Origin: Octopus vulgaris
Taxonomy: Eukaryota
Length of the DNA: 64,000 bases
NCBI GenBank assembly: GCA_951406725.2
Contig: OX597814.1
Location: 73,718,001 to 73,782,000, forward strand
Reading direction: 5' to 3'
Part shown: one piece after another, positions 1-64,000 of the stretch
Layout: each line of letters begins with the position of its first letter
How positions within the stretch are numbered: the stretch's first letter is position 1
The notes under the pieces: generated by a model
Databases searched by the model: none
What the model was told of the DNA's origin: nothing
Seen by the model: only the letters and a program-made list of their open reading frames with translations
Position numbers and translations under genes: made by a program

Positions 1-57
1 ATTATCAATTTTATTTAATGTTTTCAGCGGTCAATGTAGGAACAAACTTTACTTTTT

Positions 58-59
58 AT

Positions 60-112
<53 letters not shown>

Positions 113-176
113 AATACATACATACATACATACATACATACATACATACATACATACATACATACATACATACATA
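58..176. repeat. Compound microsatellite (CA)n-(TA)n-(TACA)n
   Basis: Directly visible tandem tracts. Confidence 0.95.
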
Positions 177-719
177 AATGAAAGACGGAATTTTTATAAA
201 TTACGACAGTTGTTTCGACACATCTCGCAAAGATCCCTCACGGGTGGGATACTTAACAACTGGTTCAGGAGCATTCGACAATGCTGATGGGTCTCTTCGG
301 GTGATAAATAGATATAACTCGTTAAAATAACAGTTCCGCAATGTATCTTCTCATTTCGTGTAAAGAAAAGTAGCAAATTAAAGTTTATATCTACATTTAT
401 ATAAATGATCAATAACAAAATAACAGATAAAAAAAGAAACAAACACACAATATCTCGAGAAAAGTATTAAAAATACCGTTAACAAATATGCATGTATAAA
501 TGCCCTCGCGTAAGTTGTATGGCGCATGTATATTCGCTCAGACAAGTATCCCCGAAGATGTAAGCACACGCACAAGTGTGGTTTGGAGTCATTCGTTCAC
601 AAAGTGAAATAAATAGCTACTTGGTGTTTATAAGAATGGGGAGGTTGAAGCTAATCTTAATTCATCCACACCTTAAAAGTAAATTAGGCTAACAGTTACT
701 CAAATTCATTCTCACTGCA

Positions 720-1210
720 TTGTGCGAATGTACATTTATATGCATGTAGGCAGCTTCAGTCTGTTAGAAATTCTATTAATGATTTTCTCATTGATGCACA
801 AAATAGACAGGGATTCCTCGGAACAGAGTCAGTCTCTGCTGGAAATGATATTAAATGATATTGCGTGCCTTACTATGGACCAAGTTATGCAATACTTAAT
901 TTTATCTCCCTTCAGTTACCACTGAATTGGCCAAAATTGGCCAAAGATGTTGAATGTCTCTTATTGATTCTTGACATGGTTGCGATAACGATTCTTGAAT
1001 GAATCAGCCGTTTGCCTAATATAAACATACGGCCCTCCCAGTGTGTGTACGGTACATTTATATACAAGACTTGTACTCATGCAGAGGTTGATCAACGGGC
1101 ATTTTGATTTTACTCTGCATGAGCATTTATTATACTTATTTGTATATATGGCAGTTCTTACTTCATTTTCTGACGTTGTTACCGTGTTAGCTGTATCATA
1201 ATCATTTCTG

Positions 1211-1247
<37 letters not shown>

Positions 1248-2100
1248 CGTTTCTTGGTGTCAGGAAGTTATATTCTGCAAATTTTTTCCAAGATCTAAAG
1301 TGTGTTTGGGAAATACAGAAGAGTTTGTTTACAATATCACTCAGCAATTCTGACATAACGATCACTGCAAGTTGACGTTTATCTTTGACAAGCATCTCCA
1401 GACTACCATTCCTTAAATTGCTGTAAATTGCTACTTTCCGTCTTTTATAGGAAGCCGACAAAACAAATCTCTAGGGTATTTTTCCTCCCTCAGTGTCTTT
1501 ACTAGTGTGTTGCTAATAATTACCAGCATCCAACAGCATTCTCGCAGCAGACGTTTTTGAATGATAAAATTATATCTCTATCATGTGTCTTGAATCAGTT
1601 ATGTGATACTTGTTAAAGCGGTTAAGTATTCTGTTGCATAGTCTCGAAAGAAACTTGATGCTGTTGATGATGGCACATTTGAAGGCACCTATTTCTTTCA
1701 CATGAATAGTATCGATGCTTCAGATTAAAATATCTAAATATATATGCCTGTTTTGTGAGGTAATGCGTGATTTCTTTTCCCATTTTCCCTCTCATTCGCT
1801 GTATACTTGATGATGTATGAGATAATCTTGATAGATAAGAATATTTCTACTTTGAGATGGTAATTGAACTACTTAATTATAAGTAAGAATTATAGATGCC
1901 TTACCATTGAGAAGTTATTTTTGACTTATCTTAATCGATCTCCTTCAAATCTTCCCATTTCGCAAGAAAGTCTCATGCACTTAGAATATAAATCATCCTT
2001 ACACCTAGTATGCTAAATGTATGGCCTCAGGTAACTCTTATTGCAGGTGTTAATTTGATGCACTATTGGTGTAATGTTAGCCATGGGCATGTGCTCCGAT
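720..2100 (-). mobile_element. Heavily decayed Penelope-like element (Naiad/Neptune-type RT + C-terminal GIY-YIG endonuclease)
   Basis: ORF 961..1461 ends KCSCRVKSKCPLINLCMSTSLVYKCTV...YIRQTADSFKNRYRNH, a Cys-rich linker plus GIY-YIG. Downstream minus-strand frames read RHSTSLANF, ITWSIVRHA and RD*LCSEE. Upstream frames read RFEGDRLR*VKNN and LCNRILNRFN...FYHS, matching PLE RT motifs. Many stops and frameshifts; the 5' boundary is approximate. Confidence 0.7.
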
Positions 2101-3345
2101 ACCGCTTCATGCTCCTCTGACTCTTCATTTGGGTTTGATATTTCGACATGCGTGAATCTGTCATAAACTAAAGTTATGGTTTTAACTTGGATGCTTTATG
2201 GCGCTACATTATACAGTACAACAAAGACATAATCTACTTTTTCATATTCTACAATCAACAGTCTGCTCCAACAATGTGCTTTGTGAACAATTTTCTCTTC
2301 AAATCGAATACTTTCGCAGTGATATCTGGCTAATCATCTAGCTACTAATACAACTTAACGAATTTCAGGTCAGTTTGGATCACATGGCATTGTAATGAAA
2401 AAATTAAGCAATCAAAGTTTTCCGTTTATACAGCATGGCGTCTTGACATCATTCTTAGATATCTCGGTCTTCTTCCGCTTCGAGCACTTCCTTTTCCTCT
2501 TCCTCGTCATCATTATCGCGATTCAATTAATCGATTAAGCGTCTATGTGTTGTTGATCTCAAGGTTGTTTGATTCATCGGTATGAAATTAAACCCCTTGC
2601 CTTCGTTCAGGGCAGCCAAATCAACAAAGCTGAAATAAACATCGGCTTCCGAAAAGCTGATTAAATTCATTATCATACTTCATTATTTATTCTCATGATT
2701 TATTATTTGACACGCACAGTAACATGTTTGTGGTCAATTTTCTTTCTATTCATCATTTAAAGCCGATGATGCGAGTAATCGTTTCCAGATGGAAAAATAA
2801 GTAGGTACTAAATGTTGTTAGATGAACGAGGCAACCTCCTTACCCGTTCCACACAATGTGACATGACATTTTTTCATATTTGTTATTGTTCGCTATTGTT
2901 CGGTGAGCATTGTGATCTTCAGAAGCTTTCACAATAATTACTTTTTGCCTCTCATTATCGAAGGGATCTCCCTTTCTTCAGTCGCTTCTGTCACTGGGTT
3001 AATGCACAGCCTTTTCGTCGTCCCTCTCTACATCTCGTATTCTATTTGGTTTCCTTTCTTTTTTTCTTTGCTATATGTCTTTGATTCTGATACTCATGCC
3101 TCTCCTTTCTTTAAACTTACTTTTTCTAACACTTTGATCTTCGCACGGCCTGCATCAGCTTTTCGTTCCCTTCTCTTCTTTGGCGTCACAAACAATGTTT
3201 AGCGTCATCTTTTTACTTTGATAACGCTATTCCATGTCGACATGCTATAATCTGATTTTAAAAAAATGAAAGGAATTATCGTTTCACCAGCTCGGTCGTC
3301 GGCAAAATACGGTGCACGTGTCGTATCATCGAACCTGCTGATTCG

Positions 3346-3376
<31 letters not shown>

Positions 3377-3430
3377 TGTACTTGCATAGCGACTGACTTG
3401 ATCTGAGATCGTGTGCTGGAACGAAAACAA

Positions 3431-3576
3431 TTGCAGCGTGGAAGGTGTTTATAAGCCATTTAAGAAACACACAAAACCGTTAGAAAACATTTTGACAAAT
3501 TAAATTTAAATGTTGAAGTGAATCTAACGGTTTTGTGTGTTTCTTAAATGGCTTATAAACACCTTCCACGCTGCAA
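3431..3576. repeat. Perfect 54-bp inverted repeat with 38-bp spacer
   Basis: 3431-3484 (TTGCAGCGTGGAAGG...CCGTTAGA) is the exact reverse complement of 3523-3576. Confidence 0.95.
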
Positions 3577-3799
3577 GCGTCGCGTACAAAACTGATTTTG
3601 AATTTTTAAAACATATCTTTGATTAATGAATAATTAAATTCAGTATGAAAAGTAAAACAAAAGTCCCACTTTTTTCAGTGACCACAAATGAATCCATATT
3701 TCATACTACAGTGCTTTACCAGGTTGAGTAAAACCTTGTTTTCTTATTTTAATGATTCGAACAAATTACATACAAAAAGTGTTTATTCAATAAAATATA

Positions 3800-4800
3800 T
3801 CCCGTCATATTCTATAGTTAGTTGCCATCGTTGTGCCAGATCAATCCTGCGCTCATGTCAGTTGGCTGGTTTAGAGGCACAACACGCCTGCACCTGTTTT
3901 CAACCTCATCCACATTAATTCTCCGTCTGTGCAGGAAATGAACCATGCGTCGGAAAAGATGGTAATTTAATGGTGCAAGATCTGAACTGTAGAGAGGGTG
4001 AGGCAACAATTTCAGCCCATTGCGTTCCCCAAGTTTGCGCTTGGTCACATTGGTAGGGTGTTCTGGGGGCATTATCACGCTGTAGGATTACAGTTTTCGA
4101 TTGGCCAATGACTGGCAGCGTGCTTTCAAAGTATCATATACTCGCTGCAGTTGTGGAGCATAAAGGTCAGCATTTACAGTTTGACCATCAGGGACAAGCT
4201 CAAAGTGCAACACCACCTTGAGAATCCACCAAACTTGCAACATGACCTTCTGTTCAAATTCCCTTTTAGACAACAGGTTCTGAAGTCTGGCTGAAACGAA
4301 GATGCATTTTTCATTCCCAGTTACAACGCGATGCCAAATACAGACATCTTGAAGATTTGTCATTAGTTGCACACACCGTCAAACCTGATTATTGGTCAGT
4401 TCATGAAGAACTTCTCAACAGCGTCTGTTCACAAAGCCGAGCATATAAAGGTGTTGATGGTGCTTTGTGAAGGATTAAATTCTGAAGACAACGTACGATT
4501 GCTTGTACTTGCAGTTGTTCAACTAGTTCAAACAAGACCACATCTGCCACAAAACGTCTCCCTGACTTCGGTTTGTCTTCGTGGTTGATGTCACTTTCCT
4601 TGAAACATCTGAAACAGTTTTGTGCCATACTTTCGTTGGCAGTTCCTGGACCATCCTCATCATTCACTTCTTTTACCGTTGTCCTTGCACTTGGTTCATT
4701 TTTTCACAGGTCGCGTAAAATGGTTCTAATTGCAATTTTTTCAGCATTCATTATGAAAGCTGTAAAATAATAGAATAAAAGAGACTGTATCTTATATGCT
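3800..4800 (-). mobile_element. Decayed mariner transposase pseudogene
   Basis: Successive minus-strand fragments: HTH region (AQNCFRCFKESDINHEDKPKSGR), VVTGNEKCI, KVMLQVWW..VLHFELVPDGQTVNADLY, LLPHPLYSSDLAPLNYHLFR. Catalytic residues are degenerate and there are multiple frameshifts. Confidence 0.85.
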
Positions 4801-5269
4801 GCCGTAATATAGTTTACGTGAATAATTGACTTTAAGAAAAGAGAGAGTAGCACAAAAAATGTTTCCATGTCTCATAAAGAAAATAAGTAATCTGGTACCA
4901 CATGTACCCGAAGCCACAGCCATCCCTGTTCAATCTAACTAAAAATACATTAAATCTTCCTTGTATACCATGTCATATATGGTTCCTTCCAATTTTAACA
5001 TCATTTAAGGTGTAGCAATTCATTCCAACCGATTACTTTTTCTTTTACAAAAAATAAAAGTATGATTTTGAATTCAGTGTTTATTTACTTTGGCTCACAC
5101 GACATAAAAAACATTTTTATAATCTAGTTGGCCTCCAAAAATGTTTGGCCATACTTATTTCGGATTTAAAAGACGCATGAAACGAAGTTACATTTATAAT
5201 TCAGCAACAACCCATCGATTTTGAACTTGAAATATTTTTCAACTTTGAACTTAGCAGATTATTCAGGTA

Positions 5270-5670
5270 GGCGCAGGAGTGGTTGGGTGGTAAGTAGCTT
5301 GCTTACCAACCACATGGTCCCGGGTTCAGTCCCACTGCGTGGCCCCTTAGGCTAGTATCTTCTACTATAGCCTCGGGCCGACCAAAGCTTTGTGAGTGGA
5401 TTTGGTAGACGGAAGCTGAAAGAAGCCTGTCGTATATATGTAGATGTATATATGTGTCTGTGTGTGTGTGTTTGTCCCGCCAACATCGCTTGACAACCGA
5501 TGGTGGTGTGTTTACGTCTCCGTAACTTAGTGGTTCGGCAAAAGAGGCCGATAGAATAAGTGCTAGGCTTACAAAGAATAAGTCCTGGGTCGATTTGTTC
5601 AACTAAAAGGCGGTGCTCCAGCATGGCCGTAGTCAAATGACTGAAATAAGTAAAAGAGTAAAAGAGTAAA
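5270..5670 (+). mobile_element. Full-length tRNA-derived SINE (family S1, bipartite with internal TA/TG microsatellite)
   Basis: 5' GGCGCAGGAGTGG with A-box-like TGGTTGGGTGG and B-box-like GGTTCAGTCCC; (AAAAGAGT)n tail; closely similar copy at 62932-63352. Confidence 0.9.
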
Positions 5671-6769
5671 TAAATTTCAAATTGAAATGAATATCAGATT
5701 AAGGATACGCAATGGGATTCTTAATTAGGTAAATCATATCTTATCATGTTGTTATACTTCCTCATTGTTTAATGAAGAATGCTTTGTCTGGCAACATTTT
5801 TAATTGATCTGTAATCCTTCAAGAATACTTTAGTGTTTTCCTTCTTTTTTTTCTCGGCTGTGAGCAACATTCAACTGTTTATGCTTGAATGCTGTTTTCT
5901 CAGAATAAATCAATATGATTGAAACTCGGTTCCTATGATATGCTGATAAAATAAGCTACAACATTCTTTTATTTTGATGGTTTCAGTGTCCAGATAGTAC
6001 TGAAAGTGAATTTGAGAAAAACAGCTTTTTTCAGAGTACCTCAGTCCAAACATTTTAACATTACAATGCGCTGTTTTCGTTAAACCACCAGTTTAAACAA
6101 ACAGTTTAAGAGAAAGGGAGTAGTATACTCTTTCACTCACTTTTTGTCTCCTATTTTTTTCTGTTTTATTATTTTTCTTCTCACGGTTGACCGATTTCTT
6201 CACTGACTGGAATCAATTTCAAACACAGAAAGGTTTTTGTTAATAGCTACTGTTGCTACTACTAGTTTGTGCGCATGTGTGTGTGTATGTGTGATTGTGT
6301 GCTTACATGTTTCTATGCCTATGTTTGTGTTTGCTTGTGTGTGTGTTTGCACATGCATGCATTTGTGTCTGTCAATGTATGTCTTGTGTGTGAGTGTGCG
6401 TGTCTGGCTGTCTGTCTGTGTGCGTGCGTGCGTGTGTGTGAGTCTGTGTGCGTGTTCTATCGTGTGTGACTAACTCTTCCTCTCTTTTATTCCTTCGTAG
6501 CCACCGTGTATACACATGAAAACATACAAATAATTAGACACGCACACTAATAAATAAATTTTCCTGTACAAGTACAGGCATACAGATACAAATATACACA
6601 GTAACACCTGTGCACGCACACGCACCTACACACACGATCATACAAACATGCATGGGACAAAATCTTTTGCGGTAATTAGTGATGACTTTTTAAGTTTGGA
6701 GTTCAAATACCGCTGAGGTCAACTTTGCTTTTCTTTCATAATTGCTGCTCTTGTGCGAAAAATTTAAAA

Positions 6770-6780
6770 TTATTATTATT

Positions 6781-6813
<33 letters not shown>

Positions 6814-6833
6814 GCTGCTGCTGCTGCTGCTGC

Positions 6834-6876
<43 letters not shown>

Positions 6877-6935
6877 GCTGCTGCTGTTGTTGTTGTTGTT
6901 GTTGCTGCTGCTGCTGCTGTTGTTGTTGTTGTTTT
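6770..6935. repeat. Compound trinucleotide tract (TTA/TTG/CTG), tail of adjacent LINE
   Basis: Directly visible; abuts the 3' end of the minus-strand LINE. Confidence 0.9.
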
Positions 6936-6937
6936 TG

Positions 6938-7715
6938 TTATTCAGTAGTTTTATTTTTATCACGTGCTTTCGCTGCACTACCAAGCGCAGCTCTGTGTGT
7001 TTTGGGTATGTACTGAGGTTTGATGTGGTGTTCTTATTTTCACTATATAGAAAGTATCTTACGTAGGATGTGTGCGATGCCTAGTAGTGCTATTTTCTGT
7101 ATGTTATATATACTTGTTATTCCTGGTGTTTTTGCTATGTATTTGTCTGAATATTTTTATCATAACCTAATGCGCCTACTATGATAGGAATTGTTTCTGT
7201 TTTTAGGCACCACATTCTAGTTACCTCTATTTTCAGATCTTTGTATTTTGAAAGTTGCTCCGTTTCTTTTCGAGAAACATTGTCATCTGTTGGGATTGAT
7301 ACAGTGATTAAAAAGCATTTTTTCTTGGTGATCTCTGACAACTATATCCGTCCTATTAGCCTTAATTTCTCTATCTGTGAGTATTGGCATATCTCAGAGT
7401 ATGGTTGCTTTCTCGTTTTCTGTGACCTTTTCTGGCGTGTGTCTATACCATCATTTTTTTCTGCTGTTATTCCATAGTGTTGGCATAGCTTCCAGTGTAT
7501 ATAGGTCTCAACTCTGTCGTGTCTGTGAATATATTCCTTGTTAGCCAGGACTGAACAGCCAGAAACAATATGATTTATTGTTTCTTCTCCATCTCTACAT
7601 ATTCTGCAGTTGCTTGTATTTCTTTTCATTACGTGTGTTTGGTAATTTCGGGTGGTAAGGCTCTGATCTTGTGCTGCAATAAAAAATCCTTCAGTCTCTG
7701 CTTTGAGTCCAGAGC
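6938..7715 (-). mobile_element. 5'-truncated R4/Dong-clade LINE (family A): CCHC finger + restriction-like endonuclease + 3' UTR
   Basis: SSGLKAETEGFFIAAQDQ, CRICRDGEETINHIVSGC...RHD, KYKDLKIEVTRMW...IPIIVGALG; (TAA)-type tracts on both sides. Confidence 0.9.
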
Positions 7716-7817
<102 letters not shown>

Positions 7818-7832
7818 ACATCATCATCATCA

Positions 7833-7863
<31 letters not shown>

Positions 7864-7873
7864 AGTTATTATT

Positions 7874-10369
7874 CTGTTTGCCTTTTGTTTTACATTTGCA
7901 CAAGCCAGCTCCAAGTCTCACCCAGAGACCTCAAGTGACAAGTTGGAAGTTCGTGTTGGTGTTATGTCTAGGGTGCCTAGGGTGCCATATATTTGGTTTT
8001 GTACTTAGTGTTGTACTAGTGAATGTCTAAAAAAACCATGCGAAAATTATGTTTGTTTAAAACTTGAGATTACATAGAAAGTATTTTGCGTAGGATATGA
8101 GCAGTTCCCATGAGCACTATCTTTTGAATCTTTGCCATTTTGGGGGTTTCCTGGTATCTGAGTTAGGTAGCAATCAGACCCTTTTGCTATCACTCCCAGG
8201 GCACCTATGACAACAGGTACTGTTTTAGTCTTCATGTTCCACATATTGCTGATTTCTATTTCAAGATCTTTATATTTGCTCAGTTTCTGGTTGGTCTTGA
8301 TAGATACGTTTATATCGATTGGGACAGTCATATCAATGAGGAGGCATGTTTTTTGTCTGAAGTCTTTCAATATGATGTCTGGCCTATTCGCATCTATCTT
8401 TCTGTCAGTTTGAATGGTGAAGTTCCAGAGGAGTGAGCTGTGGTCATTTTCAAGCACTGGAGGTGGTTTGTGTTCCCACCAGTTTTTATCGTGGGGCAAG
8501 TCCAGGCTTTTGCAAATTACCCAGTGAATATATTGTGCAACTCTACCATGCCTGTTGAGATACTCTATAGGCGCAAGAAGACTGCACTTCGAGACAACAT
8601 GATCAATGGTTTCATTTTGTTGTTGACATACACGCCATGTTGAGCTACTGCCGTTCTTTAATATGTTGGCCTGGTAGTTCCTTGTAGGTAGGCATTGATC
8701 TTGAGTTGTTATGATAAACCCTTGTTTCAGATTTTAAGCCAGAGGCTTACACCAACACGAACTTCCAACTTGTTGTCTCTTGAGGTCTCTGGGTGAGACT
8801 TAGAACCTGCTTGTGCAAATGGGTCAGGGCTTTGTCAACATCTGCATTATTCGCTCTCTTTGTGTATTTGCCATAGAGAAGTTTTTCTTGCCATTTATCA
8901 TTCAGAATATCTAAGGCCGCAGTTTTAGCGCGGGTTTTCATGCGCTTAGCTTTTTCTGTGCTAGTTTCTTGTATGTCTAATTCCGAAATTTGTTGTATCC
9001 GGAATTCAATTAGATATTCCTTTGCCTGTTTTGTTACTGAGTATGATGCTTTCTTGTTTTCATGTTTTGAGACAAGTTTTAGCATCCAGTCATCAGAGTT
9101 TTTCAGGTAGGTGTCTAGGCCAATTGTAGCAATCTTCATTGTTATTGCCAGTTGTAAAAGTCCACGGCCTCCCTCTTTTCTTGGCAGAAAAAGTCGTTCT
9201 GTATCTGCCTTAGGGTGGTGCATTCTATGCATTGTCAACAGTTTTCGTATTTTTCTGTCAAGATTACATATTTCAGTAATTGACCAGTTAACGATATTGA
9301 AACTGTAAGTCACGACTAGTATGGCTAAAGCATTGATCGCTTCGATCCTGTTTCTCGCATTCAGCTCTGTCTTGAGTATTGCTCTTACTCTGCGATAACA
9401 TTCTCTCTTGATCCTTTCCTTTATCACTGAATGCCTTATTCCATCCCATTCAATTACCACTAGGTATTTGTAGCTCTCCACTGGGTCTAATTCTTTTATG
9501 ACATTCTGCAGGTCAAGGTTAACGTTAGATGTTTCAGTAATTTTTCCTTTGATAAAGGTAGCTTTTGCACATTTATCGAGGCCAAATTGCATTCTGATGT
9601 CATCACTGAATTGTTTAACAATCGCTAGTAAGCCCTTGAGCTGTTGGTCATTTTTTAAAATCATCCATGTAAATGAGATGATTTATATTTTTAACAAATA
9701 TTTTATATCCGTACTGCGCGTCATTGAGCAATTTTGAAAGGTATCAAGGCTAAACAAAAGAGGAGTGGTGATAGTGAGTCACCCTGGAAATGCCACATGA
9801 AATTTTTACACCACAAGCATTTAGAGACTCATTGTCACTATTCAAAGTTAGTGTGGTTCTCCATGATCTCATACTTACAAATAAAAAGTTTCGCAGAGTA
9901 GGTGCTATTTTATACATTTCCAGGCATTTCTTAATCAAGCTATGTGGTAGGCTATCAAAAGCCTTTTTATAGTCTATCCAGGTTATTGATAAGTTTTTGT
10001 GTCGTTTATGACAATCTAAGATCATCTTATTGATGAGTAGTTGATCTTTACAACCATAGGATCCACGTGTACATCTTTTCTGTTCATTAGGGAATATGCT
10101 GCTGTCTGTTAAAAAAACTATAGGTATATTCCGTCAGGACAGATGTTAGCGTTTTATACATAGTTGTTAAGCAGGTAATGGATCTATAGTTTTTTGGTTC
10201 ATTTGTTTCTTCACTTTTTAGAAGCAGGAATGTTAACCCATTAACTAGCCAAGGAGGCATCCTACTATGGTGTTGCAAAACATCATTGTAAAGTTCTGTT
10301 TGCAGTTCATGGCTATCTGGGAAGGCATTCAACCAGAAGTTAGGAATTTTATCCTTTCCTGGAGACTTC

Positions 10370-10370
<1 letters not shown>
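7874..10370 (-). mobile_element. 5'-truncated R4/Dong-clade LINE (family B): RT, thumb, RLE endonuclease, frameshifted
   Basis: [71 protein letters not shown]...KYKDLEIEI...VPVVIGALG; bounded by (TTA)n at 7716-7872 and 10371-10440. Confidence 0.92.
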
Positions 10371-10440
<70 letters not shown>

Positions 10441-10441
<1 letters not shown>

Positions 10442-10723
10442 TCAGTAGTTTTACTTTTATAGTGTGCTTTCACTTCACTACCGAGCGCAGGTCTGTGTGC
10501 CTTGGGTATGTGCTGTGATTTGCTGTGATGCTCTGATGGTTACTGTATTGAAAGTGTTCTGCGTAGGATGTGTGCAGTGCCTAGTAGTGCAATCTTCTGT
10601 ATGTTATATGTGTTTGTAAATCCTGGTGTTTTTGTTATGTATTTGTCTGAATACTTTTTTATCATGTCTAATGCACCTACTATGATAGGAATTGTTTCTG
10701 TTTTTAGATTCCACATTCCACAT
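10441..10723 (-). mobile_element. Short 3' fragment of R4/Dong family A
   Basis: Closely similar to 6941-7216 (TTCAGTAGTTTTA...AGGATGTGTGC...ATGATAGGAATTGTTTCTG); flanked by (TTA)n. Confidence 0.88.
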
Positions 10724-10724
10724 A

Positions 10725-10790
<66 letters not shown>

Positions 10791-11310
10791 GAGTGAGAGA
10801 GCAGTTCATGCCATCAAAGTGACATTGGGGTAAAATATACGAAGGGTACACCAGGCACATGCATCACAACCATATGTGCGCGACATGGTGATCTCATATC
10901 AAGATAAACAGCACATGACCTTGCAGGTGGGGCTCAGTTAGAAATTTCTTCAGGTTGAGTAGCCCATCCCGCTCAAAAGGTCCCTGAATAAGGGTTGTTT
11001 AAGGATGTTGAAAGAACCACCCATGTTTCCAGAGGTGAATTATTCAAACCACAAAGAATCCCTCTCAACACATGGCTATGATGCTCCCCCACTACTTGTG
11101 CTCGTGATCAGAGATGCACATATTGTCAGCCACTAAGGGACATGCTCAACTGGTTAAGGTCAAACAACTGACAAGCAAATCTGTGGTATTGAGCAGAATA
11201 TTTGCTGTAGCCCATCTTTTATACCAAGACAAAACAATGTACATGATAACACTTCCAATCAGTTAAGATCAGAAGCCATGAGAGCCACTGCCTGGTACTT
11301 CATCAGGGCA
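10791..11310 (-). mobile_element. Non-coding ~520-bp TAA-embedded element (family C), copy 1
   Basis: Co-linear with 43545-45522 once the mariner and minisatellite are removed; both copies start TGCCCTGATG and end CTCTCAC(T/A)C before (AAT)n. Confidence 0.8.
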
Positions 11311-11379
<69 letters not shown>

Positions 11380-11826
11380 GACAGAAAATAAACATAATTT
11401 AAAAACAATAATGAAATGTAAAAAACTTTTTTTTCATTAACCATCTACCCCATAAATCATAAAATTCGGCGTTTTTCTCGATTTTTGCTCTAATCATATT
11501 TTTAAAATACGGACAGTTCGAATCTGCAATTTGTTTTTGTTTATAATTTCAAACGAAAAGGTATGGGATCTAAGGGAGATTCAGTCGGAAGGTAACATCT
11601 GATAGCTTTCTTGTTTCTTTGTCACTCTGACAGGATCTGGTATCTTTTTTTATGTTTTTATTCCCATAAACACATTTTACGGAATGATGACGAGGACATA
11701 ACAGTTTTGTTTAGCCCAAGGGTGGTCCATTGCTCCGATGTAACTACAAAAGATTTTCCAATTAAAATTTTTAATCCCTACTCTACACCAAGCAAGTCCG
11801 CATGTGTATGAGTGTGCTTGTGTAAG

Positions 11827-11857
<31 letters not shown>

Positions 11858-12214
11858 AAAACGATTATTAACATAAGTATGGTATCAAAATATATTATCT
11901 TTTACATATCTTTTTAAACACTCTCTCTCTAATGAAATTCCTCACATGCATACATACGCACTGATACACATGCACACACATAAGCACACACCCATACACA
12001 CACGAACACATACACTCAGCGTGATCAATATACTTATGCAGAGAGTGAGGGGAGTGTGGTAAATATATATAGAGAGGGGGTAATTTACAAAAGCGAAAAA
12101 TGAAAAAATAGAGAAATACAGAGACAGACTTAAATTTTATAATTAAGTGAACATTTTCAGCTTTAGTATACTGATGTACATTTTCACGCTGAATCCGATA
12201 TTGTGATTCAGTTA

Positions 12215-12450
12215 TTATCTTTTATCTTTTACTTGATTCAGTCATTAGACTGCAGCCTATGATGGGGCACCGCCTTGAAGAACTTTTAGTCGAATGAATC
12301 AACCCCAGTACTTATTCTTTTGTTAAGCCTGGTACTTATTCTATCGTTCTCTTTTTGTCGAACCGCTAAGTTACGGGGACGTAAACACACTAACACCGGT
12401 TGACAGGTGGTGGTGGGAGACAAACACAGACACAAAAATACACAAGCACA
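12215..12450 (-). mobile_element. 3' half of SINE S1
   Basis: Reverse complement of the 5470-5670 body (ACCGCTAAGTTACGGGGACGTAAACAC). Confidence 0.85.
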
Positions 12451-12454
12451 CACG

Positions 12455-13326
12455 CCTGGTCTGATCAATAAGTATCCGGGCTGCTGCTATAGTAACGAAG
12501 CTAAAGCTCATAGAGTAAAGCCGCTTGGTAAAGATTGACCTTGAACTCTGCTATGCATGCGCACTAAATTTTAACGTTCTAGCTCACTTTCATTGTTTAC
12601 AGCAGTACTTAGAAGGAAGGCATGTAGCGTGTGATCGTAGCATTGACCATGACAGAAAACGTTGAGCAGAGAATCTGCATCAAATTTTGCCAAAAGCTTG
12701 ACGAAACCTGCTCAGGGGCCTACGCAGAGTTTTCAAAAAGTTTTCATCGTTCCCGACACAATCAAGGAGGTCTTGTGCAACTGAAACCCGAGTGTCTTTT
12801 TGGTCAGCTGAAAGCAGTTTTGATACAAACTTGGCAGACATGCGTCTCATACCCAAATCTTCAGTGATAATGGACTGAATTGAATCGTAACTAATCTGCA
12901 CATCCTCTGATAACTCACGGATGGTGATTCGACGATTTCCCCTCACAGCTGCACTCACATCTGCGATGTTTTTCTCAGTTCTGCTGGTTGCGGTTCTCCC
13001 AGAACGTTCGTCAATATGGACATTTTTCTGCCATCTTGGAAACATATGAACCACTCGTACACTCATACACTCCTCTCCATACACTTCCTGCAACTTTGTG
13101 TAGGTCTCTGAGCAGGTATCACCATGACAACTTTCTCCATCATAGTCAATGCGATGATTACTTTCTGTCCAAGCACGGCTGCAAACAGCGGAAGAGAGCT
13201 AGAACGTTAAAATTTAGTGTGCATGCACAGCAGAGTTCAAGGTCAATCTGTGCCAAGCGGCTTTACTCTGCGTGTTTTAACGTCGTTACTATAGCAAAAG
13301 TCCAGATACTTATTGGTCATACCTTG
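12455..13326. mobile_element. Non-autonomous mariner derivative built from two facing 5' ends
   Basis: Left arm (+): TIR, 5' UTR and MTENVEQRICIKFCQKL up to ~12731. Right arm (-): same TIR/UTR, then HTH (DERSGR...RRITIRELSE...SAKFVSKLL) ending at DENFLK. No DDD domain. Confidence 0.85.
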
Positions 13327-13359
13327 CATATAAATGAGTAACAAAGATGTACAGGTATC

Positions 13360-13991
13360 AATTCATTACGGCTGTTTCAAGCGATCTCATTTAATTGATT
13401 AATGAAAACATTACATCATTGCAAAGAAGCCGTTTTTTCATATGACAGCATAGGCTTCAAATACAAAGGATCAACCAACTGCTTTAACATGTTCATATCA
13501 CCAACTGGAGTTCAAATATTTACATTGATTTTGCAAGCTTATGCAATGTTGAAACTACAAGGATTTAGAGGTAAGTAGAAGTTATAGTTGGGGGGGAAAT
13601 GATTGAGAGAAGTGACCTAATTACCAAATCTTAGAAGCCAATAGGAGGAATGTCTTCTATGTGTAGGTAACTAGGTCACTACTTTCAATTATTCCTCCTC
13701 ACACTATGACCTCTACTAACCTCTAAATTCTTGTAGTTTCAACACTCATTCTGCCAAAGAAACAGCAGCAAAATCAATATGAATATTTGAGCTGCAGTTG
13801 AGAACCAGATTCTGCCAAAAAATTTAGCAGCGGAATCATTGTAAATATTTGCTCTCTGTTGATGATATATATTTTCTTGTCTTTTATGCATGAGGTCTAT
13901 GCGGTCATCTGATGAGAAACGTTTTCTTGGTAGTAATGTAATGCTTTCATTGCTCAATTAAAGGAGACGTTCGAAACGGCCGTAATGAATT
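13360..13991. repeat. ~630-bp imperfect fold-back (head-to-head pLTR-like arms)
   Basis: 13360-13625 aligns to the reverse complement of 13666-13991 (e.g. AATTCATTACGGC, CAACTG.AG.TCAAATATT, GTTGAAACTACAAG.ATTTAGAGGT), with indels. Confidence 0.85.
13905..13988 (+). ncRNA. Type I hammerhead ribozyme motif with long stem II
   Basis: Stem I TCAT/ATGA; CTGATGA 13909-13915; stem II GAAACGTTTTCTT...AAGGAGACGTTC with inner AGTAATG/CATTGCT; GAAA 13973-13976; palindromic CGGCCG stem III; GUA triplet 13982-13984. Confidence 0.75.
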
Positions 13992-14059
13992 CACACTTAT
14001 ACATCTTTGTTACTCATTTACACACACACACACATGTATGTTTTGTTTTATGTATGTAT

Positions 14060-14099
<40 letters not shown>

Positions 14100-14103
<4 letters not shown>

Positions 14104-14295
14104 GAGTGTGTGTGTGTCCTCGTGTCTGCGTTTGTCCCTCACGGTGTTGGTGCGTTTATATCCCCGTACCTTAGTAATTCAGCAAAATAGACCGATAGAC
14201 TTTAAAAAAATAAGTCCTGAGGTGGATTGGTTCGACAAACACCCTTCATAGCGGCAGTCAAATGCCTGAAATAAGTGAAAGATAAAAGAGAAAAA
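14100..14295 (+). mobile_element. Degenerate 3' half of SINE S1
   Basis: TTTGTCCC...GTTGGTGCGTTTATATCCCCGTA...AATAAGTCCTG...AAAAGATAAAAGAG. Confidence 0.7.
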
Positions 14296-14479
14296 TTATG
14301 TATATATGTGTGTGTGTGTGGGGGGGGTCATAGTCTTTGGTTTTAAACGAAGTATATCAAGAATAACACGGCCAATTTACGAGTAAAGAATGAGTGTAGG
14401 AAACGTATATAGATTAGATATACCAGATGCTTATATAAGCGGGAGTTGTATGTAGGATGATAAGAACAGATAGTGTAGG

Positions 14480-14850
14480 CTTGGTAAAGATTTTAAAATG
14501 CGACAACCGTTTGCAGTGTGTTAAGATCTCATACGGATTGTGTAGGATGCTAGTCGATTCAGAGAATTCAAGTTGTCAAGCTATTTCGTCTCTCTGCTAA
14601 TGTTTGGGAGTGAGATAGGTGCACTGTTAGCACCCAGAATACATCGGAAAGTAGTAGAGGCAGCTAGTGAATGGTGAGAAGAATGGTTCCTATGTAAGCA
14701 CATACTTTCCCTGCTACAAAGAAATTGATGCATGAAGTGCAAACTGGATAGTGTTTATGATGTGTGATTATGATGTATTAGTCATAGTTAGTGCGTAGGA
14801 TCCTGGCTGGACTTCAGTGTACGGCACGGACGATTCTGTTAACATAGTAA
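14480..14850 (-). mobile_element. Possible very decayed Penelope GIY-YIG fragment
   Basis: Minus frame reads VCTSCINFF...CAYIGT, followed by QRDEIA*QL...NPYEIL, loosely like a PLE endonuclease C-terminus. Confidence 0.3.
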
Positions 14851-17005
14851 CCAATCAAATCAATTTGTTTAAACAGTTGTTACTGCTATTTTTCATTTTT
14901 CTCTAAATGTTTGGAATCTATCCCTTTATCAATATCTTTAAATACATTGATATATCAACTCAATAAAATTTTAAACAATAACGTATTATATTTCCATGTG
15001 TTTATATAATCAATTGCAGGTAAACACACCAGCCAACATATCAATTTTCACATAATACTAAATGTAATCGTGAGAAGTAAAGGATAAATAAAATCCCTTC
15101 ATCAAATAATGAGTTATTTTTCAGTGCAAAACTCTCAGAATGTGGTGTGTGGATTTTTGATAGTGTAAAATCACCTCATACAAAACAATGGGGTATCGTT
15201 TCTTTCACACTGCTAGAATATAAACAATTACCCAGGTTTTGCTTTAATTTCTAATATATATTTTAGGAACTGAAGGTTTTGCACATATTTGGAGAGACAA
15301 ATTCGATTTCTTTCAAAAGGAACGCTATAGATAGAAATGGAGCAGTCATGCATTGTTGCTTTTTGTACAAACCAAATTCAATTGATATATTGAAATCACT
15401 ATAATTATGAAATCGACTTTAACCTGGTGTGGCAATTTATTTCACAAAAATATCAATAAACAAGGAAATATACATACTGAATAGATTGCCTCATGTAATA
15501 GCTGGTTCATTACCCATATATACAATACAACCAATTTTACTTAATAACTAAAACATAAAGAAAAAATTTTCAATTCAACCAGCATTTACTAACTTTGTGT
15601 AGGTTTTCTTTGCAAATACCGTTGGCCCAAACGGAACCTCTTTAAGATATTTGAATCTATATAATTTATTATTCATGCACTTTAAGGTAATGTTACATAT
15701 GCCGCACATCTGTTAGCAAATATAATCTCATGAAATCTATACCACGAAATTAGTAACTCTGAAAATTGATGCCACTTGCTATAATCGGATGTAAGACTAT
15801 GTGGCCTTAACTACAGCAAAATTGAATTAGACCCGTCTGTATATGAGTTTTTTTTTTTTTTAATGTCAGGTGTAATACTCAATTCCAACCGAAGGTATGT
15901 TCTACATAATTAGTTGGCGTTTTAACTTTCGAGGAAACTTCAAATGATGCCCCACCGTCTTAAAACAAAAATGATGCATTGGATAACGTAATTCTAGATA
16001 TACTATAACTGAAAATAAATGCAGATTGATAACTGCCGGAATGCCTTTAATCTGTCAGATCACGGTTGATCTTCGGGCTAAATAACAACAAAGGCAACAA
16101 CAGAACATGCGGTTTATCATTTTTTTAAAAAATGAAGTGTCAGGCTCGTGTTTAAATCTTTGTCTTACGTCATATCACATAAAAACGTGATAGCTAACAC
16201 TAATGGCTGCTCAAAGACATTGATTACTAATAATCGAGTTCTGGATGCGGTCGTTTAAGCTTATCATAAAATACTATTTAACATCAACAATTATGTAAGC
16301 TGGATAATACAACAAAGAAAAAAGAAACTATATTATAGATTTCTAACATCAGCTGCAAAATAAACTGGTAATTTTTAAACCGTACTTACTGACGCGTTAA
16401 ATACAATCACTTAGTTTAAAACACATGACTAGTGGTATATATCAAAGTGACCTCTGTCTGGATAATCTTAATATCTACTCCCGACAAGAATATTAATTGA
16501 AGCATTGTGAAGGTCTTCTAACCCAGGAACACGATAGAATGCTGCATTACGCTTAAACTAAGCCAATAATCTAAGCCAATACCATCTTTATTCGACTATT
16601 TCACATCTACATAACTATAAACAACGTTTCAAAATCTAAATGCAACTATTTGCAATGAACAGTTTCCCGCTGCAACAGGCCTGAACTCTAGTATGTCCTG
16701 TTACTACATGTCAATCACCCCAAAACACTAGAAATATCTAACATCTGCAACAAATACTACAGAGTTAAAGGCAGAGTTGAAATCTGGAGTTGCTTCTTCG
16801 GTTGCTTGATCTACCAAAAATAGCAACGAGCCATTTCCTAAAATGGATCCTATAAATATAAAGATAAGGACACATTGGATAATGTGGTCCTTGATATATA
16901 TATATGTATGTATGTAACTTGAGACGCCTATGACCATAGGTCTTCCCAATCTGACCTTCTACTAACAGCAGCAGTACGAACAACTATACAACAACAACAA
17001 CAACA

Positions 17006-17043
<38 letters not shown>

Positions 17044-18070
17044 GAACCTCTAGAAGATAGAGATATAAAATATCTAGAACAGGTTTTTTCAATTGTACCC
17101 AGACGTTCGATAGACAATTTATCTACCATAGATCTATTTGAACAAGGCCGACATAGGTCCAAGCTTAAATATCTATAAACAATAATATATAGATCAATAT
17201 TCATCTACTTAAAGATATTTTCTCTTCTATCAGACTTGTCTTAGGTTTGATAGGATCCATAAATTATCTAGCTTAATCTGATCAATCCTCTTCGCTCATC
17301 GTCATGCAACTTTGACTATTTTTTCGCTGTCACAATGAAAAATAATCAGAGATTTTAAAGTTTCGTATTTGTATGCTTGAATTTTAAGCTTTCGGTTGTA
17401 TGTTCTTCAGAGTTAGAGTCCATGCTATACAATACTGTTTTCTCTGTATCTGTAATCATTGAAAATGTGTACTGTTGATAGAAACTTTGTTGTTTCTTTT
17501 CTGAAAGATGTTACTAGTCTATTATTCATAAAGACATTGTATGCCTATGATAAGGTGTCTAGACTGTGTGTGAATAATACCTTTTTTTGTTGAACGTTAA
17601 AGAGGAGTGGAATGTAGTATAATTTTCAAATGGATGTTGTATGTGTTGTAAAAAGTGATGCCAAATAGTTCCTTAATGTATACATGTAAAGATTCAGAAA
17701 AAAATACTGAATTTAGGAGGTGCACTAGAGTTAATAGAATGTAGGTGCGAAAGACATAGAACAATGAAAAAAAAAGTGATGGAGACAGAATGTGCTTTCC
17801 CCGAAAATAAGAATTGAGCTGTTTCATCGTTGCACCAGTAGTGAAATCAAAGACTCTCTCAGTTTCTGCTGGTCATTTACAAAAATGTCTTCTAGATGAC
17901 GTGTCTTCGCTGCGGCTACTGAAGCTACATCGCTCCTAAGCTGATTGTAAATTTACAAAGTTATCAATGAACTAAAGAAAGATAGATAGGGATAGAGAAA
18001 GAGTAAGAGAAGAAGAGTGATCATATACAAAAGACACTAGTGTGAAGAAGAATTAATGAGAGAATAGATA

Positions 18071-18270
18071 GGTGGTGAGTCGGCAGAATCGTTAGCACAT
18101 CGGGAAAAATGCTTAGCAGCATTTCGTCCGTCTTTACGTTCTGAGTTCAAATTCCGCCGAGATAGATTTTGTTTTTCATCCTTTCGAGGATCGAGTAATT
18201 AAGTACCAGTCAAATACTGGGGTCGATGTGGTCGACTTACCCTCTCCCTGAAAATTTCAGGCCTTGTGAT
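18071..18270 (+). mobile_element. tRNA-derived SINE (family S2)
   Basis: GGTGGTGAGTCGGCAGAATCGTTAGC head, GAGTTCAAATTCC B-box, TTTCATCCTTTCG...AAGTACCAG body; many other copies in the window. Confidence 0.85.
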
Positions 18271-18482
18271 TCGAATTGTGATTAGAAGTAACTGAAGATA
18301 AGGTTAGTACTATTATTAGTCATCCTGTTTTCTTTAAAGTGCCATGAACGAAGTAATTCTGTAAGTAGAATAGATTTCTGCTTATAAGCTTTAGTTTATA
18401 CATGCATATGTACTCATACGCGTATACATATATACTTGTATGTATATCTGTATATGTTTCAGTGTGTCTGAATAACTTGTTA

Positions 18483-19640
18483 TATTTGTAGCGAGTTTAT
18501 GATCAGGAAACACCAGATAAACATTACCGAATTTGTCAAAAAGTCTTACTATACCTACGTTGGTGTGAAATTAAGACACCAAGATAAGAAGTGGGCTCCT
18601 CATAAAGTCTGCTAAATTTGTGTTAAGAACTAAGACAACAGATAAAATGTACAGAGAAATCTTTTTGTTTCGGGGTCCCAATGATATGAAGAGAGCGTCA
18701 AAATCACAGTGATGGCTGCTACTTTTGCTCATGTAAGGTGCAGGGACTCAATTTGAAGCACGAGAAAAGTATTCTTTATCCAAATCTCTCATCTACATTG
18801 CGACTTGTTGCCCATGAACCGAACGTTCCTGTCCGATCACCACCGGGAAACCTTGAAAACATATTCTTGAGTTCTAAGTCAAACGACAGAAATAGAAATG
18901 ACGATAAAAACTTCAGTAGTAGTGAAGGCGAAGAACCTCAACTTTCAACCAACGTGAATTAATTGATCTAGTGAGAGACTTAGGGCTCGCAAAGGAGTCA
19001 GCAGAGCTTTTAGGCTGCAAATTTAAGTCCAAGAATATTTTAACTTCTCGCTCATCATCCAATTGCTATTGTATCCGCAAAACAGAATGTGTTCCTTATT
19101 TCGCTCAAACAATGATTTGATGTTATACAGATCCACTGGGACTAATAGGAAAGTTTGGCATAAGTTACAGCTTTGACGAATGGCTTTATTGACTCTTCAA
19201 AGAGAAGTCTTAAAGGCGTCAATGTCAATATGATGGCCGACTACTACTGGATGTTGAATCGTGAATGTCCATCAAAAGCTCACTGATGAAAGAGTTCCAG
19301 GGGCAGCTCCCAAGTGAAAAATAAGAGATTTGAAGTGCTGAACCTAACGAATAGAACCATTGTAAAAAATCTATTTTCTCTCCTTTCAATAGCATTTTGC
19401 TAAATAAAGTACCAAACTTATTTCTATTAGTTTCATTTTGTCCCACTATATGTGGATTTACAAACAAATTATGGTAAATGTTATGATTAAATTGTGAGAA
19501 AACATTAGGAAACAATTTTATTGATATTTCGATGAAAAAAAGTATATGAATATATAAAAGTATATAAATATATAAGTAACATACAGTTATAACATACAGT
19601 TATCAAAACGACTCAAAAAGTTCAATTTCGCAGACCTGTT
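18483..19640 (+). mobile_element. Internally deleted DNA transposon, Chapaev3-like (CMC) transposase remnant
   Basis: DKKWAPHKVC, FGVPMI*RE..NHSDGCYFC, YPNLSSTLRLVAH, EL.DLVRDLGLAKESAELLG, FIDSSKRSLKGV fused directly to MMADYYWMLNRE. Superfamily assigned from recalled motifs. Confidence 0.7.
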
Positions 19641-19803
19641 ATGAACCGGTTAACATATTTCTGTTTGAACTATTGATCCTTAATTTAGTTACGACAGAAA
19701 TTTAATATAGGAATAGGTTAACTACCTAGCGTATTTATGCTTTGTTAAAAGCGTTTTTGGGCATTGTGTTACATTGTAGTTAGCTGATTTAGAGTTGCAA
19801 GAT

Positions 19804-20143
19804 AAAGGTAAAAGACCCTCTTCAGTCATGAATGACCATGGGATTGAAGCTAGAAAGTTCCCCTCCGAGGCACAAGTCCGGGTAAGGTTGTTTATGGAAG
19901 ACCAGGAGTCGCCCATGCATACAAGCCTCGTCTCTCCACGACACCGATGTTAACCAAGGGAAAGGCAAAGGCCGATACTGCTTAGCACCAGTGACGACGC
20001 AACTCATTTCTACAGCTGAGTGAACTGGATCATCGTGAAATAAAGTGTCTTGCTCAAGAACACAACACAAGCCCTATCCGAGAATCGAACTCACTACCTC
20101 ATGATTGAGAGCCGACGTTCTAACCACTGAGCCATGCGCCTCC
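19804..20143 (-). mobile_element. tRNA-derived CORE-type SINE (family S3)
   Basis: Minus strand GGAGGCGCATGGCTCAGTGG (A box), GAGTTCGATTC (B box), then TGTGTTCTTGAGCAAGACACTT...CACTCAGCTGTAGAAATGAGT, resembling the CORE domain. Confidence 0.8.
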
Positions 20144-20399
20144 TGGATATAACTAATAAGATTTATAAGGTAGTGTATTTTTATGAAAATGTTACCGGTC
20201 GATATAAAACCAGCAAAGGATTCCGAGAAGGTATGAACGACATAGGTGACCAAATCTCTCCTGGCCTAGGACTATCACTATGAGACCTTCCCAAGTATCG
20301 TTTGGTCGCTGCTCATGACTATAGTGTGAGGATTTGAGTTCCATGTGAGTAGCCATCTCTGCAAATGGCTTGGTTTACCAAGTAGCTTAAGAAGTATTG

Positions 20400-21320
20400 G
20401 GTTGTTCGGGGAGAAACAACACATTCAGGCTTCCGTTTAGTTCTGCCAGGAAGGAATTCATGGAGACACGGGCTGTAAGTTCAAGAGACAGGATACATGA
20501 ATTACTGTTAGTAGACTAAGCAAATGGAAAGCAACCGACGCAGGCATGTAGGTAGTTGTGCGGCTGAAACACAAGATCCTGCTTGAAACTGTCCTAATAA
20601 TCCGAAATGGCATGGACAGTGATTAGGAGAGGCGAAAGCAAGGAGATTGCGAGCTTTAGAAGAGGAGTGGCAATGTAAAAACAAGGTGTTTGGATTAAGT
20701 GGGAACAGGCCATGGAGTGAATGTTACTTGGATGTGAAACCTACAGATGATCAAGTTTTTAATTCTAGAGTATTTACGATGTCCTTCCTAGCTCATCCAG
20801 CTTATATATATGCAACAGTGAAATCACCCGCACGTTCTCTGTGTTCTAAACCAGGGATCAATAGGCAAATTCTAAGCAGCTGTTCCAAGGCACTGAATGA
20901 CGTAGGTTATTGCTGAAGACATTATCAAGTCTTCGAGAAAATCGCTGTGGCAGTGAAGAGCAGGATTAACAACAACGCAAACGTTCACACTGTAACAAGG
21001 AAGATCAACTTCATTACGGAAAGAGAACGGTCGATGAAAAACCCCAAATCAACTCCAGTGGTTTGGTTTCCGCTTTACGTAACTGTGTAATAAAAAATGA
21101 GCAGGAGAAACAGCTGAAATTTCAATCAGATATCAACAATTCCTCGTGAAAATTAGACTTTTTGTTGGTTTCTGGAGCCACAATATACCTTATCATATTG
21201 GAGCTAACTGTACGCGGGGAAAAAGGATTGGTGAAGCATGAGAAAAGATGTGGACGGTGTATCAGAAGTTGGTGGAGAACTGCTTGAATCATCTGATGCT
21301 TGCTTCACCAGACTGAGAAA
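20400..21320 (+). mobile_element. Decayed HERO-like (RLE-bearing) non-LTR retrotransposon 3' part
   Basis: SLCSKPG..RQILSSCSKAL..VGYC*RHYQVFEKIA (CCHC + RH), then QLKF... and LIILELTV (RLE motif). Confidence 0.6.
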
Positions 21321-21449
21321 TGGAGTAAAGTTATAGCCTTTAAGCACATCTTTATTTATAATGAAATACTTATAAAGTTATTAAATGTTGATATTGTCGG
21401 TGATTAAAATCATCATAGGAATACGTTAGTTGTTGTAACTAGTTTTGAT

Positions 21450-21640
21450 GGCTTCCGTTATGATCTAGAGAATTCCTTAAGCATAATATCTCTCTTGAGA
21501 GTGTCAAAGACTTTCTTGAAATCAATAAATTCAATATTCATTGAAAGTTGTTTGTCTTTGAATCCCTCCGTGATCCATCTCAGAATAGGAAATTGTTCTG
21601 TACAGCATCTAGGTAGTGGTAGGCATCCTTTGGTCTCAAG
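21450..21640 (-). mobile_element. Short RTE-type RT fragment
   Basis: RCCTEQFPILRWITEG...EFIDFKKVFDTL. Confidence 0.6.
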
Positions 21641-21689
21641 AGGTCATGGATCTGTTCCCAAATAAATAGTGTCAACTGCTAATGGTGGT

Positions 21690-23115
21690 GAGGCATCTGT
21701 TGTGGCTGTACAGGCCCACACGGGAGTGGCAGTCACGCATACAGCCACTGCATTTGAAGGAGCTCTCTACTGGCGCTACTGATTTATCCTTCCGTCAGTG
21801 CGCTTTTCTTTGAAGGCGAGTTCCTGATTTTCTTCCGCTGTCTTCATTCCCTTTCGCAGTATTTGCCTCCAGTGTGGGCGATCATTTGCAACCTCCTCCC
21901 GTCTCTGGACGTCCAGATCAAGCGACTTCATATTCCTTTTACAGGCGTCTTTGAGACGAAGATGAAGTCGTCCTCGTGCTCTTGTACCGGTGGCAAATTC
22001 CCCATACAGGAGGTCTTTTGGGATCCTTCCGTCTGGCATGCGATAAACAGGACTGAGCCAGCGCAAACGACGCTACTGGATCAAGATGTATATGCTGGGT
22101 ACCTTGGCTTCGATGTTGGTGATGTGGTCGGTCCACTTGATGTCCAAGATGCGTCTCCCAGACTTTCTGTGTGAGCCTGGAAAATGTGGAGGATGCTTGT
22201 CCGATTTGCCTGTTGATCTCAGGGTTCAGCAATGTTAGGGCCGGAATAGGTGAATTGATGGACTACCTCTAGCTTGTAGTTGTTGATGGTGATGGTGGGT
22301 GCATGCATGATACATTGACCCATTACTTGGGTCTTCTTCAGACTGATAGCAGGCTGAATTCCTGACAAGCCTTTGAAAGTTTGTCTACGAGGTGCTGCAT
22401 TTGCTCTCCAGAGTGCGCTGTCAGTGTTGCGTCACCTGCAAACAGCATTTCTCTGAAGAGTATCTGGCGCAATTGGATTTTGCTTTCAGCCTCAACAGAT
22501 AAAACATTTTACCGCTAGATCTGGTGTGGAGGTAAACACATCAGTTGATGTCTCAAATGCATGTTTTAGTATGACTGCAAAGAAGATACCAAATATAGTG
22601 GGGCAGGCTCTGTTTCACGCCGTCACGTATGTTAAATGCCTCCAAAAAAGAGCCATCAAATTGAACGATGTCTTTCATATCCGTGTGAAATGATTGAACA
22701 ATCTGAGAAATCTTGGAAGACAGCCAATCTTGGCAAGGATTTTGAACAGACCTTCTCTACTGAAGGTGATAAAGTGTGGTTGTCTTTGCTCTCGGCACTT
22801 TTCCTGTAGCTGTCGGAGAGGGAAGATCATGTCGATGGTGAATCGTCTTGCTCTGAAACCACACTGAGATTCGGGGTATACCCCCAGCGATTTTCTGTAG
22901 CCTATTTAGGGCCACGCGGGCAAAGTCTTTCCCAACGATGCTTAACAGCGAGATGCCACGGTAGTTATTGCAGTCGCTGTTGTCTCCTTTGTTCTTATAT
23001 AGTGTGATAATGTTGCAGTCTCTCATATCTTGTGCCACTGATCCCTCATCCCAGCACTGACACAGTAGATTCAGCAAGTGGTTAAGTAGAACTCTCCTTG
23101 TGTATATGATGATCT
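21690..23115 (-). mobile_element. 5'-truncated, internally deleted RTE-clade LINE
   Basis: QDMRDCNIITLYKNKGDNSDCNNYRGISLLSIVGK; EMLFAGD; RMPDGRIPKDLLYGE...RGR..LRLKD; terminal CMRDCHSRVGLYSH. Confidence 0.9.
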
Positions 23116-23605
23116 CTACATATTTGTAAAATTATTACATTTATTATTTTAAACATAAGTAGCATTTTGTCAAGCTATTTCATGATCTATATACACCGCA
23201 TGAGTTTCAAAACTAAGGATATAATAAAAATTTATTTTGAATGGTTCTAAATCTCGATAACATTCATATCAAAATAGTTTACAAAAATACATCTATCTAG
23301 TAAGCTATTCATTATTATTTACTAGTTAACATTTCTGATATTATCTGATGTCATATTATGATTATATTTGAAACCATGATGAAGTGGTAATTAATTATTT
23401 ACGTAACTGTCATTAAGTTGGTTATGAGTCACGAAGCAAATGAACTTCAAAGATAAAGGCGCCTAAAGTATCTTTGCCTGAGGAGGTTAAGAAACGTTAC
23501 CATGCCTCAGGCTACACAAACACACACATACACACACACATCACATGCATATATATTTCCTATTCATACAATGAATACATGCCTCTCTCTCTTTAAGTGT
23601 GTGCA

Positions 23606-23678
<73 letters not shown>

Positions 23679-23799
23679 ATGTACTTTTACTTTTCGCTTT
23701 TACTAGTTGCAATGAAAGGTTGCAGCATTGCTGGAGCATCAGTTTTAGTGATTTCTTTTTTTTTTATTTCTTATTTCAAACTCACTTCCTTCTATTCTT

Positions 23800-24095
23800 C
23801 GTTAAATTGTTTCGAGTGAAGTATGTTGTTCGAAACAGCTGCTCTTTATGTTTTCTGCTGCCAAGTGGGTTCATCTGGTACCTCAAATGAAAATGTGTGC
23901 ACAATCTCTTTGAAAATTTCCATATTGACATCTCGAAGATCCCTGAAGTTGTTTAGCAGAAAATTGAAAATTTGTGGATCCATGAAACCATGCCTATTTC
24001 AGTATTGTATTTTTGGTCTCGATGGAGAGGACGGAGTCTTTGATCCAGCATAACTTTCAATTCCAAAGTTTGAAGCTAGACTCACCAGGAGTTTC
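23800..24095 (-). mobile_element. CR1-group LINE 3' end fragment
   Basis: GFMDPQIFNFLLNNFRDL...FKEIV...EVPDEP...RAAVSNNIL. Confidence 0.55.
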
Positions 24096-24360
24096 CATAT
24101 ATATCTATGTATGTATGTATGTATGTATGTATGTATGTATGTATGTATGTATGTATGTATGTATTTATGTATGTATATTCAATATCGAATGAAAAGCACC
24201 ATTAGTGGTGAAAACGTCATCAATCGCACATGCTTTGTGTAAGTATGTGTTTTGTTTGTTCGCCGGATTCGCCGCGAGATAGCACTTGGAGACGACTCTG
24301 TTAATGCTGGGTAACACATTTTCCCAGATGATGCAGCCTTGATTTCTGAAGATACATCGT

Positions 24361-25580
24361 AGCAGTAGAACAACGAAACTTGGCACAGTTTCTTTTTCTA
24401 CATAGGAACCACCCAGAGTTACGCATTTTCCCCATCGTTTGATGCAGCTCTGGAGACCGTTTTTGTAGACGACCCCAACTTGGTCCTCCAACCACGATGT
24501 GTCTTCAGAAATCAAGGCTGCATCATCTGGGAAACGCTTTCCTTTCAAAAACAACTTCATGGCTGCGAAGAGGTGAAAAATCAGAGGGTGCAAGGTCAGG
24601 AGAGTAGGGGGGATGGGGGAGGAGTTCATAGCCGCACGCCTGTGTTTCTGATCTGGCGACAAGCGAGTTGTGGACCGGAGCGTTGTCCTGCAGGAGGAGG
24701 ATGCCTTTGCTGATCTTGCCCCGCCTCTTGATTTTGATAGCTTCTCTTAATTTCCTCAAAAGTGAAGCATAGTAGGCTCCTGTAATTGTGGTACCCTTTG
24801 CCAGGAAATCTATCATCACTACTCCGTCCTGGTCCCAGAAGACTGTGAGCATGACCTTGCCAGCGGAGGGCTGCGCCCTTGCCTTCTTTGGAGGAGGTGA
24901 GTCACAGTGCTTCCACTGCATTGACTGGGCTTTGGTCTCTGGATCATAGTGATGGACCCAGGTTTCATCCTGTGTAATCAGTCTTTTGAAACATTTTGAC
25001 TCATCTTCTTGGCAGATCTCCAAATTCATCCTCGAGCACTCAACGCGTTCTTGCTTCTGGAAAGGTGTGAGCAACCTGGGAATCCATCTGGCAGACGCCT
25101 TTTGCATATGCAAATGGTCATGAATGATAGTGACCTCATGGGCTATTTGGCGAATAGTTATGCATCGATCTTCCAAAATAGCAGCCTCAACTTGACGGAC
25201 TGATGCCTCATCAATGGCAGAAGGGGGGCAACCAGATCTGGGAGCTGTTTCCACAGAGTTCCGACCATGTTTGAATTCACGATGCCAGCGTTTTACAAGG
25301 TCATATGATGGGGCATCATCACCATAAGTTACTTTCATTTCATCAAAAGTCTCCCGTGGTGTGCGTCCTTTCAAATACAAAAATCGGATCACTGCTCGAC
25401 ACTCAACAGGCTCCATTTCACACTTGACTCAGTTCAAACACCTGTAAATCAAAAACCACAACTTTATCAGAGCTGTAATTTGCCACTTAATCTATAGAGA
25501 TACGAATAATTGCACATGCAAAAAAGCTAGATCAAACAAATGCAAGTGGGTCAGGGGCATTACTTATTGAAAGTCCCTCG
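24361..25580 (-). mobile_element. Mariner (irritans-like subfamily, DD34D) with near-intact transposase; 3' TIR lost
   Basis: ORF 24523..25416: WIPRLL, ITQDETWVHHY, LLQDNAPVH, YSPDLAPSDF then a frameshift. 5' TIR CGAGGGACTTTCAATAAGTAATGCCCCTGACCCAC next to TA at 25581-25582. Confidence 0.95.
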
Positions 25581-26321
25581 TATATAGGATCGTGGGTAAG
25601 GCCAAAACAATGCGAAGTAAATGCAAGGTAAATCACAAGAAAAGAAATATGTGAATTAATGTTGACTTACCTTGTATTCAATATTTTGGGGTTATGACTC
25701 CATTTTCAAGACATAGACGAATGTTACCAATGTGCGTGTGTGTGAGCGTGAATGGAGTGGACATGAGCGGAAAAGTTTTGCTATAGCAACCAGCTAGCTT
25801 CCTGTAACTCTCTTCTGTTGTTGATCTTGGGTTTCTTTGGTTTTCTATACATATATATGTATATTTATAACAAACATATACATATATACATACATTCATA
25901 CATACATACACACGACACAGTAACACTTTGTCGGTTTTTATAATGATAAACATAATCACAGATATCTACAAAGACACACACACACACACACGAATACATA
26001 TACTCACATACTAAACGAAAGCCTCGGATTATCTGAACAAAAACTTTAGCTTGCATAAATATTTCATTAATCATTCTGTATGTTTCCATGAGCTTACGAC
26101 GACTGCAATTTCCAATTGCATTACTAAAGTGCACGTAAAAATGTTTGATGTTAATCGGTCATTTCAAAGTGCTAATAATAATTTTAAAACATTGAAGCAA
26201 CGATCATGTTAAAGAATTTAAGGCATGACAAAATCAGTTACGTTTCATTCAATACGTATCTTTTACAACTATTCAAGTTCACTGTTGCTACGATGTTTGT
26301 GAAGAGAAAGTGCAAACGACA

Positions 26322-26443
26322 CGGGCGTGACTGAGTGGTTAACAAGCTTGCCTCCCAACCATGTGGCCTTCTGCTATAGCGTCGGGTCGACTTTGGCCTT
26401 TTGAGTGAATTTCGTAAACGGAAACTATGAGGAGCCCGTCGTA
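26322..26443 (+). mobile_element. Degenerate 5' half of SINE S1
   Basis: GGCGTGACTGAGTGGTTAACAAGCTTGC...ACGGAAACT...GAGCCCGTCGTA, followed by (TACA)n. Confidence 0.65.
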
Positions 26444-26473
26444 TACATACATACATACATACATACATACATA

Positions 26474-27364
26474 ACTGTTTCCCCTATATCTGATGAGGAA
26501 GGTTACGGGTATCTAGGGGTGGATGAAAACATATCTTACAGTGGCACCTGTAACAAAACACGTGTCATCAAGGAATATTACAGCCGAATAAAGAAAATTT
26601 GGACCTCGGAACTCTCTGCATTCTATAAAACAGTGGCCCACAATGTGTTTGCAGTGCCAGTACTCATATCAACTTTTGGGCTGTTTGGTGAAAACAAGCA
26701 CACGTTATTGCCACATCAACAGTAACGCAGACCACCTCTACCTAAAACGAAAATAAGGCGGCAAAAGCTTAATAACGATCCATACTGCTTTTGAATATCG
26801 TATCATTTCCCTTCGGCAACATCTTTTAACCACTAAGCGTTGAAGTGCATCCCTTGGCCAAATTAGTATACGTGAGATTGATAACATCATAAGACTGGGA
26901 AGGCAGCTTTTTGAACAGTATTCGTTGTCTGATAAGCTATAGCTACTCGTAATAAAAATTGGAATATCCCACTGAAAACCTCAATAAAATGTAAACACAA
27001 TAGACTTGATATGATTTCGAATAGAAATTGTGTATAGTTGTGGAAATCAGCGGACGTTAACATAAAGCTGAAGATCACCTATACTGAACTATTGAGGAAT
27101 CTACAGCTACTCTATCCAGATTACAAGTTCAGGTTTATACTGTATTTATTACGGCACTGGGATGTGTAACACTGACTAAATACTAATCTTGTGAAATTAG
27201 GCTTCTCAAAACCAGAAAGGAGAAAACTGATTCGTAGACTATAGATCAAAGCCATCTCAACCTTCTAGAAATTTCTTATCTAAGTATATATAAGCATGGT
27301 TAGATATGCATGAAAATACATACATAAAACAAAGGATACAAATCTGTACGTATACATACATACA
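26474..27364 (+). mobile_element. R4/Dong-like LINE (family E), TACA-tailed, internally deleted copy 1
   Basis: YGYLGVDE...KEYYSRIKKIWTSELS...FAVPVL; RLE remnant; 3' UTR ends in (TACA)n; starts right after (TACA)n. Confidence 0.8.
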
Positions 27365-28330
27365 GCTCCTTAAGCAGCAAGCCTTGTCTGATAACCTTAG
27401 ATACATGCCAAAAAAGTCGCTCCTCTCTACAGTAACGTACCATCAGATAAAAGGATGAGTGTATATGAGTAGAAGACCATGCATGGACCAACAACCGCGT
27501 CACAACCTCTCACTTTGAAGGGTATGCGTTTGCAATTCAGGAAAAGGGAAGATCAACCAAATACCCGATGCACAAAAGGGACAGAGATACAAGAAAAGCA
27601 GTAAACTATGACAACCAATGCAGATTTTGCGGGGCTAACACTGTAGATATCATTCACATCATAAGCAGTTGTCCGAATATGTCAACACAGTATTATCAAC
27701 CAACTGGATATGATGTTGTAGCTAGGACACTATATAATGAAATCGGTCGGAAGGACAAACCCTGGGACAAAGAAATAAGAACCTACAGTATGGTAGAAGC
27801 CATAGCCACTCATAATAAAAAGGAGTACTGGTGGAATGTCTCAGTGGAAACCTTAATAAAATGTAAGCACAACAGACCTAGTATAACAATTTGGGATAGA
27901 GGAGAGAAATTGTGTACAGTTGTGGCAATTAGCTACCCAGGGGTAAGTTAACATAAAGCTGAAGATCAGTGAAAAAGAAAATACCTACGCTGGACTATTG
28001 AGATCTCTGCAGTTACTCTATCCAAATTACAAGTTCAGATTTATACTTGTAATTATTGGGGCCTTGGGATATGTAACACACTGCCTTAATACCAATCTTG
28101 AGAAATTAGGCTTCTCAAAACCAGAAAGAAGAAAGCTGATTCGAAGACTACAGATCCAAACCATCACTGGAACTGTAAAAATCTGTACAGCTTTCCAGAA
28201 GTTTATCATTTAAGAATATATGAGCATGTCTAGATACGCAAATATATGCATAAGAAGACATACATAAAACAAAGTATACAAATCTGCACGTATACATACA
28301 ATACAATACATACATGCACAAAAACACGCA
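27365..28330 (+). mobile_element. R4/Dong-like LINE (family E), 5'-truncated copy 2
   Basis: EGYAFAIQE, CRFCG...IHIISSC, HNRPSITIWD, FILVIIGALG; same 3' UTR as copy 1; followed by (CATA)n to 28404. Confidence 0.85.
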
Positions 28331-28404
28331 CACATACATACATACATACATACATACATACATACATACATACATACATACATACATACATACATACATA
28401 CATA

Positions 28405-28510
28405 CCCTGTTGGTAGTGTTGAAATTCCAATGAAGGAGCTTTGGATCTAGGTTAGAAACCGGCTCTTTCACTATTAGCTAGAAATTTCGAAATAAAATTG
28501 AATAATGACC
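28405..28510 (+). repeat. ~105-bp TACA-flanked module (second copy at ~61152-61255)
   Basis: CCTGTTG...GTTGAAATTCCAAT.AAGGAGC...TCTAGGTTAGAAACCGG...GAAATAAA.TGAATAAT in both copies. Confidence 0.75.
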
Positions 28511-28685
28511 TACATATATACATGCATATGTGTGTGTATGTGTTCGTGTGTGTGTGTTTGTATTTATGTATGGATATATATATATACATATATATACCTA
28601 TTATATACATTATATTATTCTTGTAATTTACTTAATCTTTACTTTTTAACTGTTATTTTAATTTTAACTTTTCTATTACTCTTTC

Positions 28686-29027
28686 TCTCTTTTACTCTTT
28701 TACTTGTTTCAGTCATTTGACTGCGGCCAGGCTGGAGCACCGCCTTTAATCGAGCAACTCGACCCCAGGACTTATTCTTTGTAAGCCACGTACTTATTCT
28801 ATCGGTCTCTTTTGCCGAACCGCTAAGTGACGGGGACATAAACACACCAGCATCCGTTGTCAAGCAATGCTAGGGGGACAAACACAGACACACAAACATA
28901 CACGCACACATATACATATACATATATACGACGGGCTTCTTTCAGTTTCCGTCTACCAAGTCCACTCACAAGGCTTTGGTCGGCCCGGGGCTATAGCAGA
29001 AGACACTTGCCCAAGGTGCCACGCAGT
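28686..29027 (-). mobile_element. SINE S1, 5'-truncated
   Basis: Reverse complement of S1 body and tail, with internal CA/TA tract. Confidence 0.88.
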
Positions 29028-29210
29028 AATACTTGCATATGTAATTACATATATGTAATTTTCTAGATGGTGTAATTTAATTATTCATTTTGAATTGATA
29101 AAAGGTGTTTTTTTTTCTAATATTTTATATTATATTGTGTGGAATTTGATTTAGTATTTCTAAATTGAATTCTTTTTCCTTGTAAGTTTGGATTTTATTC
29201 CCTCAAATAA

Positions 29211-29291
<81 letters not shown>

Positions 29292-29364
29292 ATGTATATA
29301 TATATGTATGTATATGCATGTATATGTATAAACATGAATATACATATGTATATATATATGTATG

Positions 29365-29395
<31 letters not shown>

Positions 29396-29409
29396 ATAAG
29401 CTTATATGT

Positions 29410-29545
29410 ATGTGTGTCTTTGTGTTTGCCCTTCATTACCACCTTTTGACAATTGCTGCTGGTTTGTTTACGGCCACGTAACTTAGCTGTTCGGCAAAAA
29501 AGTGGATCCATAGAATAAGTACTAGGCTTAAAAAATACAAATAGA
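29410..29545 (+). mobile_element. SINE S1 3' fragment after (TA)n/(TG)n tracts
   Basis: TTTGCCC...GTAACTTAGC..TTCGGCAAAA...ATAGAATAAGTACTAGGCTTA. Confidence 0.7.
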
Positions 29546-29689
29546 ATCATTGACAATCAAATAGAGAAGCGAGATTTTACAGCATTATCGTAAAATAATG
29601 ACCGGGCTCCATTTCAAAGAATTCCATTTACATGAGCTTAGCGTCTTCGACCAAGTATGTGACTTCCCTGTACATGTACGCTAAACTAT

Positions 29690-29955
29690 ATTTTCACAAC
29701 CGTCAGAGCGCAAAGCGCTTCTCGCAGTTGCACGTTCGTGAGATGTTTGTAATGTGTAACAGTGTTGAGTAATAACCGGAGAGAAAAGTATGAATACGCA
29801 ATGCGCATGTGCACACGGAATTCGTAAAGCGGAAGAGAAGAATAACGCAATATCAAACAAGTTGATGGTCTGAATGCTACGTCTGACACCTCTATCGCGC
29901 TGCTTTTCTGCAATTTTTTGTTTGTTGTTACGTCATATTTTCTGGAATTTCCAGT
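29690..29955. promoter_or_regulatory. CpG-enriched non-repetitive patch with clustered TF-site-like motifs
   Basis: TGCGCATGTGCA (NRF1-like) 29802-29813, GCGGAAG (ETS-like) 29829-29835, TTACGTCA (CRE-like) 29928-29935, GGAATTTCC (kB-like) 29944-29952. Confidence 0.35.
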
Positions 29956-30253
29956 ATCATACTTTTGTGATTTAAATGAGATAGCGTAATTTTTACATGC
30001 AAAATAATGTATAAATGTAAGTGTATAACATTTTATCGATTAGATGAAAAACACTCTAAACAATTTTTTGTACATGATTATGTTCAGTGTTGCTTCCATG
30101 GTTTATGATCAGATCAGTTAATAAAAAAAATACTTGGAATAAGAATTCATCTGTTTTTCACATAGAGATCTTTATACGACTTTTGGACTGTAATCGAACA
30201 CATGATGTTCTAAACATTCGTTATATACCATGATCGATATATCACACTGCGCG

Positions 30254-30265
30254 CACACACACTCA

Positions 30266-30342
<77 letters not shown>

Positions 30343-30400
30343 TCACACACACACACACACTCACTCACTCACACACACACATACACACACACACACACAG
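30254..30400. repeat. (CA)n microsatellite
   Basis: Directly visible. Confidence 0.95.
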
Positions 30401-30808
30401 ATCCCACACAGATATACATATGTCCCTCACACATATACCACACACACATGCGCGTGTGCGTGTGCATACATACAATGGGTTTCTGCATCATTTCTGTCTT
30501 CCAACTTCCACTTATAATATACTGGTTGACCCGAGGCTTCAATGACAATTACCCAAGGTGCCCAGTAAGATTCTTGGCATCGCTTACTTGTGAAACTAAC
30601 TTCCAAGCACACAGTCGCGTCCTTACTTCACTGTGTGTATATGTGTATGTGTGTGTGTGTGTGTGTGTGCGCGCGTGCATGCGTGCGTACGTGCGTGCGT
30701 GCGTGCGTACGTGCGTGCGTGCGTGCGTGCGTGCGTGAGAGTGTGCATGAGTGTGTATGAACGTGTCCTTTCTGTGTTTAGCCCATTGTGGGTAGTAAAG
30801 AAATATGT

Positions 30809-30970
30809 ATTTCGTCTATCTTTACTTTCTGAGTTCAAATTCCGCCGAGGTCGGCTTTGCCTTCATCCTTTCGGGGTCGATGAAATAAGTACCAGTTGCA
30901 TACTGGAGTCGATCTAATCGACTGGCCCCTCCCCCAAAATTTCGGGGCTTGTGCCTAGAGTAGCAAAGAA
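30809..30970 (+). mobile_element. SINE S2, 5'-truncated
   Basis: GAGTTCAAATTCCGCCGAGGTCG...TCATCCTTTCGGGGTCGAT...AAGTACCAG. Confidence 0.85.
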
Positions 30971-30999
30971 TATACCAGCTATGTACTGGACTTGATTTT

Positions 31000-31058
<59 letters not shown>

Positions 31059-32145
31059 ACTTTCTTTTGGAACCGACTACATCGCACTGTAAGAAAAAAT
31101 CCAAGCAGTACTTTCACAGCATCTCTCTCCCCAGCAAAGAGAAGCGATTTCACATTGAACAATTGATATGCGACTAAGACCATTCAAGAATAGAGTTGCG
31201 TGCGTTACAACAAAGAAAGGAAATAAATGTTAGAATATAATCAGAGCTAGTCACTGAGCTGAAGGAAACGAAACACCCAGAGACGGAATATATATGAATA
31301 TATGAATATAGACAGAACAAAAATGATACATTTGTTTTAGAATCTGATCAAACAATGAGAAAGTATTCATTACCTGTCTCATTTAGATAATCGGGAGTAT
31401 TCAGTTTTCGTTATCTCTCTGTGGTGCCTTTTGGACTGTTTTGATTAACCATATGTTATATACTTGATGCATTAAGATTATTACCCATAAAATCTGATAT
31501 CCTCGAGATCAGACTAAAGAAGTACTATAATATAATTAAGATTTATAGTTAGAACTAATTAAAGATATATTTCTCATGAAATGTTATATTTTAATGAGAG
31601 CATAATTTCATGACATATTACATTTCTCAAAATCTTACTTTCTATTAGCCAATGATATTTCAAAGTAAGAAACTGCCATTTGTTAGAACAACCTAATTTT
31701 ACAAGGAAATTGAAAATCAACCTCAGGACATTTTTACATATCTAGTGGTTCTTTCTTTATTTCTTTGTACATAATTTTCTTTTTTTTTTCTATTATACCA
31801 CGAAGACTAGACAATAATAAAAAAAGGAAAGCAGCTTAACTGAATGGAGTTAGCAGTATTTAGTTTCAATCGAGATATCACTATTTAAAGAGATATGTAG
31901 GTGAACCTGGGTTATCAGATTTATCGTGTAAAACAGGAAAAGCGATTCTGTAATGGTTAATTCAAAATGGTGTTACGTTGGCAGTAGGTGAAATATATTG
32001 GCTTACGCGTGGTTTTTTACCTCTGCAACAATATTTCAAGACCAGAAGTTTCTAATAAAAAAGGAAAGCTTAAATATCGATGTGGAGGTCTTACAATTTA
32101 GTAACAGGGAAAGAATGCGATATTCTAAATATCGAATATATATAT

Positions 32146-32243
<98 letters not shown>

Positions 32244-32301
32244 GTACTTTTCCTGGTTTATAATCTTAAGAATATTATTTCTCTTACTCACATTTTTCTA
32301 T

Positions 32302-32345
<44 letters not shown>

Positions 32346-32558
32346 ATTACTACTATCACTGCCGCTCCAGCTGCTGACAATGATATTGCTGCTGCTACAA
32401 CTACTGGGGCTGCTGCTGCTAATGATGATAAATGAAGCCCCTATATGAAAATTAGTGGTTAAATCTTTTATTTAAATTTTTTTATTTTATCTTCTATTTT
32501 TTAAATTTTATTTATTTATTTATTTAATTTTTTTAAAAATGAAAACTTAATAATAATA

Positions 32559-34441
32559 CTTGAAAAGAAAATTTCTAACAGTACACCGAATCGCTTGTCC
32601 AATGGTTATAAAGGAAGCACGCCCCTCAGGAGGCTGCCAGCCTGCTGGCGAAAAATTTTCAAATGGCAGAATATCTTCCCCGAATACGAACCTGGAAGGT
32701 CACTTAAACGGGATTTGTCCCAAATTAAGCCCCCAAAGTTCACCACCACAACGACCAGAAAATCAAAAAAGTAAAAGAACTAAATGGAACCGGGAAGAAT
32801 ATAAAGAAGTAATATATGCTTATTACTTTGCATTAAGTAGGCCAACTCCTACAGAATTTGGAGGAGCCGGAATCCAGCTAGCAGATCAAACCTTGATGAA
32901 AACAGATTAGCAAATGTTAGAAGAGATATCTTCAGAAATACCAGACTCACAGATGCAGAATTAACCTCTATTAAAAAAGTGGTAGAGAATGACCTAAATG
33001 TAAGTCAGGAAAGAAATAACGAAGCTGAGGAGAGGAATGTTGGGCCACACGCATTGACTTAAAGGCGACCATCTGCCGAATCGACTCAAGATCCTGAAGA
33101 AGAAGGAAAATATGACCCCAGAAAAAACAGCCAGGAAAATGATGTCGAAACAGAATTTGAAAATCACATGTTTGTTGAACAACACAGAAAATCTATCATT
33201 GAAATGAAGCAAGAAGTTCTGAATGAGCTTGCAGTTGTAGGGCATACAACTATGAATGGTAGGGAACCACTCCATAAACTCTCAAATGCACACCAACATA
33301 AAACACAAATAAAAATTGGCAACTACATTACACAAGAAATCATACAACAACTAAAACCCGATCTTAATAAATTAAATGAAATTATTTACTCTGTCGCTAA
33401 GGTAATCGAAAGACGCTGTTTAACACCCAAAAAGCCAACAATACCAAATTCGAAAAGAAAATCAAACTGGAGGAGTAGAATGATGAAGAGCTTGAAGGAT
33501 TATTACATACAGTGAAAGGATTCAGTGATGATATCGGGATGGAGTTTGGCCTTGAAAAGTGTGCCAAAGCCACTTTTAAGAAAGCGAAATTGGTAAAGCC
33601 TAGTTCAATCGAATTAGATGTCGAAATAGTAATAAAGGAACTTGAGCAGGAACAAACCTATAAATACCTAGGAATAAATGAAGGCTCTGGTATCCAGCAT
33701 GCAAGCATGAAAGAGAAGGTTAGGAAAGAATGTTATAGAAGAGTCCGAGCAGTCCTGAAGTCTGAGCTGAATGCATATAATAAGGTTTTAGCCATAAATT
33801 CCTTAGCAGTACCAGTTGTTCTCTATAGCTTCAATGTGCTTAACTGGAATACTAGTGAAATAATGAAAATTGACAGGAAAATCCGCGAACTACTGACTTG
33901 TAATAAGATGCACCATCCAAAGGCAAAGCGTGGATCGCCTTTACCTTCCCAGAGGTCAGGGAGGTCGAGGTTTGATCCAGCTTGAACTTACATACAAAAC
34001 CACCACAATCGGACTGGCCAAATACCTTGAAGCAACCAACGATTGGTTGCTAAAACTTGTTGAAAAACATGAAAGACCTAAAAAACTTCACTCTATTCTC
34101 AAAGAGAGCAAGAAATTCGCTGCTGATATCTTAGATACCCACCAGATTGAGCAGGCTGAAGGAAATGCGCCAACTGCAGCTGCAAAGAAAATAAAATTAA
34201 TTGCAAAGCCAAAAGCACATGAAAATTTAGCTAGCAGATGGGAACAGAAACCTCTCCATGGGAAGTATGTGGCCCGTAGCAAACAAGCTGATGTCGACCA
34301 GAAACACACGCACCAATGGTTACGAAGTTCAGGGCTAAAAGCAGAGAGTGAAGGTTTCATATTAGCTGCTCAAGACCAAAGCTTATTTACCCGGAACTAC
34401 CAAGCCAATGTGATGAAAAATGGAGCTGACCCAAAATGCAC
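32559..34441 (+). mobile_element. R4/Dong-clade LINE (family G) with N-terminal domain and large internal deletion across RT
   Basis: Starts after TAATAATAAT. RTKWNREEYKEVIYAYY, RLANVRRDI, then NWRSRM joined to DEELEGLLHTVKGFSDDIGMEFGLEKCAK; GGRGL; WLRSSGLKAESEGFILAAQDQ; cut at ADPKC. Confidence 0.9.
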
Positions 34442-35239
34442 TGAACAAAAGCTAGACAGCAATTGATGCTCTGCTGCGAATACTCCCAGCTTGTTGACAG
34501 CCGTTGTTGTTGGCTTGCGTGTTCGTTACATGAGACACAGTTCGTCACCCGCGACATTGTATGTTCGAAAAAGTATTCATAAACCGATTTGTTCGTGATG
34601 AGAGCTGTTCATAATCCGAGATTCCACTGCATATTAAAAAAATTCCAGGAACAAGAAAGGGTAAAACAGAAATATAAGGTGATGCGTTTTACTCCGTAAG
34701 GAAGAAGCAAAGAATTCGACATTTGATGGGTGGTCTTTCATCAAGAAGAAAAGTAAGAGAGAACTGTAGAAGCAATAGAGACCGCATAGTCAATATATAA
34801 AATTAAGGACAGACGTGGACAGAAGAAAGTTAGTGTTTTTCAACCGGAAATGCGATTTTAATCAAGAGAGATAGTGTGCGAGGATGTTTGATGTGTAAGG
34901 CAGACAGAGAAAGAGTATCTCTATGAGCATGTCATCTTTTATTGAGTCAAGAAAGATATGACGCAAAAATGTACCTTCTGTGTATGTGCGTGCGCGAGCG
35001 TGTGCATGGATAAGTGTATACATATGAGTGCGCAATATGTAGCACGTTGTGTGAGTGAGTATGGATCTGTGCATCCCCCTGTGTAAGCGATGGGAATAAC
35101 TCTTAATTCTAAATGTGTGTGATAGAGTAGTAGGGTGTTTGCATGCGTGTGTGTACACAAGAAAAGTGAGGGGATTGCGAAGTACGCTACGGAGTATTTT
35201 TCAGTGAACAGTGGTGTTTTAGACAGAGTCAATTTTACT

Positions 35240-36330
35240 AAAAGTAATCAAGATGATTATTAATTCCTGTAGGGTGCGAACTCCACTGCCCTCCCTTTTC
35301 CAAAGAGCTCCATCACTAGGTTACTTAGGTGATGGTAGGAACCAGGGCATGCCCTATATACAAATCTGTTTGTTGCACAGGTTAAAATTCATATTATCAG
35401 CCACTCCAGAACTATACACTCGCTATATCAATGACGGTTTCAATGCTACCTCTCTTACCTGTAAACAGTTCAACTACTTTTGTCAATAATTGCACCTCTC
35501 ATTTTCCTAATCATATCCGTATGATTTGTCGCGTACAAGTCCACTAAGTCCCGCATTTTAACCTCATCTCACCTCAATCATATTTCATGTGATATCTCCT
35601 ACTCACTGTACTTTTATCCCCGCCACTTCTGTAGCTACGATTCCAAATCCGATATCCAGTCGCACCAAATGGTTCAGTACTTTCCAACACATGTTTACCT
35701 CTAACCAGTTATTGACGACATCACATGCCGTCGCACCCACCCAGTTGATTATACTTCACCTTCACGCTTCATATCCCTACCACTAACCGCCTTTCTTTAC
35801 CTTTCACCTACCAATCGACCATCTTTGACGTACCTTCCTTTTGCATTTCTGTCTCTTCCAACTAAACTCTGTTGCTCCTCAGATCCCCGCTGAACACTCA
35901 CTCTCTTTCATCTGCTACTGCAATGTCTATGATCTCCAAGTACAGTTTTCTCAACTGTCATCACCATACTTAACCATAATCCTTGTTTTTTTGCTTCTTC
36001 CTGCAGCACATTTCTCTTTATCCCCAAAGTCAGCACCTTTTGCAGGTCAAATTCCTGCCTCCATGTCGTCGGGAGGTTTACTTATACCATCAAGAATAAC
36101 ATTTACTGCGTTCATGCTAACTTTGTGACCTTAAAAAAAAACAATCGCATAAGAGAAAACCGTTTTACAGAGCATCTTTTGGATGCCTCGCGAAAGAACA
36201 CTACATTTCCTCCAGCTGAATTTCCATTCTCCTGGTTATAACTAACTGAGCTGTTGTTTATAATCATGAATTAACCATTTTCACTGAGAACAGCAGCTAA
36301 CCTTCACATCACTGGAATTATTTATTAATT
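35240..36330 (+). mobile_element. Decayed Penelope-like element (RT + GIY-YIG)
   Basis: VMVGTR...YTNLFVA; PELYTRYINDGF (YIDD-like motif); YKSTKS...SSH; NIYCVH...ENRFTEHL. Confidence 0.65.
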
Positions 36331-37289
36331 TGTTTCTGTTTAGTAAAACTGCCTCACCCTGAACAAACACACAAACTAAACGCGCTTGCATACCATCTCC
36401 CTGATTTGCAAAACATTTTCGGGCTGAAAACACCATCCTGATCCACCCACTCCCGCCCTTCACGTTATCCATTTATCATGTAATTTTTAACATAAAACAT
36501 TCCTTTCATGGAGCTCTCTTCTTTGTTTTTAATACACGTTGGCGCTATTCTGCTTTTCCCTTACTACTTAAAATTAATTGTCTTATACTTTTGATTTATT
36601 ATTTTTTGTTAGAACATTTTCGATGCCATTACCACAAACTGATGCCGTACTCGTCGATGCTTACAAAAGCCCTATGTAAATGGATTTAATATGAACATAT
36701 CAACAGCATACTAAATGATAAATATTTGCTCTAACTGATATTTAGACCCGAGATATTTCTTTCTTTCCTAGTGCGGTGTGTGTATATAAATCCATTTAAA
36801 ATGTATTAACCCAACTGTTTTGCCAGGATCTCTCGTATACATCAAACCTATGGCTTGAAAATCCTCTAACTGATATCCCAAGATTTATGGCTGATATAAT
36901 TGTTCCCTTCTGATCTCATCTGTGTATATAAATCCATTTAGTGAATGCTAAAAATCAATTTTCTTGAATATTGACAACGTACAAATATGCTTCTATTGTT
37001 CTGTGACAAACATTTCTCAAGAATGGACAACCATATAAAACTGTATTTGAGGAAACATGAAGAATACAAGTGTAAAAATTATATAAAATATAAAAACTAT
37101 ATGTAGCAAGAGTATACAAAGACAATTGTTTTAAAAATTTGATTGCGTTGGAAAGTATTTGTTTCTCATTGGAAAGGAAAATCAACTGTACGGAGACATA
37201 GACGAAGAACTGCTGGACAGTTCTTGTCTTCTATTATAACTTATTCGGATTTGTTTTTTTATTGAAATATTATATCAACTCTAGTTCCT

Positions 37290-37430
37290 GCTTGTTACTT
37301 CTATTTATATACTCCGAAAGAGGTGAAAGGAAAAGTTGACCTCAGTCGGCTATGAGATTAGAAAGTAAGGTGTTGTAATTCATTACTGCAGATATTTTGT
37401 CCGACCCTTTAATGATTCTGCTGAGCCATT
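37290..37430 (-). mobile_element. Degenerate SINE S2
   Basis: CCGAAAG.GGTGAAAGG.AAAGTTGACCTC...TAATGATTCTGC. Confidence 0.55.
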
Positions 37431-39469
37431 GCATTCGACTTTGGTTGAGAAAAAGACGGATGGTTAGCGTAGAAAGGCGGATTCTAACTGTATAAATCTC
37501 CACCATAAATTTTATCTGTGTCCGAAGAAAAACCAATAACCTTATATGACTATTTTTCTTTTTCCCCCAATATATTATTCTTCCTTTCTTTCTTTTTTGC
37601 TTCTTTCTCGCTTACTTTTCTTCTTCTTCTTCTTCTTCATCTTCTTCTTCTTCTTCTTCTTCTTCTGCTTGTCTGTTTGTTTCTCTCTTTCCTTCATTCC
37701 TATTATATGTCTGTCTCTTAATGTTGATGGGTGCTATGAATAGTAAATTCACCGATTTATTTTCTATACGAATGAAACGAATGAAACCTAACATTATAGA
37801 CTAAACAACTAAAAACAGGGTGTTTCAAGGCTACTTCCATTTAGTTTCATCAAAAGCTAGTGTCAACACTGCCCAAGCTGTCATCTTTAATTACTAGGTT
37901 CCAACTGTTGCTGGTTTTGTTTTCATAACGTTAAATTATATATCATTTTCAGCAATTGTAGTCATTTTATTAGACTTAGTATATTTAATGTTTTGATTAG
38001 ATTTACATTGTGGACTTTTACCATAGATCACATGTTTCATATATAATATGACTGTAATTACAATTAACAGTTTACATGCTTTCGTTTATCATTTTTGTTA
38101 CTTATTCAACTGCTAGTTTTATTATTACATATTTTTATTTGTAAGTTAATTACATAATTCAGTAAAGCCATCAGTAACTGCAAATCGGACACATTGCCTA
38201 ACGGTGGTTCTACGGCTCTCTGCATTCCCAGTTCCAATCCTGCCGAGATGTCTTTGACTTTTAATTCCTTATAATTCCTTATTCAATTCCTTATAAGGCC
38301 CTAAAACCACTTTGTGAAGACCGTGTTTTTCAAGGCTTCAGTCACGACAACCCTACTTATTATGGTAGCCACAAATGTAATCACCGGTTAATTTATTCTA
38401 TATTTATTTTTGTTTTCCATTAAACATATCTTAAATAGATATAATAGATGAATGAAATAATTAGTGAATACACTTAGTATGCACTCTAGAACAAGAGGTG
38501 AGTTGATAATACACAGTCAAAAATTACCGGCAGAATTATATTTTACTTACGGTACCTGCCAACCTGGACAAAAGCACGAAAACCACACTTTTATGTTTCC
38601 CCATCTAAAATAAAAACGCACCTGTATGTTTTCAGAAAGAAACTGATACTTAAAACTAATTCATTATATTCCACTTCTTTGATGATGTAGGAAATGAATA
38701 TTATTAATCTCATTTCGAAGTACACTTTCTTTTTGATATGTGCACAGATTTTCTCTTGTATTTCTTGCAGTTAAAATGAAATTGGTCTATGTATTTTTTC
38801 CTCGTTATTGTTTTTAATGTGAATGTTTAGAAAGCTTTTATCAGTTGATTCAGATAATATAAATGATATATAGTATGGTTTCAGATGAATAATTGTCAGT
38901 AATAGTACACCTTCTTAAGCTATGTCGTGAACGAAAAGGCGGATCTGACAAGCCGAATCAGTGAGCTGCTTTTCTTTTCGGTCTGAAGTTATTTACATTT
39001 CTCATTTTAATTATCTTTAGGGAGAATTCAACGGACTTATGGTCAACTGAGGAGATGCAAAACCGAAGTGGGTCGATTAATTATTGCTTCTTTAAGTAAT
39101 TATATATCTCCAAAACATTTATTCATTGTTCATATCCATTGACAGAGATATAGCTGTGCAGTTTAGAAATCACAAACCTATATTTTCCAGATACACATAC
39201 CTACAGATATATTTATTCAGAAATATGAGGATTAATATGAATATAAAATATAAAAAAGAATACGGGGAAATATCTTCATGAAATAGAATAGTTCTAAATA
39301 TTCAAACCTTAATTCGCATACCTCATTCTTCTTTTGGGAGGTAATGTGATATTCTCGGTTGTATTCATAAATAATACTTTGGGGAAAGATATAGTCGATT
39401 AACTAGACAACATTTATTCACCAGTACTTAGAAGAATTATATATTTAACAACAATACTAATATTAATTC

Positions 39470-39570
39470 TTTCTACCATAGGCACAAGGCCTGAAATGTT
39501 GGGGAAGAAAAGCTTGTCAAGTGGTACTAGCTTTGTCGATTCCGAAAGGATCAAGGGTAAAGTCTACAAA
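39470..39570 (-). mobile_element. SINE S2 3' fragment
   Basis: GGCACAAGGCCTGAAAT...GTCGATTCCGAAAGGAT.AAGGGTAAAGTC. Confidence 0.6.
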
Positions 39571-39591
39571 ATTTTGCCAGCTTACCACTTT

Positions 39592-39705
<114 letters not shown>

Positions 39706-40519
39706 AACATCAAGAGCGTTAGTCACTATGTACAGGGCGAAAGTAATACGCAATGGGGCAAAGAATAACAGATCTGGAGAAAGCAGGTTGTAAGTATCTA
39801 TGAGTATTGGAGTTAGACAATATAATGTCAAGTGAGATGAGGAGTGAGTAAAAAAGACTTGTTTTGATATACTGGCTGATGTTCTGAAGAGTAAGCTTCA
39901 TTGCCGAAACCTTGTGTGCGCCATCAACATTTGGACTGCGGCTGTTGTTCCTTCAGTGTGACCATACTTAACTGGGCGTTAGAGGAAATTGATGAAGTGG
40001 ATCTATGTACACGAGAATTACTATAGAAATTCGTACTTCTTTATCCGAAAGCACAAAAGTAGAAGTGATTAATGTATCAGAATGTATAGCTGCATAATGA
40101 TGAACGCTGGATTTTTACGTGGTAAACAGCAACGAAGTTTTGCGTCAACATGTTGCTATGTCAGAGGGTTTGAAGAAAGAGGAGACTGAAACCAAAGATT
40201 CATGCAAAGAAAGGCTAGATTATGAGAGAATTGAATGTCAATAAACCCACACGGAAAGTTTGAAATGGAAACAGAGCATGTAAAAACTGATGATCGGTGG
40301 ACATGACCTAGGAGTAGAGAATTAAAAAAATGAAACAGGAAGTTAGCTTATTACAATTCAGAATTAGACCCCTTGAGAATAACTTCATAAGGAAGACTGT
40401 CTAGAAAGTTGCTGACAGTGTCAAGTGTCGCCCGCGTGTGAAAGATGTAGAGAGCATGACATACACTATCAGTGTGCATGGGATTCATTTACAGTTTTCA
40501 GAAACTGTAAAAAGCAAAC

Positions 40520-40520
<1 letters not shown>
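39706..40520 (+). mobile_element. Old R4/Dong-clade LINE fragment (family F) between TAA tracts
   Basis: SKLHCRNLVCAINIWTAAVV, WALEEIDEVDLCTRELL; starts right after the (TAA)n(TGA)n tract 39594-39705. Confidence 0.65.
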
Positions 40521-40581
<61 letters not shown>

Positions 40582-40767
40582 TGATAATAATAATGAGAAG
40601 AAGAAGAAGAAGAAAAAGAAGAAGAAGAAAAAGAAGAAGAAGAAGAAGAAGAAGAAGAAGAAGAAGAAGAAGAAGAAGAAGAAGAAGAAGAAGAAGAAGA
40701 AGAAGAAGAAGAAGAAGAAGAAGAAGAAGAAGAAGAAGAAGAAGAAGAAGAAGAAGAAGAAGAAGAA

Positions 40768-42600
40768 CTACTTTCAGCAAAAGAAACACTGCAACAAAAA
40801 ACCCAAGCAAAAGCTCAAATAATACGAAGATTTGATAAAAGCAACACGTTTTACATGCAAAATAAGTTGTTCACATCCAATTGCGAAAACATTCTACAGA
40901 GAAATAGGGAAGGAGAAAATAACCGTTGAAGACCTCGTCCCCCGCCTGCCATGGAAGAGGTTGAAAACTTCTGGAAAAATATCTGGAGTAATGAAAAAAA
41001 CTTACAATTAAAACGCAGACTGGATGAGACGGGAACAAGCATGGAAGACATTACAATAGCAGACCTAAGGATGACATTCACGAAGGCTCATAAGTGGAAA
41101 TCCCCTGGTGATGATAGGGTGCCAAGTTTCTGGCTCGCATCGCTCCCGTGCGCACACGAAAAGTTAGTTCTGTTATTCAATGAAATTATGAGAGATCCTA
41201 CGAAAACACTTGATTGGTTAGCAAGAGGTATTACTTACCCACTCCCGAATAATAATGCAACCCAATCTCCTCAAGACTATCATATGGATGCAAAAACCAA
41301 CTCTTAATCAAACACGTGATCCTTGAGAGCTGTCAACAAACGCAGAAATATCAGTTCTGCATGGATTGATTATAAAAAGGACTTCGACAGCATACCGCAT
41401 TCAATGATCTTGAAATCGCTGGAAATCTTCAAAATTTCTCTTGTGATTTCAAACTTCTTGAAGCACAACATATCAGTGTGGAATACACATCTCCAATTAT
41501 ACCACTCTAGTGGAATACTGACCACAAAACCGTTAATATCAACTGTGGTATTTTCCAAAGTGATTTGCTTTCACCTTTAATTTCCTGCATATCCCTAATA
41601 CCCCTTACAAGTGAACTTAACAGAACAGGGTATGGATATAAAATTGGCGACAAGAAAATAAATTATCTATTTTATATGGATGATTTAAAACTCTATGGCA
41701 AAGACGATAATGAGCATGAAAGAATACTGCGTACTTGTGAAAGCATTCAGTGATGACATTGGGATGGAATTTGGTCTTGATAAATCTGCCAAGGCCACTT
41801 TCCAGAAATGGAAACTGAAGAATTCACATTCAGTAGAATTGGATGTTGACACAGTCAAGCGGGAACAAGCTTACAAATACCTCGGAATAAATGAGGGCTC
41901 TGGCATTCAGCATGCAAGCATGAAAGAGAATATCAAGAAGTAGTGTTTCTGGAGAGTTCGTGCACCACCCAAAGGCAGACGCAGATCGTCTTTACCTACT
42001 CAGAGAGCAAGGAGTTGGAGGCTTGATCCAATTTGAAATCTCTTACAACTCCACCACAATTGCACTGGCAAAATATCTTGTAACATCTTAAGACTGTACG
42101 CGAAAGCTCGTTGAAAACCACAAAAAGCTGTAAGAAGCTACATTCTGTTATGAAGGACAGCAAAAAATTTTCAAGTGAGCTTATGCATAATACCCAGGTT
42201 GACAACATGATGGAAATGCAGTAAGTAGTTGAAAAGATGAAATCAAAAGCAAAGCAAAATTCGTTTCAAAAATTGGCTGATAGGTGGGAACAAAAACCTC
42301 TGCATGGCAAATATGTGGCCCCTAGCAAACAAACTGATGTTGAACAGAAGTACACCTATCGGTGGCTACGTAACTCAGGGTTAAAGGCAGAAAGGGAAGG
42401 CTTTATCTTGGTTGCCCAAGATCAGAGCTTATTGATCCTGAACTATTAAGCCAATGTGATGAAAAGTGGTGTAGACCCAAAGTGCAGATACTGCAACAAT
42501 GGGATCTATACAGTGGATCACCTAATCTCTGGATATAGAGTACAAATCAAGATATGACACAGTTGGCCAATATCTACATTGGATAATGTGTGAGCATTTT
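40768..42600 (+). mobile_element. R4/Dong-clade LINE (G-like), frameshifted with deletions
   Basis: EEVENFWKNIWS, WKSPGDD, WIDYKKDFDSIPH, YLFYMDDLKLY, FSDDIGMEFGLDK, WEQKPLHGKY; follows the (TAA)(TGA)(AGA) tract 40524-40767. Confidence 0.9.
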
Positions 42601-43397
<797 letters not shown>

Positions 43398-43440
43398 GTA
43401 GTAGTAGTAGTAGTAGTAGTAGTAATAATAATAATAATAA

Positions 43441-43471
<31 letters not shown>

Positions 43472-43615
43472 AAGAAGAAGAAGAAGAAGAAGAAGAAGAA
43501 GAAGAAGAACAACAACAACAACAACAACAACAATAATAATAATATGCCCTGATGCAGTACCAGGCAGTGACTCGAATGGCTTTTCATCTTAACTAACTCG
43601 AAGTGCTATCATGTA

Positions 43616-44876
43616 CGAGGGGCTTTCAATAAGTAATGCCCCTGACCCACTTGTAGTTGTTTGATCTATTTTGCATGTGCACTTATTTATACCTCTATGG
43701 ATTAAGTGGCAAATTACAGCTCTGAACTAATTGTGGTTTCTGATTTACAGGTGTTTGAACTGAGTCAAGTGTGAAATGGAGCCTGTTGAGTGTCGAGCAG
43801 TGATCTGGTTTTTGTATTTGAAAGGACGCACACCACGGGAGACTTTTGATGAAATGAAAGTATCTTATGGTGATGATGCCCCATCATATGACCTTGTAAA
43901 ACGCTGGCATTGTGAATTCAAACATAGTCGGAACTCTGTGGAAACAGCTCCCAGATCTGGTCGCCCCTTCTGCCGTTGATGAGACGTCTGTCCGTCAAGT
44001 TGAGGCTGCCATTTTGGAAGGTCAACGCATAACTATTCGCCAAATAGCCCATAAGGTCAAGATTAGTACCGGGTCTGTGGAAACTATCATTCATGACCAT
44101 TTGCATATGCAAAAGGTGTCTGCCAGATGGATTCCCAGGTTGCTCACACCTTTCCAGAAGCAAGAACGCGTTGAGTGCTCGAGGATGAATTTGGAGATGT
44201 GCCAAGAAGATGAGTCAAAATTTTTCAAAAGACTGATCACACAGGATAAACCTGGGTCCATCACTATGATCCATAGACCAAAGCCCAGTCAATGCAGTGG
44301 AAGCACCGTGACTCACCTCCTCCAAAGAAGGCAAGGGCGCAGCCCTCCGCTGACAAGGTTATGCTCATAGTTTTCTGGGACCAGGACAGAGTAGTGATGA
44401 CAGATTTCCTGGCAAAGGGTACCACAATTACAGGAGCCTATCATGCTTCACTTTTGAGGAAATTAAGAGAAGCTATCAAAATCAAGAGGCGGGGCAAGAT
44501 CAGCAAAGGCATCCTCCTCCTGCAGGACAACGCTCCGGTCCACAACTCGCGTGTCGCCAGATCAGAAGCACAGGCGTGCAGCTATGAACTCCTCCCCTTG
44601 CACCCTCTGATTTTCACCTCTTCCCAGCCATGAAGTTGATTTTGAAAGGAAAGCGTTTCCCAGATGATGCAGCCTTGATTTCTGAAGTCACGTCGTGGTT
44701 GGAGGACCAAGCTGGGGTCTTCTACAAAAACGGTCTCCAGATCTGTATCAAACAATGGCAGAAATGCATAACTCTGGGTAGTTCCTATGTAGGAAAAGAC
44801 TAATAACTGTGCCAAGTGTCGTTGCTCTACTGTTATGGGAAGTGGGTCAGGGGCATTACTTATTGAACGCCCCTCG
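43616..44876 (+). mobile_element. Full-length 1261-bp mariner (same family as 24361-25580), frameshifted transposase
   Basis: 37-bp TIRs CGAGGGGC(T/G)TTCAATAAGTAATGCCCCTGACCCACTT with 1 mismatch; TA TSD at 43614-43615 and 44877-44878; ORF pieces 43776..44633. Confidence 0.97.
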
Positions 44877-45189
44877 TACATGTTTTGTCTTCATGTAAAA
44901 GATGGTCTACAGCAAATATTCTGCTCAATACCACGGATTGGGTTGTCAGTTGAATGACCTTAATCAGTTGAACATGTCCCTTAATGGCTGACGGTACGTG
45001 CATCTCTGATCACGTGCAGAAGTAGTGGGGGAGCATCATAGCCATGTACTGAGAGGAATTCTTTGGGGTTTGAATAATTCACCTCTGGAAACATAGGTGG
45101 TTCATTCATCATCCTAAACAAACCTTATTCAGGGACTTTTTGAGCGAGATGGGCTACTCGGCCTGAAGAAAATTCTAACTGGGCCCCAC

Positions 45190-45372
45190 CTGCAAGGTCA
45201 TGCGCTGCAAGGTCATGCGCTGCAAGGTCATGCGCTGCAAGGTCATGCGCTGCAAGGTCATGCGCTGCAAGGTCATGCGCTGCAAGGTCATGCGCTGCAA
45301 GGTCATGCGCTGCAAGGTCATGCGCTGCAAGGTCATGCGCTGCAAGGTCATGCGCTGCAAGGTCATGCGCTG
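45190..45372. repeat. Perfect minisatellite, 12 x CTGCAAGGTCATGCG
   Basis: Directly visible; only one unit in the homologous site of copy 1. Confidence 0.97.
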
Positions 45373-45552
45373 TTTATCTAGATATGTGATCACCATGTCG
45401 CGCACATATGGTTGTGATGCATGTGCCTGGTATACCCTTAAACAGGTAGTCATGATGAGTATATTGGGCTTCGTAATTTGTACCCCAGTGTCGCTTTAAT
45501 GGCTTGCACTGTTCTCTCACACAATAATGATGATGATGATGATGATGATAAT

Positions 45553-47425
45553 ATACGCCTGGGTATGGCATGAAACTTCATCAGGTTGCAATGTCTCGAT
45601 GTGAGATAATTAAGGTTACCCTTAACCACAACTACACTCAGCTAACCGTTGGGTAAGGTGTAGTATCTGTAAGCCCACCCCGAGACCTTGAAATACCAGT
45701 TTGGCGTCCAGCGGAGTTCAGTCTCTCTCATGGGATGAAGGTGCCCCTTTAGTTTTGGTCGACAACCCCTCTAGAGATGGTGTCTCAATAAAAACACTGG
45801 TGATTCTGTACCCTTATCACCAGAATCTGCATGAGTGAAAATGTCAAATACAAGGTATTAAAAAACGGCATGAATGAAGCTGGAACTGAAAAGAATTATT
45901 ACAAGGGTAAGTATGGACTCTTTGAACCTTCGGTAGCAATTCTCTAGTGATGGTGTCACGATAAAAATACTGGTGATTGCACAACGTTACAAATGCTACC
46001 GCTAAATGAGTGATGTCAAAGTCAAATAATAATCACGACTGCGCTAACGGGATCGGAACTGTTAACAGTGAGGGTGTCGCACACGGCAGACAAGGAGTGT
46101 CTGATAAAGCTCCGGTAGGTCGTCATCAAACCATTTATCAAGACCAGAATCGAAGTCAAAAGTGCAAAAGAGAAAAAAGTGAAATAGGTAAAAAAAATTG
46201 TAATTGAACGCTAGATAAGAAGTGAGCCAAATAAAAGAGGTCTCATGGAACGAATGAAAAGCATATGGGATGAAAATGGAGATTTTGAAGTATCTGCTCA
46301 GCTACTGAGAAATCGAGCAAGAGCAATTCGTGTGAACGACTTGATTAGAGGTTGAAAAATCTTTTGAAGAATAAAAAATGAGCAGTAGCAGAAAGTGGCA
46401 TATGAAAAAGAGATAAAAATGGAAATCATTATGTGTCTGAAATTACTGATGAAGTAAATAGTGAAGATGATCTAGATGGACAAGTGACCGTAAATGCTGC
46501 ACATGACTTGAATTACGAAGACAAGAAGATTCTAGAAATGTTGCGTGGTAAAATGTGGGATGGGAACAATGAAGAACCACCAAATGTCAGATACATGGAC
46601 AGAAGGAAAGTAAGGAGAGTCAAAGGCAATGTAAATGACATTTTGAGCTTGAAAAGAACAGAAAACATTAGTGAAAGAAACCAGCAAATCATAGATGCTG
46701 CTAATGCTGTAGCCGACACAGTAGGATTACAAGCGGAAAACTGAAGAAATGAAAGGAAATGAAAAACAAAAGTACCAAACTGGAAGAAGAGAATACGAAT
46801 GAAGTTGGAAAAGACACAGAAAGAACTGGGGAAATTGAATACGATAATGAGAGGAGAGCTCAAAAATGAGATAGTAATCCGAAAATTGAATGAATAGTAT
46901 GGGTTAGAAGAAAGGAGAACGCAAATAGTACATGAAGAACTGTTACTAAGGGTGACAGCGTTAAAGGCCAAACAAGAAAGATATGATGCTAGTTGCAAAA
47001 GTTATGAATAGAATAGACTGTTCCAATCAAATAGAAGGCGTCTGTTTGAGGAAATAGAGGGGGACCAACATTAGGAACTGATTCCTGATGCAAAAGAAAG
47101 CAAAATATTTCGGGGAGAACTGTAGAACAGGTCAGTGAGACATAAAGTGCGGAGTGGCTAACTCAGGTAAAGAGGTAACTTGCACTGTGCTAACACAAAA
47201 GGATGTCAGATGCGATCTATATACAGTGAGACTGAACTTTAAAAAATAGTAAATTGGAAAGGACCTAGCCAGGATATAATACAAGGTTATTGGCTGAAGA
47301 ACTTGATATAGTTGCATGAAAGGATCGCTGCACAGCTGGATGAATGCCTGGAGCGTGGTCATGTCCCTACCTGTATGACAAGTGGACGAAAGCTCTTATG
47401 CCTCAAGGATCTCTTGAAAGGTAAC
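45553..47425 (+). mobile_element. 5' part (UTR + N-terminal ORF) of an R4/Dong-clade LINE (family D), 3'-truncated at the start of RT
   Basis: SEPNKRGLMERMKSIWDE...SAQLLRNRARAI, PNWKKRI, NRLFQSNRRRLF, NWKGPSQDIIQGYWLK, LHERIA.QL...TSGR..LC; starts right after the (AAT/GAT) tract. Confidence 0.8.
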
Positions 47426-48983
47426 AACAAAAGTGAAGTCAATATGGACTCGTTTTGCTGTCGACACTATGAGAACAGCAACATGAACTGCAATAGCAGT
47501 CACAACCAACACTAGCATTGGAAGACTGTAGAAGCAACAAACACTGAAATTAATGCTGAGTGTCGGTGCCTTGGACAGTAGAGTGTCTTTCCTCTATAAA
47601 CAACACCTATTCAACACAAGCAGCAACCAGGCTTTTTCTTCGATTTCTCCGCATTTTCATGAAATGGATAAAAAAGGGATTAGGTAGAAAAAGGAATTAG
47701 ATTAGGGTAAACTCTGGTCGTGGGGTGGTGAAAGGAGAAAACGGTTAACATTCATCCTTACTACAACATGAAAAAAACGCTGGAATGGTCAACATGCCGC
47801 TAAAGAGCATGCAAGCCAGTCGCCCGTTACCAACTACAACCGTCATAACATAACAACAAAACAAAAACTAGCAAAACTACAATTACCAGAGCAACAACAA
47901 AGCACTAACCAGAACATCAGAAACAATAATAGATAAAGAGAAAGCCACGAAAACAACCACAGCAAAAACAAAAGTATTCCTGCAGAATACTCAGTTACTT
48001 ACAATTCAATGAGAAGCTATTTCAGTTGATTGAACATTTGGAATACTTATCGTTTAAATTGATGGAGGTCCATTTACAATAAATGTTTTCTCCTGTGTAA
48101 CAATGAAATATATTTCTTCATATTTTTTAGTTTATGTATAGTTGCCATGTTAAATAAAATCGACTTGCAAGAACTCTTTTGAGAAGAAAGTTTCCGTTGT
48201 AGTACATAATAATATTCCATAATGTTTTCTTCAACGAACCGGAAACATACCAAATAAACATTGAATTCATAACTACATGGCGACAACATCCTTGACATTT
48301 CAAATTCAAACGATCTAATAGTTTTAATCTCTGCCAATCACCCTCCACCTTCTTCTGTATAACACAAGTACTTCATCCATTACCTTTCTATAACCTATGG
48401 CACACACTCAATTGACATGCGGTTTCCATATACATTAAGCGAGTAGATGTTATTGTAAATTCTCGCATCGAAGATGAGAATCTCAGATATTAATAATTCA
48501 ACTCTCATAAATGCATACATAAATGCACACATACACACAGAGACACATGTACACATAATTAGAGATAGATATAGTGGAAATCAACTAGTGTCCGAGTGCA
48601 AACACTTCTTACACACCGATGGCATTTCTTAAAAAGCAGCAGCAACGGAGAAAATGCCACGCTGGTAAGTAGAAAGATGTTACAAATACAGCCTATTTGC
48701 TTTTACCAGCAAGGAAATTATAGAAATGACGGTATTTTTTAGTCGCAGTTGCGCATAAACCGACTATCGCAAAGACAAGGATCACTTTTAAAATGTGCGT
48801 AGTCTTTCTGTTGTTCTAAGAAGATTCTGTTCGGGAAATTAAATATTATAAGTAAAGCGTACACAGGAATATATTTACTTTTTAGACATTAGACCTTTTC
48901 CCTCGGTGGCCCAAGCACTGGTTGAGACGTCTAAAAACTGAACGATTCTCAAATTTTGCATCAGTACATCATACTTGTAAACC

Positions 48984-49122
48984 ACTGTTTCTCAACCTTA
49001 TTGCCTCACGTGCCACTCCGGTTTTCCCTAAAAGAACATGCGCCCATATATTGTAAGTTTCATTCACTTGCCTATCCATGCACCAGTTTGAAATGAACCA
49101 CGTCCCAGTATGAGAAACTCGG
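48984..49122. mobile_element. Possible decayed hAT-type MITE
   Basis: CACTGTTTCTCAACC at the left end and TGAGAAACTCGG at the right end resemble Charlie-type TIRs; no clear TSD. Confidence 0.35.
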
Positions 49123-49352
49123 CTTAAAACTCAAACAGATGTTCTGACAAGAACTAGGATTCTATCATTCTCAAAGCTGTCTTACAACGCCTTCGTTCAG
49201 AATCCCCACATATAGAGATAAATGTATAGAGGTGTGTATGTGTGTGTATGCATATATAATATTTGCGTTATGATATAAAAAAGATATTTCACAATCTAAT
49301 CAAGTAGGAATAATGAGGAATATAAAATGAGAGGTATATTAAAAATATTTAA

Positions 49353-49570
49353 GGCGGCGAGCATGCACAATCGTTAACACGACGGACAAAATACTTACTG
49401 ACATTTCGTCCGTCTTCATGTTTTGAGCTCAAATTCCGCCGTAGTCGACTTCGCCTTTTATGCTTTCGGGGTCGATAAAATAACTACCAGTTGAGTATCG
49501 GGATCGATATAACAGACTCTTTCTCTCTCTCGAAATTACTGGCCTTATGTCAAAATTTGGAACCAGTATT
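49353..49570 (+). mobile_element. Full-length SINE S2
   Basis: GGCGGCGAGC head to AAATTTGGAACCAGTATT tail. Confidence 0.85.
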
Positions 49571-51929
49571 AGAAAGACCTCGAAAGGGAGATGCATGTTC
49601 AATTAAAAAAACTGGCATGTTTTACTTCTTACATATAAGCTGTTGGCATCCACTTACGTGTATCATTGAACCATGGTAGTGGCTAAATGATATTAAGGTC
49701 GACATTTACTCACTCGCAACCTCTTCAAAGCTTTGTCGCTAACTCATTTCTCAAAACTGTTAACGGTTCTTTAATAGTCATCTCCCAAGCTACATTTTGA
49801 CATAAAAATATCGAAATTTGGTTAAGTGGTAAAAAAGTTACATTAAAATATATAAGGTCCAACAGGGGAGAGTAAGGCGAAAAATCAAAGTAAATTTCTT
49901 ATTTTAAAAGCAAATTATATTTTATTTAAACTTAAATGATAGAACGAATCGAGGGGAGTCTAAAACTGTCAATTTTTATCAAAAGAAGTTGTAAAGCCAG
50001 AAGTGCCAAAAAGAGAGTGAGTGACGCCTCCAATTGACTTTGACTTAAAAAAAAAAAATTCTTAATTTAGAAGCAATCTATATTTTAAGCTCGAATGATA
50101 AAACAAAACGAGCGGAATCTAAAAATGCTAATTTTATGCAATAAAATTTTGTAGAAAAATGTTGAGGTAAAAAGTGACAAAAAAGTGACGCTAGAATTAT
50201 ATAAGTTATATATATATATATAAACTATTATACATAAAATATACACAGTTGTCTCCCTTGCATCACAGTAAACTTTACTCTTTTTCTCTTTTAACTTTAT
50301 TTTTAATATTCTCTCTTTTTTCTTTAATTCAGATATGTTACTGTATATATATATTAATACATCAAGATTTAGTCAAAATATATTCGATCTCGGCTTTATT
50401 GCAGAAATAAGCTTTAATTTCGTTTTTGAGTCAATTTTCTGAATTTAAGTAAATAAAAACCTCCTAATCAAAAAAGCTCTGTTTGACAATTATACCATAA
50501 TTTATTTCTTATCAGTTTTTAAATACTCCCATACATGTACAGAGTGGGTATATTGAGGGATTTACCTCCTCGGCATTTTATTCTATATGCGCTATGTAGC
50601 TCCTATTTTTCATATAGTATACTACACCCCGCCCACCAATAACCCCTACTCTCACCCCACCCGACCCTCACAAGCAAAAAATTTAATTAGCAAGAGTACA
50701 ACCCTCTCCGGAAAATATCCCTGTGCCTTCTCCTGAGCCTCAAACCTACCATAAAGGTATCAATTGATCGTTCCTTTTTTAAATTTCCGGAAGACTAGCC
50801 CTGTGGTGTCTGTCCATAAATTATAGTGTGCCAATTTTTATCAAAAAGATGGAGCAAAAAAGGAATTTCATTTGAATACTACTTAAGAACTTTTAGAAGT
50901 TCTTAAAAACATGTAATTGAAAAAACATTTTAATGGGGGGTTTTTTTGTATTTTTTGCTAACATTTAGCCTTCAATTTATTATTTGAGTTGATATTTCAA
51001 TTATAGCGTAGCTAATAAAAGCTATTATTTTTAGTTTTTAAATCTAAATATGTTTTTAAATCTAAATATGTTTTTAAATGTCAACTATAGCTTCAATATT
51101 TTAAGCATAAATATGCTTATCCTGTACTTTTCTAGGTGTAATAACTTGTCCTGTACTTTTCCAGGTTTAATAACTTAACAATATTAACCTCTATGTGTCC
51201 GCATCTTTCATTGTACTGTATATATGTTAAATTATTTGTTAGGGTTTTAAATACAAAATGAAATTTTTATCTTGAAAATGAGCTGAGCAATACTATATAT
51301 AGATTTATAACATAAGTACAGGAACACAGAATTTAGGTGCAACTGTAGTATATGACCGATCCTTAGCTTATCGATCTACGTAGGACAAAAATCAAAACTA
51401 AGCAGAGTGGAGTTCGAAATCAGAACTTAAGACGACGCAGCTAAATCCCGTAATGGCTGATATTATACCTACTCACAACTTCACAAAGATGAATATTGTC
51501 TGAAGTTCTTCAATTATGGTCATTCTTTTTACCGATTATAGTGATATTTTACAGAAGGAAACTGTCTCACATATACATAACACCCTACAAAGTCAACTCT
51601 TGGTGTTGTTTGAATTAGAAGACAGAAATATGAAATTAAAAACTGCAACGCAGTTCGGCACTGTAGTATTTCTAGCAACTCTTAGGCTTCACGTCTCCAA
51701 TATATATTTTAAAAATTGATTTGGCTTGCAACACAAATATTGATCCATTTTGAGAATATTAAAAATATATAAAAATAATATTTCTTTATTTGCTTATATT
51801 TAGTGATCATAGAAAGTTTAAGCAATTAGCGAAAAGACTTAGATTTCTAACCCAGACACATTATGTAGTCGGTTATAGTAACTAATATAGTCTACCGAAG
51901 CCGGATGAATGAAATTCGAATCTTAATGT

Positions 51930-52152
51930 GGTGTGAAAGAAAGTGGTGAATCTAGTCGAGTTGACGGTTCCCCGTGCAGATAATACGGACGCCGCTTGGG
52001 CTCGAAAGACTGGCCGTTATGTAAACCTCCTCGAAGAATGTGAAGAAGCAGGCTGGAAAGTGGAGCATTTTCCAGTCGAAGTCGGATGTAGAGGATTTAT
52101 TGGACACAGTGTGAGGCGACTGTTGTTATCGTTACGCCTTACTTCTCTTTGA
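51930..52152 (+). mobile_element. HERO-like RLE endonuclease fragment
   Basis: LVELTVP...RKTGRY..L.EEC.EAGW....PVEVGCRGF. Confidence 0.75.
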
Positions 52153-52356
52153 AGTGTCAAGGACAAACCTGCTCGCTTTTTTCATCTATTTTCATCCATT
52201 TCACTAGCTTTGCTATCCAACTCCACTTGCCTGATCACTTCTTGGTTCCGTATGCCCCATGAATGTGAGAACTTTTTACTTTATAAAAATTAGGTGGTAA
52301 AATGAAAATATTAAAGAACGAAATTGTAATACTGAACAGCAGTGCTGTTTAGATAC

Positions 52357-52389
52357 TATAAAATATCCATTATGACGTGGCTTTCAATC
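52357..52389 (+). promoter_or_regulatory. Candidate TATA box plus initiator
   Basis: TATAAAA at 52357-52363; TCAATC at 52384-52389 puts the putative +1 A about 29 nt downstream; 85 nt upstream of an AAAAACATG start. Confidence 0.45.
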
Positions 52390-52470
52390 TACGAAGCCTG
52401 AACAATTTACCATCATATCTGTCTTTAAAACCAATTCCATGTAGAGTTACTCTGAAGTTTCTTAAAAAAC

Positions 52471-52519
52471 ATGATGCAGAAAATGGCTGCACATAAATTG
52501 CGAAGGCGTATACTTCTAG
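52471..52519 (+). CDS. Candidate first coding exon (MMQKMAAHKLRRRILL)
   Basis: A-rich Kozak context, 16 codons + 1 nt, strong donor AG|GTGAGA. Confidence 0.45.
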
Positions 52520-53314
52520 GTGAGATGTGATATTGTTATCACAGATCTAAGAGAGCTTGCACATACGTAAGTATATATGTACGTGCAAAATATGTACACA
52601 CCAGAGAGAAAGTTACGTATTATGCAGCTGAACCAACCACATCTTCAGCTTCAGGCATAGCAAATTTATTTCTAAGAAACTGGAATTCTCGGAAAATGGA
52701 TCAAAACAGCATGCAATAAATACTACAATATGAAATATCCTTAGCCTTGAGCCAGTTGTGCTCTGTGACTAATGAAAGATGAATACGTTAGAGGTTACAA
52801 ATCTTCTAGTTAGATTTTATTGTTCTTCCCTTTTTGTCTTTTACAGATTTTTATCTCAATCTTCTTAGCATTTTTCGTAGAAAATTTTAGCTGGTTTTAA
52901 TTTGCCGATTTTGTTTTGTTTTTGTTTTCGTTTTTTTTTTTTAAATATCTGTCGACTGTTGTCTGTTTAGCGTGATTTGTGAGAATGTCGTTTATGTTTG
53001 AAGAAAGGCCTAAAAAAATAAAACCACAAAATAATTTAGAAAATATTTGTACATATCAATTTATTCAGTTACTGTTAAGTAATAGAGTATTAAAAATAAA
53101 ATGTTAGGTTATAAAAGCAGAAAATGAAGTTATATAATTACTGTAGCATTGAATAAGGGAAAATAATTTTTGTTGCCCTCTCTGCTTGACTAATATAATA
53201 AAGTTTTTAAAAAGCTTCATTGTTATAAACATTCAGGAATAGTCAATCCGTGTTTTATCCCCTGCAGATAATAACCAAAGTGGATCCACTGGAGATTAGA
53301 CTCATCAAAACGTA

Positions 53315-53514
53315 ATATTGGTTTCAAATTTTGGCACAGGACCAGCAAGTTCGGGGGAGTGAGTGAGTCGATTATATCGACCCCAGTACTCAACTGGTAC
53401 TTATTTTATCGACCCCCGAAAGGATGAAAGGCAAATCGAAATTTCAATTCAGTTCAGATAAAATTTTGCCAAACATTTTGTCCAGCATGCTAACGAAACT
53501 GCCAGCTAGCTGCC
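53315..53514 (-). mobile_element. SINE S2 (minus), followed by a plus-strand S2 fragment at ~53545-53622
   Basis: ATCGACCCCAGTACTCAACTGGTACTTATTTTATCGACCCCCGAAAGGATGAAAGGC; opposite-orientation fragment CGCCGAGGTCGACTTTG nearby. Confidence 0.8.
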
Positions 53515-53899
53515 TTAATCAACACTTAATATTAACATTAAAAAATTTCGCCGAGGTCGACTTTGTCTTGCATACTTTCGGGGTCGATAAAATATGTACC
53601 AGGTGAACGTTTGAGTTGATGTAAAAAATATTGAATCATATTTAAATCTCGGATGAAAATATAATCTTATATTTTCTCATGGTAACAGCAAGCTGATTCC
53701 ATGAGCAGGTCTCGATTTTCTGTTCACGTATACAACTAATTCTTTTAGCAAAATACCTTTACTCAAATAACTTTGAATAAAAACCCCATTTCATTCAAAG
53801 TTAAGTTGAACCATTTCTTATAAATCTTGGGTGTTTGTGACAGATAGCATCAAAAGCCTGGGTATTCTACATCATATTTATCCATGAATGAATGTCTAC

Positions 53900-54089
53900 G
53901 GATCTTTTTACTTTGACCGGCAGATTTTTAAAATAATTTCTTTGTAACTAAACACTTTTAAACAAACTGTCAAGAAAGCCAAGAGAATAAAGTGTTTTAT
54001 GTAACACATTCTACCAGTATACGAAGTTTAAAAGTGTTTAGTTACAAAGAAATTATTTTAAAAATCTGCCGGTCAAAGTGAAAATATCC
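53900..54089. mobile_element. 190-bp MITE with ~64-bp TIRs and 8-bp TSD (Merlin-like)
   Basis: TSD ATGTCTAC at 53892-53899 and 54090-54097; termini GGAT...ATCC; TIR core ACTTTGACCGGCAGATTTTTAAAATAATTTCTTTGTAACTAAACACTTTTAAAC. Confidence 0.9.
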
Positions 54090-54450
54090 ATGTCTACCTC
54101 TAATAAATTTAAGACCGTGTCCGTTGAAAACATAACTTTATTACTCATCAAAAAAGCAAGCTGCAATTACTACGTACTGAGGTTGTTTAGAAGGTTGAAA
54201 TACTTTTTATGTAATGCAATGTGAACTGTCAACCCTTAAGTGTATTAAAAAGCTGCGACATCAATTTTTACATTTTGACAGAAATATTAGGATATTGGAT
54301 ATTGTTTGTGCAGGAAATATGTTTCGATATTGAAATAGTTTCAGAGATTAAAATTATCACTATTTGAATATTTCACTTATCCACTTAGTAATTGCCACTT
54401 TATTGCATTGATTTCCCTTCTAAAAATCTCGACATTTTCAATTTTTACAG

Positions 54451-54510
54451 TGGCAGGCATATTTGTAGTCATTGTTATCAACCTCTGTATTGCAGATAAA
54501 ATCTATCCTA
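54451..54510 (+). CDS. Candidate second coding exon ((V)AGIFVVIVINLCIADKIYP), hydrophobic signal/anchor segment
   Basis: Acceptor TTTTCAATTTTTACAG, 60-nt phase 1-1 exon, donor GTGAGA; in frame with 52471-52519. Confidence 0.45.
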
Positions 54511-54777
54511 GTGAGATTTAGTGTAAGAACATAAGACAAAACTAAATGTTACAAAGCAATTTTGACCAATGCTCTAGTGTCCGGGTCACCATCCATTATT
54601 TCTCTCAAACGTATTGATTAGATATGAGCACGTTTTGTAAAACTGTCACGTTTTCTAAACGGGTGGTAGAGTTGATATAATCAATACTAGTCAATTAATA
54701 GCAGTTATTTTCCTGGGCCTGATGATTTTAAGTAGGTGGATATAATTGATGTAAAATATTTAATTTGACTAAAATAG

Positions 54778-55428
54778 AAATATCACTATTTCTAATACTC
54801 TCTAAGGAGACTACGGCAGCGGTACTGGATATTAATAGCTATCGCCAAGCTAACATGGCAGTTCAGAAAAATAGGACGAATGCTGCCGCTGATTAGCTCC
54901 AAGAGGTCATCGCCTCTAGCTAGCAATGTGACACACAGACCTGTGTCCATTATAACATTCGAACAGGGGAGGTCAGGCATCGCTGTTGACCGACTGTTCG
55001 AAGGATTCTTTACTTAAATTCAGTGGAATACATCCACTGGTTTTCATTTCTATAAATATCATTATTTCTAATTCTCTCTAAAGGAGATTACGGCAGCTGT
55101 ACTGGATATTAATAGTTATCGCCAAGCTAACATGGCAGTCCAGAAAAATAGGACGAATGCTGCCGTTGATTAGCTCCAAGAGACCATAGCAGCGACTCCT
55201 GCAGGGTTCGGCTACTCCACATTGATAAGAGGCAACCACCTTAAAACTAGTCTGTGGATGCCAGACCAGCAAGGGGAAGCTGCTAACCTCCCCTGTTCGA
55301 AGGTTATAATGGACACAGGTTTGTGTCACATCGCTAGCTAGAGGCGATGGCCTCTTGGAACTAATCAACGGCAGCAATCGTCCTATTTTTCTGGACTGCC
55401 ATGTTAGCTTTGCGATAACTATTAATAT
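54778..55428. repeat. Triplicated module: two direct copies and one inverted copy
   Basis: 54778-54973 is partly repeated at ~55056-55190 (direct); 54829-54973 is repeated inverted at 55286-55428. Confidence 0.9.
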
Positions 55429-56136
55429 TTAATTTGACGTTCTACCGTTTCTGTAAGCTCTTTGCTGCTCTTAGGAAAATTATCTACATAATTAAACATT
55501 AATATAATTAATATAATCCATAATTGTTTAATAATATAATCGTTTAATAACGAATCTCATTCTTCATGTGATCTACTATGAAGTTTAGTTTTAATTACAT
55601 GAATGAATAATATATTGTAGCATTAAAAGCAACATTGATTATTTTTCTGAAAAAACAAAAACAAATTACGCTTATTTTGCTTATTTACTGTTCTGAAACT
55701 TCTCTAAAATCTCCTGTGAACATATGTAACCTTAGACTAATGTAGTGCGATATATACCTACAAATTTCTACATTGCAGAACCTACCCCGGATTAAAGGAC
55801 CCCCTTCGTCCCAAATGCATATGATATAGAACAGTATTTATCTTTCATTGCTTCCATGTGAAAATAAGTATATAAAATATAAAACAAGTAGCAAGAGTAA
55901 GTTAGCTGAAAGTTCAAATTGACTGAATCCATACAGACCTGTACCAATATATGCAATTCTTATTTTTACACATACCTAAATATATAGAATGTGTAGAAAG
56001 TTTCGCAAAATGTGATATGAATAAATATATTAACACATATAAAGCTTTCTATCAATAAATGCTACATACGTCTATAAAAAGAATTAATTGATTATCAGTT
56101 AATAGCAATTCTTATGGCTTCTATACTTATGGTATC

Positions 56137-56365
56137 TATTTCTTTACTACCCACAAGGGGCTAAACACAGACGGGACACACAAGGACAGACAAACGGAGT
56201 AAAGTCGATTACATCGACCCCAGTGCGTAACCGGTACTTAATTTATCGACCCCGAAAGGATGAAAGGTAAAGTCGACCTCGGCGGAATTTGAACACAGAA
56301 CGTAACGGCAGACGAAATACGGCTATGCATTTCGCCCGGCGCGCTAACGTTTCTGCCAGCTCTCG
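56137..56365 (-). mobile_element. Full-length SINE S2 variant with 11-bp TSD
   Basis: TSD CTTATGGTATC at 56126-56136 and 56366-56376. Confidence 0.9.
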
Positions 56366-56429
56366 CTTATGGTATCATTATATGATACAGACTTCCGTAT
56401 ATCATACAATGATGGACAAATAAGATTTC

Positions 56430-58135
56430 GTAGTCTTAGGTTCTCCTGCGCCGATTTCAGCTTCATCCCATGAAATGTCAATGGCTTTCAGGTTATCGTT
56501 GAAGGTGCGGCGCCAAGTCACTTGTGGTCGCCCTTGTTTTCTCTTGCCTATGCGGTGGCTTCCTCAGAATAGCAGTTTATTCGCATGCCGCGACAATGGT
56601 AATCGGAGGACATGGCCTGCGTATCGCAAGCAGCGCTCAGTGATAACGTCATGGAATGGACGGGTATCAGTTCGTCGATGTATCTCGTCGCTGGTATGAT
56701 ATTCGCAGTATCCGCCGGAGGCATCGTGGCTGAAATAGATTGAGCCTTCGCGCGATCTTTGCCGATGTCTTCCACGTTTCCACCGTGTATATTGCCGATG
56801 ATATGACGGTGTCTTTAAAGAGGCGTACTTTGGTCTTGGTAGAGATCACCCTGCCTGCCCAGATGGGTTTGACTTTTTGAAAGACAGCCGAGGCCTTCCC
56901 AATCCGGCAGGCAACGTCGTGTTCGGCGTCTCCGTTGTTGGCCACAACGCTGCCCAAATAAGTGAACTCATCAAATTTCTCAATTTGGTGTTTTCCAGTC
57001 ATCAAGGGGACGCCATTGGTATTCCCATTGAAATATCCAGTTCCCATGATTTTTGTCTTGGTTGCACTTATACGGAGTCCGATCTTGGCCGCCTCCCGTT
57101 CCAATCTCTCTGTCATTGTGCGAATGACATTCTTCGTCGCTCCGAGGAGCGCGATGTCATCGGCGAGGTCGAGGTCAGTCAGGCGCCCCGACCCACACCA
57201 CAAAGTTGATCGTCATAAGAAATAGGAGAAGGTATAGAATGCACCCTTGCCGTACACCGGTCTCAATGGCAAAATAGTCGGTGTAGCCTGTCTCCGTTCG
57301 AACGTAACATCTAGCCTCGCGGTAAAGGCTTCGACGAAACGCTCGGAAATGCCGAAGTCACGAGCGATGCACCACAACGAGCTCCGGTGTACGCTGTCGA
57401 ATGCCTTGAGAAAATCAATGAAAATGATTAGTTGCCGTTGCTGATATCCAGGTTTTGTTCGACAATGTTGTGCAACTTGAAGATTTGTCCATTGTACGAT
57501 CGTCAGTATCGAAAACCGGCTTGTTCTTCTCGGCTTCTCGGAGCCTCTCATCCACCGCCCGTTGCAGCCGTCTTAAGAGGACGATACCGAAGACTTTTCC
57601 GGGGACAGATAGAAGCGTAATCCCCCTTCAGTTATTGCAAGGAGGCAATCATCGAAAGTGCCGAAAATACCATCGGCAAACGCCGTGGCGCGTACAAGGA
57701 GCGTTGGATCCAAGATCGTTGCGAGACGAAAGGCTGAAATACAATGAGACCTAGCATAAACGGACGAAGCCCAGCAGGAAGCATCGGAGACGTATCGAAG
57801 AGTGAAGAAGAGCTGTCGGAAAAACAAGCGGGATTGGCTGGAACAAAGGAGTCAGAAGGTGCAGGAGGCGGCGGATCGAAATGATACGAAGACTTTATAG
57901 CGTGACCTTACCGGAACGAGAAGCGGACAAAAGGTGCCCATCAAGGACAAGAACGAAACACGGAGGTCATCCCGTCGTCGAACATCTGACGACCCTCCGA
58001 AATGTATGCTGGACGACAGGTCGGGTTCTAGAGGATTGGCAACAGGGTGTAATCGTTAAGCTCCCAAAGGAAGGAAAACTCACCTATTGCAATAATTGGA
58101 GAGGGATTACGCTTTTATCTGTCCCCGGTAAACAG
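56430..58135 (-). mobile_element. RTE-clade LINE with inverted 5' segment
   Basis: Minus 57640-56430: RGITLLSVPGK, FIDFLKAFDSVHR, LTDLDLADDIALL, FTYLGS, 3' end. Plus 57640-58135: upstream ORF region ending CNNWRGITLLSVPGK. Confidence 0.88.
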
Positions 58136-58345
58136 GCTTTACCATGACATATTGCTACACCATGAATTCACTCCTTCAAAAACTGTAACTGCATTCTCAG
58201 TTCTAATAATTATTTAATTTGCATATATAATAGTCTAGGTGTTAATGTACATTCATACAATCAACTATTTATATACATACATGCATACTTACATATACAA
58301 ATATACATGCATGCACACATACATAAACACACAAATATATATATA

Positions 58346-58386
<41 letters not shown>

Positions 58387-58424
58387 TATATTGAAGGCAT
58401 TACTATACATAAATGCCACACACT

Positions 58425-58956
58425 GTTTTTCACGCTAACTACTTGATAAATTCTTATAAAAATTTTATCCTATTTTTCAATTGTAAATTTAACCGGAGTT
58501 TTTTCAGTGCTGAATTTTATTCCGAATAAGCACGTTGTACCGAGATGCAATTTATATAGATATATAAGGATGAACAATTCTATATGCTACGCTGGATACA
58601 TTTGGTGTTCATCTCGTATGTTCATTTTTGTTCATTTTTATATATCTTGAACTGTGCTTGCACTGAAGATTAAAAAGTGCATTTGTGCACTAATTATGAA
58701 AACGTGATACGCAGCTGAATTCTGCTTTTAAAATGCTCACTTCGAGAGTTGCATTCCCTCGTATTCAGTACAATGTGTTTATTTATTTTGGTAGTTTTGA
58801 CTTTAAGAGTCCCTCCTAGCGTGTGGAATTAATGTATAGTAATGCCCTCAATATAAATTAAAATATTTAAGATGAAAAGTTAATGGATTTTTCCCTTATG
58901 AGGTTTTTCACGCTAACTACTTGATAAATTCTTATAAAGATTTTATCCTATTTTTC

Positions 58957-58960
<4 letters not shown>
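58425..58960 (+). repeat. 478-bp unit bounded by a 58-bp direct repeat
   Basis: 58425-58482 equals 58903-58960 with 1 mismatch. Confidence 0.9.
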
Positions 58961-59014
<54 letters not shown>

Positions 59015-59072
59015 CTTGAGCCGAGCCATCTCTTGCAGGTACACATAGTCTTCGGGCAATTTGCAGTCGTAA

Positions 59073-59120
59073 CTTGTCTGAAGAGCCTCTGCACTCATAG
59101 ACGAAACTCAGAGTAGCAAG
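59073..59120 (+). ncRNA. Minimal type I hammerhead ribozyme motif
   Basis: Stem I CTTGT/GCAAG; CTGAAGA 59078-59084; stem II GCCTCTG-CACT-CATAGAC (2 mismatches); GAAA 59103-59106; CTCAGAG stem III; GUA triplet ending 59115. Confidence 0.7.
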
Positions 59121-60950
59121 AGGCTGAAAACCAAAATATATTATTAGTCTCTACTATGGTATTGAATACTCTTTCTTCAATAGTCAACATCAAACGCATA
59201 CAAACACACACACATACAAACACACACACAAACATACACAAACACGCAAACACATATATATATAGAGAGAGAGAGGCATGTACAGGTTTGGCGATGCAAA
59301 CAGGAGAAATAAAGTTAAAAACATGTATAGGCATGTATGTATACACACACATATGCACGCAAGGAGGGATTCAGAAGTCCCTTTGGGATTTAAATGATAA
59401 ACAAAATTTTTATTAGCTCTTTTGTTACACTTTTGTTTTGCTTACTTTCAATACTATCTTTGCTATTTTATTGTAAATGTTATACACACACACATACATA
59501 ATGACATCTTCGAAAAATGTAATTATTTAGAAATGGGAGTATATCCATTGTCCCACAGTAGAACAATACAACGGAAATCCTATTCAAATCTCCTTGGATA
59601 TCTGAGCAGCTAGCAGTGTGGACAGCAGGACAGCAGACCAGGTCTCCTAGAATCCCTGAGTCGTGAAAAGCAATGAGGTCGAGAGGACTGATATATGTCG
59701 CGGGAAGATGGATGACGGGTGTGTTGAGGAGGCTGTAGGTATGAGAGAGGGTTAGATAGAGGTGGTGATGAGACATACGTTAAGAGACTCAGCAGACTTT
59801 AGCTGACCTCGGCTGGAAGTCAACTTCTATTGATGCTAAAGAGACTTTTGAATCAACCCATGTGTGCGTATGTGCGCGTGCGCGCATTGAAACATATATA
59901 CATTACACACATTCGTAAATACGTACATATATACTTCCGCCACCTTTTGTACACATAGCACAGTTGTATAATTGGCGCTGTTTTACTGTCGGTCACGCAT
60001 CAAGCTGTAGGCTACTTGGAAGAAGAATGAATGCCGCTCGTATTATTAATATCCAAGATACGCCAAACTTTTTCTCGGAAGTATTGGAAAAAATCAATCA
60101 ATTTTTGTCTAGATCAAAGAAAACACATTTCATGCAACACTTGTCATAGAAGACTTTAATATATAGTAACCATAGAAACCTCTCATTTTCAGTTTTCGTT
60201 CTTTTTTTCTAGTAAATCATATGATAACGTCAAGTACATGACAAAATACATTTATAGCAGTTTGATGTATTACATGCATACAACAACTTTCATACATTTC
60301 TTAAAGTTCCATACTGTTACATACTCTCGGAAAGAGATTGTTTGTTTATTTTTACCCATTATATTTTTATAAGTAATTTTCATAATAATTGATATTTTTT
60401 CTTCGCTAGTAGACGCAGCTCGCCAATATTCTTTCATTAAGCATCACCAAATATCCCATCTTACTACGTTTGAGACACAGACTTCATGCTGTTTTGTATG
60501 GAGCATTTGGTATGGAGCATTTGGTATGGAGCATTTAGTTTGTACAAGTGCAAAAATCATTAAAAAAATATAATAATTACTCTTGTCACAATTAATCTTC
60601 TTTATTTGGTCACAGATGTTATAATCTTCTTACTCTTTGACTATACATGTACCAAGTCGGTATTTCAAATACAATTATGTTGCTATGAAAAATAGAGTTT
60701 GAGAATATACTTCCCGCATGCTTTGAGTTGACTGTGTTTAGCCCAAGAAGCACAAGAATATTTTATTTCAACGTTAATTAGTGCTGAATCAATGAACGTA
60801 TGCTATTGAAGATTTAAAACGATGGCGCGTTCATAAATAACATGCACCATGCTCTTTGGTGTAGTCAGTGTTATTCTCCCATGGAACTCTCAGTTAGACT
60901 CAATGAAAAACAAATCCAATATAACAGTATTACATTGATGTTCGAGATAA

Positions 60951-61034
<84 letters not shown>

Positions 61035-61251
61035 GCGATTATTTAGTAAGTGGTGCCGAAATTTACAATCCGAAAATAATAATAATATTTTCGCTTATAA
61101 GCTTTAAGCTTATAAAATATCATTATTAATACATACATACATACAAAAATACCCTGTTGTTGATGTTGAAATTCCAATAAAGGAGCCTTGAATCTAGGTT
61201 AGAAACCGGTTCTTTCGCTCTTGGCAAGAAATCTTGAAATAAACTGAATAA

Positions 61252-61282
<31 letters not shown>

Positions 61283-61315
61283 CATACATACATACATACA
61301 TACATACATACAAAC

Positions 61316-62165
61316 AAGGTGCATTCCAGAAGTTTTGAAAACTGTTTTAAGAGAGGCCGTTATAACTGTCCTCGACTATTGTAATTTTAGTATATCATTA
61401 CTACACATCTACTAAGCTTATATGCCAACTTTCATTCTTGCAGACTTAAAAAACTGCTGTAACAGCGCTTTGAACATACCTTACTAAACATTACTTTATC
61501 ACAACTGTCTAGCTTGCAGAATGCAGTCGGGGCATGACAACAGTTTGGAAGTTCGCTATGCAATACATTTTTGTGTTAGACTGAGCAAAAATGCTGCAAT
61601 GAAAGTGTCAGATTGTGTTATGAATTAAATTGTATGAGACGTCCATCTGTTTTTAGTAGGCAAAAGAAGTCAGGCAAAGCAAATCCACCGGAAACTCATG
61701 ATGGTCTCCTTTCTTGACAGCAAGGGGATCATCTACATCTACTGAGTTCTTTGACCGAACGGTCAGCAAATAGTATTTATAGAGGTTTTGTAGAGGTTTT
61801 GAGAGGTTTCAGAAAGAGATTTCGGCGCAAAAGGCCAGATCTGTTGCATCAGGACAATCCACTAATCCACAATTCCATCTTCGCAATCAACTACTTGAGA
61901 GAGATGGCTATCAAATTTGTACCTTACCCTCTCTGTCATGAAGACCTTGCTTCTTGTGACTTTTGGTTATTCTCTAAAATGAAGAAAATGAAGGAGGCAA
62001 ATGGCAAAGGCGACAGACACCTTTACTTTGGAGGGCTTCCTTGAAGCATTCACAAAGAGACTGGAACATTAGAACAAGTAAATTAAAATCTGAGGATCCT
62101 ATATCTAAGGAGATTTGAATTTTATACTTCTTTGAAATTAATATCTGTTGTCTAGAATGCACTTT
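61316..62165 (+). mobile_element. Decayed, deleted mariner
   Basis: EVRYAIHFCVRLSK, LMMVSFLDSKGII, LLHQDNPLIH...DLASCDFWLFSKMK. Confidence 0.8.
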
Positions 62166-62228
62166 CTACACAAACACATGTACAAACACATAGACACACA
62201 TACACACGCACACACACACGCACGCATG

Positions 62229-62231
<3 letters not shown>

Positions 62232-62275
<44 letters not shown>

Positions 62276-62370
62276 GACTACATACATATATATATATACG
62301 TATGTATATAGACATATATATATACACATATATACATACAAATATACATGTGTGTATACATATATATAGG

Positions 62371-62451
<81 letters not shown>

Positions 62452-62452
62452 T

Positions 62453-62540
<88 letters not shown>

Positions 62541-62545
62541 TAGGT
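62232..62545. repeat. (TA)n and (AGAT)n microsatellites
   Basis: Directly visible. Confidence 0.95.
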
Positions 62546-62931
62546 ATAGATATATGTAAATGTTGTAAATGTTGGACAGATATGTATGAAAGTCTTCAGG
62601 CAGAGAACGAGTAATATTTTTCTTCTCTCATTCTCAGTCTGAAGAATTTCTAATAGGAAATTTCTTATATGTTTATCCAATATGTACAACTTAGTGATTT
62701 CTGTTAGCAAATGAAACTCGTAATGATGAATAAATGATAGCAGAAAATTCTTCCAACTTGCTGTTTGATGTATAACTCTGCAAACAATGTTTCCAGAATT
62801 TTCAACTCTAATATGTATATGTCATAAATACAGCAACTGCAACTACATACTGGATTTTATAGAGGAAAAACTAGATGGACGTCCAGAGGACACACCAGGG
62901 TTTTACCCAACTTACTATAAATGCATACATA

Positions 62932-63093
62932 GGCGCAGGAGTGGCTGCGTGGTAAGTAGCTTACTTACCAATCACATGGTTTCAGGTTCAGTCCCACTCC
63001 GTGGCACACTGGGCAAGTGTTTTCTACTATAGTCTCGGGCTGACCAAAGCCTTGTGAGTGGATTGGTAGACGGAAACTGAAAGAAGCCCGTAG

Positions 63094-63138
<45 letters not shown>

Positions 63139-63352
63139 ATGTTTGTGTGTTTGTATTTGTACCTCCAGCATCACTTGACAACTGATGTTGGTGTGTTTAC
63201 ATCCCCGTAACTTACCGGTCCGGCATAAGATACCGATAGAATAAGTACTAGGCTTACAAAGAATATGTCCTGGGGTCGATTTGTTCGACTAAAGGCGGTG
63301 CTCTAGCATGGCCGCAGTCAAATGTCTGAAACAAATAAAAGAATAAAAGAAT
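62932..63352 (+). mobile_element. Full-length SINE S1
   Basis: Co-linear with 5270-5670. Confidence 0.92.
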
Positions 63353-63391
63353 ACATGCACACACACACACACACACACACACTCACAGGCA

Positions 63392-63513
63392 GAGGCGTGG
63401 CTGTGTGGAAAGAAGCTTGCTTCCCAACTACATTGGGTGTCTTCTACTATAGCCACGCGCCGACCAAAGCTTTGCGTGTGGATTTGGTAGATGGAAACTG
63501 AAAGAAGCCTGTC

Positions 63514-63570
<57 letters not shown>

Positions 63571-63705
63571 TTGTATGTATGTATGATGTATGTATGTATG
63601 TATGTATGTATGTATGTATGTTTGTGTATGTGTATGTATATGTTTGTGCGTCTCTGTTTGTCACACCACCATCGCTTGACAACCGATGTTGGTGTGTTTA
63701 GATCT
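63392..63705 (+). mobile_element. Deleted SINE S1 with expanded internal microsatellite
   Basis: GGCGTGGCTGTGTGG head, GGAAACTGAAAGAAGCCTGTCG, TA/TATG tract, ATCGCTTGACAACCGATGTTGG. Confidence 0.8.
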
Positions 63706-63707
63706 CT

Positions 63708-64000
63708 GTAATAATATGCAGTTCAATGCCGCAAAATTTCAAGCACTTCGCTTTCAGCCCACAAACAAACTACAGCTGAAGTACACAGAACCAGCAGCCA
63801 ATGTAATCCCAGAGTTAGAGTCGGTGCGTGACCTGGTAATCTACATGAACAACGATGCCATGTGCACATTGCTCAGATGGTAACACTATGCAGGCGGGTG
63901 GCAAGTTCGTTCCTTAGATTCTTCAGGACCAGGAACAGAGATATAATGCTTCTGCTTTGGAGAACATTTGTCCTCAGTCGTCTGGGCTACTGCTCCCAGC
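63708..64000 (+). mobile_element. CR1-group LINE RT C-terminal fragment (runs off window)
   Basis: NNMQFNAAKFQAL...SVRDLVIY...FRTRNRDIMLLLWRTFVLSRLGYCSQ. Confidence 0.8.

What the first reader, a model, noticed from the sequence alone, without database searches (positions are those of the whole stretch)
13360..13991. 630-bp fold-back with outward-facing hammerhead ribozymes, one intact with an unusually long stem II
The right arm holds a complete type I core: CUGAUGA, a ~57-nt stem II hairpin, GAAA, palindromic CGGCCG stem III, and a GUA site after 13984. The left arm holds the mirror copy with the CTG of the core deleted but GAAACAGCCGTA retained. Palindromic minimal stem III is the known signature of Penelope/retrozyme hammerheads that cleave as dimers. 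A transcript from either strand would be a long hairpin ending at a ribozyme. No Penelope ORF lies inside, so this may be a non-autonomous ribozyme-bearing element.
Basis: partly seen in the sequence, partly recalled or inferred. Interest (0 to 1): 0.72.

Follow-up and report, generated by a model that had tools for sequence, protein, structure and literature searches.

The report
Dead Penelope ends with long-armed hammerhead
This fold-back is two decayed, back-to-back end pieces of a Penelope-like (Hydra-type) jumping gene, one of which still spells a predicted self-cutting RNA whose side arm is far longer than in described relatives; this copy is likely inert, and cutting is untested.

Summary
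The fold-back is real (13331-14020, arms 78% alike) and the right arm holds a complete type I hammerhead; the left core is dead. It is not a separate non-autonomous element. Longer sister copies run without a break into a GIY-YIG endonuclease, and an intact relative encodes a 1,071-aa RT-endonuclease with the Hydra-clade motifs. Head-to-head pairs, a tail on one end and (TA)n/(CA)n flanks are textbook Penelope-like insertion marks. The two hammerhead-bearing ends come from different subfamilies, so this copy is a composite. An intact core is common (21 of 52 arms). A read-through RNA is predicted to bury the ribozyme in the long hairpin (about 63 kcal/mol penalty). The 51-64-nt stem II is a lineage-wide, covarying feature, against 10-24 nt in 25 published Hydra families; this scan found such long arms before on other DNA. 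One lead from my own data: an A[A/T]TAAA hexamer sits in stem II 22-26 nt before the cut (54 of 68 copies), possibly a hidden poly(A) signal; RNA contigs gave no support.

The parts
13331..13645 (-). Left arm: 5'-truncated 3' end (pseudo-LTR) of a Hydra-type Penelope-like element, subfamily A2, no tail
   Evidence: Best matches are A2 copies; 14 of 16 diagnostic sites A2-like, 0 A1-like; 6.9% from the A2 majority
13363..13445 (-). Dead hammerhead: CUGANGA box broken, GAAA and GUA kept, stem III palindrome mismatched
   Evidence: Sequence, alignment, fold z -0.18
13646..13800 (+). Inner right arm, subfamily A2, mirror of the inner left arm; end approximate
   Evidence: The 8 best matches shown for 13646-13806 are 7 A2 copies and one labelled A1; 85% to the inner left arm
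13807..14020 (+). Outer right arm: 214-nt 5'-truncated copy of subfamily A1, repeating about 50 nt of homologous position at the junction
   Evidence: 16 of 16 diagnostic sites A1-like; 7.6% from the A1 majority
13905..13988 (+). Type I hammerhead with intact core, 4-bp stem I and 8-nt palindromic stem III; predicted cut after 13984
   Evidence: Sequence; covariation across 31 relatives
13916..13972 (+). 57-nt stem II: basal helix, internal loop, apical hairpin; core-proximal G-C pair needs a 1-nt bulge in this copy
   Evidence: -15.9 kcal/mol; basal and apical helices covary in the lineage
13957..13962 (+). ATTAAA in the 3' strand of stem II, 22 nt before the predicted cut; candidate poly(A) signal or protein-binding loop
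   Evidence: Position; A[A/T]TAAA in stem II of 54 of 68 lineage copies
14019..14035 (+). TA then (CA)n flank at the short end, 34 nt after the predicted cut
   Evidence: Sequence; short ends cluster at +30 to +41 in families A, B, B2, C
12458..13330 (-). Neighbour, not part of the element: decayed mariner-type transposon with about 160-bp inverted ends abutting the left end
   Evidence: Inverted repeat I1; weak HTH_48 (Mos1) hit E 0.0098, below the curated cut-off; translation

Best explanation
The fold-back is a decayed head-to-head pair of 5'-truncated terminal repeats of a Hydra-type Penelope-like retrotransposon, its two hammerhead-bearing ends come from two different subfamilies, and the one intact hammerhead is predicted to be silent here because it would need a partner copy and would be buried in the long hairpin. 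Shown: homology to a dispersed family, linkage to the endonuclease, subfamily split, covarying stem II, palindromic stem III. Inferred: the element's RT-endonuclease nicked TA-rich microsatellite DNA, began copying at one of two fixed internal sites (about 34 or about 290 nt past the ribozyme cut) and stopped early, leaving an inverted A2 pair. A later A1 insertion, or a template switch, supplied the outer right arm, and a mariner landed at the left end. In active relatives the ribozyme likely works as a dimer through the 8-nt palindrome in tandem transcripts; the long stem II is likely a conserved RNA signal for the element's life cycle.
For: 1,704 first-look candidates and 109 scored matches in a 2.8-Gb genome. 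Of 28 sister loci, 12 are inverted pairs and 11 of these have the tail on exactly one end; 18 of 19 short ends and 13 of 19 tail ends abut microsatellites, background 0.12. The arm is colinear with a Zn-finger/GIY-YIG remnant 1.5-2.4 kb upstream in L036, L060, L065, L068, L077, L078, L120, L124, L129. RT-region fragments lie in family copies L075 and L071. Intact relative L110: RVT_1 E 6e-4 (below cut-off), GIY-YIG above cut-off; RWR, DKT, CxCX5C, CxxC..E, CxH, as described for Hydra (PMC8557442 section 11). Covariation 0.512 against 0.257 shuffled, 0 of 500; slid controls <=0.171. For L110 the double hammerhead equals the cofold minimum, -58.8 kcal/mol. Whole fold-back -308.9 against -245.7 with the ribozyme enforced. 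All 8 sister pairs scored have same-subfamily arms; this one does not.
Against: No full-length RT copy of the window's own family A was found; the RT link rests on two weak fragments (E 1e-11, 4e-5) and on relatives whose endonuclease is 40-50% identical. No tree with published Hydra proteins was built. L110 is longer than the 'generally <3 kb' Hydra elements, and the tail (about 255 nt in A, 120 nt in B) is longer than the 30-40 bp in print. The order of events at this locus is not resolved. The shuffle control ignores relatedness, and the structure was partly drawn from these sequences. In trans, two RNAs ending inside the right arm could still dimerise (-45.3 against -49.3 best cofold).
Confidence: 0.88

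Rival explanations
1. A non-autonomous ribozyme element (retrozyme-like or fold-back SINE) that moves as this 690-bp unit using Penelope proteins in trans.
For: No ORF inside the fold-back; most sampled copies are short. Animal retrozymes are proposed Penelope derivatives (bioRxiv 10.64898/2026.07.22.740005).
Against: Only the window's own locus matched the 690-nt query end to end among the 40 candidates scored. Centres and arm lengths differ per copy. The chimeric junction was seen only at this locus among loci held. No head-to-tail hammerhead repeat here. Longer copies are coding.
Confidence: 0.06
2. A host-kept RNA element: an active ribozyme or a long double-stranded editing or small-RNA substrate preserved by selection.
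For: Core and palindrome are intact in the right arm; a read-through RNA would form over 250 base pairs. The locus is present in other DNA runs.
Against: 21 of 52 family arms keep an intact core and 18 of 52 also the palindrome. The right arm is 7.6% from its subfamily majority, near the 9.3% mean, so no special conservation shows. The arms carry many indels.
Confidence: 0.05
3. A MITE or other DNA-transposon derivative with long terminal inverted repeats that captured a hammerhead.
For: Palindromic shape, TA at both ends, mariner neighbour.
Against: One-sided tails, unequal arms, single-arm copies (16 of 28) and linkage to a GIY-YIG ORF.
Confidence: 0.01

Closest known systems
Hydra clade of C-terminal EN+ Penelope-like elements (Craig et al. 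2021, PMC8557442; includes Hydra-1_Obim). Seen: abstract, passages, section 11, supplement search and parts 2-3 of 59
   Same: RT then GIY-YIG; RW[K/R], DKT, CxCX5C, CxxC and CxH; (TA)n targets; sense type I hammerhead near the 3' end; inverted 5'-truncated copies; tail on one end
   Different: Stem II plus loop is 10-24 nt in the 25 tabulated Hydra families, 51-64 nt here; stem III is an even 8-nt palindrome; longer ORF with N-rich inserts, longer 3' region and tail
Minimal and palindromic-helix-III hammerheads of Penelope-like elements (Cervera and de la Pena 2014, PMC4209133). Seen: parts 1-2 of 4
   Same: Short helix I, palindromic helix III, dimer requirement; paired motifs 100-700 bp apart on opposite strands are described there as truncated elements
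   Different: Helix II there is 6-8 bp; low cleavage was measured there, none here
Poseidon element PAc of the green anole (Frangieh et al. 2024, PMC11167929). Seen: parts 1-2 of 4
   Same: Two fixed ends downstream of the hammerhead defining a tail; ends do not coincide with the ribozyme cut; AT-rich targets
   Different: Different clade; its ORF starts inside stem II, whereas in L111 the ATG lies about 210 nt after the cut
PLE-X1_sMoe hammerhead of Selaginella (File S2 of PMC8557442)
   Same: A Penelope-like hammerhead with a long stem II (53 nt as tabulated), so long arms have a precedent
   Different: Plant, endonuclease-less, Chlamys-related; flagged non-canonical; no sequence comparison made
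Metazoan non-LTR retrozymes (bioRxiv 10.64898/2026.07.22.740005, part 1 of 5 seen; PMC7229834, search listing only)
   Same: Type I dimer-type hammerhead related to Penelope terminal repeats
   Different: Retrozymes are head-to-tail non-coding repeats; this is a head-to-head remnant of a coding element

Membership tests
Hydra-clade PLE | Single ORF with RT followed by C-terminal GIY-YIG endonuclease | tested here: met
   Relative L110. For family A the endonuclease remnant is colinear with the arm and RT fragments occur in L075 and L071; nothing coding lies inside the window copy
Hydra-clade PLE | RWK motif and DKT in place of DKG | tested here: met
   RWR at aa 37 and DKT at aa 124 in L110; not recoverable for family A itself
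Hydra-clade PLE | CxCX5C linker; no CCHH inside the endonuclease; CxxC and CxH around conserved E and N | tested here: met
   L110 endonuclease read by eye; CxCX5C also in family-A copy L065
Hydra-clade PLE | Insertion into (TA)n | tested here: met
   18 of 19 short ends and 13 of 19 tail ends abut TA/CA-type microsatellites
Hydra-clade PLE | Phylogenetic placement with published Hydra proteins | not tested
   No reference Hydra proteins were available as session sequences
Hydra-clade PLE | Generally under 3 kb (descriptive, not diagnostic) | tested here: not met
   L110 ORF alone is 3.2 kb, with N-rich inserts; such inserts are described in rotifer Penelopes (PMC3846280, passages)
EN+ PLE insertion structure | Inverted 5'-truncated terminal repeat, tail at one end only | tested here: met
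   11 of 12 inverted sister pairs have one tail; the window copy has none
Type I hammerhead ribozyme | CUGANGA, GAAA, NUH and three stems with covariation | tested here: met
   Right arm sequence; 14 of 19 pairs show two-sided changes in 31 sequences; left arm fails
Type I hammerhead ribozyme | Self-cleavage | not testable with these tools
   No assay; contigs cannot show RNA ends
Non-LTR retrozyme | Head-to-tail tandem non-coding units each with a hammerhead | tested here: not met
   Only two arms, on opposite strands; the family is linked to an endonuclease
Neptune-clade PLE (my first guess) | CX2-5CxxC finger, CCHH in the endonuclease, DKG | tested here: not met
   L110 has CxCX5C and DKT

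The most novel reading that the evidence does not exclude
In this retrotransposon lineage the long stem II hides a poly(A) signal: A[A/T]UAAA lies 22-26 nt before the hammerhead cut and a U/GU-rich tract follows it, so ribozyme and polyadenylation machinery aim at the same site. The hairpin would then act as a switch between a polyadenylated end, a ribozyme-cut end and the read-through RNA needed to copy the tail.
Probability: 0.15. Interest if true: 0.62.

Novelty: new variant of a known kind. Interest (0 to 1): 0.28.

Why it matters
The locus itself is ordinary transposon debris. The lineage matters modestly: long-armed hammerheads number over 13,000 for one palindrome class alone in this genome, Rfam missed the one here, and what hammerheads do in Penelope-like elements is an open question in the papers read. 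Young intact copies such as L110 and L111 give a natural substrate for testing dimer cleavage and the role of the long arm. If the hexamer is a working poly(A) signal, it would tie ribozyme folding to RNA 3'-end choice.

Tried and rejected
Rfam: no hammerhead family at E<=10. Neptune assignment: dropped after the motif check. An antisense ORF in the AT-rich region upstream of the hammerhead: considered by eye, not supported, since the endonuclease reads on the hammerhead's strand. Pfam found no relevant family for three decayed endonuclease pieces and none for the whole N-rich ORF; domains appeared only on cut pieces. PDB sequence search: one chance hit, E 3.8. RNA: no RNA holder listed for 13100-14020; the RNA-guess run X7 had little or no cover of the centre; neither is evidence. 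For the young family (L111:6850-7300), contigs of three RNA-guess runs read through the predicted cut, and none of the 23 loose ends shown (26 not shown) was a poly(A) run; contigs are unstranded and cannot show ends, so this is inconclusive. The hexamer is not general to long arms: in stem II of only 3 of 30 loci of other palindrome classes. 21 of those 30 have one within -45 to +25 nt of the cut against 0.11 background, but they fall into a few related families. By my count 5 of 25 published Hydra rows have it in the short 5' flank. Lunse et al. (PMC5785218) is not held; I saw it only as a citation, and it may already describe long stem II variants. Five paper searches listed no paper on long-stem-II Hydra hammerheads or on a poly(A) signal inside one; subscription journals and Repbase/Dfam were not searchable.

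Full report
Observation. The inverted repeat runs from 13331 to 14020 around a 10-nt loop. The arms agree at 252 of 324 aligned columns, and the RNA folds at -308.9 kcal/mol, z -33. The right arm has every element of a type I hammerhead at the stated places, with a 57-nt stem II and a predicted cut after 13984. The left core is broken; against its own subfamily the change is C3>A plus a 1-nt loss rather than a CTG deletion. Contigs from two other runs span the centre with 2 differences, and one from a third covers the right hammerhead with none.

It is the end of a coding retrotransposon. The unit gave 1,704 first-look candidates, of which 40 were scored. Among 28 sister loci, 12 are inverted pairs of unequal arms and 16 are single arms. 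11 of the 12 pairs carry an extension on exactly one end, and ends mostly abut TA/CA microsatellites. Walking 5' led, on the hammerhead's strand, to a decayed Zn-finger plus GIY-YIG region colinear with the arm in at least nine loci. That protein found 11,976 candidates, 150 scored, some in open frames over 1,000 aa. L110 encodes 1,071 aa with RT and GIY-YIG domains and the motifs listed for the Hydra clade. RT-region fragments occur in family copies L075 and L071. No full-length copy of the window's own family was recovered, and no tree was built. Inverted truncated copies with a one-sided tail are the standard insertion form (PMC8557442 passages; PMC3846280 passages), and opposite-strand hammerhead pairs 100-700 bp apart were already noted in Schistosoma (PMC4209133).

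This copy is a composite. The left arm and the inner right arm match subfamily A2; 13807-14020 matches A1 and repeats about 50 nt of homologous position. Over the last 145 nt the right arm is A1 at 16 of 16 diagnostic sites and the left is A2 at 14 of 16. All 8 sister pairs scored have same-subfamily arms at 81-89% identity, against 77% here. The subfamily labels come from my own motif rules. Neither end has the tail, and a decayed mariner-type element abuts the left end. Later insertion and template switching both fit; I could not separate them.

The ribozyme here is likely silent. 21 of 52 family arms keep an intact core, so survival needs no selection. Stem III gives two base pairs as a monomer. 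For the young relative L110 the double hammerhead is the cofold minimum; for the window copy it is 4 kcal/mol above the best cofold. The only partner nearby is dead and on the other strand. Forcing the ribozyme fold in a read-through RNA costs about 63 kcal/mol. Element ends do not mark the cut: short ends cluster at +30 to +41 nt in four families; long ends lie near +290 in family A (8 copies) and +154 to +158 in B and B2. This parallels the two internal start sites and dispensable cleavage reported for PAc (PMC11167929).

The long stem II. One search listed 41 distinct candidates downstream of endonuclease ends, and 59 endonuclease hits gave none within the DNA held. 38 candidates had 51-60-nt arms (one, L145, of an unrelated nested type). 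I dropped three: two low-scoring calls and one mis-set start. On 31 chosen sequences, RNAalifold recovered stem I, the apical hairpin and stem III. A named 19-pair structure had 91.5% paired cells and covariation 0.512 against 0.257 shuffled; slid controls reached 0.171 at most. The inner palindrome pairs, which can only form between two copies, change on both sides (G-C to A-U in 12, A-U to G-C in 6). Relatedness inflates these counts. Published Hydra hammerheads have 10-24 nt here (25 families); one plant element has 53 nt. Other long-armed classes are abundant: 13,164 matches against 10 for the control. The scan had already reported long-armed Hydra hammerheads in this and other genomes; I reached that reading before the look-up (notes).

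The hexamer lead. A[A/T]TAAA sits in stem II 22-26 nt before the cut in 54 of 68 copies across families A, B, B2, C and related ones, switching only between the two commonest poly(A) signal forms, with a CTT(T)GTT-type U-rich tract downstream. That layout matches metazoan poly(A) sites, and occlusion in a hairpin is known for HIV-1 (both recalled, from no call). Against it: the families share ancestry, the sequence is AT-rich, the As may simply pair or bind protein, most other long arms lack it (3 of 30), and RNA-guess contigs showed no poly(A) end (inconclusive). I give it 0.15.

Verdict. A real but ordinary decayed insertion of a Hydra-type Penelope-like element. Its hammerhead is a long-armed variant that I did not find in the papers searched, though one key paper and the repeat databases were out of reach. 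Interest 0.28.

Noticed in passing
window 12458-13330: Decayed mariner-type transposon forming a second fold-back directly beside the finding; a 150-codon open stretch has a weak Mos1 HTH match.
   Followed up: partly
window 715-1158 (-): Remnant of another Penelope-like Zn-finger/GIY-YIG endonuclease, 31% identical to L110.
   Followed up: partly
window 12218-12453, with related copies at 5453-5665, 14142-14295, 28688-28910, 63125-63350: Short high-copy repeat ending in a CA-rich tract, SINE-like; it abuts the mariner's left end.
   Followed up: no
L110:340-7978 and L111:3672-7168: Young, intact Hydra-type elements with a 1,071-aa ORF, long asparagine-rich inserts, an inverted 5' copy and near-identical hammerheads; candidates for biochemical work.
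   Followed up: partly
L111:318 and L111:1717 (+), L116:7107 (-): Another hammerhead family with an 85-86-nt stem II (-41.7 kcal/mol in one copy) and ACAGCTGT palindrome; parent element not identified.
   Followed up: no
L171-L199, first 20 nt after the predicted cut: In the commonest other long-armed families AATAAA lies just 3' of the cut instead of inside stem II.
   Followed up: partly
L005:1210-1500 and other family-A tails: The tail has GTAG/GTGAGT-like splice-donor words on the antisense strand and, by eye, a short open frame on the sense strand; meaning unknown.
   Followed up: no
L063 and L064 (G000:C14): A 7.5-kb segmental duplication carries two near-identical family-A copies; these are not independent insertions.
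   Followed up: no
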